A stretch of DNA of 64,000 nucleotides from an uncultured Alphaproteobacteria bacterium (GTDB lineage: Bacteria; Pseudomonadota; Alphaproteobacteria; Sphingomonadales; Sphingomonadaceae): positions 18,449 through 82,448 of the forward strand of contig CAVTYB010000008.1 of the NCBI GenBank assembly GCA_963738825.1. Direction: 5' to 3'. Under the pieces are notes generated by a model. It worked only from the letters and a program-made list of their open reading frames with translations, made no database searches and was not told the origin of the DNA. Below, piece after piece: positions 1 through 64,000 of the stretch; position 1 is the stretch's first letter, and each line of letters begins with the position of its first letter. Both the position numbers and the translations under genes were made by a program.

Positions 1-447
1 GGCTGGGGTCCAGTCATCGGTCTCGAGCGCTGGCGGTTCGTCGGAAGCGGAACGGTCGGGCTTCCGTGGGATATCAGGCTTTCGACGATCGTGACCCTGT
101 CGTCCGGCGCGTCATACGGCGGCGTGTTGTGCAATGTTCCTTCCACCGCGCCGGGCGGCGGTGGATGCTACCTGACCAACTTCGGCGTCTATCGGCCCAA
201 TGGCATTGGCTACAAGAATGTCGATTTGAACATCTCGAAGTCGTTCAAGATGCCGTGGAATCACGGGCAAGAGCTGACCATCTATGGCCAGGCGCTGAAT
301 TTGTTCGACTTCGTCAATCGCACTTATTCGCAATGGACCGGCGGATTCCAGAACGTCGGCGGGCCCGGACCGACCTTCTCGCCAGACGCGGGAACGGTCG
401 CGAGCCAGGGCCGCAACTTCAAGATCGGAGCCAGGTTCACGTTCTAA
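1..447 (+). CDS. TonB-dependent receptor, C-terminal part (5' end outside window)
   Basis: Ends ...GQALNLFDFVN...GRNFKIGARFTF: the NLFD motif and terminal aromatic beta-signal typical of TBDR barrels. Confidence 0.85.
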   Translation, partial: GWGPVIGLERWRFVGSGTVGLPWDIRLSTIVTLSSGASYGGVLCNVPSTAPGGGGCYLTNFGVYRPNGIGYKNVDLNISKSFKMPWNHGQELTIYGQALNLFDFVNRTYSQWTGGFQNVGGPGPTFSPDAGTVASQGRNFKIGARFTF

Positions 448-464
448 GATTTCCTGCACTGATC

Positions 465-497
465 GGGAGGGAGGCGGCATCGTCTCCCTCCCTTTTT
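465..497 (+). terminator. Rho-independent terminator after the TBDR
   Basis: GGGAGGGAGGCG-GCAT-CGTCTCCCTCCC hairpin followed by a T run. Confidence 0.8.
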
Positions 498-502
498 CTT
501 GG

Positions 503-1195
503 GTGCGCCAAGTGAAGCCCGAGCTACGCCGGGTCGGTAATAGCCAAAGCCCTGTCGTCGTGATCGATGAGTTCAGCGGCGATCTCGGCCGCATCATGGA
601 GATCGCGGACGCGCTCGCGCCCTATCCGGCCGACACGACCCTTTATCCGGGCCTAAGGCGCATCATCACGCTCGCCGACAAAGCGGCCGATGCCTATGTC
701 GTCGAGACTTGTGAGCGGGCGGGCCAGTTCATCGCCGGAGCGTTCGACGTCGATAGCTTCGACCTTCTCGAGGCAAGCTTTTCGATGGTAACAACGCAGC
801 CCTCAGAGCTGTCGCCGCCACAGCGGGCGCCGCACTTCGATACGACCGACCAGAAGCACCTCGCACTTCTTCACTATCTGCGCGTTCCAACCGGTTCCGG
901 CACGGCCTTCTACAGGCAGCGCGCAAGCGGAATCGAACGCGTGAATGAAGCAAATTTCGAACGATTCATTCGTTCCGCAAAGGCCGATTCGGCCCGGCTT
1001 CCACCCAGCTCAGGGTATATCCAAGGCTCCGACGATTTCTTCGCTCAGATCTGTGCAGTCGAAGCGGTTCCCGATCGCCTGATCATCTATCAGGGGAGCC
1101 TGCTTCACTCAGGCATCATCCCGCCGGACATGAATTTCAGTGCCGACCCCCGTAAAGGTCGCCTCACGGCCAACCTCTTCATTCGCGGCCATTAG
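503..1195 (+). CDS. DUF6445-like protein, putative 2OG-Fe(II) oxygenase fold
   Basis: PVVVIDEF, YPGLR, PHFD, GTAFYR, LLHSG, GRLTAN motifs; usual neighbour of sphingomonad TBDRs. Confidence 0.7.
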   Translation: MRQVKPELRRVGNSQSPVVVIDEFSGDLGRIMEIADALAPYPADTTLYPGLRRIITLADKAADAYVVETCERAGQFIAGAFDVDSFDLLEASFSMVTTQPSELSPPQRAPHFDTTDQKHLALLHYLRVPTGSGTAFYRQRASGIERVNEANFERFIRSAKADSARLPPSSGYIQGSDDFFAQICAVEAVPDRLIIYQGSLLHSGIIPPDMNFSADPRKGRLTANLFIRGH

Positions 1196-1202
1196 AGCGG
1201 CT

Positions 1203-2624
1203 TCAGCCTAGCCAGCCTCCGGTGAACCCGGCTCGGACCAGGCCGCGGCGGATCGCCGGCACGCGTCGCATGTGCCGCCAGATGAAGTCGTCGCGATAGT
1301 TGGCCGCCTGGAGCAGGATCGGTCCCTGGTCGATGCCGAGATAGTCCTTGGCGACCCATCCGTACCGCGGGTCGACTGATCCGGTGTCGACCTTCGGGTC
1401 ACCAAAGGTGAAGCTTGGATTGAAGCTATCCTTGAAGCCGTAGCGGTCGAAGACGCCCGGTTGCCTCCGCAGCGCCTCGGCGCACGGAATCACGATTTCC
1501 GGCGCGAAGGGCAGGCAGCCTAGCGCCGAAACTGGCGAGATCGTGCCGTCGTCCATCCCGTCCGGCTCATTCGCTGGCCCGCGCGCGCTATAGCTGTGGA
1601 ACAGCGCCGTCCGGCCTTTGAACGGGAGCGGCAGGTCACCCGGCCCATCGCAGGCGCTGAGCCCCCAGACATCGCGCGAATAGCCGTCCCAGCCCATCGG
1701 GTTGGCAATGCACCAGGCGCGGTTCGCATAAGTCTCGCGCCGACTATTCTCGAAATAGTCGAACCCGGCCTTGCGCATCACCGCGTCACGAATGCCGCCG
1801 AAATCGATGAAGATCTGGCTGTACTGACCGGGGAACAGAGGCGCGAAAGCGATCCGCCGGGTCGGGCCTTCGCCGCGCCAGAAGCGCGCATAGGGCGCTG
1901 TCCATTGCTGCCACAGGTCGGCCGGCCCCGGGTGCGTCGTGGATCCGAGCGCGAGGATGTTGACGAACATGCCCTCGTTGAAGCCGACCCAGTTTGCGGG
2001 AATGAGGCCGGACTCCGGATGCCAACCCATCGAGATCGGTTTTCGGCCGTCGCTTCGGAAGAAATTCCAGTCGGCGCGCTCGTAAAGTGCGCTCGCGAGC
2101 CTTCGGATTTCGAGTTCGCCCGAATCGTCGCGATCGTAAAATTGGGCGGCGAAGAGAGCCCCCATCAACAGGATCGTGGAATCGACGCTCGAAAGCTCCG
2201 TCTGCCGAAAGCGGACTCCGCTGTTCATGTCGAGGAAGTGGTAGAAGAAGCCCTTGTTCCCGGTCGTTCCGGCGGCCTCTGGACCCTGCGGCGCATTCCA
2301 GAAGAAGCGCAGAGTCGTGAGCGTAAGGTCGCGCGCTTCCACCCGCGAACACCAGCCACGGGCAGCACCAATCGCATAAACGGGAAGCGCGAAGCCTACC
2401 GCCGCGATGCTCGAGAAAGAGGGGCTGGGCCATCGGTCGGGCACGAGGCCATTGCGAGCGTTCACATGGTCCCAGAACCAGAGGAACGTGCGATGCTCGA
2501 TTTCCTCATAGAACGGAGGAAGCGATCGGGGACGTACCTGCCTTGCCCCTAGCGGAGCCGGCAGCATCGAGTTGCCGATCAGAAGCGACGAAGCCTGCAA
2601 AAGTTCGCGACGGGCGATTTGCAT
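1203..2624 (-). CDS. Tat-exported glucoamylase-like/GH144 family (endo-beta-1,2-glucanase-like) glycoside hydrolase
   Basis: ARRELL Tat signal; GLVPDR, SIAAVGF, GFFYHFLD, WGLSACDGP, YGFKDSFN, YLGIDQGP motifs. Confidence 0.85.
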   Translation of the reverse strand: MQIARRELLQASSLLIGNSMLPAPLGARQVRPRSLPPFYEEIEHRTFLWFWDHVNARNGLVPDRWPSPSFSSIAAVGFALPVYAIGAARGWCSRVEARDLTLTTLRFFWNAPQGPEAAGTTGNKGFFYHFLDMNSGVRFRQTELSSVDSTILLMGALFAAQFYDRDDSGELEIRRLASALYERADWNFFRSDGRKPISMGWHPESGLIPANWVGFNEGMFVNILALGSTTHPGPADLWQQWTAPYARFWRGEGPTRRIAFAPLFPGQYSQIFIDFGGIRDAVMRKAGFDYFENSRRETYANRAWCIANPMGWDGYSRDVWGLSACDGPGDLPLPFKGRTALFHSYSARGPANEPDGMDDGTISPVSALGCLPFAPEIVIPCAEALRRQPGVFDRYGFKDSFNPSFTFGDPKVDTGSVDPRYGWVAKDYLGIDQGPILLQAANYRDDFIWRHMRRVPAIRRGLVRAGFTGGWLG

Positions 2625-3610
2625 CAGTCGTGCGCGCCGGTCGTCGTTCGGATGACCAGCTCCGGCGTGTGAAGCTCGTCGCCCCCCGAGCCGTCCTTTC
2701 CAACCGAGTCCAGTAGTCGAGTCAGCGCGCGCTCACCCAGCTCTGCGATACGTACGCGCACGGTTGTTAGACCCAGGTGTCTCGCGAGCGGAATGTCATC
2801 AAACCCCGCGACCGCAACCTCCGCCGGCACCTTTAGCCCCGCTGAACGGAGCGCCTGAAGCGCACCGATCGCCATATTATCGTTCCCGGCGAAGACGGCG
2901 TCGAACCGATGACCTCTCCGAATAAGCTCCTCGACGAGGCGTTCGCCCGACCCTTCCTCGAAATCGCCCCGAAGCACTTCACAGTTGACGCTGCGATCGG
3001 CACAGGCACTGCGAAATGCCATGGCGCGCTCGTCGGCGTCGATATTCCCTTCGGGTCCGGCGACATGCACGAGCCGTTTGCGTCCAAGCGCGACCAAATG
3101 GTCGACCACTGCTCGAACGCCTGCTGCGTTGTCGACATGGATCGCCGCATGCGGGCCGCTGCCGTCGCGCGTGTTGATCAGGATGGAGGGAAGGCCCGAA
3201 GGAAGCGAAGCAGCAAGGTCGTCCGCGCCCAGTTGGGGCGCCATGACGATCAGGCCATCGACTCGGCCGCGCATCGCGCGAAGCGCGAGCGATGCCTGCT
3301 CCGGACTGCCATGCAGGTTCGACAGCAGGAGCAAATAGCCTCGGCGGCTCGCCTCCCGGTCCATGCCGCGTACGATCTCGGAAAAGAATTCGCCGTGCAG
3401 GTCCGGAAGAACGACCCCGATCGCGTTGGTCCTGGCGAGGCTCAGGCTTCGCGCTCCTGCATGCGGAATGTAACCGAGCTCGCGAACCGCCTGGGCGACC
3501 TGCTCTTTTGCCTTCTCGCTGACATTGTCGAAGCCGTTCAGCGCGCGTGAGACGGTCGCAACCGAGAGTTGCGCGCGGCGAGCGACATCGCGGATCGTGG
3601 CTTCGGGCAT
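2624..3610 (-). CDS. LacI family transcriptional regulator
   Basis: ATIRDVARRAQLSVATVSRALN HTH; VAGFDD sugar-binding domain motif. Confidence 0.95.
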   Translation of the reverse strand: MPEATIRDVARRAQLSVATVSRALNGFDNVSEKAKEQVAQAVRELGYIPHAGARSLSLARTNAIGVVLPDLHGEFFSEIVRGMDREASRRGYLLLLSNLHGSPEQASLALRAMRGRVDGLIVMAPQLGADDLAASLPSGLPSILINTRDGSGPHAAIHVDNAAGVRAVVDHLVALGRKRLVHVAGPEGNIDADERAMAFRSACADRSVNCEVLRGDFEEGSGERLVEELIRRGHRFDAVFAGNDNMAIGALQALRSAGLKVPAEVAVAGFDDIPLARHLGLTTVRVRIAELGERALTRLLDSVGKDGSGGDELHTPELVIRTTTGAHD

Positions 3611-3706
3611 GCGCTTCCTCGAAGTTGCGGTTTGGCCGGCGCTTATCGACCGCAAAAGGCGTGAAAGTCACGCCCGCGACGATTGCAATTACTTGATGGC
3701 TGGGTC

Positions 3707-3722
3707 ATGTAACCGGTTACAT
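3707..3722. promoter_or_regulatory. LacI-type operator
   Basis: Perfect 16-bp palindrome ATGTAACCGGTTACAT with central CG, between the divergent lacI and GH3 genes. Confidence 0.8.
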
Positions 3723-3796
3723 AACCCGTCGAGTGGACGATCGAAATCCTGCTGTTTAACGGCTGTTGCGCTCGGTCCCGTATGGAGAGGTAGTGC

Positions 3797-6085
3797 ATGC
3801 TGGACACGCGCATCTCGCGCAGAGCGATGGTCATGGGCGCAGGAGCGGTTGGCGCATGGCTTGCGAGTCCCGCGCGGGCGCTCATGCAGGCTGCCGGGAA
3901 GCTCGATGTCCCGGCCTTCGTCGCCCCTCTTATCGCGCGCATGTCGATCGAGGAGAAAGCGGGGCAGCTGCAATTGATGGCATCTGCTTGGGGCGGCGGC
4001 GCGGCGCTGAGCCTCAATCCGCCAGGCAACGGATCGGATTTTCAGCAACAGGTTCGCGAAGCCGCCGAGGGCCAGCTGACCGGCGTCTTCAATGGCAGTG
4101 GAGCGAAGGCCGCGGGGATCCTTCAGTCCGCGGCGGTCAAGCAGTCGCGAATGAAGATTCCGCTGATTTTTGGGGCCGATATCATTCACGGCCATCGGAC
4201 GATCTTCCCCGTACCGCTGGCTGAAGTCGCGAGCTTCGAGCCTGACCTTTCCCGCCGAACTGCCGAAGCAGCAGCATTCGAGGCATCGGGGGCGGGCATC
4301 GACTGGACCTTCTCACCCATGGTCGACGTCGCGCGCGACCAGCGTTGGGGTCGCGGCGTCGAGGGTGGCGGCGAAGACCCGCTGCTCGGCAGCCTGTTCG
4401 CGGCCGCGCGAGTGCACGGTTTCCAGGGATCCGATCTCAAGTCGAACGAGCAACTGCTCGCCTGCATCAAGCATTTCGCAGCTTATGGCGGCGCGGAGTC
4501 CGGCCTCGATTACAGCGTGGTCGACATTTCCCAGCAGCGGCTGCTCGAAATCTATCTCCGCCCCTACAAAGCCGGATTCGATGCAGGAGCGCTGTCTGCA
4601 ATGGCCTCGTTCAACGAGATCAACGGCGTGCCATCGACCGGCAACCACTGGCTGATGACCGATTTGCTTCGCGGCGAATGGGGCTTCCAGGGATTCGTCG
4701 TTTCCGATTACACCGGGGATCAGGAGATGATCGCTGCCGGCTTCGCGAAGGACGAGCGCGACGCGGCTCGGCTCGCCTTCCTCGCCGGCGTCGACATGAG
4801 CATGCAGAGCGGCCTCTACCGTCAGCATTTGCCCGGGCTCGTCCGCAGCGGCGAAGTGCCCGAAGCGAAGCTGAACGAATCCGTCCGGCGCGTGCTCGCG
4901 CTCAAGGCGATGCTGGGCCTCTTCGAAGATCCATTCCGGCGGATCTCAGAAAAGCGCGAGGCCGCGCGATCGATGCTTCCGAAGGCTCGGGCGTTGGCTC
5001 GAGAGGCGGGACGCAAGGCCATCGTGATGCTCAAGAACGATGGCGATCTTCTGCCTCTGCCCCGTTCCGGCAAGCGCATCGCCCTGATCGGTCCGTTCGC
5101 CGAAGGGCCACATGATCTCGTCGGTCCATGGGTCGTCTACGGCGACGATGCCAAAGCGGTCGATCTCGCGAGCGGCGTTCGCGCTGCTGTCGCGGACCCG
5201 TCCAGCATCATCGTCGCTGAGGGCTCGGGCGTTGAAAAGCCGCTTGCTGGCGGCATCGAGAAAGCGGTCGCCGCGGCGCAACAGGCCGATCTGGTCGTGC
5301 TTGCGATCGGCGAATCCTTCGAGATGTCAGGCGAGGCGCAATCCCGGACCGAAATCGTGGTCCCGGAACCGCAGCAAGAGCTTGCCGAAGCCGTTGCCGC
5401 CGTCGGCAAGCCCGTGGTCGTCGTTCTGAAACACGGCCGAGCATTGGCGCTGGAGGGCGCGGTTGCCAACGCTCCCGCAATCCTTGCCACCTGGTTTCTC
5501 GGAACCGAGACCGGCAATGCGATCGCCGACGTGCTGTTCGGCAAATACAGCCCCTCGGCTCGCCTTCCCGCCAGCTTCCCGTGGAAATCCGGCCAGGAGC
5601 CTTATTACTACGCTCATAAGCCGACGGGGCGGCCGAACCCACCAGGCGAGCTGCAGCCGTACAAGGCGCACTTCCGCGGGATCCCGAACAGCGCGCGCTT
5701 CCCCTTTGGACACGGCCTCACCTACGGGAAGATCGCATATTCCGGCCTGGCGCTGAGCGCGCCGACAATGCCGATGAACGGAAGCATCGAGGTTTCCGCC
5801 ACAATCACCAACTCCGGTTCGCGCGCAGCGGAGGAAGTCGTGCAGCTTTACATCCACGACCAGGTTGCGAGCGTCACCAGGCCCGTCCGCGAACTCAAGG
5901 CGTTCCGCAAAGTTGCGCTCGGGCCCGGCCAGTCCGAAACCGTGCGTTTCACGCTGAGCGCGGCCGATCTCGCCTTCTATGGCGTTCAGGACCGGCCGAC
6001 TATCGAGCCTGGCAGATTCGACGTTTGGATCGCTCCGTCGGCGCAAGCCGAGGGAACCTACGGAACTTTCGACCTGGTCGCCTAG
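3797..6085 (+). CDS. bglX: GH3 beta-glucosidase (BglX-like), Tat signal, C-terminal Fn3-like domain
   Basis: SRR signal; DIIHG, RDQRWGR, KHF, VVSDY nucleophile, FPFGHGLTY, EVVQLY, RPVRELKAF. Confidence 0.92.
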   Translation: MLDTRISRRAMVMGAGAVGAWLASPARALMQAAGKLDVPAFVAPLIARMSIEEKAGQLQLMASAWGGGAALSLNPPGNGSDFQQQVREAAEGQLTGVFNGSGAKAAGILQSAAVKQSRMKIPLIFGADIIHGHRTIFPVPLAEVASFEPDLSRRTAEAAAFEASGAGIDWTFSPMVDVARDQRWGRGVEGGGEDPLLGSLFAAARVHGFQGSDLKSNEQLLACIKHFAAYGGAESGLDYSVVDISQQRLLEIYLRPYKAGFDAGALSAMASFNEINGVPSTGNHWLMTDLLRGEWGFQGFVVSDYTGDQEMIAAGFAKDERDAARLAFLAGVDMSMQSGLYRQHLPGLVRSGEVPEAKLNESVRRVLALKAMLGLFEDPFRRISEKREAARSMLPKARALAREAGRKAIVMLKNDGDLLPLPRSGKRIALIGPFAEGPHDLVGPWVVYGDDAKAVDLASGVRAAVADPSSIIVAEGSGVEKPLAGGIEKAVAAAQQADLVVLAIGESFEMSGEAQSRTEIVVPEPQQELAEAVAAVGKPVVVVLKHGRALALEGAVANAPAILATWFLGTETGNAIADVLFGKYSPSARLPASFPWKSGQEPYYYAHKPTGRPNPPGELQPYKAHFRGIPNSARFPFGHGLTYGKIAYSGLALSAPTMPMNGSIEVSATITNSGSRAAEEVVQLYIHDQVASVTRPVRELKAFRKVALGPGQSETVRFTLSAADLAFYGVQDRPTIEPGRFDVWIAPSAQAEGTYGTFDLVA

Positions 6086-7408
6086 GCAGTGGCGCCCGCA
6101 ATCTCCGGCGCTTCGGTCGACCGTCGCCCGAGCGGGTTCATCACCATCGCGATGCAAGATAGCGCGAGGAAGGCGAGCGGCGTAATTGCGACCGTCATCC
6201 GCATGACCGTCAGCGTTGCCACCGACTGCACGGCGTTCGGCACATAGCCCGCAGTTTCAAATCCCCAGCCAAGGATCGCCGTAGCAATTCCAATTGCGAT
6301 CCGTTGCAGCAGCGCTGCCACACCGAACACCGTTCCTTCGACGTGGAGCCCGGTCGCCCGCTCGCCATATTCGATCGTGTTCGGAAGCATCGCCCAGAAG
6401 ACGAAGTTCAGGCCGACGCTCATGACCTGCATCCCCACGAGGAACAGCTGCATCGCTCGAACCCCGCCGAAGGGAACGAGCGTGAAGAAAAGCAATCCGG
6501 CCATGCCGAGGCTTGCGGATAGGAGCCACAGTGCCCGCAAGCCCGACGCGGCGGCCGATCAGCATCCAGCATGGAATTGCAATTGCGCTCACCAGTCCGA
6601 TGGCCGCCAGCGCAAGCTGGCCCGCATCAGGGTCGCCCAGCAGATATTTGAAGTAATAAAGGACGGACTTGTTGAGCACCGTGACGGCAACGATCATCGC
6701 CATCATCGCCGCATTGAGCGCGACGAAAGCACGGTTGCCAGCGAGGCTCAGCAGCGCGGCCTTGAGGCTTGCCGGGGTCGGCCGGTGGATCTCGGCGCTC
6801 TCATCGTAGGTCATTCCGACGACGATGAGAATCACCGTCCCGATCGTCGCGAACAGTGCGGCGGCGCCGAAATAGGCCCGCGCCGCATCGGTGCCCGTCA
6901 GCCAGCGGCCAACCGGCACCGTACAAAGCGCGACGACGACGACGGCCGCAGTCCCGAACAGCATGCGCAGGCCGGCGATGAAGGCGCGGTCGCTGGGCTC
7001 GGCGCTTATCCTTGCGGACATGGCAAGATAGGGAACGTTCACTCCGGCATAGGCAGTGCGGAAGAGCAGGTGGGCGCCGAGCACCCAGATGGCTGCCCAG
7101 GCGCCGCTCGCCAGCGGCGGGAGATAGGTCAAAATGAAGGTCAGGCCGAGGGGGACCGAACCCGCGACCAGCAGCGCCCCGTAACGAAAGCGGTCGTGCC
7201 CCCGATCGACGAGCACACCGGCGGTGAAATTGGCGATGCCGTCCCAAACCGACGCGACCAGATAGGTCGTCGCCGCGATGCCGATCGGAATGTTGAGCGT
7301 GTCCGTGTAGTAGAAAAGCAGGAAGAGCATGATGCTCTGCCAGTAGAGATTGAAGGCAAAGTCGCCGAAGGCGAACAGCGCCAGCCGTGGACGATGGAGC
7401 AGTCGCAA
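6082..7408 (-). CDS. MFS glycoside-pentoside-hexuronide:cation symporter (frameshift near 6540)
   Basis: FAFGDFAFNLYW, LLFYYTD, NVPYLAM, WAMLPNTIEYGE...EG motifs split over ORFs 6257-7408 and 6082-6540. Confidence 0.85.
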
Positions 7409-7469
7409 GTGCAGTCGTCCTCTTGCCCGAACAGATCAGCTGACCAGATAAGGATTTTGGACGAACCGG

Positions 7470-7486
7470 TGGCGGAGACGGAGGGA
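7470..7486 (-). repeat. att site: 17-bp duplicate of the tRNA-Ser(GCT) 3' end
   Basis: TGGCGGAGACGGAGGGA is identical to 10667-10683; followed by tandem TTTTGTAGCA repeats (7548-7570) resembling integrase arm sites. Confidence 0.85.
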
Positions 7487-7585
7487 AACTAACCCCGCAG
7501 AGCAAAGTCTCAACATTTCAATGGCTTAGACAGACATTGTCTCCGATTTTTGTAGCAACATTTTGTAGCACTCCTCGGACGGCAA

Positions 7586-8071
7586 TCAACGACGCTCGCC
7601 GCAGAAGTGCTGAATATTCTTGTCGGCTCTCGTGCTCATTCCCGCGAAAGAAACCGCTCCAACACCTTCTTGAGGTAGATCGACGAAGAGGGTCGGCCCA
7701 GCCATTCCTCCAAACCCATTTCTAGAATTGACCAAGCCGCAAACAGCCTGCTGGCGATCCACCATCACGATACGCAGACCCGTGAACTCCGCGCTATCCG
7801 GATCGCGCAATTCGGCTTTGACCATCACTTTCGCGATGTCGAGCGTCGCGTCTCGATCCGCGTCGGCCTGCTGCTGTGCGCTTGCGCGTTGTGCCTCTGG
7901 GGATGCTTCATAGGCGGCTTGTCCGTAGCTTCCCGCAACGGGCATACCCAAAAAGAAGAGGGCACCCAAGACAAAGAACCATTTCCTCTGCACGTTGAGA
8001 TAAGGTCTGATTAGACCCCATGTCGCCGCCAAAAACCCCAAGAGTGACGCCACGAACAGATAACCAAACAT
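7586..8071 (-). CDS. Membrane-anchored hypothetical protein (two TM helices plus periplasmic domain)
   Basis: Two hydrophobic N-terminal helices; LRDPDSAEF...VCGLVNSRNGFGG motif. Confidence 0.7.
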   Translation of the reverse strand: MFGYLFVASLLGFLAATWGLIRPYLNVQRKWFFVLGALFFLGMPVAGSYGQAAYEASPEAQRASAQQQADADRDATLDIAKVMVKAELRDPDSAEFTGLRIVMVDRQQAVCGLVNSRNGFGGMAGPTLFVDLPQEGVGAVSFAGMSTRADKNIQHFCGERR

Positions 8072-8129
8072 CAGGTGCCCCCTGAATAAGAAGGAATTGC
8101 TTGCCGTCTGCTCGTCAGCGACGGCGGCA

Positions 8130-8996
8130 TCAAATGAGACGCTTGTTCCCGAACGGCCCCTCTATGGTCAGGCGTGTGATCTCATTTTTCGCTGTATCGA
8201 AATCACAAAAATAGCGGTGCTTCAGCTTCGCACCGAAAGCGTTGGTGGCCTTGAAGCCGCGCACCACTTGAACGGTGTCACCCTTCCCGAAGGCATAGTC
8301 CCAATGCCAGTCCATGCTGCTGTCGCCGATGAGCGCCTGCTGGACAGCCGTGTCGCAGTTCGAGACGACTTCCGCTTGGCTCGCTGATTTCTGCGCGTCA
8401 GATGCTGTGCAGGCTTCGAGGTTCTCCTCCGTGCAGCTTGCTGAAACGTCGTTGAGCGCCAACGCGCCCGTGTTCTTCAGTTTAAGAGCATCTGTCGCCT
8501 CGCCTGCCGTGATCACGAACCGATTGCCATTGTCGCAGTCCACGAGCCACACGGGCGCACCCTTAGTGCTCTTATCGGGCGACACCGCGCCAGACGTGAC
8601 CTTGTCACAGTTCGCGCTCTCCGCAGCCGCGTAAAACGCGCCCGGTTCTAGCTTCCCAAGCCTACTGAAAGCGCTGGCTCCGACCGCCTTGAAGACATCT
8701 GGACTTTCGCCGCGAGTGTATTCGGCCCAGCTATGAGACGCCTCTTCGACCTTCGCCAAGATGGCAGCTTGATCGTTGCGAACACCAGAACTTGGCTGAC
8801 TGCCATTCTTGGCGCTCGCCGCGTTCTGCGGCGCGTCAGGTGCAATCACTAACATGGCAAAGAAGACGCCCACCGCCGCGACGGCGAACCAACGTCGGCG
8901 GACCCCGCGATATGGCCGGATGACACCCCATGCTGCTGCTAGGAACGACACGAAACACGCGACAATCAGAAAGGACAAAACGCTACTCACCGTCAT
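8130..8996 (-). CDS. Membrane-anchored Cys-containing hypothetical protein
   Basis: 288-aa ORF with N-terminal TM pair similar to 7586-8071; C-terminal FKATNAFGA...YFC. Confidence 0.7.
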   Translation of the reverse strand: MTVSSVLSFLIVACFVSFLAAAWGVIRPYRGVRRRWFAVAAVGVFFAMLVIAPDAPQNAASAKNGSQPSSGVRNDQAAILAKVEEASHSWAEYTRGESPDVFKAVGASAFSRLGKLEPGAFYAAAESANCDKVTSGAVSPDKSTKGAPVWLVDCDNGNRFVITAGEATDALKLKNTGALALNDVSASCTEENLEACTASDAQKSASQAEVVSNCDTAVQQALIGDSSMDWHWDYAFGKGDTVQVVRGFKATNAFGAKLKHRYFCDFDTAKNEITRLTIEGPFGNKRLI

Positions 8997-9033
8997 ACTC
9001 CCTCGTCGGCGACGCTTTCCTTAGATCGTATGC

Positions 9034-9489
9034 GTGAATGAAAAGTTTTTGTTCTCAGGGCGACGGAGGATCACCAGATTTCCTCTTCTATCATCCGTCC
9101 TTTGCGTGGCATGCGTCGCCGCTGTTAAGCCGGAGACAGGGGTATCGAGTTGCGTTCGGTCTCAAAAAAAAGAGTTGTTTGAGAACGTCTGGAGGAAGCC
9201 TCTCCACAAGGTGGCGGAGGAGCTTCAAGTTTCTCGTGGGGAGATTGCCCGCGCTTGTCGCGAGTTCGACATACCGCGACCGCCAGCCGGTTACTGGACG
9301 CAGCTTGATTGCGGGTATGCGCCTACAGGTCCCGGTCTGCCCACGAACCACTTCCGAGAAGACACGATTGCTCTCGGAAAGGAAGTTGCCCGCCTGCCGC
9401 CCAATCGCGGAGCGGCGCATCGTCAGATCCTTCTGTCATGTCTCTTAGATAGCTATCGATCTATGGAGCGAAGAAACGCGTCCAAATGA
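9034..9489 (+). CDS. Island-associated HTH-like hypothetical protein, probably a fragment
   Basis: ELFENVWRKPLHKVAEELQVSRGEIARACREFDIPRPPAGYW resembles a conserved motif seen in mobile-element proteins; start uncertain. Confidence 0.5.
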   Translation: MNEKFLFSGRRRITRFPLLSSVLCVACVAAVKPETGVSSCVRSQKKELFENVWRKPLHKVAEELQVSRGEIARACREFDIPRPPAGYWTQLDCGYAPTGPGLPTNHFREDTIALGKEVARLPPNRGAAHRQILLSCLLDSYRSMERRNASK

Positions 9490-10230
9490 GCTTCGATGTA
9501 GAGGCTTGGAGCATTTCCGTCGTCGTAGCCGTGAAGCATGTCGCACAACTCGTCTACGGTTAGATGCAGAACAAGTTTTCCTGCGTCGCGTAACGCGCCC
9601 CGGCTCGCTTCATGCGCCTCCTTGCTCGGCCCCGTTGGCGAGATGATTATCGCCGTGCCACGCAACGCGGTGGGGTAAAGATATTTCTCTGTGATGTGGA
9701 CGAGGTTGGGTTTGATCCTCGCTCCGTAGTTCTTGAACTCGAAGAGAACGAAGCGGCTTCTGAAATCCTCGATCAGTGTCCTGCTAAAGACATCCACACC
9801 GACGACTTTTGCCATCAGATCGAACCGTCCGCTGTCACCAACGGGTTTTTGCGTTAGCCAGTCCTTGAACTGGTCTTGAAAGAGAAACCGGACAACCTCG
9901 ACGCCGACATCCTCAAAATGGCGCCAAGAAGATTGCTCGATGCCGTCCGAGGACGTGAATGTTTGTTTTCCGGGCGGGATTTCCCGCAACCGAGCACAAA
10001 GATCGCCACCAGGAGTAGGGCGCGGTCGTCGCGGTGCGCTCCAGAAGGCCGATTGTAAAACCGGGTTAGATCAAATGCCTCGCGGTCTGGAAGCCTGCGC
10101 GGCGGCTCGGCGAAATCACGCAATGATGAGGAGAGTTCACGGTCGATGTCCAGAAGCTCGGCGGCGCGTTCATCATTGCCGGATAAAACGCCGAGCAGGT
10201 CGTCCAGCGTCAGAACAAATCGTCTGTCAT
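9453..10230 (-). pseudogene. PD-(D/E)xK restriction-endonuclease-like gene, N-terminally truncated and frameshifted
   Basis: GRFDLMAK...VLFEFKNY catalytic pattern and AIIISPTG in ORF 9453-9989; protein-like upstream segment (FVLTLDDLLGVL...) in another frame. Confidence 0.6.
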
Positions 10231-10604
10231 GCGTAAAGGGAGGTGCCGAGATCAGCCTCCCGGTCGAGAAGCCAACTTCTGACGGCCCGCTCGATCTCTT
10301 CGCGGTCTGGCACTCTCTTCAGCCGCGCAAGCTCTACGACGCTCCTCTTTTGCCTCGACCTTTGGCGGGCCTCGTCGATCAGCCGGTCGCAATAGGCGTT
10401 AAGGAACGTTGCGAGTTGCTCTGCCTCTCGACGCGTTACTCGGCCAAAGCTCTCCACCTTCTCGGTAAGCCCGCCAAAGTTCCCACGCGCTTCGGGCGGT
10501 ATCCACCTACGAAACTCGAAGCTGCCTCCGCGCAGACGAAGGTTTTTTGCAACCCGTTGCACGACCGGGCGCGAACGCCGTTTTGTATCACTCATATGGA
10601 GCAC
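10227..10604 (-). pseudogene. DUF6538-type N-terminal fragment of a tyrosine integrase
   Basis: NLRLRGGSFEFRRWIPPEAR...ESFG...RREAE motif directly beside the tRNA 3' end; no catalytic domain follows. Confidence 0.6.
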
Positions 10605-10666
10605 GCTATCGGCGGAAACGGCCTATTTCCAATGTTTTCTGCTAAATTAGCAGCTTGGAAAAGCGT

Positions 10667-10759
10667 TGGCGGAGACGGAGGGATTCGAACCCTCGGTACG
10701 GGAATTCCCCGTACGGCGGTTTAGCAAACCGCTGGTTTCAGCCACTCACCCACGTCTCC
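10667..10759 (-). tRNA. tRNA-Ser(GCT)
   Basis: Reverse complement GGAGACGTGGGTGAGTGGCTGAAACCAGCGGTTTGCTAAACCGCC...GGTTCGAATCCCTCCGTCTCCGCCA; long variable arm, CCA encoded. Confidence 0.97.
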
Positions 10760-11122
10760 GGGAACGGCATTCGAGCGGGCGGCTATATAGGCGCTCTTTC
10801 GAGCAATCAACGGCATCTCTTTGAATACGAAGAGATTACTGGACCTAAGGTTGACCATCCTTCAACCTAAAGGTGCCGCTCATTCGGGTGGCAAATCTCT
10901 CCTTAAAGAGCTTATTATAAAGAGCATTATAGTCTCGGGCGACGATCACGAAGTACTTCCGGTCTTCACCGATTTCTTTTTTTCCATTTAAAATCTGGAA
11001 ATTGATGCTTGTTGACGGCGGAGTTCTTAGCCGTATTACAGCTGCCGCCATGCGAATCGCATCGAGACCATGAGCGGCGGGAAGACCTCCTCGATACGCT
11101 TGCACATGCGTGACGCCGGTCT

Positions 11123-12424
11123 TTAGTCTTTAGCCTTTTGCAAGTGATAGGCGATTAGTTCGGCGAACCTATGGCGGCGCAATCCAGTTCGCATGAATCG
11201 TTGATGGATATCCAGGTCGGGATTGCCATTTCCTTCGACAATTACAGGTCCGTCGTCGAGAATGGCTACGTCCCATCCAATTATCACCCGATCGGCGAAC
11301 TCTTGGTGAGCGAAGGTGACTAGGCGCTTCGCTTCATCCCACAGCGGCAATGTTCGAGATTCAATCGGCGCTTTTGTGTCGGGGTGAAATGATAGCCAAC
11401 CGAGACGCGCGTCAGTGCCGAGGTTAGTTGCTCGCGATAGCCGGCCAGACGCGAGATCGACGGCCGCAGCTATTCCGCCTGCATGCAAATTGTCCACTGT
11501 CTTATTCATGCCGATCGACATTCGAAAAACTGCGTCGATTAGCTCGCTTTCACCCCCCTGGTTGAGGCAAGTAAGAAGTCGCAACGTCGGAAGGGCTCCA
11601 GCCGTCACATCAACAAGCGAATGGTGTGGACGAAGCCGCGGTTGGACAATTGTTGGAACTCGACGCGATCCGCGGACGAGGCGCGCGAGCAAGTCGCTTC
11701 CGGACAGCTGTTCGCCTTGAGGACCCGCAAACGTCGAAGGGGCAACACGATCCCATCGTTGAGCCCCGCGACCACCACGTCCAGCTGCGTGTTTTATGAA
11801 CAGATCTTCGTCAGGGAACGGTTGCTCCGGAGTCTTGCCGTCGAGGTAAATAAGCGTCTTGACGCTGCGAAGCCCGCGCTCTGCACAATATTTGGCAAAA
11901 CGCGCCTTGTCGTTCAGAGGCGAGCCCTTTTTGGGTTTGAGTAGGGGAAATATGCAGCGCTTAGTCTCAAATCGCTGAATGAAAGTTGGCGCTCGGTTTG
12001 TCCCATCTTCGTGGAGCTCGAACACGTAGTACCACGGTGGAAGGGTCCCCGTGGTCAGGTACAATTTCAGTTGCTCGATGAATTGAGCCGCCAAGGACTT
12101 GCCATGTCGCCGCTCAATCACCGCTCCGTTGCGAATGGTGAACCATGCCGAGGAAAGTGGCACTGCTATTGGCCACGCAAGCAGGCCCACAATCAGCTCA
12201 AGCCACTCGCCGACACCATCTGGATGCCAGAAGCGCCGAGCGAATGCGGTTCGTAACGGATCCAATTTTTCATAGGTTCGAGACTCGAGAACAGCACCAA
12301 TCGCAGGTGGCAGTCCGGCAATCCGGTAGACCACCCGCTCCGCGCTGCCGGCAATACGTCGAAAGGGCATGCCAACACGGTAGCGAGTTGCGCGCCGCCG
12401 CTCCAAATGGAATTGTCCTTGCAA
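11123..12424 (-). CDS. Sugar-transfer-associated ATP-grasp domain protein
   Basis: LNDKARF, LFIKHAAGRGGRG, IVQPRLRPH, TLRLLT, VDNLHAGG, IGWDVAI...IVEGN. Confidence 0.85.
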   Translation of the reverse strand: MQGQFHLERRRATRYRVGMPFRRIAGSAERVVYRIAGLPPAIGAVLESRTYEKLDPLRTAFARRFWHPDGVGEWLELIVGLLAWPIAVPLSSAWFTIRNGAVIERRHGKSLAAQFIEQLKLYLTTGTLPPWYYVFELHEDGTNRAPTFIQRFETKRCIFPLLKPKKGSPLNDKARFAKYCAERGLRSVKTLIYLDGKTPEQPFPDEDLFIKHAAGRGGRGAQRWDRVAPSTFAGPQGEQLSGSDLLARLVRGSRRVPTIVQPRLRPHHSLVDVTAGALPTLRLLTCLNQGGESELIDAVFRMSIGMNKTVDNLHAGGIAAAVDLASGRLSRATNLGTDARLGWLSFHPDTKAPIESRTLPLWDEAKRLVTFAHQEFADRVIIGWDVAILDDGPVIVEGNGNPDLDIHQRFMRTGLRRHRFAELIAYHLQKAKD

Positions 12425-12650
12425 GCGTAAATGACGCCCGCTCCCTCAAGCGTTACAAACGCCCAATCTTTTCGGGATCAGAGAACAGAAATTCCGGGCG
12501 TGGCTCCAGGTGGGCCAGCCATCGACTATGGTGCCCAATGAAGACAGAGCAGTCGCGCCAAGAGCATGAAAAATGCCCAATGTTCGCGGTTCCGATTGCG
12601 CAATCCGCGCGAGTTACCGACGGTCGTTCGTGCAAATTGGAGCAAGCGTA

Positions 12651-14559
12651 ATGTGCGGGATTTTTGGAGCTGTGGGGCAGAGCATTTCTGACGCCGCAGT
12701 CGAAAATGTGCTTTCAAACCTTGATCACCGCGGTCCGGATGGCCGCGGAGTGTTCCGCGACCCATCGGTCCAACTGACGTTTGCCCATACGAGGCTAACG
12801 GTCATCGACCTGGTGACTGGCGCCCAACCCCTTGAAAGTGAAAATGGAGAGATCGTCCTCGTCTGCAATGGCGAAGTCTACGACTTCGAACGGATTAGGA
12901 GTTCGCTTGAGGCGAAGGGCTATCACTTCGCCACCAAGAGCAATTCCGAAGTCATCATCTATCTTTATAGGGAATTTGGACTCGGGTGCTTCGAGCACCT
13001 GCGCGGCGAATTCGCGTTTCTACTCTACGATAAGTCGAAGCGCCTGCTGGTCGCAGGGCGCGACCGGTTTGGAATCAAGCCACTCTATTTCTGTCAGCTC
13101 GCCAACTCGTTCGTCTTCGCCTCGGAGATGAAGGCAATTTTCGCCAGCGGCATCGTCGAACCGGAAATCAATATTGCCGGCCTTGACCCGCTGCTCGCTT
13201 TCGATCCCGCCGATGTGCAATTTCCGTTCCTGGGCATCGAGCAAGTGCCCCCGGCGTCCTATATGACGGTCGATCTTTTTACGATGGAAATCGCAGATCA
13301 CTCGCTACTGGACTTCCGAGATCCCCCGAGAGACGGCGAGGCCCGTTGCAAAGCCGTACGGCGAAGCTCCCGAAAGCTGTGCAGAAAGCGTCTTACGGGA
13401 GCTCAATGAGGCGGTTCGGCTGCGATTGCGCGCGGACGTGCCAGTCGGTCTCTACTTGAGCGGCGGCATCAATTCAGCGTTCGTTGGTGCACTGATGGTT
13501 CGAAATCTCAATTCGCAGCTTCATTCCTTTTCCATCTCGTTCGCCGGGAGCGAAAAGAATGAGGAAAAGTACACGCGCCAAGCCGCCCAGTTTCTCGGAA
13601 GTGAGCATCATGAGCTCGTGGTGACCAGGGAAATGCTGTGGGACAATCTGGAGGAGACAATCTGGTTCACGGAATTGCCGTTCGGCTCACTTGCGCCCGT
13701 CGGCAAATTCATCCTCTCAAAGGAGGCCAGGAAGCACGTGACGGTAGTGCTCAACGGGCAGGGCGCTGACGAAGTCTTCCTCGGTTATCGAAGCTTCTTC
13801 CAACGTGCGATCGACGAATCCCGCAACCCTTCTTCCGAAGGATCCAATGTCGACTTGCGAATCAGGCGACTGAAGCTAGCAGGACTGCCTGATGGCCTCG
13901 TGCAGAGACTGTCACTTTCGCTGTTCCATAAGAATCAGCGCAGCCGACTAGCCAAGGCGCGGGAAGAGTCGCGCGCCGATCGCACATCGGTACGGCCGGT
14001 CGTCAACGTTGTTCAAGAAGATCGGATTGCGGAGATGCCAATCGACATCCTGGGGTTTCTTGGGGATCGCGTTGAGATGGCCCATTCGCTCGAAGTGCGC
14101 GTGCCGTTTCTCGACCATAAACTCTACGACGCCGCACGGTCCATTCCGGTCGATTTCAAGCTCCGTGACGGTATCGAGAAGGCAGTTCTCCGAGACGCAG
14201 CTCGAAATGTCTTGCCGGACGACATTCGGACCCGCCGAAAGCTGGGCTTCATGATGACCAGCGACAAGATCGACTTCTTTGGCGCTGATCGAACACTAAC
14301 CAGGAATTTCCAACGTTATCTCACAAAGGAGGCGTTGGAGCGGACGCAGATTTTCTCATGGCGCGCGTATAAGTTCGTACGAACGCTCGCTCGGCTTCCA
14401 TTTTCAAGGCGAATTGGCTTTCTGAAGCGCGTGCGGCGCAACGCCAACAAGGTCATCATGTATATGCTTCAAGCGCAAATGCTGCATGAGATGTATGTTG
14501 CCAAGCCTCGCTGGACGAGAGCGCCCACCGCGGCCCCTCACCAGGTGCCGACGAACTAA
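12651..14559 (+). CDS. asnB: Asparagine synthase (glutamine-hydrolysing) family amidotransferase, frameshift near 13290
   Basis: MCGIFG, HRGPDG, NGEVY, RDRFGIKPL, LSGG, GQGADEVFLGY, DRVEMAHSLEVRVPFLD. Confidence 0.9.
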
Positions 14560-14727
14560 ACGTGCACTGACAACCGCACCTAAAGATGATTGGGTTAATG
14601 TAACTGGAAACAGCTGGAGCGCGCCGCGAATAAGCGCGAGGCTCGGAGTATCCGCTCAGAGTGCTGGGCGGGGGCCTCAACGGGCGTTGGCGGCTCGGCT
14701 TACTCCAGCCACCGTTCGGGAAGGGCA

Positions 14728-14844
14728 ATGGAGCACCATACTATCGCCAAGGAGATTGCGACTGCCGCAGCTTTGGTGCTGCTGTGGATCGCGCTTTCCG
14801 GAGCGCTCGCCGTTCTAGCGTTCGAGTTCACGGATTGGCTGTGA
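14728..14844 (+). CDS. Small single-TM protein (38 aa)
   Basis: MEHHTIAKEIATAAALVLLWIALSGALAVLAFEFTDWL; AAGGG RBS; GTGA overlap with the next ORF. Confidence 0.4.
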   Translation: MEHHTIAKEIATAAALVLLWIALSGALAVLAFEFTDWL

Positions 14845-15044
14845 AGACAAGGGACAGAAGCTTGACACCGCGCGGTTCCATTGGCGTCGCCTCGGGCATT
14901 GCTATGATGACCATTCCTTTCCTCTTCGCGCATTTGGCCCGCGTCGCTGCGGCAATTCTGTTCGATGCAGGCATCTTAGTCGCCGCATTCTTCTTGATCC
15001 TGCTCTTGGTCGAAATGAAAGAGCGAACGCAGCACAAGCTGTAA
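14841..15044 (+). CDS. Small two-TM protein
   Basis: Hydrophobic 67-aa ORF coupled to the upstream small ORF. Confidence 0.45.
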   Translation: MKTRDRSLTPRGSIGVASGIAMMTIPFLFAHLARVAAAILFDAGILVAAFFLILLLVEMKERTQHKL

Positions 15045-15070
15045 CTGTATCGAGCTACGGAGAAAGCTGC

Positions 15071-16084
15071 GTGAAACTTGTTCCTCTTATCCTCGCCCCT
15101 CTGCTGTTCGCGACGACGTCAAATTCTGCCCCGGCGACCTACAGGCTAGTTAAGAGCGTGCAGCTCGGCGCACCCGATCGTTGGGACTATGTCACGTACG
15201 ACGATCAATCCAACCGAGTCTTCGTGGCACATGGCGACAGGGTAGCAGTGGTCGATGCTGCAAGTGGAACCCTGATTGGCCAGGTTGAGGGCGTCACTGG
15301 GGGCACTCACGGGACTGCAGTGTCACTGACAACGGGACAGGGATTCACCGATGACGGTCGCAATGGAAAGGCAGTCGCGTTCGATCTGCATACGTTGAGG
15401 GTGACTCGAGAGATTCCGGCGGACGTTGATGCTGACGCGATCGCTTTGGATCGCGTTACAGGGCGCGTTTTCATTATTGAAGGCGACCCGGCGGCGCTTA
15501 CCGTAATTGATTCGAAAACAGACGCTCCGATCGCGACAATCAAGGCCGGCGAGAAGCTGGAGTATGGAGTCGCTGACGGGCACGGCTCAATTTATGTCTC
15601 CGGCGAGGGCAATCGAGACGTGATCAAGGTGGATGCGCGCTCCAATTCTATCGTGAACCGTTGGCCCACACCGAATTGCACCAGTCCGCACGGTATGGCG
15701 ATCGACACGCGCGCCCACCGTGTTTTCATGGGCTGCCTCAATAAGTTGATGATGGTCGTCGATACGATTAGCGGCCGGGTCGTTGCCGAGCTTCCTATTG
15801 GCCAGGGGAATGACGCCGTTGCGTTTGATCCAGTCCGCAAACGCGTGTTCAGTTCAAACGGCAAGGACGGGACGATGACGGCTTACCAGCAAGTCTCACC
15901 CGATCGTTACGTTGCGCTACCGATCATCCAGACGGTCGTCAGCGCTCGCACCATGACCGTCGATCCCAAGACAGGAAGGCTGTTTGTTGCTGGCGCTGAC
16001 ACGGATCCGAACCCGAACCCGGCAGAGCGTCCGCATGTGAGGCCCGGAACACTGCGCCTAATGATTTTTGAGCCCTCCACCTGA
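15071..16084 (+). CDS. YncE/YVTN-type beta-propeller protein, secreted
   Basis: Signal peptide; WDYVTYD, GGTHG, CTSPHGMAID, DAVAFDP, ARTMTVDP. Confidence 0.85.
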   Translation: MKLVPLILAPLLFATTSNSAPATYRLVKSVQLGAPDRWDYVTYDDQSNRVFVAHGDRVAVVDAASGTLIGQVEGVTGGTHGTAVSLTTGQGFTDDGRNGKAVAFDLHTLRVTREIPADVDADAIALDRVTGRVFIIEGDPAALTVIDSKTDAPIATIKAGEKLEYGVADGHGSIYVSGEGNRDVIKVDARSNSIVNRWPTPNCTSPHGMAIDTRAHRVFMGCLNKLMMVVDTISGRVVAELPIGQGNDAVAFDPVRKRVFSSNGKDGTMTAYQQVSPDRYVALPIIQTVVSARTMTVDPKTGRLFVAGADTDPNPNPAERPHVRPGTLRLMIFEPST

Positions 16085-16154
16085 CGCGAGGCGTTCGACC
16101 ATTTTTCCATGACCACTCCACTGCGAGGGGGCCGCAACCAACCAGGATCGGCGA

Positions 16155-16955
16155 ATGACGGATCGCGAGTTCAAAGACGACATTCTTACCAAGGTTCCCG
16201 CGGTCACGCTGGGCTTCTGGATCATCAAAATATTGGCCACCACCTTGGGCGAAACCGGTGGCGACACTGTAACGATGACTTGGCTCGGAGAGACGACGCC
16301 TCACCCGGTTCCCAACGGTTATCTCATCGGCACAGCCATTTTTGGAATCCTGCTCGTCGTCCTGGTGTGGGCGCAGATCAGAGCAAGTAAATTCAATCCG
16401 TGGCTATACTGGGCGACGATCGTTGCTTCGACCACCTGCGGCACCACGCTTGCAGACTTCGCTGACCGCTCGCTCGGCATAGGTTATCCCGGTGGGTCGC
16501 TCCTGCTCTTGGCATGCGTCCTGCTGTCACTATTCACTTGGTACAAGACGCTCGGCACAGTCGACGTTAACACGGTCACCGAGCCCCGCGAGGAGACCTT
16601 CTACTGGATCACGATCACTTTCTCGCAGACACTCGGTACCGCTCTTGGCGATTGGATCGCTGACGCGGGACTCGGATATTCAGGCGGCGCTCTGGTGTTC
16701 GGCGCAGGATTGCTGATTCTTGCGGTGCTCTACTTCACTACCAAAGTTAGTCGGGTCTTCCTCTTCTGGGCCGCGTTCATCCTCACCCGCCCGCTTGGCG
16801 CAACTGTCGGTGACTTTCTAGACAAGCCGCTTGGCAAAGGCGGTCTCGAACTTAGTCGGCCGCTTGCTTCGGCCGTGCTTGCAGTGGTCATCATCGTGCT
16901 GATTATGGTCCTTCCGCAACGGCCTGGGAGGCACCCCGGACAGGACGAAGCTTAG
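16155..16955 (+). CDS. COG4705/DUF347 membrane protein
   Basis: KVPAVTLGFWIIKILATTLGETGGD; FWAAFILTRPLGATVGDFL. Confidence 0.9.
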   Translation: MTDREFKDDILTKVPAVTLGFWIIKILATTLGETGGDTVTMTWLGETTPHPVPNGYLIGTAIFGILLVVLVWAQIRASKFNPWLYWATIVASTTCGTTLADFADRSLGIGYPGGSLLLLACVLLSLFTWYKTLGTVDVNTVTEPREETFYWITITFSQTLGTALGDWIADAGLGYSGGALVFGAGLLILAVLYFTTKVSRVFLFWAAFILTRPLGATVGDFLDKPLGKGGLELSRPLASAVLAVVIIVLIMVLPQRPGRHPGQDEA

Positions 16956-16957
16956 TA

Positions 16958-17687
16958 GTGAGGAAGTATCGCGAGCTGGTCGCCTTCGCATTGGCGGCCG
17001 CGGCAGCTCCGGCTTTCGCCGGGCCGCCGTACCTCACTGACGATCCTGTGCCGACGGACTTGGGTCATTGGGAGATTTATGCCTTCACTGCCGGTGAGGG
17101 ATTGCATTCGACCTCCGACGATGAAAGCGGGCTCGACCTCAATTATGGCCCTGTCGAAAATGTCCAGCTGACAGCGACCCTCCCGTTCGCGTTCAGCAAG
17201 GATTTAGAGCGCAATTGGCGTACCGGAACCGGCGACGTCGAGCTCGGGGTCAAATACCGCTTCATCAACGATCAACGAAGCGCGATTTCGGCGGCGATCT
17301 TTCCGCAGAGTCATTCTTGCAACATCAAGTATCGCGGAAGGTGAAAAGACCCGGCTCCTGTTGCCGTTGTGGCTCGAGAAGGATTTCGGTGGGGGAACGA
17401 GCCTGTTTGGAGGCGGTGGCTATGAGGTCAATCCGGGCAGCGCCAACCGCAACTTTTGGGAGGCGGGAATCACGTTCACACAGGATCTCTCTCAGGAGGT
17501 TTCGGTCGGCGGGGAGCTAACCCGGCACGGATCCGACACAGTTGCAGGAACGTCCGAAACTGCCGCAGGATTAGGAGGCATTGTCAAGCTCGGGGGGCCC
17601 AGTTCATTGCTGCTGTCGGGTGGCCCTACCTGGGCGGCTCACAGGACCGGCTATCACTTTTATGCGGCGCTTGGACTGAACTTTTGA
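16958..17687 (+). CDS. Outer-membrane beta-barrel 'transporter' (frameshift near 17310)
   Basis: Signal peptide, GPPYLTDDP, GDVELGVKYRF, terminal YAALGLNF; split over two ORFs. Confidence 0.7.
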
Positions 17688-17997
17688 ATGTCACGACCAA
17701 GAGCTGACGAAATGTCAGATAACATTATCGGGCGGCGGCTATTGGTTGGGGGGAAGAGGCTGTGGCGCGCGAATCCGGATGCCACGCTCCCCAAACCGGC
17801 AGGGGCGGGTCCGCGAAACTCTCAATCAAGATGGTTCTGCACCCATGGCTTAGGTGCTCCCAAGCGGTGCCGTTGGTTCAGAGCGGGACACATTGGGAAT
17901 CGTTAATATAGCCGCCGGCCCATCCGCATAATAGTTTTGTTAATAGGAGGCCGGAGCAAGCCGCTGCCTCGAAATACGTAGATACGGGAGAATAGTA

Positions 17998-19539
17998 GTG
18001 TCTCTCTTCGATAAGCAGCTTTTCGCAGAACTCACGAGAAATCAGCGCAGTGTCGGTCTCGACCTTTCGTCGGCTGCCACTTTCTCGGTTCTACGCAACG
18101 GTTGTTCCGACGCACCTGCCCCGATGGATCACTCCGCGCTGAGTTCGCTCCACGAGTTAACAAACGCTAAGGTTGAAAGAGAAAGTGGAATGCGCGCCGC
18201 AGTCCTCGCCCGTGAGCTTCCTGCCAAGATACGCAAGCGGATCGGTCAGATTCTTCGTCTCGGCCCCGTTGGCCTTGTTAGGACTGCCTACATCCTCCTG
18301 CTCGGCCGGACCGCCTATGCATTCGCGGACTTCGCAAGAGCTGTTGCGCGGCGCGCCGACTTTGGCCCCATCTTCGCGGGTAGCCCCAAGTCATCTATGG
18401 AGGGCCTCAGGCTACGATTAGAACTGCGCCAGCCAAGCTCGCCGAGCGCCGGCTTGGATGCCCCGCAAACCATGGGCTTCGGAGATGACCGAAGACGCTT
18501 CGTGCAGGTGTTGGAGGGCATGCTGGACCTTGCTCGAGCCGGGTGTCCGATCCCTCATGTCGCTGCTGTAGATTGGAATGCGAACGTCATCATTTCAGAG
18601 TTCGTGATCGGAAAGCGCTTTCCCCAGTACGTGCGCGAGAACGGATCCAACTACGAGGTCCTGGCCCGAATTGAGGATGCTCTCATCGCGATCCATCAGG
18701 CCGGATACATCGTAGACAACATCGGCGAGGAGGACATTCTCGTCACCGGCGACAATCGCGTGATCGTTCTCGGTCTGCACCATCTGCGACCGCTTGCGGG
18801 ACTATCGAGGGATGCTTCGATTTATCTGCGCGACGCCGATCGGCACAGGTTCAACGAGCTTTTCGGAACGCGTCTTCTGACGGCGCCTCAACTCCGAAGA
18901 AAGGATTCACTTCCTGGCGCTGAAAATCGCGCCGATCGCGCTTATGCCGCCGTGGCGATCCGCGACGATATCCACTGGGGCCAGATCTGGAATACCGATC
19001 TCGGCATTGCCCGGTGGGATTACATACTGAAGGACCATCTGCCAATTCCGCAGGGCGGAAGGGTTCTCGACCTCGGAAGCAATCTAGGACTGAATCCTCT
19101 TCAGATGCTGAGACATGGGGCCGGTTCCGCAGTTGGCATCGAGATGGCCGAGCTGCCGGTCCGCCAGTCACGCGTGCTCAAGGCCGCTTACGAATGGCTC
19201 GACAATCGACCCTATGACTTCCGTTGCATCCAAGGCTCCTTCGCGGAGTTGCCAAGCCTTGAATTGGGCCGCTTCGACGTAGCGACCGCGCTATGCGCGC
19301 TTTACTATCTCAACGACCGAGAGATGCGCGACATCGTCAAATACATCCGCACGATTTCAGACGTGCTCGTACTGCAATGCAATACCGATCGTCTCATTCG
19401 CCGTGCGAGCGAGGAGACATACCGCAAGGCGACGATCGAGTTTGCAGTTGAAGTGCTCAAAGAAGCAGGCTTTGCCCGTCGCGAAATCATAGCCCCTCGG
19501 GGTTACAGCCGGCCGTTGGTGATTGGCCACGCGGTTTGA
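17998..19539 (+). CDS. Kinase-like domain fused to a class I SAM-dependent methyltransferase
   Basis: IHQAGYIVDNIGEEDILVT...VIVLGL kinase-like segment; RVLDLGSNLG SAM motif I; FDVATALCALYYL. Confidence 0.7.
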   Translation: MSLFDKQLFAELTRNQRSVGLDLSSAATFSVLRNGCSDAPAPMDHSALSSLHELTNAKVERESGMRAAVLARELPAKIRKRIGQILRLGPVGLVRTAYILLLGRTAYAFADFARAVARRADFGPIFAGSPKSSMEGLRLRLELRQPSSPSAGLDAPQTMGFGDDRRRFVQVLEGMLDLARAGCPIPHVAAVDWNANVIISEFVIGKRFPQYVRENGSNYEVLARIEDALIAIHQAGYIVDNIGEEDILVTGDNRVIVLGLHHLRPLAGLSRDASIYLRDADRHRFNELFGTRLLTAPQLRRKDSLPGAENRADRAYAAVAIRDDIHWGQIWNTDLGIARWDYILKDHLPIPQGGRVLDLGSNLGLNPLQMLRHGAGSAVGIEMAELPVRQSRVLKAAYEWLDNRPYDFRCIQGSFAELPSLELGRFDVATALCALYYLNDREMRDIVKYIRTISDVLVLQCNTDRLIRRASEETYRKATIEFAVEVLKEAGFARREIIAPRGYSRPLVIGHAV

Positions 19540-19582
19540 AGCGTCGAGCGCGCCCGAAGCAGACGCTTCAGAGGTCCGCGAG

Positions 19583-20527
19583 TTAGCCATTCATTCTCTG
19601 GAACGGCGCAGCCACCTCACGCACTCTAGCCATAATCTCGCGAATTTGCCGCGCCTTCGGCACCAGTATTGGATCCTCGACCTCGTTTCGATCATGGTAC
19701 CGTGAATAGAAGCGCCGATCCCAGTCGCGCATAGCGCTGCGATCCTTGTACTTGAGTTGCAAGTCCTCGCTCGATCGGGTGGCATAGTGATTGATGCGCA
19801 GGGTTGAGATCGAGACATCCTTCATCGACGGCACCGTCATCGAATAGGGGTCAAAGGGCAGGTACGGCAGCCAGTAAGTCACGAACCGAAGTCGACGACG
19901 CCATTTTGTCGTCCGAACGAACCGCACGGGTGTGAAATTCTCAGTGACGAGTGACTGAGCCCGCTGAAGCGCGAAAAGGTGGGGGCCCTCGGGCGTTACT
20001 GCAAGCAACGGGTCGACGATGGTTTTCACCCGCCAATTCCTCGCCCACTCGGTCCTTGCCCGGCGCGTAAACCTTTCGATTGTCAGTCCCGACGGTCTCT
20101 TCTGGTGCCCGGAGGATCCGTAGCACTGCCAATTCACCACGACGCCGCCGTGGCCTTCGTATTGCTTAAGAACCTGCGGAAGAGGTGCACCAGTCGGCGA
20201 GAAGAGGAATTCGTCGATGTCGATGAATGCCGCCCATCTCGTTCTGCCTCGCAATCGGCCCAGAGCATGAAGATATGCTTTCGTCTGCGCCCCCGACTTC
20301 CAGGGAACTGGCCAATCAATGAGTTCGACGATCCCCGCGTCAATCCAGGGCTGCAATACCTCATTCGCGTTATCGGTGCTGGAATGGTCGTAAAGCAGAA
20401 CGTGCTCGACACCCTCCGCTACGCAGAATGCCAGCCATTCGTCGAGATAGCGCGCTTCGTTTTTGAAAATCGCGACGACGGACAAATACCACTTCGGCGG
20501 AGAAGTTCGTGTCCTTCCAGGGCGCAT
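19583..20527 (-). CDS. Glycosyltransferase (GT92/GT2-like)
   Basis: LSVVAIFKNEARYLDEWL, LYDHSSTD, WAAFIDIDEFL (DxD), KTIV, INHY. Confidence 0.88.
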   Translation of the reverse strand: MRPGRTRTSPPKWYLSVVAIFKNEARYLDEWLAFCVAEGVEHVLLYDHSSTDNANEVLQPWIDAGIVELIDWPVPWKSGAQTKAYLHALGRLRGRTRWAAFIDIDEFLFSPTGAPLPQVLKQYEGHGGVVVNWQCYGSSGHQKRPSGLTIERFTRRARTEWARNWRVKTIVDPLLAVTPEGPHLFALQRAQSLVTENFTPVRFVRTTKWRRRLRFVTYWLPYLPFDPYSMTVPSMKDVSISTLRINHYATRSSEDLQLKYKDRSAMRDWDRRFYSRYHDRNEVEDPILVPKARQIREIMARVREVAAPFQRMNG

Positions 20528-20812
20528 AATGGTTTCGTGTGGCCGGATTGAATTGTTCGGTCACCGAATGTGCGCGTGCGCGTTGCGTCACTGTTTCTTA
20601 GAAGTGACAAAAGCCCAATGCGCTGCCGCAATTCGCTGCTTTTGAGGAAAGCTAATGCCCGCAATGGGTCGACGGATCCCGGCGCGCATTGAAACCAGAC
20701 GCGAGCGACAGCCTCGTTGAGCGACGATTGGCAACTGTTCACAGAGTTTCAATGCAACACAGAGCGTCGTCGGGAGTCCTCCACGTGGGCGCCTCGTCTG
20801 CCGGAGACCAAC

Positions 20813-21142
20813 ATGAAACTGCTACTGACAATCGCTGCACTGGGACTTATTGCCGCACCTGCCGTCGCGCAGAATAGAACGCATTCGCCCGACAGCGCCT
20901 ACGACCACTCAAGCTATCGGAGCGACAGCGATCGCCACTTAGCGTATCGCAGCGACCGCTACGGCCACTCCTACAATGACCGGTACGCCTGCCGGGAACG
21001 GTACAGTTCGTATCATCGAAGCTCGTACCGCGACCGGCAGAGGTGCGAACGCTCGAGCTATCACCATTCCAGGTATCGCGGCCACTCGACGAACAACGGC
21101 AACTACAGGCACAACTCCTCGGACTATCGTCCGCACGGCTGA
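20813..21142 (+). CDS. Secreted low-complexity Ser/Tyr/His/Arg-rich protein
   Basis: GGAG RBS, signal peptide MKLLLTIAALGLIAAPAVA, repeated SSY(H/R). Confidence 0.7.
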   Translation: MKLLLTIAALGLIAAPAVAQNRTHSPDSAYDHSSYRSDSDRHLAYRSDRYGHSYNDRYACRERYSSYHRSSYRDRQRCERSSYHHSRYRGHSTNNGNYRHNSSDYRPHG

Positions 21143-21256
21143 CTGTAGATGTGGGGCGGAACGCGGACTGCTGACGCGCTCAATTGGTCGATGAAAAGCA
21201 GACATTGCTCGGCGCAGACGAAAGCACTGAGGAAAAGTAGACGGAGCGTCGAATTC

Positions 21257-21946
21257 TCAAAGTTTCAACCCGACGGAGACGTAAGCAATGTTATCGTTCG
21301 TGTCTTTCCCGTGCGGAACGAAACCGTGCTGGTTCATGTAGCCAATGTCTGCACTGAAGTGCTTGCTGATAGGTGTTGTAATAGCGACCAGGCTTCTAAG
21401 CCGCTCCAGACCGTGAACGCTCTGGAAAGTCGTGGTGTTGAGATCGAAGAAGGGTTCCTCGCTAAGCGTTAATCCAACCTTGCTCCGGCTACTGAAGGGC
21501 ACTGTGTAGCGAAGATAGGGCCGTAACCTCCACCCGGTGCCGTTCTGGCCATCCCGCCAGCGTTGCTCGAGGCGGACGCGACCGCTTAACTGCCCACTGG
21601 CCAGCTTCCCTAAATTGCTCGACACCAGGTGCTCGACCAAGCGATGTTCCATGACGGAAAAATCGCCCGCGGCGTATTGCGGGTCGTGATCGTATCCGGC
21701 CCAGATGCTCACGGTCTTGCTTAGTTGGTATCCAACTAGGGTGTTCGCCTCCAGCTCATATAGCCCGTGCTTGTTGTCGCTGAAGCGGGCGGTCATATCC
21801 TGCGAGACGTTCCACTTATCCGAGAGCTTTACCGTCACGCTGCCGCCGGTCCAGAGTTGCAAATCGCTTGCCCTCGCCGCTGCAGGTTCGAAGAAGACCA
21901 GCATGCCTAATGCTGCCACCGCCGCTACTCGGAACAAAATGACCAC
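21257..21946 (-). CDS. DUF2490 family outer-membrane protein
   Basis: Signal peptide, QLW, RVRLEQRW, RLRPYLRY, E-F, IGYMNQ. Confidence 0.8.
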   Translation of the reverse strand: MVILFRVAAVAALGMLVFFEPAAARASDLQLWTGGSVTVKLSDKWNVSQDMTARFSDNKHGLYELEANTLVGYQLSKTVSIWAGYDHDPQYAAGDFSVMEHRLVEHLVSSNLGKLASGQLSGRVRLEQRWRDGQNGTGWRLRPYLRYTVPFSSRSKVGLTLSEEPFFDLNTTTFQSVHGLERLRSLVAITTPISKHFSADIGYMNQHGFVPHGKDTNDNIAYVSVGLKL

Positions 21947-22015
21947 TCTTGTCTCCTGCTGAATGCAATGGCTCGCGCAGCACGGCGTGAGCGCAGTTCG
22001 CCTCAAGTCGTTAAT

Positions 22016-22118
22016 TCAGGTTTCGCCGAGCGTCGTCGCCAAGATCTTGATGATCCAGAAGCCCAGCGTGACTGCGGGGATCCAGGTGAGCACTTCGTAC
22101 CTCGCGTTGCTCTGACAT
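22016..22118 (-). pseudogene. 5' remnant of a second DUF347/COG4705 gene
   Basis: Encodes PAVTLGFWIIKILATTLGET then stop, the same peptide as in 16155-16955. Confidence 0.8.
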
Positions 22119-22242
22119 CTGGCTCCGCTTTCGCGGATTCACCGCGTCTTCAATAACGGCCTCGGCACCGTTGGTGCGTGAAAAATAGCCAATGTCCGCT
22201 TGGGTCGAAAGCTGAGATCCCGGCGTTCGACATTGCGGAGAA

Positions 22243-22677
22243 TTAGGCGCTGATGGCAACCATCACTGCGCCAAGGGCAATCAGACCGACGCCAATCGTA
22301 TTCAATAGGGTCAGCCGTTCGCCAAGAAACAAAACTCCGAAGATCGCGACCAGAACGACGCTCAGCTTATCGATTGGTGCGACACGAGCAGCTTCACCGA
22401 TCTTGAGTGCTCTGAAATAGCAAATCCAAGACGCGCCGGTCGCTAGACCAGAGAGAACCAGAAACACCACGGTCCGGCGAGCCAGCGTATGCGGCGGTTG
22501 CCATTCGCCTGTCGCAGCAACAATGCCGCTCAGCACGATTAGAATTACGACGGTCCGAAGCAACGTCGCGAAGTCTGAGTTCACTTTCTCGATACCGACC
22601 TTCGCGAAGATCGCCGTAAGGGCCGCGAAAGCGGCTGAAAGCAACGCCCAGAATTGCCAGGCACCGAATATCTTCAT
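22243..22677 (-). CDS. EamA/DMT family small transporter
   Basis: WALLSAAFAALTAIFAKVG, SGLATGASW, VAPIDKLSV, FLGE. Confidence 0.9.
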   Translation of the reverse strand: MKIFGAWQFWALLSAAFAALTAIFAKVGIEKVNSDFATLLRTVVILIVLSGIVAATGEWQPPHTLARRTVVFLVLSGLATGASWICYFRALKIGEAARVAPIDKLSVVLVAIFGVLFLGERLTLLNTIGVGLIALGAVMVAISA

Positions 22678-22887
22678 GTCTGAATTCCAGCTCTAGCAGC
22701 GTCCTCGATCCACGCCACCGCCAACTCGGAGCCTCCTGAGGTATGTCTGCTTCGTGTGGAAAGATACGGTAATGGGCCGCGCCTTCAGATTGACTGGAGG
22801 AGTGGCTGTCCCCCGATCATGATGGAGTGACGGGGTCTCAGGTGATTGTGGTGCCTCGAAGCCCCGCTAGCCTGATGGAGGACAGCC

Positions 22888-23117
22888 GCGGAGCATTATG
22901 CCGGATTAGACGTGTCGCTGGAACTGACGAGTGTGTGCATCGTCGACGAACGGGGAACGACCGTTCGCGAGACCAAGGTGCCAAGCGAACGCCCAAGACG
23001 ATTCGCAAGCAGCTTTCGTCGATAGAAGATTGCGAAGGGAGCGCCTTCCAGTGGGGCCCAGTGGATGGCCGGCTTTCAAGTGCCGTAGCCAAGGGATCAA
23101 CGCTCTCGCTCATGCCG
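22888..23117 (+). pseudogene. IS110-family transposase N-terminal remnant
   Basis: GGAGG RBS then (GCG)-EHYAGLDVSLELTSVCIVDERGTTVRETKVPSE, the DEDD RuvC-like start; start codon mutated, frame decays. Confidence 0.8.
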
Positions 23118-23179
23118 AGAACATTATAATCGGCTTTATACGCCGTGAGATTCCGCTTTGATTTCAAAGCCCATCGGAA

Positions 23180-23220
23180 TTTAGCAAACCGCTGGTTTCA
23201 GCCACTCACCCACGTCTCCG
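23180..23220 (-). repeat. att site: orphan 5' half of tRNA-Ser(GCT)
   Basis: Identical to 10720-10760; ends just past the anticodon loop. Confidence 0.9.
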
Positions 23221-23286
23221 AGCAGCGGCCAGGAGCGGGCGGCTATATAAGGCGGCTTCGCCGCTGTTCAACCTGAAACGCCGCGG

Positions 23287-24193
23287 CTATTTCGGAATGA
23301 CGTCCAGCCGCATGTCGAGGCTCATCGACTGCCCCGGATCGAGCACGCGCATGCCCAGCTCCGGCCACTCGCTCTCCGGCTGCGTTCAGCGCCGCATTGG
23401 CGTGCGTGACCGGCTCGGCGACGAAGATGCCGCCCTGCGCGCGGCGAATAGAGCTGGAAGAACTTGCGCTTCGGGCGACGACAGGCGGAGCTCGTACGGC
23501 CAGTCTGGATCGGTCATCCGCGCCTCGCCGCCCCAGCCGCCGAAGCCGTTGTCGAGATCCTGGCCGCAAACGAGCCGATTCGCGAAGATCATAGCGTCCT
23601 TCGGCGCGGACCTTCTCGACCGGCAGCACATTCTCGTCGATCGTCCACGCGCAATCGACGTGCGTGTCGATCCGGGTCTCGCGGTCCGCAGTCGAAATAG
23701 GGATGCTGGCCAAGGCCGCAGGGCATCGGCTCGTCGCTGCGTGTTGCGGCAGATCAGGCGAACCGAGAAGCCGCGTTCGTCGAGCGCGAATTCCTGCCGC
23801 GCCTCGTACGACCAGGGCCATTCGCCCGGCTCGTGGCGGTAAGTGCAGGACGGCGCTCGTTCGCATCGTGCGCGTTCGACGGTCCACGGGTTGAGCCAGC
23901 CCTGTCCGTGCAAGCGGGCTCGGGTCGCCGGCCATGTTCGGCTCGAGCCGGACATCCGCGCCCGCGGAAGGTGAAGTCGCCCCCCGCGGATGCGGTTGAC
24001 GTAGGGCACGAGCGGAAAGCAGGGGGCGTCGAGAACCTTTTCGAGAGGAGTGTGGCATTTGCGCAATATTGCTCTCGGGCCATTGTCGTCCGAGCCATTC
24101 GAAGGCTGAAATTGCGCCGCCGATTGAAGGACTTAGCCTCAATCTCAAGCGTCCGCTTTCGAGTGTCAGCGACCCGACTTCTGAAGGTTTCAT
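23287..24193 (-). CDS. Aldose 1-epimerase family protein (multiple frameshifts)
   Basis: PSIGGAI, FPLVPYVNRI, LHGQGW, WPWSY, DLDNGFGGWGG, FVAEPVTHANAALN across frames. Confidence 0.85.
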
Positions 24194-24305
24194 TTCAAAA
24201 CTATTCACAGGCTGGCAACTTCGCTGGGGATAAAGGTCGATTATGCGTTGCGCGCTGAATCGCGCCAAATGTATTTAACGCCCCGGGGGCCGGGGAGGGT
24301 CACTG

Positions 24306-24630
24306 ATGAAACGACGCGTCAAAGGATTTCGTCGATATTGCCGACCATGTGTCGCTCGACGAACTCATCGACAAACTGGCTGAGGTGCGTGACAGCCTTC
24401 CTGACGGATCCGATGCCGAGCTGAGACTTCGCGGCGACGAGGTCTTCGGGCACCGGATCACCATCTCCTTCTTCCGCGAGCAGACCGAGGAGGAAGCCGA
24501 GATCGAGAAGCGCTACGCCGAAGCCGCGAAAGAGGCGAAGGAGCGCGAGCTCGAGCGGCTCCAGGCCGAACTTGGCGTCGTTTGCTATTCCGCGCCCGGC
24601 AAGCGCGGGAAATTGAGGATCGTCGCCTAG
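24306..24630 (+). CDS. Small conserved hypothetical protein (frameshift near start)
   Basis: MKRRVK...DHVSLDELI...LRGDEVFGHRITISFFRE; GGAGGG RBS. Confidence 0.6.
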
Positions 24631-24638
24631 GCGACCGC

Positions 24639-25123
24639 TCAGGCTGGCCTGAAGTTCAGGGCCAGCCCGTTCATGCAATAGCGCAGTCCGGTCGGTTTCG
24701 GACCGTCGTCGAAAACGTGCCCGAGATGCCCGCCGCAGCGCGCGCACAGGACTTCCGTTCGTCTCCATCATCAGGCTGTTATCGGCTCGCGTCACGACCG
24801 CATTCGGAAGCGGCTTCCAGAAGCTCGGCCATCCGGTCCCGCTTTCGAACTTCGTTGCCGAGCTGAACAGCGGGAGCGCGCAGCCGGCGCAGACGAACGT
24901 GCCCTTGCGATGTTCGTTGAGGAGCGGGCTCGAGAAGGCCCGTTCGGTCGCGGCTTCGCGCAGAATCGCATAGCGCTGGGTTCCGAGCAATTGCTTCCAC
25001 TGCGCGGGCGCGCGACTGACGGTAAAATTCATGCTCGCAGCGGAGCCGCCACTGCGTCCGAATATGAGCAGGCTGACGTGCGGCGGTACCGGCGAGGCCG
25101 AGAAATGCGCGACGGTCGTTCAT
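24639..25123 (-). CDS. msrB: Peptide-methionine (R)-S-oxide reductase, Tat-type signal (frameshifted)
   Basis: [43 protein letters not shown]. Confidence 0.92.
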
Positions 25124-25198
25124 ACTTGGTTATAGCTCCGTAACCAATTGCGCTGAGTCCCCTACCCGACTTAAGCTGAACCGAGCCCGAACTCCTCC

Positions 25199-26926
25199 AT
25201 GCTATTGATCCTGCTCGCCTATATCGGCGGAATCCTCACGATCCTCAGCCCGTGCATCCTCCCGGTGCTTCCGTTCGTATTCGCGCGCGCAGATCGGCCC
25301 TTCGTGCGAAGCACTTTGCCGATGCTCGCCGGAATGGCGGCAACCTTTGCAATCGTCGCCACGCTCGCTGCAGTCGGCGGCGGATGGGCGGTGCGTGCCA
25401 ATGCAATCGGCCGCTGGGCCGCGCTGGCGCTCCTTGCGATGTTCGGAATCGCGCTCGTCTTCCCGAGCGTCTCGGACCGATTGACGCGTCCACTCGTGGC
25501 GCTCGGCTCCCGCCTGACGGAAAAGGAAGGACAGCAGGACAGCGTCTGGTCGTCGGTGATCCTGGGTGTGGCGACCGGTCTGCTATGGGCGCCGTGCGCT
25601 GGACCGATCCTCGGCATCATCTTCACCGCTGCGGCGCTCCAGGGTGCAAGCTTCAATACAACGCTGCTGCTTCTCGCTTATGCGCTCGGCGCGGCGACGT
25701 CGTTGGCGCTTGCGCTGCTGGTCGGCGGCAAGGTCTTTGCCCGGATGAAAAAGTCACTCGGGGCGAGCGAGCGCATCCGCCAGGTCCTCGGCGTGCTCGT
25801 CCTCGTCGGAGTAGCGGCGATCGCCTTCGGGTTCGACACTAAGGTGCTCTCCAGGATCTCGAGTGCGCAAACCGCGGGCATCGAATCTGGCCTCGCGCGG
25901 AAACTTGGCGCAAGCCAGTCGATGGATCAGAGCTCGACGCTCACCAACGCGGCCGGCGAGCTCGTGCTTCCGGTTCTGGGAACCCTGCCGCCGCTCGACG
26001 GAATCGGGCCGTGGTTCAACAGCCCGCCGCTGACCAACGCGCAACTCAGGGGCAAGGTCGTGCTGATCGACTTCTGGACCTACAGCTGCATCAACTGCCT
26101 GCGGACGCTTCCCTATTTGAAGGCTTGGGACGCGAAGTATCGCAAGGATGGGCTCGTCATCATCGGAGTCCACGCACCCGAATTCGCATTCGAGCGCGAG
26201 CCTTCGAACGTCGCAAAGGCTATCCAGGATCTGGGGGTTCGCTACCCCGTCGCGCTCGACAACGAATATGTGCTGTGGAACGCGCTGCACAACCAATATT
26301 GGCCGGCGCATTACTTCGTCGATGCGCAGGGCCGCATTCGCTATGTCCATCATGGCGAAGGCGAGTATGCGATGTCGGAACGCGTGATCCGGCAGCTTCT
26401 CGCCGAAGCCGGCCGCGCGCCCTCGGAAGGCATGTCACAGGAGAGCGCGAGCGGCGCCGAGGCGGCAGCGGAATTCGGCGAGATCGGCTCGCCGGAGACC
26501 TATATCGGCTATTATCGCGCCGAGCGTTTCGTCTCGCCGGGCGGCCTCGTTCACGACAAGCCGAAGACCTATGCGCCATCCTCGCTTGCGCTGAATGACT
26601 GGGCGCTAGCGGGCGACTGGATCGACAATCGCCAGAGCGCCCGTTCGCTGGCGCCCGCTGCGGCGATATCGTTCCGCTTCCACGCGCGCGACCTGCATCT
26701 CGTGCTCGGTTCCTCCAACGGCAAGCCGGTGCGGTTCACGGTCACTGTGGACGGGAAAGCGCCCGGAGCCGACGCGGGCGTGGATGTGAAGCCGGACGGC
26801 AGCGGCGTCGTGACCGGGCAGCGCCTCTACCAGCTGGTTCGGCAGAAAGGCGCCGTTCGCGACCACAGTTTCACGATCACATTCCTCGATCCGGGTGTGG
26901 AGGCCTTCTCCTTCACCTTCGGCTGA
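25199..26926 (+). CDS. dipZ: DipZ protein (CcdA/DsbD TM domain + thioredoxin + C-terminal domain)
   Basis: SPCILPVLP, WAPCAGPILG, DFWTYSCINC, GVHAPEFAFE, AFSFTFG. Confidence 0.92.
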   Translation: MLLILLAYIGGILTILSPCILPVLPFVFARADRPFVRSTLPMLAGMAATFAIVATLAAVGGGWAVRANAIGRWAALALLAMFGIALVFPSVSDRLTRPLVALGSRLTEKEGQQDSVWSSVILGVATGLLWAPCAGPILGIIFTAAALQGASFNTTLLLLAYALGAATSLALALLVGGKVFARMKKSLGASERIRQVLGVLVLVGVAAIAFGFDTKVLSRISSAQTAGIESGLARKLGASQSMDQSSTLTNAAGELVLPVLGTLPPLDGIGPWFNSPPLTNAQLRGKVVLIDFWTYSCINCLRTLPYLKAWDAKYRKDGLVIIGVHAPEFAFEREPSNVAKAIQDLGVRYPVALDNEYVLWNALHNQYWPAHYFVDAQGRIRYVHHGEGEYAMSERVIRQLLAEAGRAPSEGMSQESASGAEAAAEFGEIGSPETYIGYYRAERFVSPGGLVHDKPKTYAPSSLALNDWALAGDWIDNRQSARSLAPAAAISFRFHARDLHLVLGSSNGKPVRFTVTVDGKAPGADAGVDVKPDGSGVVTGQRLYQLVRQKGAVRDHSFTITFLDPGVEAFSFTFG

Positions 26927-26930
26927 GGCT

Positions 26931-28260
26931 TCAGATCACCATGCGGATGTTCGCGCCGCCTTCCGGGCGCCGTCGAGCGCGCAGATCGACCCGCCATGCG
27001 CCAGCGCGACCTGCCTGGCGAAGCTGAGGCCGACGCCGCTGCCGCCCTTGTGCGTCGTGTAGAAGGGCAGGAAGATGTCCTCGCGGCGGTCCTCGGGGAT
27101 GCCGCGGCCGTTGTCGCGCACTTCGATCCGGAAATGGCCCGTCGGCTTCGCGCGCGAGCGCCGAGCACGACGATCGGCTGGCTCGAGCTCGGCGGTCGCC
27201 CGGATCGAGTTGCGCAGCAGGTTGAGCAGCGGCCTGGGCGAGCAGTTCGGGGTCGGCGTTGAGGCTCATCGTCTTGGGCTCGACCTCGACCCGCGCGTCG
27301 ATCTTGCGGTCGGCCGCATTGGCGAGCGCAAGGCGCATGATCTCCTCGGCCCAGGGCTTCGCCTTGAACTGGCGGCGGTGGACGTCGGGCGCCTGCGCAA
27401 ATTCGCGATAGCTTTCGACGAAGCGCAGGATGCCTTCGGCGCGCCGGGCGACCGTCTCGGTCGCGCTCTTCGCGTCGCCGAGCGCATCGTCGCGCTTGGC
27501 CGCCGCCGCGACGAGCTCGGCGCCCGGTCCGCGCGAGCGAGGTGACCGGAGTCAGCGAATTCATGATCTCGTGCGTGAGCACGCGCACGAGGTCGGCCTG
27601 CGCCGCGACCTCGAGCGCGCCGAGCTCGCTCTGCACCGGCAGGATCGAGAGGACGGTCACCGGCTGGTCGAGGCGCGCGACCTGGGCGGAAGCGAAGATC
27701 GCCTTCTGCGGCACGCCGTCGAGGACCAGCCGAGTGATCTTGCGCGTGCCCGGCGGCAGGCGAACTGCGGCGGCAAGCTCGGGCCCGAGCGCATCGAGGT
27801 CGCTCGATCCGGTTGAGCGGATGGCGCGCGAACAGCTGGCGCGCGGCCTTGTTGAGGACCTCGATCGCGCCCGTCCTGATCGACGGTGAGCAGCGCGCTC
27901 GGCGCATCGTCGACGATCGCCGACGAGATAGCGCGCCTCGGCGCTTTCCTGCGTGTGCCGCGCCTGCAGGCGTCTTCAGCGCCTGATCGAGCGTCTGCCC
28001 AAGCACGTCGAACCCGCCGCCGCTGGGATCGGAAAAGCGCTGCGAATAATCCTCGAAGCGCACGCATCTCGATGAACCGCGAGACGAGGAAGTTGGTGCG
28101 GCGGATGAAGTTCCACAGGCTCGCGAGCGCGGCGACGCCGACGAGTGCGGCGACGACGAGGCCGGCGCGCACGCCCGGCGTCGCCGCGGCCTTGACGACG
28201 AGCAGGATCGCGCCGATGAGGAGGATCGTGCGCCAGGCGAGCCCGAACTCGAACTTGCGC

Positions 28261-28271
<11 letters not shown>
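26931..28271 (-). CDS. Sensor histidine kinase (multiple frameshifts)
   Basis: LTHEIMNSLTP H-box, DNGRGI, FLPFYTT, GSGVGL. Confidence 0.88.
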
Positions 28272-29647
<1,376 letters not shown>

Positions 29648-29713
29648 GCTACTTCTGTAGCGCAGCTGTCCGGAAATGAACAGTGCCTTCTGCAAATAAT
29701 GACTCAGCTCGAT

Positions 29714-29729
29714 TGGCACGGCGCTTGCA
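29714..29729 (+). promoter_or_regulatory. Sigma54 -24/-12 promoter of the efflux operon
   Basis: TGGCACGGCGCTTGCA matches TGGCAC-N5-TTGCW. Confidence 0.85.
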
Positions 29730-29842
29730 GCGATTGAGGACATGAACGATCGATCGCACTCACGATCTTGTCAGAGAGCAGGCGTCGCGATCGAGCCGCG
29801 TGCGCTGTCCGTTTCCGGACAATCACTGTTCGGAGGTGGACA

Positions 29843-31174
29843 GTGAGCCTGGTCGAGCTGCGCCAGTCCAACCGCTCCGAAGCCGTCAGCGGCGGCGCGA
29901 TGGACCGCGTCGTCGAGCGCAAGCGGCTCGACCAGCGGATCCTGATCGGCGGCGGCCGTCGCGGCCGTCGCTGCTCCTGATCGTCCTGTTCTGGCTGTTC
30001 GCGCCGCGCGCGGATTCGATGATCGGTCAGCGCGCGACCGGCTGACGATCTCCGACAGTCCAGTCCGGCACGTTCGACGACTTCCTGCCGCTGCGCGCGC
30101 GGGTCACTCCGCTCGTCACCGTCTACCTCGACGCGGTCGAGGGCGGCCGGGTCGACAAGAAGCTGGTCGAGGACGGCGCCCAGGTCGACGCAGGGCCAGC
30201 TGCTCGCCGTCCTGTCCAACGCCGAGCTGCAGCTCTCGACGCTCGAGAAGCAGGCCGAGGTCGAGCAGCAGCTCAACAACATGCGCAGCCAGGAGCTGGC
30301 GCTCACCAAGACCCGCAACGCCAACCTGCGCGACCTCAACCAGGCCGAGACCGACCTCGCCAAGGCGCGGCGGCAGTACGACCTCTACAAGCCGCTCGCC
30401 GAGCAAGGGCTTCGTCGCGATGAAGACCTTCAACGACACCAAGGACGACCTCGATTACCAGACCAAGCGCCTCGCAGATCCTGAAGCAGAGCATCGCCCA
30501 GACCGAGGCGCTGCAGACGAGCCAGCTGGCGCAGCTGCGCTCGGCCGCGGCGCTCGCTCAACAGCAGCATGGGCGATCGCCCGGAGCAACCTTGGCCAGC
30601 TCAACATCCGCGCGCCGGTGACGGGCCAGCTCAGCGGCTTCGACATCCAGCTCGGCCAGTCGCTCCAGCAGGGCGAGCGGATCGGCCAGATCGACAGCGC
30701 CGGCGGCAACAAGCTGCAGGCGGACGTCGACGAATATCTATCTCGGCCGCGTCGCGCGTCGGGCAGACCGCGACCGCCGACGTCGACGGCAAGACCTACC
30801 GGCTGAAGGTCGCCAAGGTCTATCCGCAGGTCCGCAACGGCCAGTTCCAGATCGACCTGCGTGTTCGACGGCGCCGGAGCCCGCGTCGATGCAGCGCGGC
30901 CAGACGCATCCAGGCCAAGCTGACCGCTCGGCGATTCGTCGAAGGCGCTGCTGATCCCCAACGGCGCCTTCTTCAACGACACCGGCGGCAACTGGGTGTT
31001 CGTCGTCGACAGGAGCGGCAACGGCGCGACCAAGCGCCAGGTCCAGCTCGGCCGCCGCAACAGCCGATTTCATCGAGGTGCTCGAGCGGGCTCAAGCCCG
31101 GCGAGCGCGTGATCACCTCTTCCTACAGCGGGCTGACCGACAAGGACCACCTGACCTTCAGCTCCGGCGATTAA
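29843..31174 (+). CDS. Efflux periplasmic adaptor subunit, HlyD/MacA-like (frameshifted)
   Basis: TVYLDAVEGGRV, IRAPVTGQLSG, KVYPQVRNGQF, GLKPGERVITSSY. Confidence 0.85.
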
Positions 31175-31190
31175 GAAAGGAAACCGACTC

Positions 31191-31872
31191 GTGCTGACCA
31201 TGACCGGCCTGACCAAGACCTACCGCACCGATACGGTCGAGACGACCGCGCTCGACAGCGTCGATCTCGACATCGCCGACGGCGAGTTCGTCGCGATCAT
31301 GGGCCCTTCGGGCTGCGGCAAGTCGACCCTGCTCAACGTGATGGGCATGCTCGATAGCCCGACCGGCGGCTCCTACGTCTTCAACGGCCAGGAGGTCGCG
31401 GGCCTCAGCGAATCGCAGCTCGCCGACACGCGCAAGAGCAACATCGGCTTCATCTTCCAGAGCTTCAATCTGGTCGACGAGCTGACCGTTCGCGAGAATG
31501 TCGAGCTCGCGCTTGCTCTACCACAACTTCCCGGCGTCCGAGCGCAGGGCGCGGGTCGACCGGGTGCTCGACAAGGTCGGCATCGCGCACCGCGCCAAGC
31601 ATCGCCCGACGCAGCTGTCGGGCGGCCAGCAGCAGCGCGTCGCGGTCGCCCGCGCGCTGGTCGGCGAGCCCAAGCTGATCCTCGCCGACGAGCCGACCGG
31701 CAACCTCGACACCGCGCATGGCGAGGAGGTGATGCGCATGCTTCGCCAGCTCAACCAGGAAGGCTCGACCATCGTCATGGTCACCCACTCGCCGGCGCAC
31801 GCCGACTTCGCGAGCCGGGTCGTCAACATGCTCGACGGCCGGATCCTCCAGGAGCGGCGGCGCGCCGCCTGA
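31191..31872 (+). CDS. ABC ATP-binding protein, MacB/LolD type (frameshift near 31515)
   Basis: [47 protein letters not shown]. Confidence 0.92.
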
Positions 31873-31912
31873 ACGAATCGTGAATCCACTGCTTGCGGAG
31901 AGGACAGTCACC

Positions 31913-34431
31913 ATGTGGCGGAATTATTGGACGGTCGCGGTTCGGGCTCTTGCGAAGAACCAGACCTATTCGATCATCAACATCGCCGGCCTCGCGATCG
32001 GCATGGCCGCCTGCATCATGATCCTGCTCTACGTCCGCTACGAGCAGAGCTACGACAACTGGCTTCCCGATGTCGAGAACACCTACCAGCTCCAGGCCTG
32101 GTACCCCCATCCGCAGGACGGCGAGCCGATCTTCTCTGCAGATGTCGGCCTATGTCGTCGAAGGACGCGGTCAAGAAGGATTTCCCGCAGGTCGAGCGCG
32201 CCGGTCTACGTGCTCAGGACACGAGCCGGTGATCCTCAAGGACGGCCAGGCGTCGCCGACGCAAGGACTATGCTATCACCGACGACGACTTCCTGAAGGT
32301 CGTCAACCTGCCGCTGCTCGCCGGCACGACGCCTGACCGCGCGCGGACACGGCCGTGCTGTCACCAGAGCGAAGCGATCAAGCGCTTCGGCACCGACCAG
32401 GTCGTCGGCCGCACGCTGACGATCATCTCCAAGGGCGTCACGCGCGACTTCAAGATCACCGGCGTGTTCAAGGACATTCCGAAGAACTCGCAGCCTCAAG
32501 CTCAACGCGCATCCTGCGGATCGACTTCAACAGCTTCTTGGCGCAGACAGCCGGAGTTCCTGACCTGCTGGGGCTGCCAGTCGGGCTGGGTCTATCTGAA
32601 GCTTCGGCCCGGCACCGACGTCAAGGCAGATCAGGCGCAGGAGCCGGCCTGGGAGAAGCGCAACATCCCCGACGAGATCGAACGGCGACATCCGCTACAA
32701 CCAGGGCGACGACCAGGACTGGCACTTCGTCAACGTGCGCGACGTCCATCTCGGCAAGGCGCAGGACGGCGCGATGACGCCGGGCAACGACCGGCGGACG
32801 ATCGCGACCTTCGCGATCATCGCCGTGCTGATCCTCGGCATGGCGGTCGTGAACTTCACCAACCTCGCGACCGCCCGCGCCAGCCAGCGGGCGCGCGAAG
32901 TCGCGCTGCGCAAGGTGCTCGGCGCGACGCGCAGGCAGCTGATCGTCCAGTTCGTCGCGGAATCGATCCTGATTTCGGCGGTCGCGATGCTGCTCGCGCT
33001 GGCCCTCGTCGAACTGCTCGTGAGGCCGTTCGCCGCCTTCCTCGATGCCGACCTCGCGCTGAACTATTTCGGCAGCGACGGGATTCTGCTGCCGGCGATC
33101 GGGCTGACCTTGCTCGTCGGGATCGTCAGCGGCCTCTATCCCGCCTTCTTCCTGTCGCGCTTCCAGCCGGCGCAGGTGCTCAAGGCCAACCGGTCGGCAG
33201 CCGAGACGCCGGGCTCGGGCCGGCTGCGGCAGCGCTGGTCGTCGCTGCAGTTCGCGGTCTCGATCGGCCTCATCATCTGCACCGCCGTGATCTACGGGCA
33301 GACGGTCTACGCGCGCTCGGTCGATCCGGGCTACAAGCGCGACCACATCCTCCAGGTCGAGAATATCGGACCGCGCGCAGCTGCTCGTCGAAGGCCGAGA
33401 TGATCGTCGAGCAGATGAAGCGGGTTCCCGGCGTCGTTGCGGTCGGCGCTGACCGACATCGGCGTCGCCACCGACAATCAGTAGCAACACCGGCGTCATC
33501 CCGCCCGGGAGCAACCAAGCAGGTCGACGATCGGCAACTATAATGTCGACGCCGGATTTCTTCGACGCGATGGGCCTGAAGCTGATCGCCGGCCGCTGGT
33601 TCGATCGCGAACCGGCCGATGGACGACATGACGCTCCCTTTCCGCCCGATCCAGAACGCCGGAGATCGCGCTCGCCGCGCGCGGCGTCAACGTCGTGATC
33701 AACGAGCTATGCGGCGAAGAAGCTCGGCTTCAAATCGCCGCAGGATGCGGTCGGCAAGGTCGTCACGAGCGAGCTCTGCTCCGAGACCCGGCACCGGTGA
33801 CGACATCACCATCATCGGCGTGGTCGGCGACACCCGCTTCCGCTCGGTGCGCACGCCGATCGAGCCGATCATGTTCCAGAAGTCGAGGGCCGGGCCGAGC
33901 TGGATGATGATCCGCTACCGCGGCGATCCGGCGACCAGTTCGAAGCGGCGGTCGAGCGGCAGTGGAAGCAGCTCACCAACGACGTGCCGTTCGAAGCCAA
34001 GTTCAGCGAGGACATCGTGCGCGAGCTGTACAAGGCGGAGGATGCGCGGGCGCAGATCTTCGCCGCCTTCTCGCTGCTCGCGGTCGATCATCGGCTGCCT
34101 CGGCCTGTTCGGCCTCGCCGCCTTCACCGCCGAGCGGCGGACCAAGGAGATCGGCATCCGCAAGGTGCTTGGCGCGCGCACGCGCGACATCGTCCGGCTG
34201 CTGGTGTGGCAGTTCAGCCGGCCGGTGATCATCGCCAATGTCATCGCCTGGCCGGTCGCCTGGTGGATGATGCGCGACTGGCTGAACGGCTTCGACCAGC
34301 GGATCGCGCTGACGCCGGTGCCCTTCCTCATCGCGGCCGCGATCGCGCTCGGGATCGCGATCGCGACGGTCGTCGGCCACGCGGTGAAGGTCGCGCGGGC
34401 CAATCCGATCCACGCCCTGCGGTACGAGTAA
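31913..34431 (+). CDS. ABC permease, duplicated MacB/FtsX type, copy 1 (frameshifted)
   Basis: INIAGLAIG, NFTNLATARA..RAREVALRKVLGA, RTKEIGIRKVLGA, ANPIHALRYE. Confidence 0.88.
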
Positions 34432-34477
34432 GCATCGAGGCCGTTCGAACTCGAAGGACGAGGGACAGGAAGTCACC

Positions 34478-36998
34478 ATGTGGCGGAACTACTGGACCGT
34501 CGCAGTTCGGGCGCTCGCGAAGAGCAAGACCTATTCGATCATCAACATCGCGGGCCTCGCCATCGGCATGGCCGCGTGCATCATGATCCTGCTCTACATC
34601 CGCTACGAGCAGAGCTACGACAAATGGCTTCCGGACGTTGAGAACACCTACCAGCTCCAGGCCTGGTACCCGCATCCCAAGGACGGCGAGCCGGCCTATC
34701 CTGCAGATGTCGGCCTATGTGACGAAGGACGGCGATCAAGAAGGATTTCCCGCAGGTCGAGCACGCGGTCTACGTGCCAGGACAACGATCCCGTCTTCAT
34801 CAAGGACGGCCAGGCGTCGGCGACCAAGGACTAGCTGTTCGCCGACGACGATTTCCTCGAAGGTCGTCAACCTGCCGCTTGTCGCCGGCACGAGCACTCA
34901 CCGCGCCGCAAACCGCGGTCATTACGCAGCGCGAGGCGATCAAGCGCTTCGGTACCGACCAGGTCGTCGGCCGCACGCTGACCGATCATCTCGCGCGGGC
35001 GTCAAGCGCGATTTCAAGATCACCGGCGTGCTCAAGGACGTGCCGAAGAACTCGAGCATGAAGATCGACGCGATCCTGCGGCTCGACTTCAACAGCTTCT
35101 ATGCCGACAATCCGCAGTTCCTGACATGCTGGGGCTGCCAGTCGGGCTGGGTCTATGTGAAGCTGCGGCCGGGAACGGACGTCCGCCAGCTCGAGGCGCA
35201 GATGCCGGCCTGGGAGAAGCGCAACATCCCCGACGAGATCGAACGGCAATCATGCGCTCCAACGCCGGGCGACGAGCAGGACTGGCACTTCGTCAACCTG
35301 CGCCGACGTCCATCTCGGCAAGGCCCAGGACGAGCTCGATGACTCCGGGCAATGACCGGCGCACGATCACGACGTTCGCGATCATCGCCGTGCTGATCCT
35401 CGGCATGGCGGTCGTGAACTTCACCAACCTCGCGACCGCGCGGGCCAGCCAGCGCGCGCGCGAAGTGGCGCTGCGCAAGGTGCTTGGCGCGACGCGCAGG
35501 CAGTTGATCGTGCAGTTCGTCGCGGAATCCGTCCTGATTTCGGCGGTCGGCGATGCTGCTCGCGCTTGCGCTGGTCGAACTGCTGGTGAGGCCGTTCGCC
35601 GCGTTCCTCGATGCCGACATCGCGCTCACCTATTTCGGGAAGCGGCGGCATCCTGCTGCCGGCGATCGGCCTGACCTTGCTGGTCGGGATCCTCAGCGGC
35701 CTCTATCCCGCCTTCTTCCTCTCGCGCTTCCAGCCGGCGCAGGTGTTGAAGGCCAACCGCTCGGCCGCCGAGACGCCGGGCTCGGGGCGCATTCGCGACC
35801 GTCGCTGGTCGTGTTCCAGTTCGCGGTCTCGATCGGCCTCATCATCTGCACCGCGGTGATCTACGGCCAGACGGTCTTCGCGCGCTCGGTCGATCCCGGC
35901 TACAAGCGCGACCACATCCTCCAGGTCGAGGAGCTCGGCCGCGCGCAGCTGTCGGCCGAAGGCCGAGATGATCGTCGAGCCAGATGAAGCGCATCCCCGG
36001 CGTCGTCGCTGCGTCGCTGACCGACATCGGCGTCAACACCGACAACCAGAGCAACACCTACATCATCCCGCCCGGGAGCAACCAGCAGGTCGCTGATCGG
36101 CCAGTACAATGTCGGCGCGGACTATCTTCGAACGCGATGGGCCTGAAGCTGCTCGCCGGCCGCTGGTTCGATGCCGAACCGGCCGATCGACGACATGACG
36201 CACGCCCTATCCGCCCGACCCGAACGTCGAGAAGGCGCTCGCGCAGCGCGGCGTCAACGTCGTCATCAACGAATATGCGGCGCAGCAAGCTGGGCTTCAA
36301 ATCGCCGCAGGATGCGGTCGGCAAGGTCGTCAGGGGCAAGCTGCTCTCGGACGACGCCGGGATCATGAACATCACCATCATCGGCGTCGTCGGCGACACG
36401 CGCTTCCGCATCGGTGCGCACGCCGATCGAGCCGATGATGTTCCACAAGGTCACGCCGGGCCCGGCTGGATGATCATCCGCTATCAGCGGCGATCCCGGC
36501 GACGGTGAAGGGCGGCGGTCGAGCGGCAGTGGAAGCAGATCACCAACGAAGTGCCGTTCAACGCCAAGTTCAGCGAGGACATCATCGGCGAGCTGTACAA
36601 GAAGGAGGATGCGCGGGCGCAGATCTTCGCGGCCTTCTCGCTGCTCGCGGTGATCATCGGCTGCCTCGGCCTGTTCGGACTCGCCGCGTTCACCGCGGAG
36701 CGGCGGACCAAGGAAATCGGCATCCGCAAGGTGCTCGGCGCGCGGACTCGCGACATCGTTCAGCTGCTCGTGTGGCAGTTCAGCCGGCCCGGTGATCATC
36801 GCCAACGTCATCGCCTGGCCGGTCGCCTGGTGGATGATGCGCGACTGGCTGAACGGCTTCGACCAGCGGATTGCGCTGACTCCGATCCCGTTCGTGATCG
36901 CCGCGGCGATCGCGCTCGGGATCGCGATCGCCACGGTCGTCGGCCACGCGGTGAAGGTCGCTCGGGCCAATCCCATCCACGCGTTGAGATATGAGTAA
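34478..36998 (+). CDS. ABC permease, duplicated MacB/FtsX type, copy 2 (frameshifted)
   Basis: Same motifs; close tandem paralog of copy 1. Confidence 0.88.
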
Positions 36999-37079
36999 GA
37001 AGGCAAAGAAGTTTCGAGTTTTGTCCGCCGACCAGCTCGTTCACTTGCGCCTCAGCGGTTTCGAACCGCGATAGCTCAA

Positions 37080-37724
37080 TCAGGGATGGGCGATTCCGTA
37101 GAAGTCGCTGATCCCTGTCAGGAGGAACTGCATGCCGATCGCGATCAGCAGGAATCCAAAGATCCGGGTCATCGCATCGATCCCGGACTTGCCCATGAAC
37201 CGCACCATCGTGCTCGCCGCGCGCAGCACGAAATATGAGAACACCAACGTCAGCGCCATTCCGATGAGCACTGCGGCATAGATCAGGCCGAAGTCGTTAG
37301 GCCTGATACTCCTGATCTGGGCAGCGGCGGTGAGGACAACCGAGATCGATCCAGGTCCTGCAAGGCTTGGCATTGCAAGCGGCGTAAAGGCGATCTCGAG
37401 TTCCTTTGGGTGTTCCTCGCTCGATCCTCCGCTCGGCGGAGCGGGGAACAGCATCCGAAATCCGATTACCGAAATGATCAAGCCGCCCGCTACGCGCAGT
37501 CCCGGCACCGATATGCCGAAGAAGTCGATGATCGCTGCGCCGATCAGAAGGAAGGTCGCGAGGATCCCAAACGCGTAGATACACGCGAGCAAGGCCTGTC
37601 GCTTTTGGACATCCTTGCTCGTGCCCGCGGTCAGCGAAACGAATAGCGGAGCCGTGCTGAACGGATTTATGATCGGCAGTAGGCTGCCGATCGTGAGTGC
37701 AATGGCTTCCCAGAAGATGTCGAT
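37080..37724 (-). CDS. MarC family membrane protein (start uncertain)
   Basis: IINPFS, FFGISVPGLRVAGG, PLAMPSLAGPGSI, RIFGFLLIAIGMQF. Confidence 0.9.
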   Translation of the reverse strand: MDIFWEAIALTIGSLLPIINPFSTAPLFVSLTAGTSKDVQKRQALLACIYAFGILATFLLIGAAIIDFFGISVPGLRVAGGLIISVIGFRMLFPAPPSGGSSEEHPKELEIAFTPLAMPSLAGPGSISVVLTAAAQIRSIRPNDFGLIYAAVLIGMALTLVFSYFVLRAASTMVRFMGKSGIDAMTRIFGFLLIAIGMQFLLTGISDFYGIAHP

Positions 37725-38239
37725 GGCTCAAACCCCGCCGCCTGTGAATGCCGGCCGCGAGCGGCGGTCTCAATGGGGTGTTCTACCGAGCCGCCATTCA
37801 AATTCGCGCAGGTGGCGGAGCGGGAGGCTTCCGAGGCCTCGCCGTAAGCTGTTGAAAAACAGTGATTCTATCACGGGCGCTATCCGCTGGCTCGACAAGG
37901 GAGCCCTATCGCATCGAGGGATGATCGTTCCGGCTCTTCCCACCCGATCTTCCGACCGCGGCGGCCGGGAATTGGGGCTCGGCCTTTCACTCGTCACTGG
38001 CCATGTCGGCCGTCGTTGGCGTCGACCGCGTCTATCTCGCTTCAAAGGAGGTCGTTCTGCGGTTCGAGTGCGGCTCTTGCTGTGCGTAGCGCTCAAAGCT
38101 TAAACCCCGACTGATTCTCGTGCCTGCGGCCCCCCCCCGCTAACGCGCAAGTGTCTGCTTTCGACCCATTCCTGCCGCTAGCGGATCGCGCAAACTCCGT
38201 TGGGGCTTTGCCGCGCCGTCTTAATTCTCCGTCCCAACT

Positions 38240-38512
38240 TTAGCTGTGCGTCGTGGTGGTCACGGTTTTCTTCACCACGACGTGATGCGTCATCTCGCAC
38301 CGCTTCTTCCCGTGCTTTGTGATGTAGTGGTCGCAATGCACGGCATGGTGATGCGCGCGATGATGCGTCGTGTGATGAACGGGCACGTTCGTTTCATGAA
38401 TCTCACGCGTCGTGGTGTGTACATGCGTATTCGTGGCGGACGTATTGCTTTGCGCAAGGGCAGGTGAGGAAATCAGGGTAGCGCCGGCGATAAGCGATCG
38501 AACAATTTTCAT
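38240..38512 (-). CDS. Small secreted His/Thr-rich protein
   Basis: AGGAGG RBS, signal peptide, HHTTHHRAHHHAVHCDH...KKRC. Confidence 0.75.
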   Translation of the reverse strand: MKIVRSLIAGATLISSPALAQSNTSATNTHVHTTTREIHETNVPVHHTTHHRAHHHAVHCDHYITKHGKKRCEMTHHVVVKKTVTTTTHS

Positions 38513-38729
38513 GGGGTTCCTCCTGTTTTCAAAGCCCAGGATGAACAAAGCTCCCGACCAAAGATTTGTTGCCGAACATTACGGTCTTGTAATGCGCGAA
38601 CATGCCGTGCCCCTTCAGGGCTGCCACCAGGGAACCTGCGCGAGCAAGCCTGTCTGTTTCCTGTCGAGCACCGCCATCAGGAATTCATTGACGACCGCTA
38701 TGCACCGCCACTCAACCGGAGGTCGGCCA

Positions 38730-38963
38730 GTGCAGAGCGACTTGCAGTATTTCCGCATTAGGGCTCAGGAAGAGATTGACGCATCGATGTCGGCGCAATC
38801 GACCTCGGCTCGCAAAGCACACCTCGAGCTGGCGCAGCGATACACCGAAATTGCGGATGCGATTGAGGAAAGCGAGCCGCGGATGCGGGTCAATCGTCCA
38901 GCGGAACCTGCTCCTGGGCTCGCCTCAGCTCAGCGTCATCGATCGCGCGGAGAAGTTCAGTAA
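38730..38963 (+). CDS. Small helical hypothetical protein
   Basis: GGAGG RBS; DLQYFRIRAQEE...ARKAHLELAQRY, a motif common in small sphingomonad proteins. Confidence 0.65.
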   Translation: MQSDLQYFRIRAQEEIDASMSAQSTSARKAHLELAQRYTEIADAIEESEPRMRVNRPAEPAPGLASAQRHRSRGEVQ

Positions 38964-39045
38964 AGGTTGGCGCTTCTTCGACTGGCCAGACGTAGGAGAG
39001 CGTTGGGCCAAGCGCGTCCAGGTCCGTTTTCGGTCCATTGCGGAC

Positions 39046-39561
39046 TCAGGCGGCAAGGTTAGGTGGCCCTAGGTGCCGCAGGAAGTCTGGCTTGCCGAGC
39101 GATACGCCCGCATTGCGGAGAATCGCGTAGGCGGCCGTGTTGTGAAAAAAGAAGTTGGGAAGCGCAAAGCCGGTAAGATACTCAGCACCGCGGAAACGAT
39201 AGCCCGTCCCGTTCGGGAACTTGATGACAACCTCCCGATCTTCGCTGCCTTCGAGCGAGCGCGCATCGAAGCCCTTAACGTAATCCATCGTCCGATCGCA
39301 CCGATCCCTAAGCTCGGCGAAGCTCGTCTCGGTGTCAGGCATCGACGGGGCCTCTGTGCCGGTGAGCCGGGCGAGCGCGTTCTTCGCCGAATCTGAAGCC
39401 ATCTGATACTGCGCCGGCAAAGGCCTCATATCGGGAGCAAGCCGGGCTTCCATGAGAGCCGTCGCATCCTTCTCTTGCGCAGCCTTGTCGAGCCATTCGC
39501 GCATGTTCGTGAGCGAGTTGACGAACACCGGCACTGACGCGTTCCACATCTCAAAGCTCAT
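39046..39561 (-). CDS. DUF1993 family protein
   Basis: ARLAPDMRPL..Q, ALPNFFFH..AYAILRNAGVSLGKPDF. Confidence 0.92.
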   Translation of the reverse strand: MSFEMWNASVPVFVNSLTNMREWLDKAAQEKDATALMEARLAPDMRPLPAQYQMASDSAKNALARLTGTEAPSMPDTETSFAELRDRCDRTMDYVKGFDARSLEGSEDREVVIKFPNGTGYRFRGAEYLTGFALPNFFFHNTAAYAILRNAGVSLGKPDFLRHLGPPNLAA

Positions 39562-39690
39562 TGCCTAGCCTTCTCTGTCGTTGAAGCGTCGGCATGGAAC
39601 CTTCGGCAGACGACCGCAATGGGTCGGCAGCTAACATGTCAGAAGCGGAGGCTCGGCACAGAGCCACCGTCAGCGAGCTCAATGATTACG

Positions 39691-40092
39691 CTAAGGGGTG
39701 TTCGTTTCTCCGTCCGGCGTAAGCTCCACCAATCCCATCACATTGCCGGCGGGGTCAGTAAACAATGCGAGCGCGGCGACGCCCTTAACCTCGAAGCGCG
39801 GAGCAATGATCTTGCCGCCATTTGCGGCGATCTCCCGCAATGTTGCGCTTATGTCCGGCACTCCAAGGTAGATCACCTTGGCTGCTGGATGGGTTCGAAG
39901 TGTGCCACTTAGATGAGGGCCGGATACCGGAACGGATACAGTGCCGCCCGGTCCTGGTGCCCATCCGAACACCTTCTGATAGAAACCCAGTTGGATGGCC
40001 TCGGAAGGCCCCGCAATATCGAGGTAGACAATGGGCGCCGGTGGTCGTGCTGGCACCGGCTGAGCCTGGGACGGAGTTGCGACGGCGCTCAT
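39691..40092 (-). CDS. VOC/glyoxalase family protein
   Basis: FYQKVFGW, IYLGVPDI, GGKII, FTDPAGNVMGL. Confidence 0.85.
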   Translation of the reverse strand: MSAVATPSQAQPVPARPPAPIVYLDIAGPSEAIQLGFYQKVFGWAPGPGGTVSVPVSGPHLSGTLRTHPAAKVIYLGVPDISATLREIAANGGKIIAPRFEVKGVAALALFTDPAGNVMGLVELTPDGETNTP

Positions 40093-40315
40093 CTACGCTC
40101 CGATCAATCGTAAAGGAGCGCCGATTGTAGCTATCACGCTAACGGCAGCAATGGGTCGAAAGCTGACATTTCCTCTTGCGGCGTTTCGCCCATATCGAAC
40201 TCACCAGCTTATGCCCCGGCCCTGGGCACTTACTGCTGTATCCGGCGAGGCGTATAGCGCGCTCGCCGCCCATCTGATTCGTTCGGCGGCCGTATCTCTA
40301 ATCGGGGGAAAGACC

Positions 40316-40789
40316 ATGAGACATTTGAAACTCGCACTAATCCTCGCAACGATCACCTTGTCCGCGCAGGCCGCAGCCGCAGCCGCGCCTGACGCGAAGA
40401 CGTGGAGTGGCACCTGGCACCTGAATGCCACCGCTTCGAAATGGGGCGCGGCCGGCAAGGAACAGAGCGAAACGCGGAGCTATGACTATTCCGGCGGCAA
40501 GCTCAGCATGAAGTCGAGCGCCAAGGATTCGGCGGGCAAGGAGACCAACTTTAGCTATTCGGCGGGATGCGACGGGAAATCCGCTCCGATGACCGGAAAT
40601 CCCAACGCAGACAGCATCTCGCTGACTTGCGTCAGTGGCAGCGAGATCAAAGCGACGTCGCGCATGAAGGGCAAGGTGACCGTGCAATCCACCGCGACCG
40701 TATCTGCAGATGGCAAGCACCTGACGCTGAAGCGGACCTACGTCAGCATGAAGGGCGCGCCCACCGAAGTGCTGGAGTTCACGCGCTAG
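40316..40789 (+). CDS. Secreted lipocalin-like beta-barrel protein
   Basis: Signal peptide, WSGTWHLN..S, DGK, VSADGKHLT. Confidence 0.7.
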   Translation: MRHLKLALILATITLSAQAAAAAAPDAKTWSGTWHLNATASKWGAAGKEQSETRSYDYSGGKLSMKSSAKDSAGKETNFSYSAGCDGKSAPMTGNPNADSISLTCVSGSEIKATSRMKGKVTVQSTATVSADGKHLTLKRTYVSMKGAPTEVLEFTR

Positions 40790-40892
40790 GCAGGCATGGA
40801 GACGCCCGGGGCTTTGCGCGCCGGGCGCTTTCCGCCGCGGAGGCTTGCTTTGCAATGTCAGCTTTGGGTCGAAAACTGACACTGAACCTCGC

Positions 40893-41615
40893 TCAGCTCT
40901 CCCGGCCGAAGCGGAGCAGCTGACCGATCCCGAACAGGATCGCCGGAAACATGATGCAGACAGCGATCGGAAAGCTGATTGTTTGCCCCGGTGGACTGAT
41001 GAGCCGTGGAGCCAGGTAGAAGAACGTGGCAGCGCCGGCGGTGATGACTACCCATTCCAGGAACAGCCGCGCGGCGATTGACTTCTGAGAGACCGCGGGA
41101 GCAGCCGGCAGAGGGAAGTTCACCACTGGCCCAGCAGCCGCAACCAGCTTGGCCCAGCTCGCTGCGTTGATTTTCAGTCTTCCGTTCGTCTGGTTGCCCA
41201 GACCAAGCTTTACCATTTTCGTGAAGAAGCTGCGGGAGGGCTCCGCCGTGATCTCCGTCCATGGGATTAGCAGCGGCTTCTGGAATGGCCCGAAAACGCG
41301 CCACATTCGAATGGAAAGTCCGGATCGCAAGGCAGCCAGCGTGAGCACTCCGTTGAGGTTGACGCCTAAGCCCATCACTCCGGATTGCCAGCCGAGCTTC
41401 AGCAGTGGCTCCTCATCTCCATCGTCCGCGTACCACTGTTGGAGGCTGAACCAGCCCGACATGACGCCCATTAACGTCGTGACGAGCAACCACATTCCCG
41501 CAAAGATGAACGGGAAGCCGATGGGGAGCCATTTGATGACCTGGTCGTCCGTCACTGCCGTTTGATACCGGACAATGAGGAACGCTCCAATGAATGTGGC
41601 CGCCAAGCGGCTCAC
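40893..41615 (-). CDS. Membrane hypothetical protein
   Basis: TM helices, SGW.L..Y, PLLIPWTEI; start uncertain. Confidence 0.65.
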   Translation of the reverse strand: MSRLAATFIGAFLIVRYQTAVTDDQVIKWLPIGFPFIFAGMWLLVTTLMGVMSGWFSLQQWYADDGDEEPLLKLGWQSGVMGLGVNLNGVLTLAALRSGLSIRMWRVFGPFQKPLLIPWTEITAEPSRSFFTKMVKLGLGNQTNGRLKINAASWAKLVAAAGPVVNFPLPAAPAVSQKSIAARLFLEWVVITAGAATFFYLAPRLISPPGQTISFPIAVCIMFPAILFGIGQLLRFGRES

Positions 41616-41670
41616 GTCCGCAATGGGTCGGACGCAGACATCGGCACTTCCAGGAGCCGACGGGCCGACT

Positions 41671-42450
41671 CTATTTTGCCTTCGGTTTCGTCAGCGGATT
41701 TGCAAGGACCCGCTGGATAGCGCCCTTGCTCGGCGCTTCGCCGTAGTGGGCTTCGAAGGCGCCCATCGGTTTGCAATGGCCCGGGCGCTCTCGGGTCTCA
41801 TCGTCGGTGTAAAGGCGGACTGACGCAGGGTCGTAGGCGATGCCGTAAATCTTCAGGAGTTGGGTCATCCTGAGCGCGCCCAGCGAAATCATTCGGTTGA
41901 TTGACCGTGCTTGACTGATCGCCGCTCGAGCTGAAGCAGCGTCCTCGCCGCTGAATTCGCGCCCTGGGCCAACTAGCTGGTACAGGTTGGTCCAGGTGTC
42001 GATCTCGCGCAGCTGGTACTGATTGAGGTCGGTGATGAAATCGTAAGTACCGGAAAGCGCTTGCAGCTTCTCGCGATCCTGGTGGTTGGCGATGTCGCCA
42101 TTGACCATGCTCTGCCAGGCACCGCTCGGCCAGGTGAAATACTGCGGTGTGGGCACGCGCCCGATTGGTGGCAGACGTTTCGATGCAGCCGCTCCATCGA
42201 CAACCCCGGCCAGCCAGTCGAGACGCTGCTCAACGCATGGACTTTCATCCACCCGAACGATCGCTTGGCCAACAGACTCCCCTAGCTCGAGTTCGAGTGC
42301 CCTGTTGCTTTCGTGCAAGCGTTGTCGCCAGTGAACGTCCTCTACGACCTGTTCCGCCGCGAGTGCGATCAGGACGCCGACTACGATGATGCCCACTTCG
42401 CCTGCGAACTCGCGCCAGCCGTGCAGCGGCTTTGGTAGATGGAAGTGCAT
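41671..42450 (-). CDS. Hypothetical protein of the 'HLPKPLHGWR' type (N-terminal TM anchor)
   Basis: MHFHLPKPLHGWREFAGEVGIIVVGVLIALAAEQ. Confidence 0.8.
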   Translation of the reverse strand: MHFHLPKPLHGWREFAGEVGIIVVGVLIALAAEQVVEDVHWRQRLHESNRALELELGESVGQAIVRVDESPCVEQRLDWLAGVVDGAAASKRLPPIGRVPTPQYFTWPSGAWQSMVNGDIANHQDREKLQALSGTYDFITDLNQYQLREIDTWTNLYQLVGPGREFSGEDAASARAAISQARSINRMISLGALRMTQLLKIYGIAYDPASVRLYTDDETRERPGHCKPMGAFEAHYGEAPSKGAIQRVLANPLTKPKAK

Positions 42451-42598
42451 TTGACTGGCCCCCGGCAAATGAAGGCTAACAGATGTTGTTATCGGGGCAA
42501 TGGGAAGTCGGCACGAATGGCAGGATGGGTCGAGACAGGCCTGAGCCAATAGAGTCCGGTTTGGGTGGAAAGCTCACATAGCACCGCATTACCGTTGA

Positions 42599-43018
42599 TT
42601 GATGGCGGGTTACCGACACGACGTGGATGCGGACGATCAGTTGGCGGGCCGTATTCTTCGCCGAGCTCTCAAGGGCACACGCGCCTATGGCTGCCTGTTT
42701 GCCATCCTGCTGGGCGGGGCCATGTCCTTTGTCATCTTCCTCGGAAACATCATGGGAGACTGCACTCCCGGCCCCGGGTGCCATGACCACGACGCTCTTC
42801 ACATAATTGAGGACTTGGCAGTCGCTTTGCCAATGGCCGCGCTTATGGGGGCGGGTGTGTGGTTGCTCGCTAGTGCTACGCGAGCGGTTCTTCAGCCGGT
42901 GCTTGGTGAGCGGGTCGTCATTCTGCTTCTTCTTGCGCTGACACTCGCTCTGGCATGGTTTGGCTTTCAACCTGCAATGGAGGCATTCTTTCGGTGGACC
43001 TTCCCCGCTGGTTCATAG
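42599..43018 (+). CDS. Three-TM hypothetical protein
   Basis: Hydrophobic helices with a GDCTPGPGCHD loop. Confidence 0.65.
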   Translation: MMAGYRHDVDADDQLAGRILRRALKGTRAYGCLFAILLGGAMSFVIFLGNIMGDCTPGPGCHDHDALHIIEDLAVALPMAALMGAGVWLLASATRAVLQPVLGERVVILLLLALTLALAWFGFQPAMEAFFRWTFPAGS

Positions 43019-43051
43019 TGTCTTCTTTGGGTCGAAAGCAGACTCGCGGAG

Positions 43052-43774
43052 CTAATTCACGTCGCTGGGTGCAAAATGGCGCTGTGGATTTGGCGGTCCG
43101 GCGCATTCTCCGGCCCACGAGCGACTGACCTTCAGTAGCCGCGTCTTCTCTTCTCGCGAAGGTTCGATGCCATGCTCTTTCAGCTGACCGAGCAACAGTG
43201 TCTCTCCAAGTTCTACGCGGTCGAGCAATTCATGAACTCGGCCTGCCTGTCTTTGGTAAGCACCGATCTCTGCGGTTGTGATTGGCGAAACGCCGTTGCT
43301 GAGCGACCGCAGCTCCGCAGCCTCCTCGTGCAACCTAGGTATCGCCCCGGCGAGGTCTTGGGAGAGAAAGAAAAGCCCTGAATAGAGAGCAACCATTTGT
43401 GGGCGCATGTGATCGGCGACCTGCATCGCTCTGGCATCAAGCCAAGCATCCTCGGTAAACACTTCCAATGGTGGAGTCAGCTGGCGGGTCGCTTGAACAT
43501 TCCCGGTCTGGCGAGCGGACGCAAGTGCCTTGTCTATCGAATTGAGTTGCTGGTCCACGCACGGGGCCACCGTCAACCAGTCGTAAGCGCTTACCGCGTC
43601 CCGGTGAAGCTCAGCGTCAAGTATCCCCTGCGTCTGCGCAGCTTTCTGATGCCATTGCCAGCTTTCCACCACTTGCTGCGCGCCGAGGGCAATCAACACG
43701 CCGACGACGATTATCCCGATTTCGCCGGCGAGCTGGCGCCAGCCGTGCAGCGGCTTGGGCAGGTGGAAACGCAT
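43052..43774 (-). CDS. Second 'HLPKPLHGWR' paralog
   Basis: MRFHLPKPLHGWRQLAGEIGIIVVGVLIALGAQQ. Confidence 0.8.
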   Translation of the reverse strand: MRFHLPKPLHGWRQLAGEIGIIVVGVLIALGAQQVVESWQWHQKAAQTQGILDAELHRDAVSAYDWLTVAPCVDQQLNSIDKALASARQTGNVQATRQLTPPLEVFTEDAWLDARAMQVADHMRPQMVALYSGLFFLSQDLAGAIPRLHEEAAELRSLSNGVSPITTAEIGAYQRQAGRVHELLDRVELGETLLLGQLKEHGIEPSREEKTRLLKVSRSWAGECAGPPNPQRHFAPSDVN

Positions 43775-43920
43775 GAAGCCCCGAACTCGGCTTACGCGAG
43801 AACTGCGCGGTTTGCTAATATCTGCTTTGGCTCGAGAGCGACATTGTCGGTGCCCCCTTTCGTGAGGCGGTTTCCAATCCCACCATTGGCTCTTACACGT
43901 GAGCTGAAGGGAACGGACGA

Positions 43921-45819
43921 ATGACGGACGTATTCGTCTCGTACAAGTCCGAGGATCGCCGGCGCGTCCGACCTTTGGTGGCGGCACTTGAGGCGGATGG
44001 CCTCTCGGTGTGGTGGGACACCCAGATCAGTGGTGGTGCCGCGTGGCGCAAGTGCATCGAGGATCAGCTCGATGCTGCCAAATGTGTCATCGTTGTCTGG
44101 AGCAAGCGTTCGTTGAAGCCAGACGCAAACTTCGTCCGTGACGAAGCGTCGCGGGCCTTGGAACGAGGCATCTACTTGCCTGTCAAGCTCGACGGCAGTC
44201 GCCCGCCGCTGGGATTCGGCGAGACACAAGCCTTGCCTCTTGCGCGGTGGACGGGTGATCGATCGGATGTTCGCTATCAATCGCTGTTGGCATCCGCGCG
44301 GTCCATCATCGGGCACCGTCCGTTACCGGCTCACCCCTATGTAACGCCGCCGATGTCCCGCCGAGCGGCAATGATCGGTGGATCCGCCGCTATTGCCGTG
44401 GCAGCGGCAGCAAGCGGAGCATGGTACTTTTACGACTCTTGGACGGTCTCGTCCTCGAACAGCATCGCCGTCCTTCCCTTTGCCAACCTGAGCGCCGATC
44501 CGGCCCAAGCTTATTTCTCAGACGGAATGGCAGAGGAGCTGCGCACATCCCTGTCGCGGTTGGGAGGCCTGAAGGTCATCGGGCGTACGTCGTCCGAAGT
44601 CGTCCGCAACGACGATGCGGAGACGGCCGCGAAAAAACTTAATGTGGCGAATGTGCTGACCGGCAGCGTGCGCCGCTCGCCCTCGACGGTCCGGGTGACC
44701 GCGCAATTGATCGACGGCAAGACGGGCCTTGAGTGGTGGTCGCAAGATTATGATCGGGCACCAGGGGACACCATCAAAATCCAGACGGACATCGCGGAAA
44801 AGGTGGCACAGGCGCTTAAGATCGCGTTGGGAACGGCAGGGCGAGCCGTGCTGACCGTCGGGGGCACCCAAAACGTCGATGCGCAGAACCTCGTCCTCCA
44901 AGCCGACGCGCTGCTACAGAGTATCTTCAATGAGCAAAGAGCCCGGAGGGGGCTGGAGCTTGTCGATGCCGCAATCGCGCTCGACCCCAGTTACGCGGGA
45001 GCATACGCGAGACGGGGACTGCTGCTGAACACAATCTCACTCTTCTTTTCTCATGGATCAAGCGAGCTTAAGGCGGGGCAATTCCTCGCGCTCCAGTCAG
45101 CAAACAAAGCGGTCGCGCTTGCACCGAGGCTCGGGTGGGCTCACCTCGCGGTTGCGCAAGTAAAGTTCGGACAGCTTCAAATCGCTTCGGCCTGGACGGG
45201 CTACCGCCGAGCGCTGCAGCTCGGCCCGAGCGATGCCAATACCCAGCGCCTTTACGCTCGCTTCCTTGCCTTCATCGGCAGGAAGCAAGAAGCGTTGGCG
45301 CTTGCGGACCAAGCCATTGCGCTCGAACCTCTTAGTGCTGAATCCTACAGTTTTCGGACATTCGTATTGTACCACGCTCGGCGGTACGCCGACGCAGTAA
45401 GCAGCGGGCGAGAATTACGGCTACATTCGCCCAGCTTATTTCACCCACCCATCGAGTACGGCTACTGTCTGATCATGCTCGGTCAGGGCGCCGCGGCGAA
45501 AGCCTCATTCGAAAACGGGACTCCTGACGACCCCGGACGAATGACGGGTGAAGCAGTTCTAATGGCGCGCACTGGCGACAGACAGGGTGCGCTGCAGAAG
45601 ATCGCCCGATTGCAGGAGGTGATTCGAGACAACGCAAACTATTCAATCGCTCAAATATACGCGCAGCTCGGAGAGGCAGATCACGTCTTTACCGCCCTGG
45701 ATCGCTCGTTCGAGGTTACCGACGCCGGTCTGATCGGTTTGTTGACGGACCCATTCATGGATCCGATCCGCAACGATGCCCGGTTCAAAACGGTTTTGGC
45801 TAGACTTAGCTATCCGTGA
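43921..45819 (+). CDS. TIR domain + TM + TolB-like/TPR protein
   Basis: DVFVSY, VWWD, VIVVWS..S, VRDEA; SIAVLPFANLS...YFSDGMAEEL; TPR helices. Confidence 0.9.
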   Translation: MTDVFVSYKSEDRRRVRPLVAALEADGLSVWWDTQISGGAAWRKCIEDQLDAAKCVIVVWSKRSLKPDANFVRDEASRALERGIYLPVKLDGSRPPLGFGETQALPLARWTGDRSDVRYQSLLASARSIIGHRPLPAHPYVTPPMSRRAAMIGGSAAIAVAAAASGAWYFYDSWTVSSSNSIAVLPFANLSADPAQAYFSDGMAEELRTSLSRLGGLKVIGRTSSEVVRNDDAETAAKKLNVANVLTGSVRRSPSTVRVTAQLIDGKTGLEWWSQDYDRAPGDTIKIQTDIAEKVAQALKIALGTAGRAVLTVGGTQNVDAQNLVLQADALLQSIFNEQRARRGLELVDAAIALDPSYAGAYARRGLLLNTISLFFSHGSSELKAGQFLALQSANKAVALAPRLGWAHLAVAQVKFGQLQIASAWTGYRRALQLGPSDANTQRLYARFLAFIGRKQEALALADQAIALEPLSAESYSFRTFVLYHARRYADAVSSGRELRLHSPSLFHPPIEYGYCLIMLGQGAAAKASFENGTPDDPGRMTGEAVLMARTGDRQGALQKIARLQEVIRDNANYSIAQIYAQLGEADHVFTALDRSFEVTDAGLIGLLTDPFMDPIRNDARFKTVLARLSYP

Positions 45820-45945
45820 GCCTTCTTCCGTTCGTGCCAGGCGAGCAAGCAGTTAACGTCCGATTTGGGTCAAAAGCAGACATCGCGCCAATATCCAGCT
45901 GGCTGCGATGGTGGCGGTGAGATCGCAAATCAGGGGAGAGAGGCG

Positions 45946-46356
45946 ATGATAACGGCGATTCCGTTGACGTTGAACTTGCTGCTATTGATGGGCCTCTACG
46001 AGTTAGCCGCTGGAATCGCCGGTCTGACTGGCCAAGTCACCTGGAGTAAATTGCTGGACCAGTTCGACCGCTCGCCTGCACTGACGTTCATGATGGGCTT
46101 TGTGGTCTATGTGCTCGGCGCTGTCGTCGTGCTCGTCCATTTCATCTGGACAGACCCGCTCGCAATCATCGTCTCCGCGATCGGCTGCGTCGCCGCTACC
46201 GAGGGCCTCCTGATCATGATCGCGCCAGGCCCGCTATTCGCTTTCTCGCGCCGGCTCGTCGCCAATCAGAGGCTGATTTCAATGCTCGCTGCTGCGTTCG
46301 GCCTGCTTCTCATCGGCCTCGGTCTTGCCGGTGGAGCAAATCCGGTGACCTTGTGA
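45946..46356 (+). CDS. Four-TM hypothetical protein (DUF2065-like)
   Basis: GGAG RBS; H.IWTDPLAIIVS.IG...EGLL. Confidence 0.65.
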   Translation: MITAIPLTLNLLLLMGLYELAAGIAGLTGQVTWSKLLDQFDRSPALTFMMGFVVYVLGAVVVLVHFIWTDPLAIIVSAIGCVAATEGLLIMIAPGPLFAFSRRLVANQRLISMLAAAFGLLLIGLGLAGGANPVTL

Positions 46357-46683
46357 CACGAAAGTCCTGAACCGCGACTGTCGACCGAAATAAATCGGGA
46401 GCCAGCCGCTTTTGTGCTGACTGCTTACGTCCGCAATGGGTCGAAAGCTGCCCACTAGCGACGGACTGAACCAACGTCCGCTTACGGGCTGGGCCGAGGT
46501 GCATGGCAATGGCGTGGATGGGCGCTTAGCAGACATTGGGGTGCCGGCAGTGGCCGGCTCCGAGCACATGGCCCCAGCGCAGAGTCTCGGCCGGGCGGGT
46601 GCGACAAGCGATCCAATGTGAAATCCGGTTCGAGTCTGCCTAGGCGGGTCGCTAAGGCTGACCAGCGCAGGTAGTGAGCCAGC

Positions 46684-48358
46684 ATGCAACACGCCAGAAC
46701 TCCATGAGGCGCTCGCCACAGCGCTCAGTTCCCGCGGTTATAAGCAGCTGACCCCGGTCCAGTCCGCGGTCATCGCGGAGGAGGCTGACGGCCGCGACCT
46801 GATCGTGTCCGCCAAGACCGGATCAGGAAAAACCGTCGCCTTCGGCATGGCAATGGCGGAGCAGCTGTTTGAGGCGGGGCGGCTGCCCTTCTCGCGTGGG
46901 CCGCTGGCATTGGTTATCGCTCCGACGCGCGAGCTCGCGATCCAGGTCAGTCGCGAGCTCGACTGGCTATACGCGAACGCCGGCGCGCGCGTCGTCACCT
47001 GCGTCGGTGGAATGGACCCGATGAAGGAGCGCCGGGCATTGGCAGGCGGTGTGCACATCGTTGTCGGCACCCCCGGGCGGCTTCGCGATCATCTGGAACG
47101 CGGCGCGCTCGACCTGTCGTCGCTGCGTGTAGCGGTGCTCGACGAGGCCGACGAGATGCTCGACATGGGCTTCCGCGAGGAGCTTGAAGAGATCCTCGAT
47201 GCCACGCCGCAGGAACGGCGCACCCTGCTGTTCTCGGCAACCATGCCGCGGCCGATCGTGGCGCTCGCGAAGCGCTACCAGAAGCACGCGTTGCGCATCG
47301 AGACCCTTGGCGACAGTCAGGGCCATCAGGACATTGCCTACCAGGCCGTGGCGGTGTCGCCAACGGACATCGAGCACGCCGTAGTCAACCTGCTTCGTTT
47401 CCACGAAGCAGAAACGACGATCCTGTTCTGCGCCACGCGGGAGGCTGTGCGCCGGCTCCACGCGAGCCTTACCGAACGGGGCTTCGATGCGGTGGCGCTC
47501 TCGGGCGAGCACAGCCAGAATGAGCGCAATCACGCGCTGCAGGCATTGCGTGACCAGCGAGCGCGGGTCTGCGTGGCGACGGATGTTGCAGCGCGCGGAA
47601 TAGACCTGCCATCGGTCTCGCTCGTGATTCACGTCGAGCTGCCGCGCGACGCCGAAGGACTGCAACATCGGTCAGGTCGCACCGGCCGCGCTGGGCGAAA
47701 GGGAACGGCTATCCTGATCGTACCGTACCAACGGCGGAAGCGGGTCGAAGGCATGCTGCGCGCCGCACGCATCAATGCGGAGTGGATCTCACCCCCGACA
47801 CCCGCCGATATCCGCGCCAAGGATCGCGAGCGGCTCCTGGTCGACGTGTCAGCTCCAGTCGATCTCGACGAGGATGATCGCGCACTCGCGCTGGAACTCG
47901 CAAAAACTCTGGAGCCAGACGTGATTGCTGCCGCGCTCGTGAAGTCGCTGCGCAGGGACATGCCTGCACCGGAGGATGTGCTCGCACCAGGCGAGCGGCC
48001 GGAGCGCGCGGCGAGATGCCGGTTCACGCCCCGGGTTCGAAGGAGCCAGTTGGTTCCGACTCAATGCCGGCCGCCGCCACAATGCTGATCCGCGATGGCT
48101 GCTTCCACTCATCTGCCGTTACGGTCACGTCGGCCGGGCGGACGTCGGTGCGATCCGGATCGCCGCCAATGAGAGCTACTTTCAGGTCAGCGAGCGAGCC
48201 ACACCTGGCTTCATGAAGGCGCTGCGCCGAGCGACAATCGCGCCCGAGGACCAGGGGCTGGTTATCGAACCCGCCCCGCCACGCGAACAGAGCTACCGGC
48301 CGGAACTCGCGCATGAAAGACCCAGGCCCAAGAAGAAGCCGCGACGATCGAAGCCAGG

Positions 48359-48362
<4 letters not shown>
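46684..48362 (+). CDS. DEAD-box RNA helicase with DbpA-type C-terminal domain (frameshifts near 46695 and 48010)
   Basis: LTPVQ, AKTGSGKT, PTRELA, TPGR, DEAD, SAT, ARGID, HRSGRTGRAG. Confidence 0.95.
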
Positions 48363-50225
<1,863 letters not shown>

Positions 50226-50759
50226 GTCGGCGCCCTAGCATCCAATCGCCGGGTGCCCAAGGCTGCTCGCTGGTGCGTGGGCAAAGACCGAGGTTTCGCC
50301 GGTCATTGCGGTTTCCCGACAACAGCCCACCTGTCGTGAGACAATCAGGTCGCAACCGGTCAGCGCAATTGCCGGACTTCCGAAGTGGGCCCGCGACAAC
50401 CGGCGTTATGTGAAATCCGGTTCGAATGCCGGCGCCGGCCATAGCTCGGGCCGTCCAGCGATATTCGACGATTGCGCACTCCACAGGAGCAGGTCCGTCA
50501 GAAGGTGGCCGAGTCCCGCTCGATCTTTAATGACTTAAATTCCAGGATAATGCGCCTCGACGCCGGCATGGCGTTCCTGGCCAACCATTTGCATCGAGAA
50601 CCGTACTGTCGGAATTGGCGCCAGAGAATGTTGGCAGGATTCCCGGCTTTGATCGAACTGCGGCGAAACCTCTCCAGTCGCCCCAGCGCGGTCAGAATGG
50701 CGCACTTCCGCGGCCCTAGAGATTTGGCGAAATATCTAATGCTATCAATGTGATAAATA

Positions 50760-50850
50760 TGGCGGAGCGGGAGGGATTCGAACCCTCGATACGGTTTTGC
50801 CGTATACTCACTTTCCAGGCGAGCGCCTTCGACCACTCGGCCACCGCTCC
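50760..50850 (-). tRNA. tRNA-Ser(GGA)
   Basis: Reverse complement GGAGCGGTGGCCGAGTGGTCGAAGGCGCTCGCCTGGAAAGTGAGT...GGTTCGAATCCCTCCCGCTCCGCCA. Confidence 0.97.
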
Positions 50851-50935
50851 GCATGCCAGGAAGGCGGGCATCTAAGGGCCTAGCGCGCGCCGGGCAAGGT
50901 TGCGGGGGTCAACGACCGTCCCTAGTCCAAACAGC

Positions 50936-51346
50936 ATGACGCCCGCCGAGCGCCTTGCCGGTCGAATCCCGAGCGCCGCCGCAATCGAGGCGATCGCCCG
51001 GCGCACGCTCGACCGTTTGCCTTCGCCCTTCGCGGAGAGCCTCGGCGAGATCGTCCTGCTCATCGAGGAGGTCGCCAATCCGGACACCGCGCGCCGGCTC
51101 GGGCTGAGGCATCCGATGCAGCTCAGCGGACTTTACGAAGGCATTCCGCTCAATCACCAGAGCGTCCAGCAGTCGGGCACGCTGCCCGAGCGCATCACGC
51201 TCTACAGGCGTCCGATCATCGCGGAGTGGCAGTCGGCGCGGTTTAGCCTCGAGCAGCTCGTTTCGCACATCGTCATCCACGAGGTTGGGCATCACTTCGG
51301 CTTTTCCGACGACGACATGCACGCCCTCGAGGACGACGCCGAGTGA
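50936..51346 (+). CDS. Zincin-like metallopeptidase family protein
   Basis: GLYEGIPL, ITLYRRPI, HEVGHHFG. Confidence 0.9.
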   Translation: MTPAERLAGRIPSAAAIEAIARRTLDRLPSPFAESLGEIVLLIEEVANPDTARRLGLRHPMQLSGLYEGIPLNHQSVQQSGTLPERITLYRRPIIAEWQSARFSLEQLVSHIVIHEVGHHFGFSDDDMHALEDDAE

Positions 51347-51894
51347 CGATTTTTCTTCGCTTCCAGCAAGTGGCGCTGAGGCGTGGCGGCCGGATGCTTT
51401 TCGAAGATCTCGACCTGACGCTCAGCTCCGGAGAGGCCGTGCAGGTCGCAGGGCCGAATGGAAGCGGCAAGTCGAGCTTGATCCGCCTCGCGGCCGGCCT
51501 GCTTGAGGCTGAACGCGGCCATGTCGAACGGGCTCCGCTCGCAATGGCCGACGACTATCTCGCGCTCGACCGCGAGATGCCCCTGCGACGAGCGCTGCAC
51601 TTCTGGGGCGGCTCGGTAGATCCTGCGATGGAAGCGCTCGGCCTGACCCGCCTTGCAGAGGTTCCAGTGAGGCTGCTGTCGTCCGGCCAGTCGAAGCGCG
51701 CGACGTTGGCGCGGGTCGCTGCGTCGGGCGTTGCGCTTTGGCTGCTCGACGAGCCGTTGAATGCGCTGGACGCTGACGGTGCGCTTCGGCTCGGGCAACT
51801 TATCAAGCAGCATCTGTCGACGGGCGGCGCGGTCCTCGCGGCATCGCACCAGGCGCTACCCGGCGGCTGGCGGGCCGTGGAACTCGGCGCATGA
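51343..51894 (+). CDS. ccmA: Heme exporter ATP-binding protein
   Basis: GPNGSGKSS, LSSGQ, WLLDEP; upstream of ccmB. Confidence 0.9.
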   Translation: MTIFLRFQQVALRRGGRMLFEDLDLTLSSGEAVQVAGPNGSGKSSLIRLAAGLLEAERGHVERAPLAMADDYLALDREMPLRRALHFWGGSVDPAMEALGLTRLAEVPVRLLSSGQSKRATLARVAASGVALWLLDEPLNALDADGALRLGQLIKQHLSTGGAVLAASHQALPGGWRAVELGA

Positions 51895-52508
51895 TCGCAG
51901 CGCTGATCGCCCGCGACATTCGCCGTGGCCTCACTGGCGCAGCCTGGCTACCGATCGCTTTCTTCCTGCTCGTCGCCGCGCTCGTCCCGTTCGCGATAGG
52001 TCCCGATGCGCGCCTGCTGTCGAGGATCGGTCCCGGCGCCTTATGGATCGCTGCTTTGACGGCTGCGTTGCTTCCGATTGAACGGCTGATCGAACCCGAT
52101 CGCGCCGACGGCGTTCTTGACCAGCTCGCGCTTCATGGCGTTGCGGAAGAGAGCATCGCGTTCGCGAAGATTACGGCGCACTGGACGACATTCGCACCAT
52201 TGCTCCTGGTGGCGGCTGTGCCCGCCTCGGCGCTTCTGGCGATGGACGCGGCATCGCTCGCGCGCACCGAACTGGCCTTGCTGGTGGGGAGTGCGGGCCT
52301 GGCCGCGCTGGCAGTTGCTGTCGCTGCCGTCACTGCCGGCTTGCCTCGCGCGGGATCCCTCGCGGGCCTGTTGCTGCTGCCGCTTGCAGTGCCGCTGCTG
52401 ATCTTCGGAGCCGCCTATTCGTTGTCGCTTGAGGCAGCGGTATCGCTGCTGCTGACCGCCGGCGCGCCCTTTGTTGCAGGCGCCGCGATCCGCGCAGCTA
52501 GGACTTAG
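51891..52508 (+). CDS. ccmB: Heme exporter permease
   Basis: PFAIGPD, DRADGVLDQL, LPLAVPLLIFG. Confidence 0.9.
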   Translation: MIAALIARDIRRGLTGAAWLPIAFFLLVAALVPFAIGPDARLLSRIGPGALWIAALTAALLPIERLIEPDRADGVLDQLALHGVAEESIAFAKITAHWTTFAPLLLVAAVPASALLAMDAASLARTELALLVGSAGLAALAVAVAAVTAGLPRAGSLAGLLLLPLAVPLLIFGAAYSLSLEAAVSLLLTAGAPFVAGAAIRAART

Positions 52509-53361
52509 ACCATCTCGCGAAGATCGCGGTAGGAAGGAGGAGGCCCCTTGCCTCTTCACGAACCGACATCTCGCCCATTACGACCATGCCGCCGAGATCG
52601 GCGAGCGTCTGTTTCACGAGTTCCCCGATCGCAAGCGCCGACATCCGGACAGCATAAACCGTGAGTACGAGGAACCGGCTGTTCTCATCGAGCAGCCGGC
52701 GACAATCGGCGAGTAGCGGCGCGAGATTCTCCTCCAGTCGCCAAACCTCGCCGGTCGGGCCGCGGCCGAACTTTGGCGGATCGAGCAGAATTCCGTCGTA
52801 GCGGCGGCCGCGGCGAACCTCGCGCGCTGTGAACTTCCCCGCGTCGTCCACAATCCAGCGGATCGGACTCTCGTCCAACCCGGACAAGCGCGCATTTTCC
52901 TTGCCCTGCTCCACCGATTTCTTGGAGGCGTCGACGTGGACGAGGCTCGCTCCGGCGTTGCTGAGCAGCAGCGTCCCGACGCCGGTGTAGCCGAACAGGT
53001 TCAGCACATCCGCCTCGGCTGCCCGTTCCTGCATCCAGTCCCATTGCGCCGCCATGTCGGGAAAGAATCCGAGGTGCCGGAACGGGGTGAGCGAAGCCGC
53101 GAACCGCACGTCGCCGCGCGACAGCTCCCATTGGCTCGGGACCGGGCGATGCTGGACCCAGCGGCCTCCACCTTCCTCGTCGGAGCCGGGAACGAAGGTT
53201 GCATCCGGGTCCCACCCATCGCGCGCGGGTGCCCACATCGCCTGCGGCTCGGGCCGAACCACCTGGATACTGCCATAGCGCTCGAGCTTTTGACCGTTGC
53301 CGCAATCGATCAGCCCCCAGTCATCCCAGGGTTCGGCGATGATCGTTTCAAGTTCGCTCAC
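52498..53361 (-). CDS. Class I SAM-dependent (RlmI-like) methyltransferase
   Basis: LIDCGNGQKLERYG, HLGFFP, VLNLFGYTG, LDPPKFGRGP. Confidence 0.88.
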   Translation of the reverse strand: MSELETIIAEPWDDWGLIDCGNGQKLERYGSIQVVRPEPQAMWAPARDGWDPDATFVPGSDEEGGGRWVQHRPVPSQWELSRGDVRFAASLTPFRHLGFFPDMAAQWDWMQERAAEADVLNLFGYTGVGTLLLSNAGASLVHVDASKKSVEQGKENARLSGLDESPIRWIVDDAGKFTAREVRRGRRYDGILLDPPKFGRGPTGEVWRLEENLAPLLADCRRLLDENSRFLVLTVYAVRMSALAIGELVKQTLADLGGMVVMGEMSVREEARGLLLPTAIFARWSKS

Positions 53362-54587
53362 GCAGCGAGAGCGAGCTGCGCGCCGACTGATGCCACCGCG
53401 GCGCGTCCGTCGAGCAAGGCAGCGCCGGCGGCTCTCGCCGATGCCGCATCCACCGCGGCCAGCTGGCTCTGCAATTCCTCGACCGACAGAACCCGTCCGA
53501 AAACCTCGATTGACCGCGCCATCTGGTCGGCGCGGCCCTGCGCGCTCTCCATGCTCATCAGCAGCCCTGCCTCGAGCTGCGCACGGGCGCGGTTCACTTC
53601 GCTGTCGTTCAAAGTCTCGACGGCGTCGGAAAGCACGGTGCGGGCGAGGTTCATCGATTCAACGGCCTTGGTGCGATCCGCAGCGCAGCTCATTGCGACC
53701 AGGCCGGTGTCCGCATAAGCCTGCTGCCAGGCACTCACCGAATAAGCGAGGCCGCGGTCTTCGCGCAGCTCCTGGAACAGTCGCGAAGACATTCCACCGC
53801 CGAGCGCCTGGACGAATACCGAAAGCGCGGGCAGCCGTGGATCGGACGCTGCAAAACCAGGCAATGCGAGGGACCAATGTGCCTGTTCGAACTCGCGCCG
53901 GTCATTGCGGACTCCGCCGGTGAACTCGGCAGCGCCGATAGGAACGCCCGGCCAGTTCTCCATGTCGCCAAAAAGCCGCTCCGCGAGCTTGACGATTTCG
54001 GCGGGCCTCACCTTGCCGCTAGCCGACAGGATTAGCCTTGAGGGTACGAGCTCGTCGCGGATCCAGTTCCGGCAATCGTCCGCAACGATGCTCCGAAGAG
54101 TCTCTTCGCTTCCTAGGACCGAGCGTCCCAGGGGTTGCCCGTCGAAGGCCGCTTCGAACAGATGATCATGGACGAGATCGTCGGGCGAATCCGTCACCTC
54201 GCCCAGTTCGGAGAGGATGACGGTCTTCTCGCGCTCGAGATGGTCGGGGTCCATGTGCGGCACGCGCAGGAAGTCCGCGATCAGCTCCGCGAGAAGCGTC
54301 GCATCCTTGGCCAGCGTTCGGCCGTAGAAGACGGTCTGATCGCGCGCAGTCCAGGCGTTGATGATTCCGCCGACGTCTTCGATGGCCTCGGCGATCTGGC
54401 GCGTGTCGCGCGAGCCGGCACCTTTGAAGACCATGTGCTCGACGACATGAGCGAGCCCGTTGAGATGCTCGGGCTCGGAGCGCGAGCCGATCATGGCATA
54501 GAGACCGAGTGCGACAGACTCCGCGCTCGGCAACGGATCGATGGCGACGGTGAGGCCGTTCGAGAGGACGTGCATCTCACCGCTCAC
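53358..54587 (-). CDS. M16 (pitrilysin) family peptidase
   Basis: HVVEHMVFKG (HxxEH), GGGMSSRLFQELRE; GTG start overlapping the SURF1 stop. Confidence 0.93.
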   Translation of the reverse strand: MSGEMHVLSNGLTVAIDPLPSAESVALGLYAMIGSRSEPEHLNGLAHVVEHMVFKGAGSRDTRQIAEAIEDVGGIINAWTARDQTVFYGRTLAKDATLLAELIADFLRVPHMDPDHLEREKTVILSELGEVTDSPDDLVHDHLFEAAFDGQPLGRSVLGSEETLRSIVADDCRNWIRDELVPSRLILSASGKVRPAEIVKLAERLFGDMENWPGVPIGAAEFTGGVRNDRREFEQAHWSLALPGFAASDPRLPALSVFVQALGGGMSSRLFQELREDRGLAYSVSAWQQAYADTGLVAMSCAADRTKAVESMNLARTVLSDAVETLNDSEVNRARAQLEAGLLMSMESAQGRADQMARSIEVFGRVLSVEELQSQLAAVDAASARAAGAALLDGRAAVASVGAQLALAA

Positions 54588-55189
54588 CTTTTCGACTGCT
54601 CCTTCCACCTTCGATTCAACGCAACCCCATAGATAATGAGCGCGATTGCAGCGAAGCTGAACCATTGTAGCGCATACATTCGATTGCGGCCGGGCGTGAC
54701 TTGCACCGCGGTCTCCGCCGATGGAAGTCCGGCAGGCTGAAGTCCGGGCGGAGCTGTCGCGGCCACCAGACGAATCACATGGAGTCGGTCCGGCACGATG
54801 ACGCCGCTGACGAGGCCTCCCTTCCAATCGACCTTTGCGTTGGGATCGTTGGACCAGCCTAGCTCAACGCTCATCCCGGGTCCTTCTGCTCCGGTGGCGC
54901 AATCGACGATGTGCGCCCAGCCGACGTCGCCCTTGCGGTTGCGGCCGCCGGACTCCCGCTGGCCTACGACTTTCTGGCATAGGCCCGTCGCCCACCGGAA
55001 CAACGGCAAGGGTCCTTTGTAAGGCGCCACCGGATAGGCCGTCGGCGGCAACTTAGAAGCGGCGGCATATTGCCGCATCAATTGCTCGTTTTCATGCGCT
55101 CGGTGCAGCTGCCAGATGCCGAGCCTGACCATGATCGCAACAGCCGCGACGACGACAATCGTTGCGACGATCGGCACTCGGCGCCTCAT
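54584..55189 (-). CDS. surf1: SURF1 family cytochrome oxidase assembly protein
   Basis: LGIWQLHR, YALQWFSFA; within the cox operon. Confidence 0.88.
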   Translation of the reverse strand: MRRRVPIVATIVVVAAVAIMVRLGIWQLHRAHENEQLMRQYAAASKLPPTAYPVAPYKGPLPLFRWATGLCQKVVGQRESGGRNRKGDVGWAHIVDCATGAEGPGMSVELGWSNDPNAKVDWKGGLVSGVIVPDRLHVIRLVAATAPPGLQPAGLPSAETAVQVTPGRNRMYALQWFSFAAIALIIYGVALNRRWKEQSKR

Positions 55190-55560
55190 TTGAGGATCCG
55201 CCCTTCGCTCGCGCGGTGCTTATACTCCTGCGCGAGCAGCCACGCTTTCGAAATCCGGAGCCCGCCAACGGTCAGTGCGCTCGCAACCGGAATCCAGACG
55301 AGATGGACCCACCATGGCGGCGAGAAGCTACCGTCGACCACCAGCGCAGCAACGACGACGATGGTACCGACGATGAAGATCAGGAACGCCGCCGGCCCGT
55401 CACCGACATTGAAACTGTCGAAGTCCAGCCCGCAACTGCTGCATTTGGATGAGAAGCGCACCCAGTTCGCGAAAAGCGTGTGCTGGCCGCAGCGCGGGCA
55501 ATCGCCTTTGATCGCCACTGAGAGCGAGGAAGGCACGCCAGCGCTCTCGGTGGGGGTCAC
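55186..55560 (-). CDS. DUF983 domain protein
   Basis: CPRCG..LF...CSSCGLD...GDGPA, PPWWVH. Confidence 0.88.
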   Translation of the reverse strand: MTPTESAGVPSSLSVAIKGDCPRCGQHTLFANWVRFSSKCSSCGLDFDSFNVGDGPAAFLIFIVGTIVVVAALVVDGSFSPPWWVHLVWIPVASALTVGGLRISKAWLLAQEYKHRASEGRILK

Positions 55561-56375
55561 CCCGCGTGCGGCGCGCCCCAGCCGCCCCATACGTAGATCG
55601 TGGTGAAGAGGAATAGCCACACCACATCGACGAAGTGCCAGTACCATGCCGCCGCCTCGAACCCGAAATGCTGCCGGGGCGTGAAGTCGCCCTTGATGGA
55701 GCGGATGAGGCAAACCGTCAGGAAGATTGTCCCGACGATGACGTGGAAACCGTGGAAGCCGGTCGCCATGAAAAAGGTCGAGCCGTAGATACTGTTCTTG
55801 AAGGGGAACGGCGCGTGAGCGTATTCCCAGCCCTGACAGAAGGTAAAGCTTAGGCCGAGCAGGATCGTCAGCAGGAGGCCGATCTTCAGCCCGCGGCGGT
55901 CGCCATGGATGAGCGAATGGTGAGCCCAGGTCACCGTCGTTCCCGAACAAAGCAGGATGAAGGTGTTGAGCAGCGGAAGACTCCACGGGTCCATCACCGT
56001 GACGCCCTTGGGCGGCCATGTTCCGCCGACCGCATCTACTGCGCTCGGGAAGATCGAGGAATCGAAGAAGGCCCAGAACCAGGCAAGGAAGAACATCACC
56101 TCCGAGGCGATGAACAGGATCATGCCGTAGCGCAGGTGAAGCTGGACCACCGGTGTGTGGTCGCCGGCGTGCGCCTCCTTGATCGTATTCTTCCACCAGT
56201 TGAACATAGTGGTGAGCACGCCGAGCAGGCCGATGAAGCCGATGATCGTCCCGTAGCGGTTCTCGTGCAGCCACAGGACAACGCCGCTGAACATGATTCC
56301 GGCCGACAGCGCGCCGATCAGCGGCCACGGATCCGGCTCTACGAGATGGTAGTCGTGGTGCTTCGTCGCAGCCAT
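55557..56375 (-). CDS. ctaE: Cytochrome c oxidase subunit III
   Basis: HDYHLV.P.PWP, LFIASEVMFF, TGFHGFHV, WYWHFVDVVW. Confidence 0.96.
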   Translation of the reverse strand: MAATKHHDYHLVEPDPWPLIGALSAGIMFSGVVLWLHENRYGTIIGFIGLLGVLTTMFNWWKNTIKEAHAGDHTPVVQLHLRYGMILFIASEVMFFLAWFWAFFDSSIFPSAVDAVGGTWPPKGVTVMDPWSLPLLNTFILLCSGTTVTWAHHSLIHGDRRGLKIGLLLTILLGLSFTFCQGWEYAHAPFPFKNSIYGSTFFMATGFHGFHVIVGTIFLTVCLIRSIKGDFTPRQHFGFEAAAWYWHFVDVVWLFLFTTIYVWGGWGAPHAG

Positions 56376-56410
56376 GTACGCAGCTTCCCTCTTTGGTCTT
56401 TCGAGAGGCT

Positions 56411-56962
56411 CTAGCGAGCCGTCGGGACAGTTTCCACAGGATAAAATGTGTAGCTCAGGGTGATCTCGTCGATGTCCTTGGTGTCCGGGTCCTTCTTGAT
56501 CGCCGGATCGACGAAGAAGACGACTGGCATATCGACCTTCTGCCCCGGCTGCAGCGTCTGCTCGGAGAAGCAGAAGCATTGGATTTTCTTGAAATATTTG
56601 CCCACGCTCTCGGGCGATACATTGTAAACCGCCTGCGCCGCGATCGCCCGTGCGCTGAGATTGTGCGCCATGTAGAAAATCTTGGTCTGCGCACCGGGCT
56701 GGACACGAATGGTATTCTGTTCCGGCTCGAAGCGCCACGGCAGTGTCGGACTGACATTGGCGTCAAAGCGAACGCCAATTTGCCCGGCCACAGCTCCGGG
56801 GGCCCGCGCCGCCCGCTCGGGCGTCCCTGCAAAGCCGGTTGCCTGGCAGAAGGTCCGGTACAGGATCGGCGAAAAGGCCACGAGCGCGATCATGACGGCA
56901 ATGATGAGGAGAAGGATGCCGAGCGTCTTGCGGTTATTGTTCGGCGCGACCGCACTGTTCAC
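56411..56962 (-). CDS. ctaG: Cytochrome c oxidase assembly protein Cox11/CtaG
   Basis: FCQATG, YFKKIQCFCF, TLSYTF. Confidence 0.95.
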   Translation of the reverse strand: MNSAVAPNNNRKTLGILLLIIAVMIALVAFSPILYRTFCQATGFAGTPERAARAPGAVAGQIGVRFDANVSPTLPWRFEPEQNTIRVQPGAQTKIFYMAHNLSARAIAAQAVYNVSPESVGKYFKKIQCFCFSEQTLQPGQKVDMPVVFFVDPAIKKDPDTKDIDEITLSYTFYPVETVPTAR

Positions 56963-57087
56963 CAGTTCATTCCCGTCTTTGCGATGGTGATGAAAAAGAG
57001 CAGCACGACGAAGAGGCCGAGCAGCAAAGCGAGGATCCGTGCACGGTCACGTTGACGCCGAACGATTTCTTCCTCGAGCTTGGGCAC
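56959..57087 (-). CDS. Small membrane protein of the cox operon
   Basis: RRQRDRARILALLLGLFVVLLFFITIAK, between cyoE and ctaG. Confidence 0.7.
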   Translation of the reverse strand: MPKLEEEIVRRQRDRARILALLLGLFVVLLFFITIAKTGMNW

Positions 57088-57088
57088 T

Positions 57089-58000
57089 TCAGGCTGCAAG
57101 CCAGCGATCGGCGACGAGCACCGTGAACAAAGCGAATAGAAAGAAAACCGAATAAGCGAACAGCTTCTTCTCAGGAGCCATCTGAGCGGGTTCGGTCCCG
57201 CTGTTGGCCAATACGCGCGCGGCAAGCACTACGAACACGAAGCTGAGCACCGCTGCGCTTCCGCCGTAAACCACTCCGGTCAGGCCGAGCAGCCACGGTG
57301 CGACCGCTGATGCAGCCATCGGCAGGCTGTAGAAAAAGATCTGGCGACGTGTGTTCTGGATGCCCGCGACGACCGGCAACATCGGGATGCCGGCGGCGGC
57401 GTAATCGGAGCGGACGAAGAGCGACAGCGCCCAGAAATGCGGTGGGGTCCACAGGAAGATGATCGCGAACAACAGCAGCGGAAGCAGCGACATGTGTCCG
57501 GTCGCTGCGACCCAGCCGATGAGCGGCGGGAAGGCGCCTGCCGCACCGCCGATGACGATATTCTGAGCGGTGCGCGGCTTAAGCCACACCGTGTAAACGA
57601 TCACGTAGAAGAGGATCGACAAGGCTAGGAACATTGCGGCGAGCCAATTGGTCGCCAGCCCCATCAGAAGGACCGAGAAGAAGGCCAACCCGACACCGAA
57701 ATGAAGCGCGGACTGGCGATCCATGCGTCCAGCCGGAAGGGGACGACCGGCAGTCCGGCGCATCTTCGCATCGATATCTGCCTCATACCATTGGTTGAGC
57801 GCTCCGCAGGCGCCGGCCGCGAGGGCGATGCAGAGGATCGCGGTGAAGCCCAGGACCAGCGGAAGGGACACCGGCGCGACCAGCAAGCCGCACAGTCCGG
57901 AAAACACGACCAGGCTCATGACTCGTGGCTTGGTAAGCGCGAGGATATCGCGCCAGTCTGCCGGGAGGGCGGCTGGATTCGTCAGCTCAATGGCGGGCAT
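57089..58000 (-). CDS. cyoE: Heme o synthase (protoheme IX farnesyltransferase)
   Basis: [44 protein letters not shown]. Confidence 0.96.
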
Positions 58001-58093
58001 TTGCAGCCGCCTATAAGGGCTTGGGCACTAGGGGAAAAGCCCCAAGGGAAACCGCTGTGGCGATGTTCATGGAGCCTCTGCTATGCGGCGCAC

Positions 58094-58720
58094 ATGATCA
58101 TGCGCTTCTTTGTCGCCGCGTTGCTCGCGGCAGCCTCCGCTCCAGCCCTCAGCAAGGCCGCTCCGGCGACTCTTGTTCAGGCCCCTCCGGCGCAGGCGGA
58201 GCTCGTGCCCGTCGCGATCGAAACGAGCCTCGGCCGGATCGTCGTTGCGCTCGACAAGACCCATGCTCCGGTCACCACGGCGAACTTTCTCCACTATGTC
58301 GACACGCATCACTTCGACGGACAGAATTTCTATCGCGCCATGCACGTCGGCGACGGCGGCCTGATCCAGGGCGGCATCACTACCGACGCGCGCAAGCTCT
58401 ACGCGCCGATCGCTCACGAACCGACGTCAAAGACCGGGCTTCACAATGTCGCGGGCGCAATCTCGATGGCTAACGCAGGCCCGGGAACGGCACGTGCCGA
58501 CTTCTTCATCCTCACAAGCGACATTCCTGCGCTTGACTCAAAAGGCGACGATCCGGGCTTTGCGGTGTTCGGCCACGTCATCGAGGGAATGGACGTGGTG
58601 AAGCAGATTCTCGCCTCGCCGGTGTCGCCGACGAAGGGCGAAGGCGCGATGAAGGGCCAGATGCTCGAGCCCGAGATCAAGATCGTCAAAGTCGAGAGGG
58701 TCGCCCCCTCAAAGCCATAG
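58094..58720 (+). CDS. Periplasmic cyclophilin-type peptidyl-prolyl isomerase
   Basis: Signal peptide, APVTTANFL.YV, FYR, IQGG, SMA, FAVFGHVIEGMDVV. Confidence 0.92.
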   Translation: MIMRFFVAALLAAASAPALSKAAPATLVQAPPAQAELVPVAIETSLGRIVVALDKTHAPVTTANFLHYVDTHHFDGQNFYRAMHVGDGGLIQGGITTDARKLYAPIAHEPTSKTGLHNVAGAISMANAGPGTARADFFILTSDIPALDSKGDDPGFAVFGHVIEGMDVVKQILASPVSPTKGEGAMKGQMLEPEIKIVKVERVAPSKP

Positions 58721-58723
58721 CAA

Positions 58724-58755
58724 ACGAACCGCGGCGGAAATCCGCTACGGTTCGT
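58724..58755. terminator. Hairpin between the convergent PPIase and ctaD genes
   Basis: ACGAACCGCGGCGGA-AA-TCCGCTACGGTTCGT. Confidence 0.6.
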
Positions 58756-58761
58756 CTGGTC

Positions 58762-60435
58762 TTAGTCGATCCGCGGCAGCGTTTCGAATTGGTGGAAGGG
58801 TGGCGGGCTCGGAAGCGTCCACTCGAGGGTGGTCGCGCCCTCGCCCCACGGATTGCCCGGCGCCTTCTTCCCAGCCGCGAGCGACCAGAACAGGTTGATG
58901 AAGAACACGCCCACGCTGGCGGCGGTGATCATGTAACCGACGGTCGAGATGTAGTTCCAGTGAGCAAAAGCCGGGGTGTAGTCCGGGATTCGCCGCGGCA
59001 TACCGTCGAGCCCGAGGAAATGCATCGGGAAGAAGATCACGTTCACGCCGACGAACATGCCGAAGAAGTGAAGCTTGCCGAGCGCCTCGTTGTACATCCG
59101 GCCGCTCATCTTCGGGAACCAATAATAGAAGCCAGCGAAGATCGAAAAGATCGCACCGAGGCTGAGCACGTAGTGGAAGTGCGCCACGACATAGTAGGTG
59201 TCGGTCATGTAGGTGTCGACGCCACCGTTCGCGAGCACGACACCCGTCACTCCGCCAACCGTGAACAGGAAGATGAAGCCGATCGCGAACAGCATCGGCG
59301 TCTCGAACGTCAGCGAACCGCCCCACATCGTCGCGATCCAGCTGAAGATCTTCACTCCGGTCGGCACCGCGATGATCATCGTCGCCGCGGTGAAGTACAT
59401 CTTCTCGTCGACGCTCATGCCCGTGATGAACATGTGGTGCGCCCAGACGACGAAGCCGATAACGCCGATCGAGACCATCGCATAGGCCATGCCGAGATAA
59501 CCGAACACGGGTTTGCGGCTGAAGGTCGCGACGATCTGGCTGATCATGCCGAAGCCCGGCAGGATCATGATGTAGACCTCGGGGTGGCCGAAGAACCAGA
59601 ACAGGTGCTGGTAGAGGACGACGTTGCCGCCGCCTGACGCGTCGAAGAACGCCGTTTGGAAGTTGCGGTCCGTCAAAAGCATCGTGATTGCGCCGGCGAG
59701 AACCGGTAGCGCCAGCAGCAGCAGGAAGGCGGTGACCAGCACCGACCACACGAACAAGGGCATCTTGTGCAGGGTCATGCCCGGCGCGCGCATGTTGAAG
59801 ATGGTCGTGATGAAGTTGATCGCTCCGAGGATCGAGCTTGCACCAGCAAGGTGGAGCGAGAAGATCACCATGTCGACCGCGGGCCCTGACGAGCCCGAAG
59901 TCGATAGCGGCGCATAGAGCGTCCAGCCGGTACCGGCGCCGAGGCCGGTTCCTCCAGATACGAAAGTCGAGCCCAGAAGAAGGCAGAACGACGGCACCAG
60001 CAGCCAGAAGCTGATGTTGTTCATGCGCGGGAACGCCATGTCCGGAGCGCCGATCATCAGCGGTACGAACCAGTTGCCGAACCCGCCCATCATCGCCGGC
60101 ATGACGGTGAAGAACACCATGATCAGGCCGTGCGCGGTGATCAGCACGTTCCAGTGATGGGTCCATTCATCGAAGTTCGCGGTACCGGCGCCGATCGGCC
60201 AGGCGCGGTTGAGCACCTGGATGCCGGGCTCCATCAGCTCCCACCGCATGATCCCGGAGATCGAGCCGCCGATCACGCCCGCGATGATCGCGAAGATGAG
60301 GTAGAGCGTGCCGATGTCCTTATGGTTCGTCGACATGAACCAGCGGACGAAAAAGCCGGGCTTGTGGTCAGCGTGATGATCCGTCCCGTGCGCCTCATGC
60401 GGCTGGAGATGGAGTGCGTCGGCAGTGGTGCTCAT
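58762..60435 (-). CDS. ctaD: Cytochrome c oxidase subunit I (A1 type)
   Basis: [28 protein letters not shown]. Confidence 0.98.
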
Positions 60436-60452
60436 CTACTCGGGTCCGTCTC

Positions 60453-61555
60453 TTATTGGTTGGCGCGGTTGGGGACGTTGGGGTTCGTCGGCGCTGGAGT
60501 GGGGTTTGCGCTCGCCGTTCCGGCGACTGCGGGAGCGGTCATTCCGCCGCCGGCTTGAGCTGCGGGGACGACGCTCGAAGCCGAGCCCTTCATGTGACCG
60601 CCCTTCGAGGCAACCCATGCAGCGAACTCGGCCTGCGGGACGACCTCCACGGCAATCGGCATGAAGCCGTGACGAGCGCCGCATAGCTCCGAGCACTGCC
60701 CGAAATAGACGCCCACTCGGTTGATCGGACCGGCCCAGGTCTCGTTGAGCTGCCCGGGGTTGGCGTCCTGCTTCACCCAGAAGGCTGGGACTGCGAAACT
60801 GTGGATCACGTCATCGGCCGTGACGATGAACTTCACGACCTTGCCCTGCGGGATCACGATGCGCTGATCGACAGCGAGTAATGGTGGGCCATCAGCATCA
60901 GTTCGGAAGCGCTGATTGGCCTGCCGTGTAGGGTCGTTCTTCTCCTTCAGCATGTAGCTGTCGAAGGAAACTCCGAGGTCTGGATATTCGTAGCTCCAGT
61001 ACCATTGGTGGCCCGTTACCTTGATCGTCACGTCGGCGGGCGGCGGCGTGTACTGGTGCCTCAGCAGCCGGATCGACGGGATGGCAATCGCGACGAGGAT
61101 AAGCACCGGAACGAGCGTCCAGATCACTTCGATCGCGGTATTGTGCGAGTTGCGCGACGGCACCGGGTTTGCGCCGCGGCGATAGCGAACGATCACCCAC
61201 ACGAGCATCGCAAGGACGATCGCGCTGATGATCGCGCAGAGCGTTAGCAGGATGTAATCGTGGAATCCCGAAGCCTCGCGGCCGATCGGGCTGACCTGGT
61301 CCTGAAGACCCATGCGACCGTCTGGCTGGCCGATCCCCGGAGTTGGAGCCATTGTCGGAATGGCGACGGGTTCCCGGGCCGGAGCGGCGGTCGCCTTATC
61401 GGGTTTGTTGGCGTCCTGAGCGAAGCCGGCCGGCGGCGCGGCGTTCGGCTTGGCGCTACAGGCGTACTGACGGCTGGCGTCCTTGCGGGCACCTGCGCCG
61501 CCACAGGTGTAAGCCAGGCCGCGGCTAACGCGATCGCCCATCCAGTCCGTTTCAT
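60453..61555 (-). CDS. coxB: Cytochrome c oxidase subunit II (frameshift near 61450)
   Basis: EVIWT, GHQWYWSYEY, DVIHSF, CSELCGARHGFM CuA site; signal peptide MKRTGWAIALAAA in another frame. Confidence 0.95.
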
Positions 61556-61702
61556 CGACACCCCAGGTAACAGGTTGAAGCCGGAAGCGCAGGTCCGCAC
61601 AACCGGATTTGTCGGCTCTATAGGCGCGGCTTTCCGGAGCCTCAAGCGCTCTATGACTGGGTGTTGAAGGGGGCGGCGGCGGAGCCTAATGCGGTCCTCG
61701 AA

Positions 61703-62291
61703 ATGATGACCGAAGACGAGATCCTGGCGGAATTCCGCGCTGCCGACGCCCTGCTCGAAGGCCATTTCATCCTGTCGTCGGGCCTCAGGAGCCCGCGTTA
61801 CCTCCAGTGCGCGCGGGTGCTGATGGACCCTTCGCGTGCCGAGCGCCTCGCCCGCGAGCTCGCTTGCGCAAATCCCCATTCTTGTCCGCGATCAAATCGA
61901 AGCGGTGGTCTCTCCGGCGATGGGAGGGGTGATCATCGGCCATGAAATGGGCCGAGCGCTCGGCAAGCCTGCGATGTTCCTCGAACGCCCGCAGGGCGTG
62001 TTTGAGTTGCGGCGCGGATTCCGGCTCGACCGCGGCACCAAGGTGTTGATGGTCGAGGACGTCGTAACGACCGGTCTCTCCTCGCGCGAGGCCATCGAGG
62101 CGGCGCGCGCTGCTGGAGCCGAGGTTGTCGCGGAAGCTGCCCTGGTTGACCGGTCATCCGGATCGCCGGGCCTCGGCGTTCCATTCTTTCCGCTCGTCCG
62201 CATCGAGGTGCCGACCTACGAAGCAGACTCGGTTCCGGCGGAGCTCGCCGCGATCCCCGCGGTCAAGCCTGGGAGCCGCGCCGCCGCTTGA
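61703..62291 (+). CDS. pyrE: Orotate phosphoribosyltransferase (frameshift near 61865)
   Basis: [25 protein letters not shown]. Confidence 0.93.
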
Positions 62292-63016
62292 CGAACCGTC
62301 TTCGCCTCGGCGTCAATATCGATCACGTCGCGACGATCCGAAACGCGCGAGGCGGCGACCATCCCGACCCGGTTCGGGCCGCAATCATGGCGGCAAAGGC
62401 CGGAGCCGACGGCATCACGGCGCACCTGCGCGAGGACCGGCGGCACATCACCGATGACGATATCGACCGGCTGATGGCCGAGATCGACCTTCCGCTCAAC
62501 CTCGAGATGGCAGCGACCGAGGAGATGCTCGAGATCGCACTTCGGCATCGGCCGAACGCGGCCTGCATCGTTCCCGAGCGGCGCGAGGAGCGCACGACCG
62601 AGGGCGGGCTCGACGCAGCGGGACAGCACAATCACCTCGCCTATTTCGTCGACAGGCTCGGATCGGCGAACATCCGCGTCAGCCTCTTCATCGAACCGAC
62701 CGAAGCGCAAGTCGCGGCCGCCGTGCGCCTCGGCGCTCCGGTCGTCGAGTTCCACACGGGGCGCTACGCCCATGTCGAGAGTGAGGAGCGTATCGCCGAA
62801 CTGAAGCGAATAGCCGACTGCGCCGCACTCGCCGTAAAGAACGGCATCGAGCCCCACGCCGGGCACGGGCTGACCTTCAACAATGTCGTACCCGTCGCCG
62901 CCATCCCGCAGATCGTGGAGCTCAACATCGGCCATTTCCTGATTGGCGAAGCGATCTTCACCGGCCTCGACGCCAGCGTTCGTCACATGCGCCATTTGAT
63001 GGACAGCGCGCGATGA
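62288..63016 (+). CDS. pdxJ: Pyridoxine 5'-phosphate synthase
   Basis: [40 protein letters not shown]. Confidence 0.97.
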
Positions 63017-63285
63017 GACGCTCGAAGCGCACCGGCAATCGCTACCTCGCGGGGCTCGTCATCGCCTTTGCAATTCTGTTTTTTGCAGTGGGCACGCTGG
63101 GTCCCGCGCGGCATTCGCTTTATTATCTGCTCATCGTGCCCCTTCCCGCCGCAATCGCGCTCGTCCTCGGCTGGCGGGCCTGGTCTGTCCAGAACGAGCG
63201 CTCGACCGCTTATTCTGCGGCGGCGCTCGTCCTTCTCATCGCCGTGCTCGGCTTCTCTCACCTGCTGCCAAGATCCCACCCATGA
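63013..63285 (+). CDS. Small three-TM hypothetical protein
   Basis: ATGA overlaps with both pdxJ and acpS; hydrophobic. Confidence 0.65.
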
Positions 63286-63689
63286 TAGTCGGCCTCGGAT
63301 CCGACCTGTGCAACGTCGAACGCATCGAGCAGTCGCTCGAGCGCTGGGGCGATAAATTCTTGCAGCGCGTGTTCACTAAGGTCGAGCAGGCGAAGGCCGC
63401 ATCGCGTCCGCACACTCGTGCCGGCACGCTCGCCAAACGCTTTGCCGCGAAGGAGGCCTTCTCCAAAGCCGTCGGCACTGGCTTTCGGCGCGGTGTCCAT
63501 ATGAAGGACATCGGAGTCGTTAATCTTGCCTCAGGGGCGCCTACGCTACAGCTTACCGGAGGAGCCAAGGCGCGGCTTGACGCACTTGCGCCGGAAGGCC
63601 ACGCCATCGACATTCACCTGACGATGACCGACGATTATCCCTGGGCGCAGGCTTTCGTGATCCTGACCGCCCGCAAGCTGGAGCCCTGA
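63282..63689 (+). CDS. acpS: Holo-ACP synthase
   Basis: [24 protein letters not shown]. Confidence 0.95.
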
Positions 63690-64000
63690 GTGTTGAATGA
63701 AACTGTTCCAGAGATGACCCCGGCCGAGCAGAAATCGGCAGAGTCGTCGGAAGAATCGGAAGACAAGGGCTCGGCACTATGGCGTGAGATCAAGGGCCTG
63801 TTCTGGGTCCTACTCGCGGTCCTCGCTTTCCACAGCCTGATTGCGAAGCCTTTCTATATCCCGTCGGAATCGATGATGCCGGGACTGCTGACGGGCGACC
63901 GGCTGGTCGTGACCAAATATCCCTATGGATGGTCATGGGTCAGTCCGAGCTTTCACATTATCGGCCCGATGAAGGGACGCGTGTTCGGCCGAATGCCCAA
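63690..64000 (+). CDS. lepB: Signal peptidase I (runs off the window)
   Basis: KPFYIPSESMMPGLLTGDRLVVTKYPYG. Confidence 0.93.
   Translation, partial: MLNETVPEMTPAEQKSAESSEESEDKGSALWREIKGLFWVLLAVLAFHSLIAKPFYIPSESMMPGLLTGDRLVVTKYPYGWSWVSPSFHIIGPMKGRVFGRMP

Follow-up and report, generated by a model that had tools for sequence, protein, structure and literature searches.

A run of single accessory genes at 38151–46536 of the window (the whole 64,000-nucleotide stretch of DNA analysed here), with a 28-bp recombination-type site between neighbours, is probably one of about 12 arrays in its genome in which core sites of the tyrosine-recombinase type separate single-gene cassettes. The source genome (G000) is a Sphingomonadales MAG of 3.10 Mb that is 68% complete. 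The array appears to be part of an integron-like gene-shuffling system of Sphingomonadales whose hub in relatives is a very small tyrosine recombinase and which is apparently undescribed: we found no published description of such a system in the literature searched, including a classification of tyrosine recombinases (PMC8138268). The original prediction was of a system that captures and shuffles genes much as an integron does, through an Xer-style 11-6-11 site of its own and a recombinase acting in trans. It seems well founded, as every test that could be run on the sequences agreed with it. The arrays are positioned at synteny breakpoints. Upstream of the helicase gene that adjoins the window array, synteny with the nearest species (G039, G068, G016 and G013) is lost, and the GC content of the array is 59.4% compared with 64–66% in its flanks.

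Organisation of the arrays

We mapped the sites and cassette genes of the window (see Table 1). Against the 13 copies in 8.4 kb that had been reported, we count 12 clear and 2 weak sites, and one gene was called in nearly every interval between neighbouring sites. As first described, the cargo is unrelated and lies on both strands (DUF1993, VOC, TIR-TPR and proteins of no known family), while the sites are co-oriented from 39610 onward. Given that the DUF1993 gene lies between inverted sites, this is where the array switches orientation. The cassette at 40316–40789 has an 88%-identical DNA copy in another context in genome G067, and that at 43052–43774 a 91%-identical copy in G055, where the sites around it are degenerate too and homology stops at the right-hand site. 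TIR-type cargo recurs across these arrays.

Table 1 Sites and cassette genes of the window array (positions in the window; PWM, score of the site matrix).
Feature	Position	Strand	Evidence
Site, spacer GGGTCG, left end of array	38151–38178	-	PWM 43.2 bits
Cassette gene, 102-aa His-rich protein, signal-peptide-like N-terminus	38240–38548	-	ORF; no Pfam family
Degenerate site, spacer GGACCG	39020–39047	-	PWM 21.1 bits
Cassette gene, DUF1993	39046–39561	-	PF09351, E 3e-53; array map
Site, spacer GGGTCG	39610–39637	+	PWM 22.2 bits
Cassette gene, VOC/glyoxalase-like	39691–40092	-	PF00903, E 4e-4
Site, spacer GGGTCG, best copy in window	40142–40169	+	PWM 47.6 bits
Cassette gene, secreted 157-aa protein, no known family	40316–40789	+	
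Site, spacer GGGTCG	40855–40882	+	PWM 37.9 bits
Cassette gene, 240-aa membrane protein, no family	40893–41615	-	
Site, spacer GGGTCG	41614–41641	+	PWM 31.9 bits
Cassette gene, 259 aa; multi-copy family, conserved N-terminal membrane anchor	41671–42450	-	
Site doublet: C-type with 1-nt deletion (42517–42544), then G-type (42552–42579)	42517–42579	+	Sequence; 30.2 bits (42552)
Cassette gene, 139-aa membrane protein; stop codon adjoins next site	42599–43018	+	
Site, spacer GGGTCG	43018–43045	+	PWM 27.8 bits
Cassette gene, 240 aa, paralogue of 41671–42450	43052–43774	-	
Weak site, spacer GGCTCG	43818–43845	+	PWM 15.9 bits
Cassette gene, TIR-TPR, 632 aa	43921–45819	+	PF13676, E 2e-19
Site, spacer GGGTCA	45856–45883	+	PWM 33.1 bits
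Cassette gene, small membrane protein, 122–163 aa by start codon	45865–46356	+	
Site, spacer GGGTCG, last strong one, adjoins conserved DEAD-box helicase gene	46427–46454	+	PWM 33.1 bits
Weak degenerate site-like sequence, end of array	46509–46536	+	PWM 10.9 bits

Of 391 cassettes, 232 contained one called gene, and the median cassette length was 694 bp. Direct runs of up to 26 sites were found in six genomes, whatever the gene strand: genes lay on the same strand as the site in 208 cases and on the opposite strand in 250. We also considered a replichore polarity of the sites (i.e., KOPS-like) and rejected it; in the one-contig genome G046 most sites are '+' on either side of the recombinase locus described below, meaning that site orientation is a local property of arrays.

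Sequence and distribution of the site

The site consists of 11-bp inverted arms (left, about ATGTCCGCAAT; right, about AAAGCNGACAT) around an asymmetric 6-bp spacer, GGGTSG. Its sequence is conserved, with CTAAT...ATTAG ends, and an extra CTA...TAG pair often lengthens it to 34 bp. A PWM seeded with the copies listed in the original prediction, then iterated over the whole genome, gave a total of about 140–150 copies; 139 sites scored at least 16 bits, whereas simulating the genome with a first-order Markov model yielded 3. At a threshold of 14 bits, 132 of 152 sites (87%) fell within 12 clusters covering 110 kb of the 3.10 Mb (3.5%), instead of being dispersed. The window does have a few copies outside this array (20655 and 22191), inside another island. 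The hexamer GGGTCG alone was not enriched (57 observed, 52 expected); the 15-mer core was (10 observed, 1.55 expected). The spacer is indeed better conserved than the arms, GGGT-G being retained in 123–136 of the 139 copies compared with 65–130 for the arm columns. Rfam and tRNA scans of 36–52 kb returned no matches at the sites.

Exchange within the spacer

Arm–arm mutual information was 0.01–0.07, against a background median of 0.04, and the paired fraction equalled its expectation, while columns inside the left arm were linked. Such independent assortment is expected if spacer crossovers join halves of different cassettes, and is unlike a hairpin under selection. We then compared cassettes found in different contexts: of 76 ends of matches of at least 80%, 30 lay within 30 nt of a site, and clean breakpoints had full identity on the homologous side as far as GGGT, with site background beyond. 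Examples are a pair within the window's genome (C4:578 kb and C6:326 kb), two arrays of G056 that share a cassette at 95% identity, and G046 and G002, which have a 2-kb cassette in common at 90% identity with unrelated flanks. The same cassette does occur elsewhere, and homology ends inside the spacer core both within and between species. Strand exchange, or an equivalent process, evidently took place inside the spacer, since each cassette carries the spacer-distal halves of both flanking sites; an alternative in principle is illegitimate or short-homology recombination, with crossovers in the 8–12 conserved core bases. With no arm covariation and with breakpoints in the spacer, the site fits strand exchange more than a REP hairpin.

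We aligned contigs from four public runs, each of a different study, to 36500–48500. Many of their 'joints' fall at sites, but these were rejected as evidence of excision: only 21–30 letters match on the shorter side of each, most likely because copies of the repeated site in other arrays map here as well. The loose end seen at 43039 corresponds to a doublet at another place in the genome (C6:316.9 kb).

A candidate recombinase where arrays diverge

The window itself encodes no recombinase, in agreement with the earlier observation. In relatives, the gene of a 203-aa tyrosine recombinase comprising only the catalytic domain was found where two arrays diverge at all 17 loci, i.e., in 10 genus genomes, Sphingomonas hankyongi, Altericroceibacterium xinjiangense and five metagenome contigs. 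The sites closest to the gene face opposite ways, '-' on one side and '+' on the other; these inverted sites are of the GGGTGG type and the arrays radiate outward both ways. In the five metagenome contigs, 31 of 31 sites on one side were '-' and 33 of 33 on the other '+'. In 7 loci the upstream site precedes the start codon by 58–62 nt.

The protein matches PF00589 (E 6e-20) and has an intact R-K-H-R-H-Y set, read in the sequence as LRGCDL, QQKT, HSLRRT, LLGH and VRY. Its similarity to XerC and XerD is confined to their catalytic domain, and its nearest relatives are the catalytic domains of XerC, XerD and XerH. No more than about 35 residues lie ahead of the catalytic domain and the core-binding domain is absent, so the enzyme may not act alone. 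The family has more than 8000 homologues, and 425 plasmid records carry it.

In several array-rich genomes, G072, G045, G013 and G066 (94–99% complete), the gene was not found, and it is broken in G056 and G016. More distant members (54–58% identity) are present in genomes without arrays, and on a Bosea plasmid the recombinase gene stands alone. Genome G032 enters the analysis only through tallies over 61 genomes. The assembled part of the window's genome carries only truncated fragments of the gene, and in this the window array resembles an integrase-less (CALIN-like) array. Large integrases at array ends in G056 were set aside as ordinary island integrases that are not conserved with the arrays. 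Association at the divergence points makes the 203-aa Xer-like protein the putative enzyme of these sites.

Alternative explanations and known systems

It is possible, if unlikely, that we are dealing with REP/BIME-like palindromes, intergenic and either selfish or structural, that have no dedicated recombinase and accumulate in accessory islands, where host homologous or illegitimate recombination between copies reshuffles genes. As with REPs, the sites are short (28–34 bp), imperfect, intergenic palindromes that are lineage-specific (here, to the genus) and variable in copy number (0 to about 100 among species), and an IS110-family element inserts into them. IS110-family elements likewise insert into REPs. 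Arrays also persist in genomes without the small recombinase, and no transposase is known for the CGTC-type REPs of Alphaproteobacteria (PMC3733652). However, REPs of the GTAG/CGTC families are dispersed and have an unpaired 5' tag, an 8–9-bp stem with compensatory variation and a 4–5-nt loop, and those of the CGTC type for the most part form head-to-head dimers (Di Nocera et al. 2013, PMC3733652). By contrast, in our sites the CGTC/TGTC letters lie within an arm, the spacer has 6 nt, arm changes are not compensatory, doublets are direct, head-to-tail, at 35 bp, and copies are clustered (87% in 3.5% of the genome) and strictly direct for up to 26 sites despite mixed gene strands. RAYT genes (Y1 HUH transposase, PF01797) were found in only 4 of 61 genus genomes, with none in the 68%-complete genome of the window or in the complete, array-rich G046, G072, G056 and G068. 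That all 17 loci have the recombinase gene where the arrays diverge also speaks against palindromes without an enzyme of their own.

A decidedly unlikely explanation is that the sites are substrates of the host XerC/XerD pair, either alone or in combination with the small recombinase. The 28-bp layout of 11-bp inverted arms and an asymmetric 6-bp spacer is that of dif, of the pdif modules of Acinetobacter plasmids (where such sites likewise bound gene modules) and of Xer-exploiting elements (IMEX). XerC- and XerD-class genes were present in all genomes examined, which would account for arrays without the small recombinase, and the latter is itself Xer-like and lacks a core-binding domain. Compared by eye, however, the arms do not resemble the proteobacterial dif consensus, which Carnoy and Roten are said to have described in 2009. 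No conserved dif of the genus was located for comparison: a search for a dif-like pattern gave one match in the window's genome (C4:601 kb), not conserved in five relatives. Furthermore, pdif sites alternate whereas ours form direct runs, and the present arrays have dozens of sites each and a dedicated minimal recombinase at the hub, the invariant placement of which would be left unexplained.

The sites come in two types, C and G, which share a common arm consensus and differ in essentially one spacer base. At least 56 C-then-G doublets were found, head-to-tail at exactly 35 bp, and none in the opposite order. The commonest boundary pair of cassettes was G...C (143 of 357); G...G, C...C and C...G were also common, and many boundaries were single sites. 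That each unit is an independent two-ended element (G-type end left, C-type right) inserting beside an existing end, with arrays as tandem pile-ups, would suit the ordered doublets and the prevalence of G...C, but is highly improbable given the shared arms, the single-site boundaries and the other common pairs.

Returning to a site-specific recombination system, layout, breakpoints in the spacer and a recombinase gene nearby (at the 17 loci of relatives) are what a simple site of the lox/FRT/dif type would present. FimB/FimE invertases and Rci shufflons also have recombinases of about 200 aa with little beyond the catalytic domain and a gene flanked by inverted sites; weak NCBIfam matches of the 203-aa protein were to PRK09870 and PRK09871, far below the family cut-offs. 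Their inverted repeats, however, surround a promoter or alternative gene ends, whereas ours are mostly direct repeats around unrelated whole genes.

The closest parallels are with integrons and CALINs: mostly single, promoter-independent accessory genes between co-oriented recombination sites, a tyrosine recombinase gene beside arrays (here in relatives), integrase-less arrays elsewhere in the genome, cargo that consists of small proteins of unknown nature and of genes resembling toxins or defence functions (TIR, RES), and an IS110-family element that targets the array sites. Integron attC sites are targeted by the IS1111-attC group. The system is nevertheless not an integron, because it has neither IntI nor attC. 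The best match to IntI (TIGR02249) in G000, G046, G072, G056 and G068 reached 79 bits against a cut-off of 265, and all matches were Xer-class. While attC is 55–140 nt long, folded and conserved in structure, with R''(RYYYAAC)...R'(GTTRRRY), our site is conserved in sequence over 28–34 bp, has CTAAT...ATTAG ends without arm covariation, and seems to be recognized in duplex form; that it does not match attC had been stated from the outset. Unlike in integrons, arrays extend both ways from the recombinase, which has 203 aa and no core-binding domain, and genes are not co-oriented behind a common promoter.

Discussion

Under the working we propose, a cassette between direct sites would be excised as a circle and re-inserted, building co-oriented arrays regardless of gene direction, with the exchange catalysed, as its association with the arrays suggests, by the 203-aa Xer-like recombinase. 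A recombinase encoded in the unassembled third of the genome may serve the window array in trans, or the array may be frozen in an integrase-less, CALIN-like state. Simple one-site integration does not explain the ordered doublets at 35 bp. In its broadest form, to which we give about as much credence as doubt, our interpretation is that of a second, independent bacterial gene-capture platform: an integron analogue pairing a minimal, catalytic-domain-only Xer-like tyrosine recombinase with a 28-bp duplex site of two spacer alleles, in mirror-image arrays around the recombinase gene and satellite arrays chromosome-wide.

Integrons are the only well-established means of capturing and stockpiling single genes by site-specific recombination. 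If it works as proposed, the present system would arrive at that outcome by a second route, through duplex 11-6-11 sites and a recombinase reduced to its catalytic domain. It would then offer more places in which to look for accessory and defence genes carried on cassettes, among which TIR-domain proteins recur, and assign a role to a very large, unnamed and largely unstudied family of tyrosine recombinases of about 200 aa found on hundreds of plasmids. The recombinase and its site may also offer a compact pair for genome engineering, and the cultured carriers S. hankyongi and A. xinjiangense make the system directly testable. For the Sphingomonadales themselves, it would explain hotspots of chromosome rearrangement.

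A repeated site delimits single-gene cassettes

A position weight matrix, seeded with the copies of the original prediction and iterated over the genome of the source MAG (G000; 3.10 Mb in 13 contigs, C1 to C13, 68% complete), returned 139 sites at a score of at least 16 bits, versus 3 in a Markov-simulated genome. Within this assembly the window corresponds to C8:18449-82448. The consensus of this 28-bp site is CTAATGTCnGCAAT-GGGTsG-AAAGCnGACATTAG; C-type (GGGTCG) and G-type (GGGTGG) spacers are equally common and have the same arm consensus, and column conservation is highest in the spacer and the initial bases of the right arm. Nearly all intervals between sites in the window hold one called gene each, and the genes, found on both strands, encode a DUF1993 protein, a VOC protein, a TIR-TPR protein and proteins of no known family. 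The predicted array of repeated sites with unrelated cargo in mixed orientation was thus borne out, as were the better conservation of the spacer than of the arms and the co-orientation of the sites from 39610 onward (all those found by the matrix up to 46427 are '+'). GC content is 59.4% in the window array versus 64–66% in its flanks.

Two kinds of cargo recurred. TIR-TPR proteins of ~590–660 aa repeatedly adjoin sites in several genomes, which hints at defence-type cargo. A multi-copy protein family with no Pfam match, for which there is a faint DUF6090 lead, is enriched in arrays; its N-terminal membrane anchor and 5' leader are conserved, whereas its C-terminal parts vary.

Coordinates of sites, cargo and neighbouring features (L numbers denote retrieved loci; L211, S. 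hankyongi; L212, A. xinjiangense; L213 and L216, G000)
Feature	Location	Orientation	Source
Site	window 38151	-	position weight matrix
Site	window 39020	-	position weight matrix
Sites	window 39610, 40142, 40855, 41614, 42552, 43018, 43818, 45856, 46427	+	position weight matrix
Weak copy of site	window 46509		
Copy of site with 1-nt deletion	window 42517		
Site doublets (examples)	window 42517/42552; G000 C6:316496/316531		
TIR-TPR cargo	window 43921-45819; L214:12934-14694; L211:17428-19410; L222:10620-12551; L223:3762-5681		
Multi-copy membrane-anchor family	window 41671-42450, 43052-43774; G000 C6:323.6 kb, C6:316.9 kb, C3:60.7 kb, C13:347 kb, C4:144.9 kb		
IS110-family copies	G000 C6:320680-322090 (L213); C4:574794-576212 and C4:569429-570838 (L216)		
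Inverted repeat CTCCAGC-N4-GCTGGAG	L195:2240-2291; L211:9950-10000; L212:9950-10000		
18-mer direct repeat	window 46616-46633, 50408-50425		
Tandem 246-aa paralogues	window 36266-37006, 33431-34432		
ABC-F gene, two ORFs	window 48359-48952 (197 aa), 49216-49767 (183 aa)		

Distribution and architecture of the arrays

The copies were not evenly dispersed: 132 of the 152 sites in G000 fall inside 12 clusters that make up 110 kb, the biggest of which (C6:285.7-324.4 kb) holds 55–60 sites. The motif is genus-specific, being carried by 15/18 and 54/61 genus genomes (0 to ~100 copies per genome) and by 1/12 genomes from other families of the order. Across six genomes and ~600 sites, runs in the same direction reach 26 sites and orientation flips at a few switch points only. 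The median cassette is 694 bp long, and 232 of 391 cassettes contain a single called gene, with gene strand unbiased relative to the site (208 same, 250 opposite). In all arrays, about one fifth of the boundaries are doublets spaced exactly 35 bp, always with the C-type site first and the G-type second.

Comparison with known repeat and integron families

Searches with Rfam and ARAGORN found nothing at the sites, and those for the integron integrase IntI gave Xer-level scores only. Identity with CGTC or GTAG REPs was rejected, as the sites do not have the layout described for these repeats (PMC3733652). RAYT transposases do not track the motif: they were absent from G000 (68% complete) and from the complete array-rich genomes, and occurred in 4 of the 61 genus genomes.

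In attC sites, REPs and terminators the folded strand is under selection, whereas the arms of the array site are inverted repeats on average but do not covary. Specifically, the paired fraction equals the product of column frequencies at every arm position and arm–arm mutual information is 0.01–0.07 (background median 0.04), while there is strong linkage among the columns of the left arm. This argues against folded-strand selection of the attC, REP or terminator type, and fits a site recognised as duplex DNA by a pair of protomers, with site halves being re-paired repeatedly between cassettes.

Shared cassettes end in the site core

The original prediction asked whether whole genes are gained or lost exactly at the spacer. 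An all-against-all comparison of retrieved arrays (identity at least 80%) found cassette homology ending in the site core in the clean cases. Of 76 match ends, 30 lay at most 30 nt from a site, versus a site coverage of ~4% of the compared sequence (a rough estimate rather than a computed value). Two G000 loci, at C4:578 kb and at C6:326 kb, match completely as far as GGGT, left arm included, and diverge over the last spacer bases and the right arm. In genome G056, two arrays separated by 1.1 Mb carry the same cassette (95% identity), and both homology ends fall in the core. Genomes G046 and G002 have a 2-kb cassette in common (90% identity) amid unrelated neighbours, and window cassette 43051-43767 has a 91%-identical counterpart in G055, also bounded by degenerate sites, with homology limited by the right-hand site. 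For the 7 ungapped cases, exchange maps to the stretch from the end of the left arm to the T of GGGT; a cassette therefore consists of spacer plus right arm, gene, and left arm.

Sites are also the insertion points of an IS110-family element, present in G000 as three copies 92–99% identical with a 344-aa transposase (PF01548 and PF02371). Each copy is inserted inside a site arm, in either arm, just past ...CTG, recalling the IS110/IS1111 elements that target REPs and attC.

Flanks of the window array

The DEAD-box helicase of the window is closest to those of Sphingomicrobium MAGs and Sphingomonas arenae (80% identity). In four related species (L084, L085, L086, L087), the DNA upstream of this gene, leftwards of window 46600, has synteny with four different G000 contigs, and in genome G016 it reaches the flank of a further G000 array, at C4:377 kb; the arrays are thus located at chromosomal rearrangement breakpoints.

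The helicase and an ABC-F gene 3' of it are bracketed by two copies of an identical 18-mer, ATGTGAAATCCGGTTCGA, originally noted as a dif-like pair. Both are preceded by GCGACAA, and the 18-mer has no further copy in the G000 genome and no tRNA or Rfam match. The ABC-F gene is called as two ORFs, which could be due to a frameshift, to misassembly or to a fault of the simple gene caller. The left flank carries a tandem pair of 88%-identical paralogues of a 246-aa no-family gene, a duplication also seen in several related species.

A small tyrosine recombinase at the array hub in relatives

Pfam searches of complete relatives revealed a small tyrosine recombinase within arrays. This protein of 203 aa matches only the XerC/XerD/XerH catalytic domain, retains the complete catalytic set, with ~35 residues standing in for a core-binding domain. 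Its gene lies exactly where arrays diverge, with '-' sites on one side and '+' sites on the other. This holds for 10/10 genus genomes with the clade at no less than 64% identity, for Sphingomonas hankyongi and Altericroceibacterium xinjiangense, and for five unrelated metagenome contigs (31/31 sites '-' on one side, 33/33 '+' on the other). The gene spans L211:10001-10612 in S. hankyongi (GCA_023516575.1, contig JAMGBE010000002.1) and L212:10001-10627 in A. xinjiangense. The upstream site precedes the start codon by 58–62 nt in 7 loci, the downstream site follows the stop codon by ~20 nt in compact loci, and nearly all sites proximal to the gene have a GGGTGG spacer. Far sites in G046 are oriented independently of the recombinase locus, so replichore polarity was rejected. 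Just 5' of the start codon, a conserved inverted repeat (CTCCAGC-N4-GCTGGAG) spans the ribosome-binding site and may be a translational control hairpin.

The recombinase gene was not found in several complete genomes rich in arrays, two genomes carry it in broken form, and more distant members are present without arrays. All that the G000 assembly contains of the gene is a truncated copy at C1:141.7 kb and, next to a solitary site at C4:607.7 kb, a 36-residue remnant. The family has >8000 homologues, often on ~0.77-kb contigs, which suggests that assemblies break at flanking repeats; its 425 plasmid records are annotated 'integrase' only.

Taken together, homology ending in the site core, non-covarying arms and the candidate hub recombinase of relatives support the original idea of integron-like capture and shuffling. 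The best reading of the window array is that of a satellite, lacking an integrase, in an apparently undescribed, integron-like cassette system.
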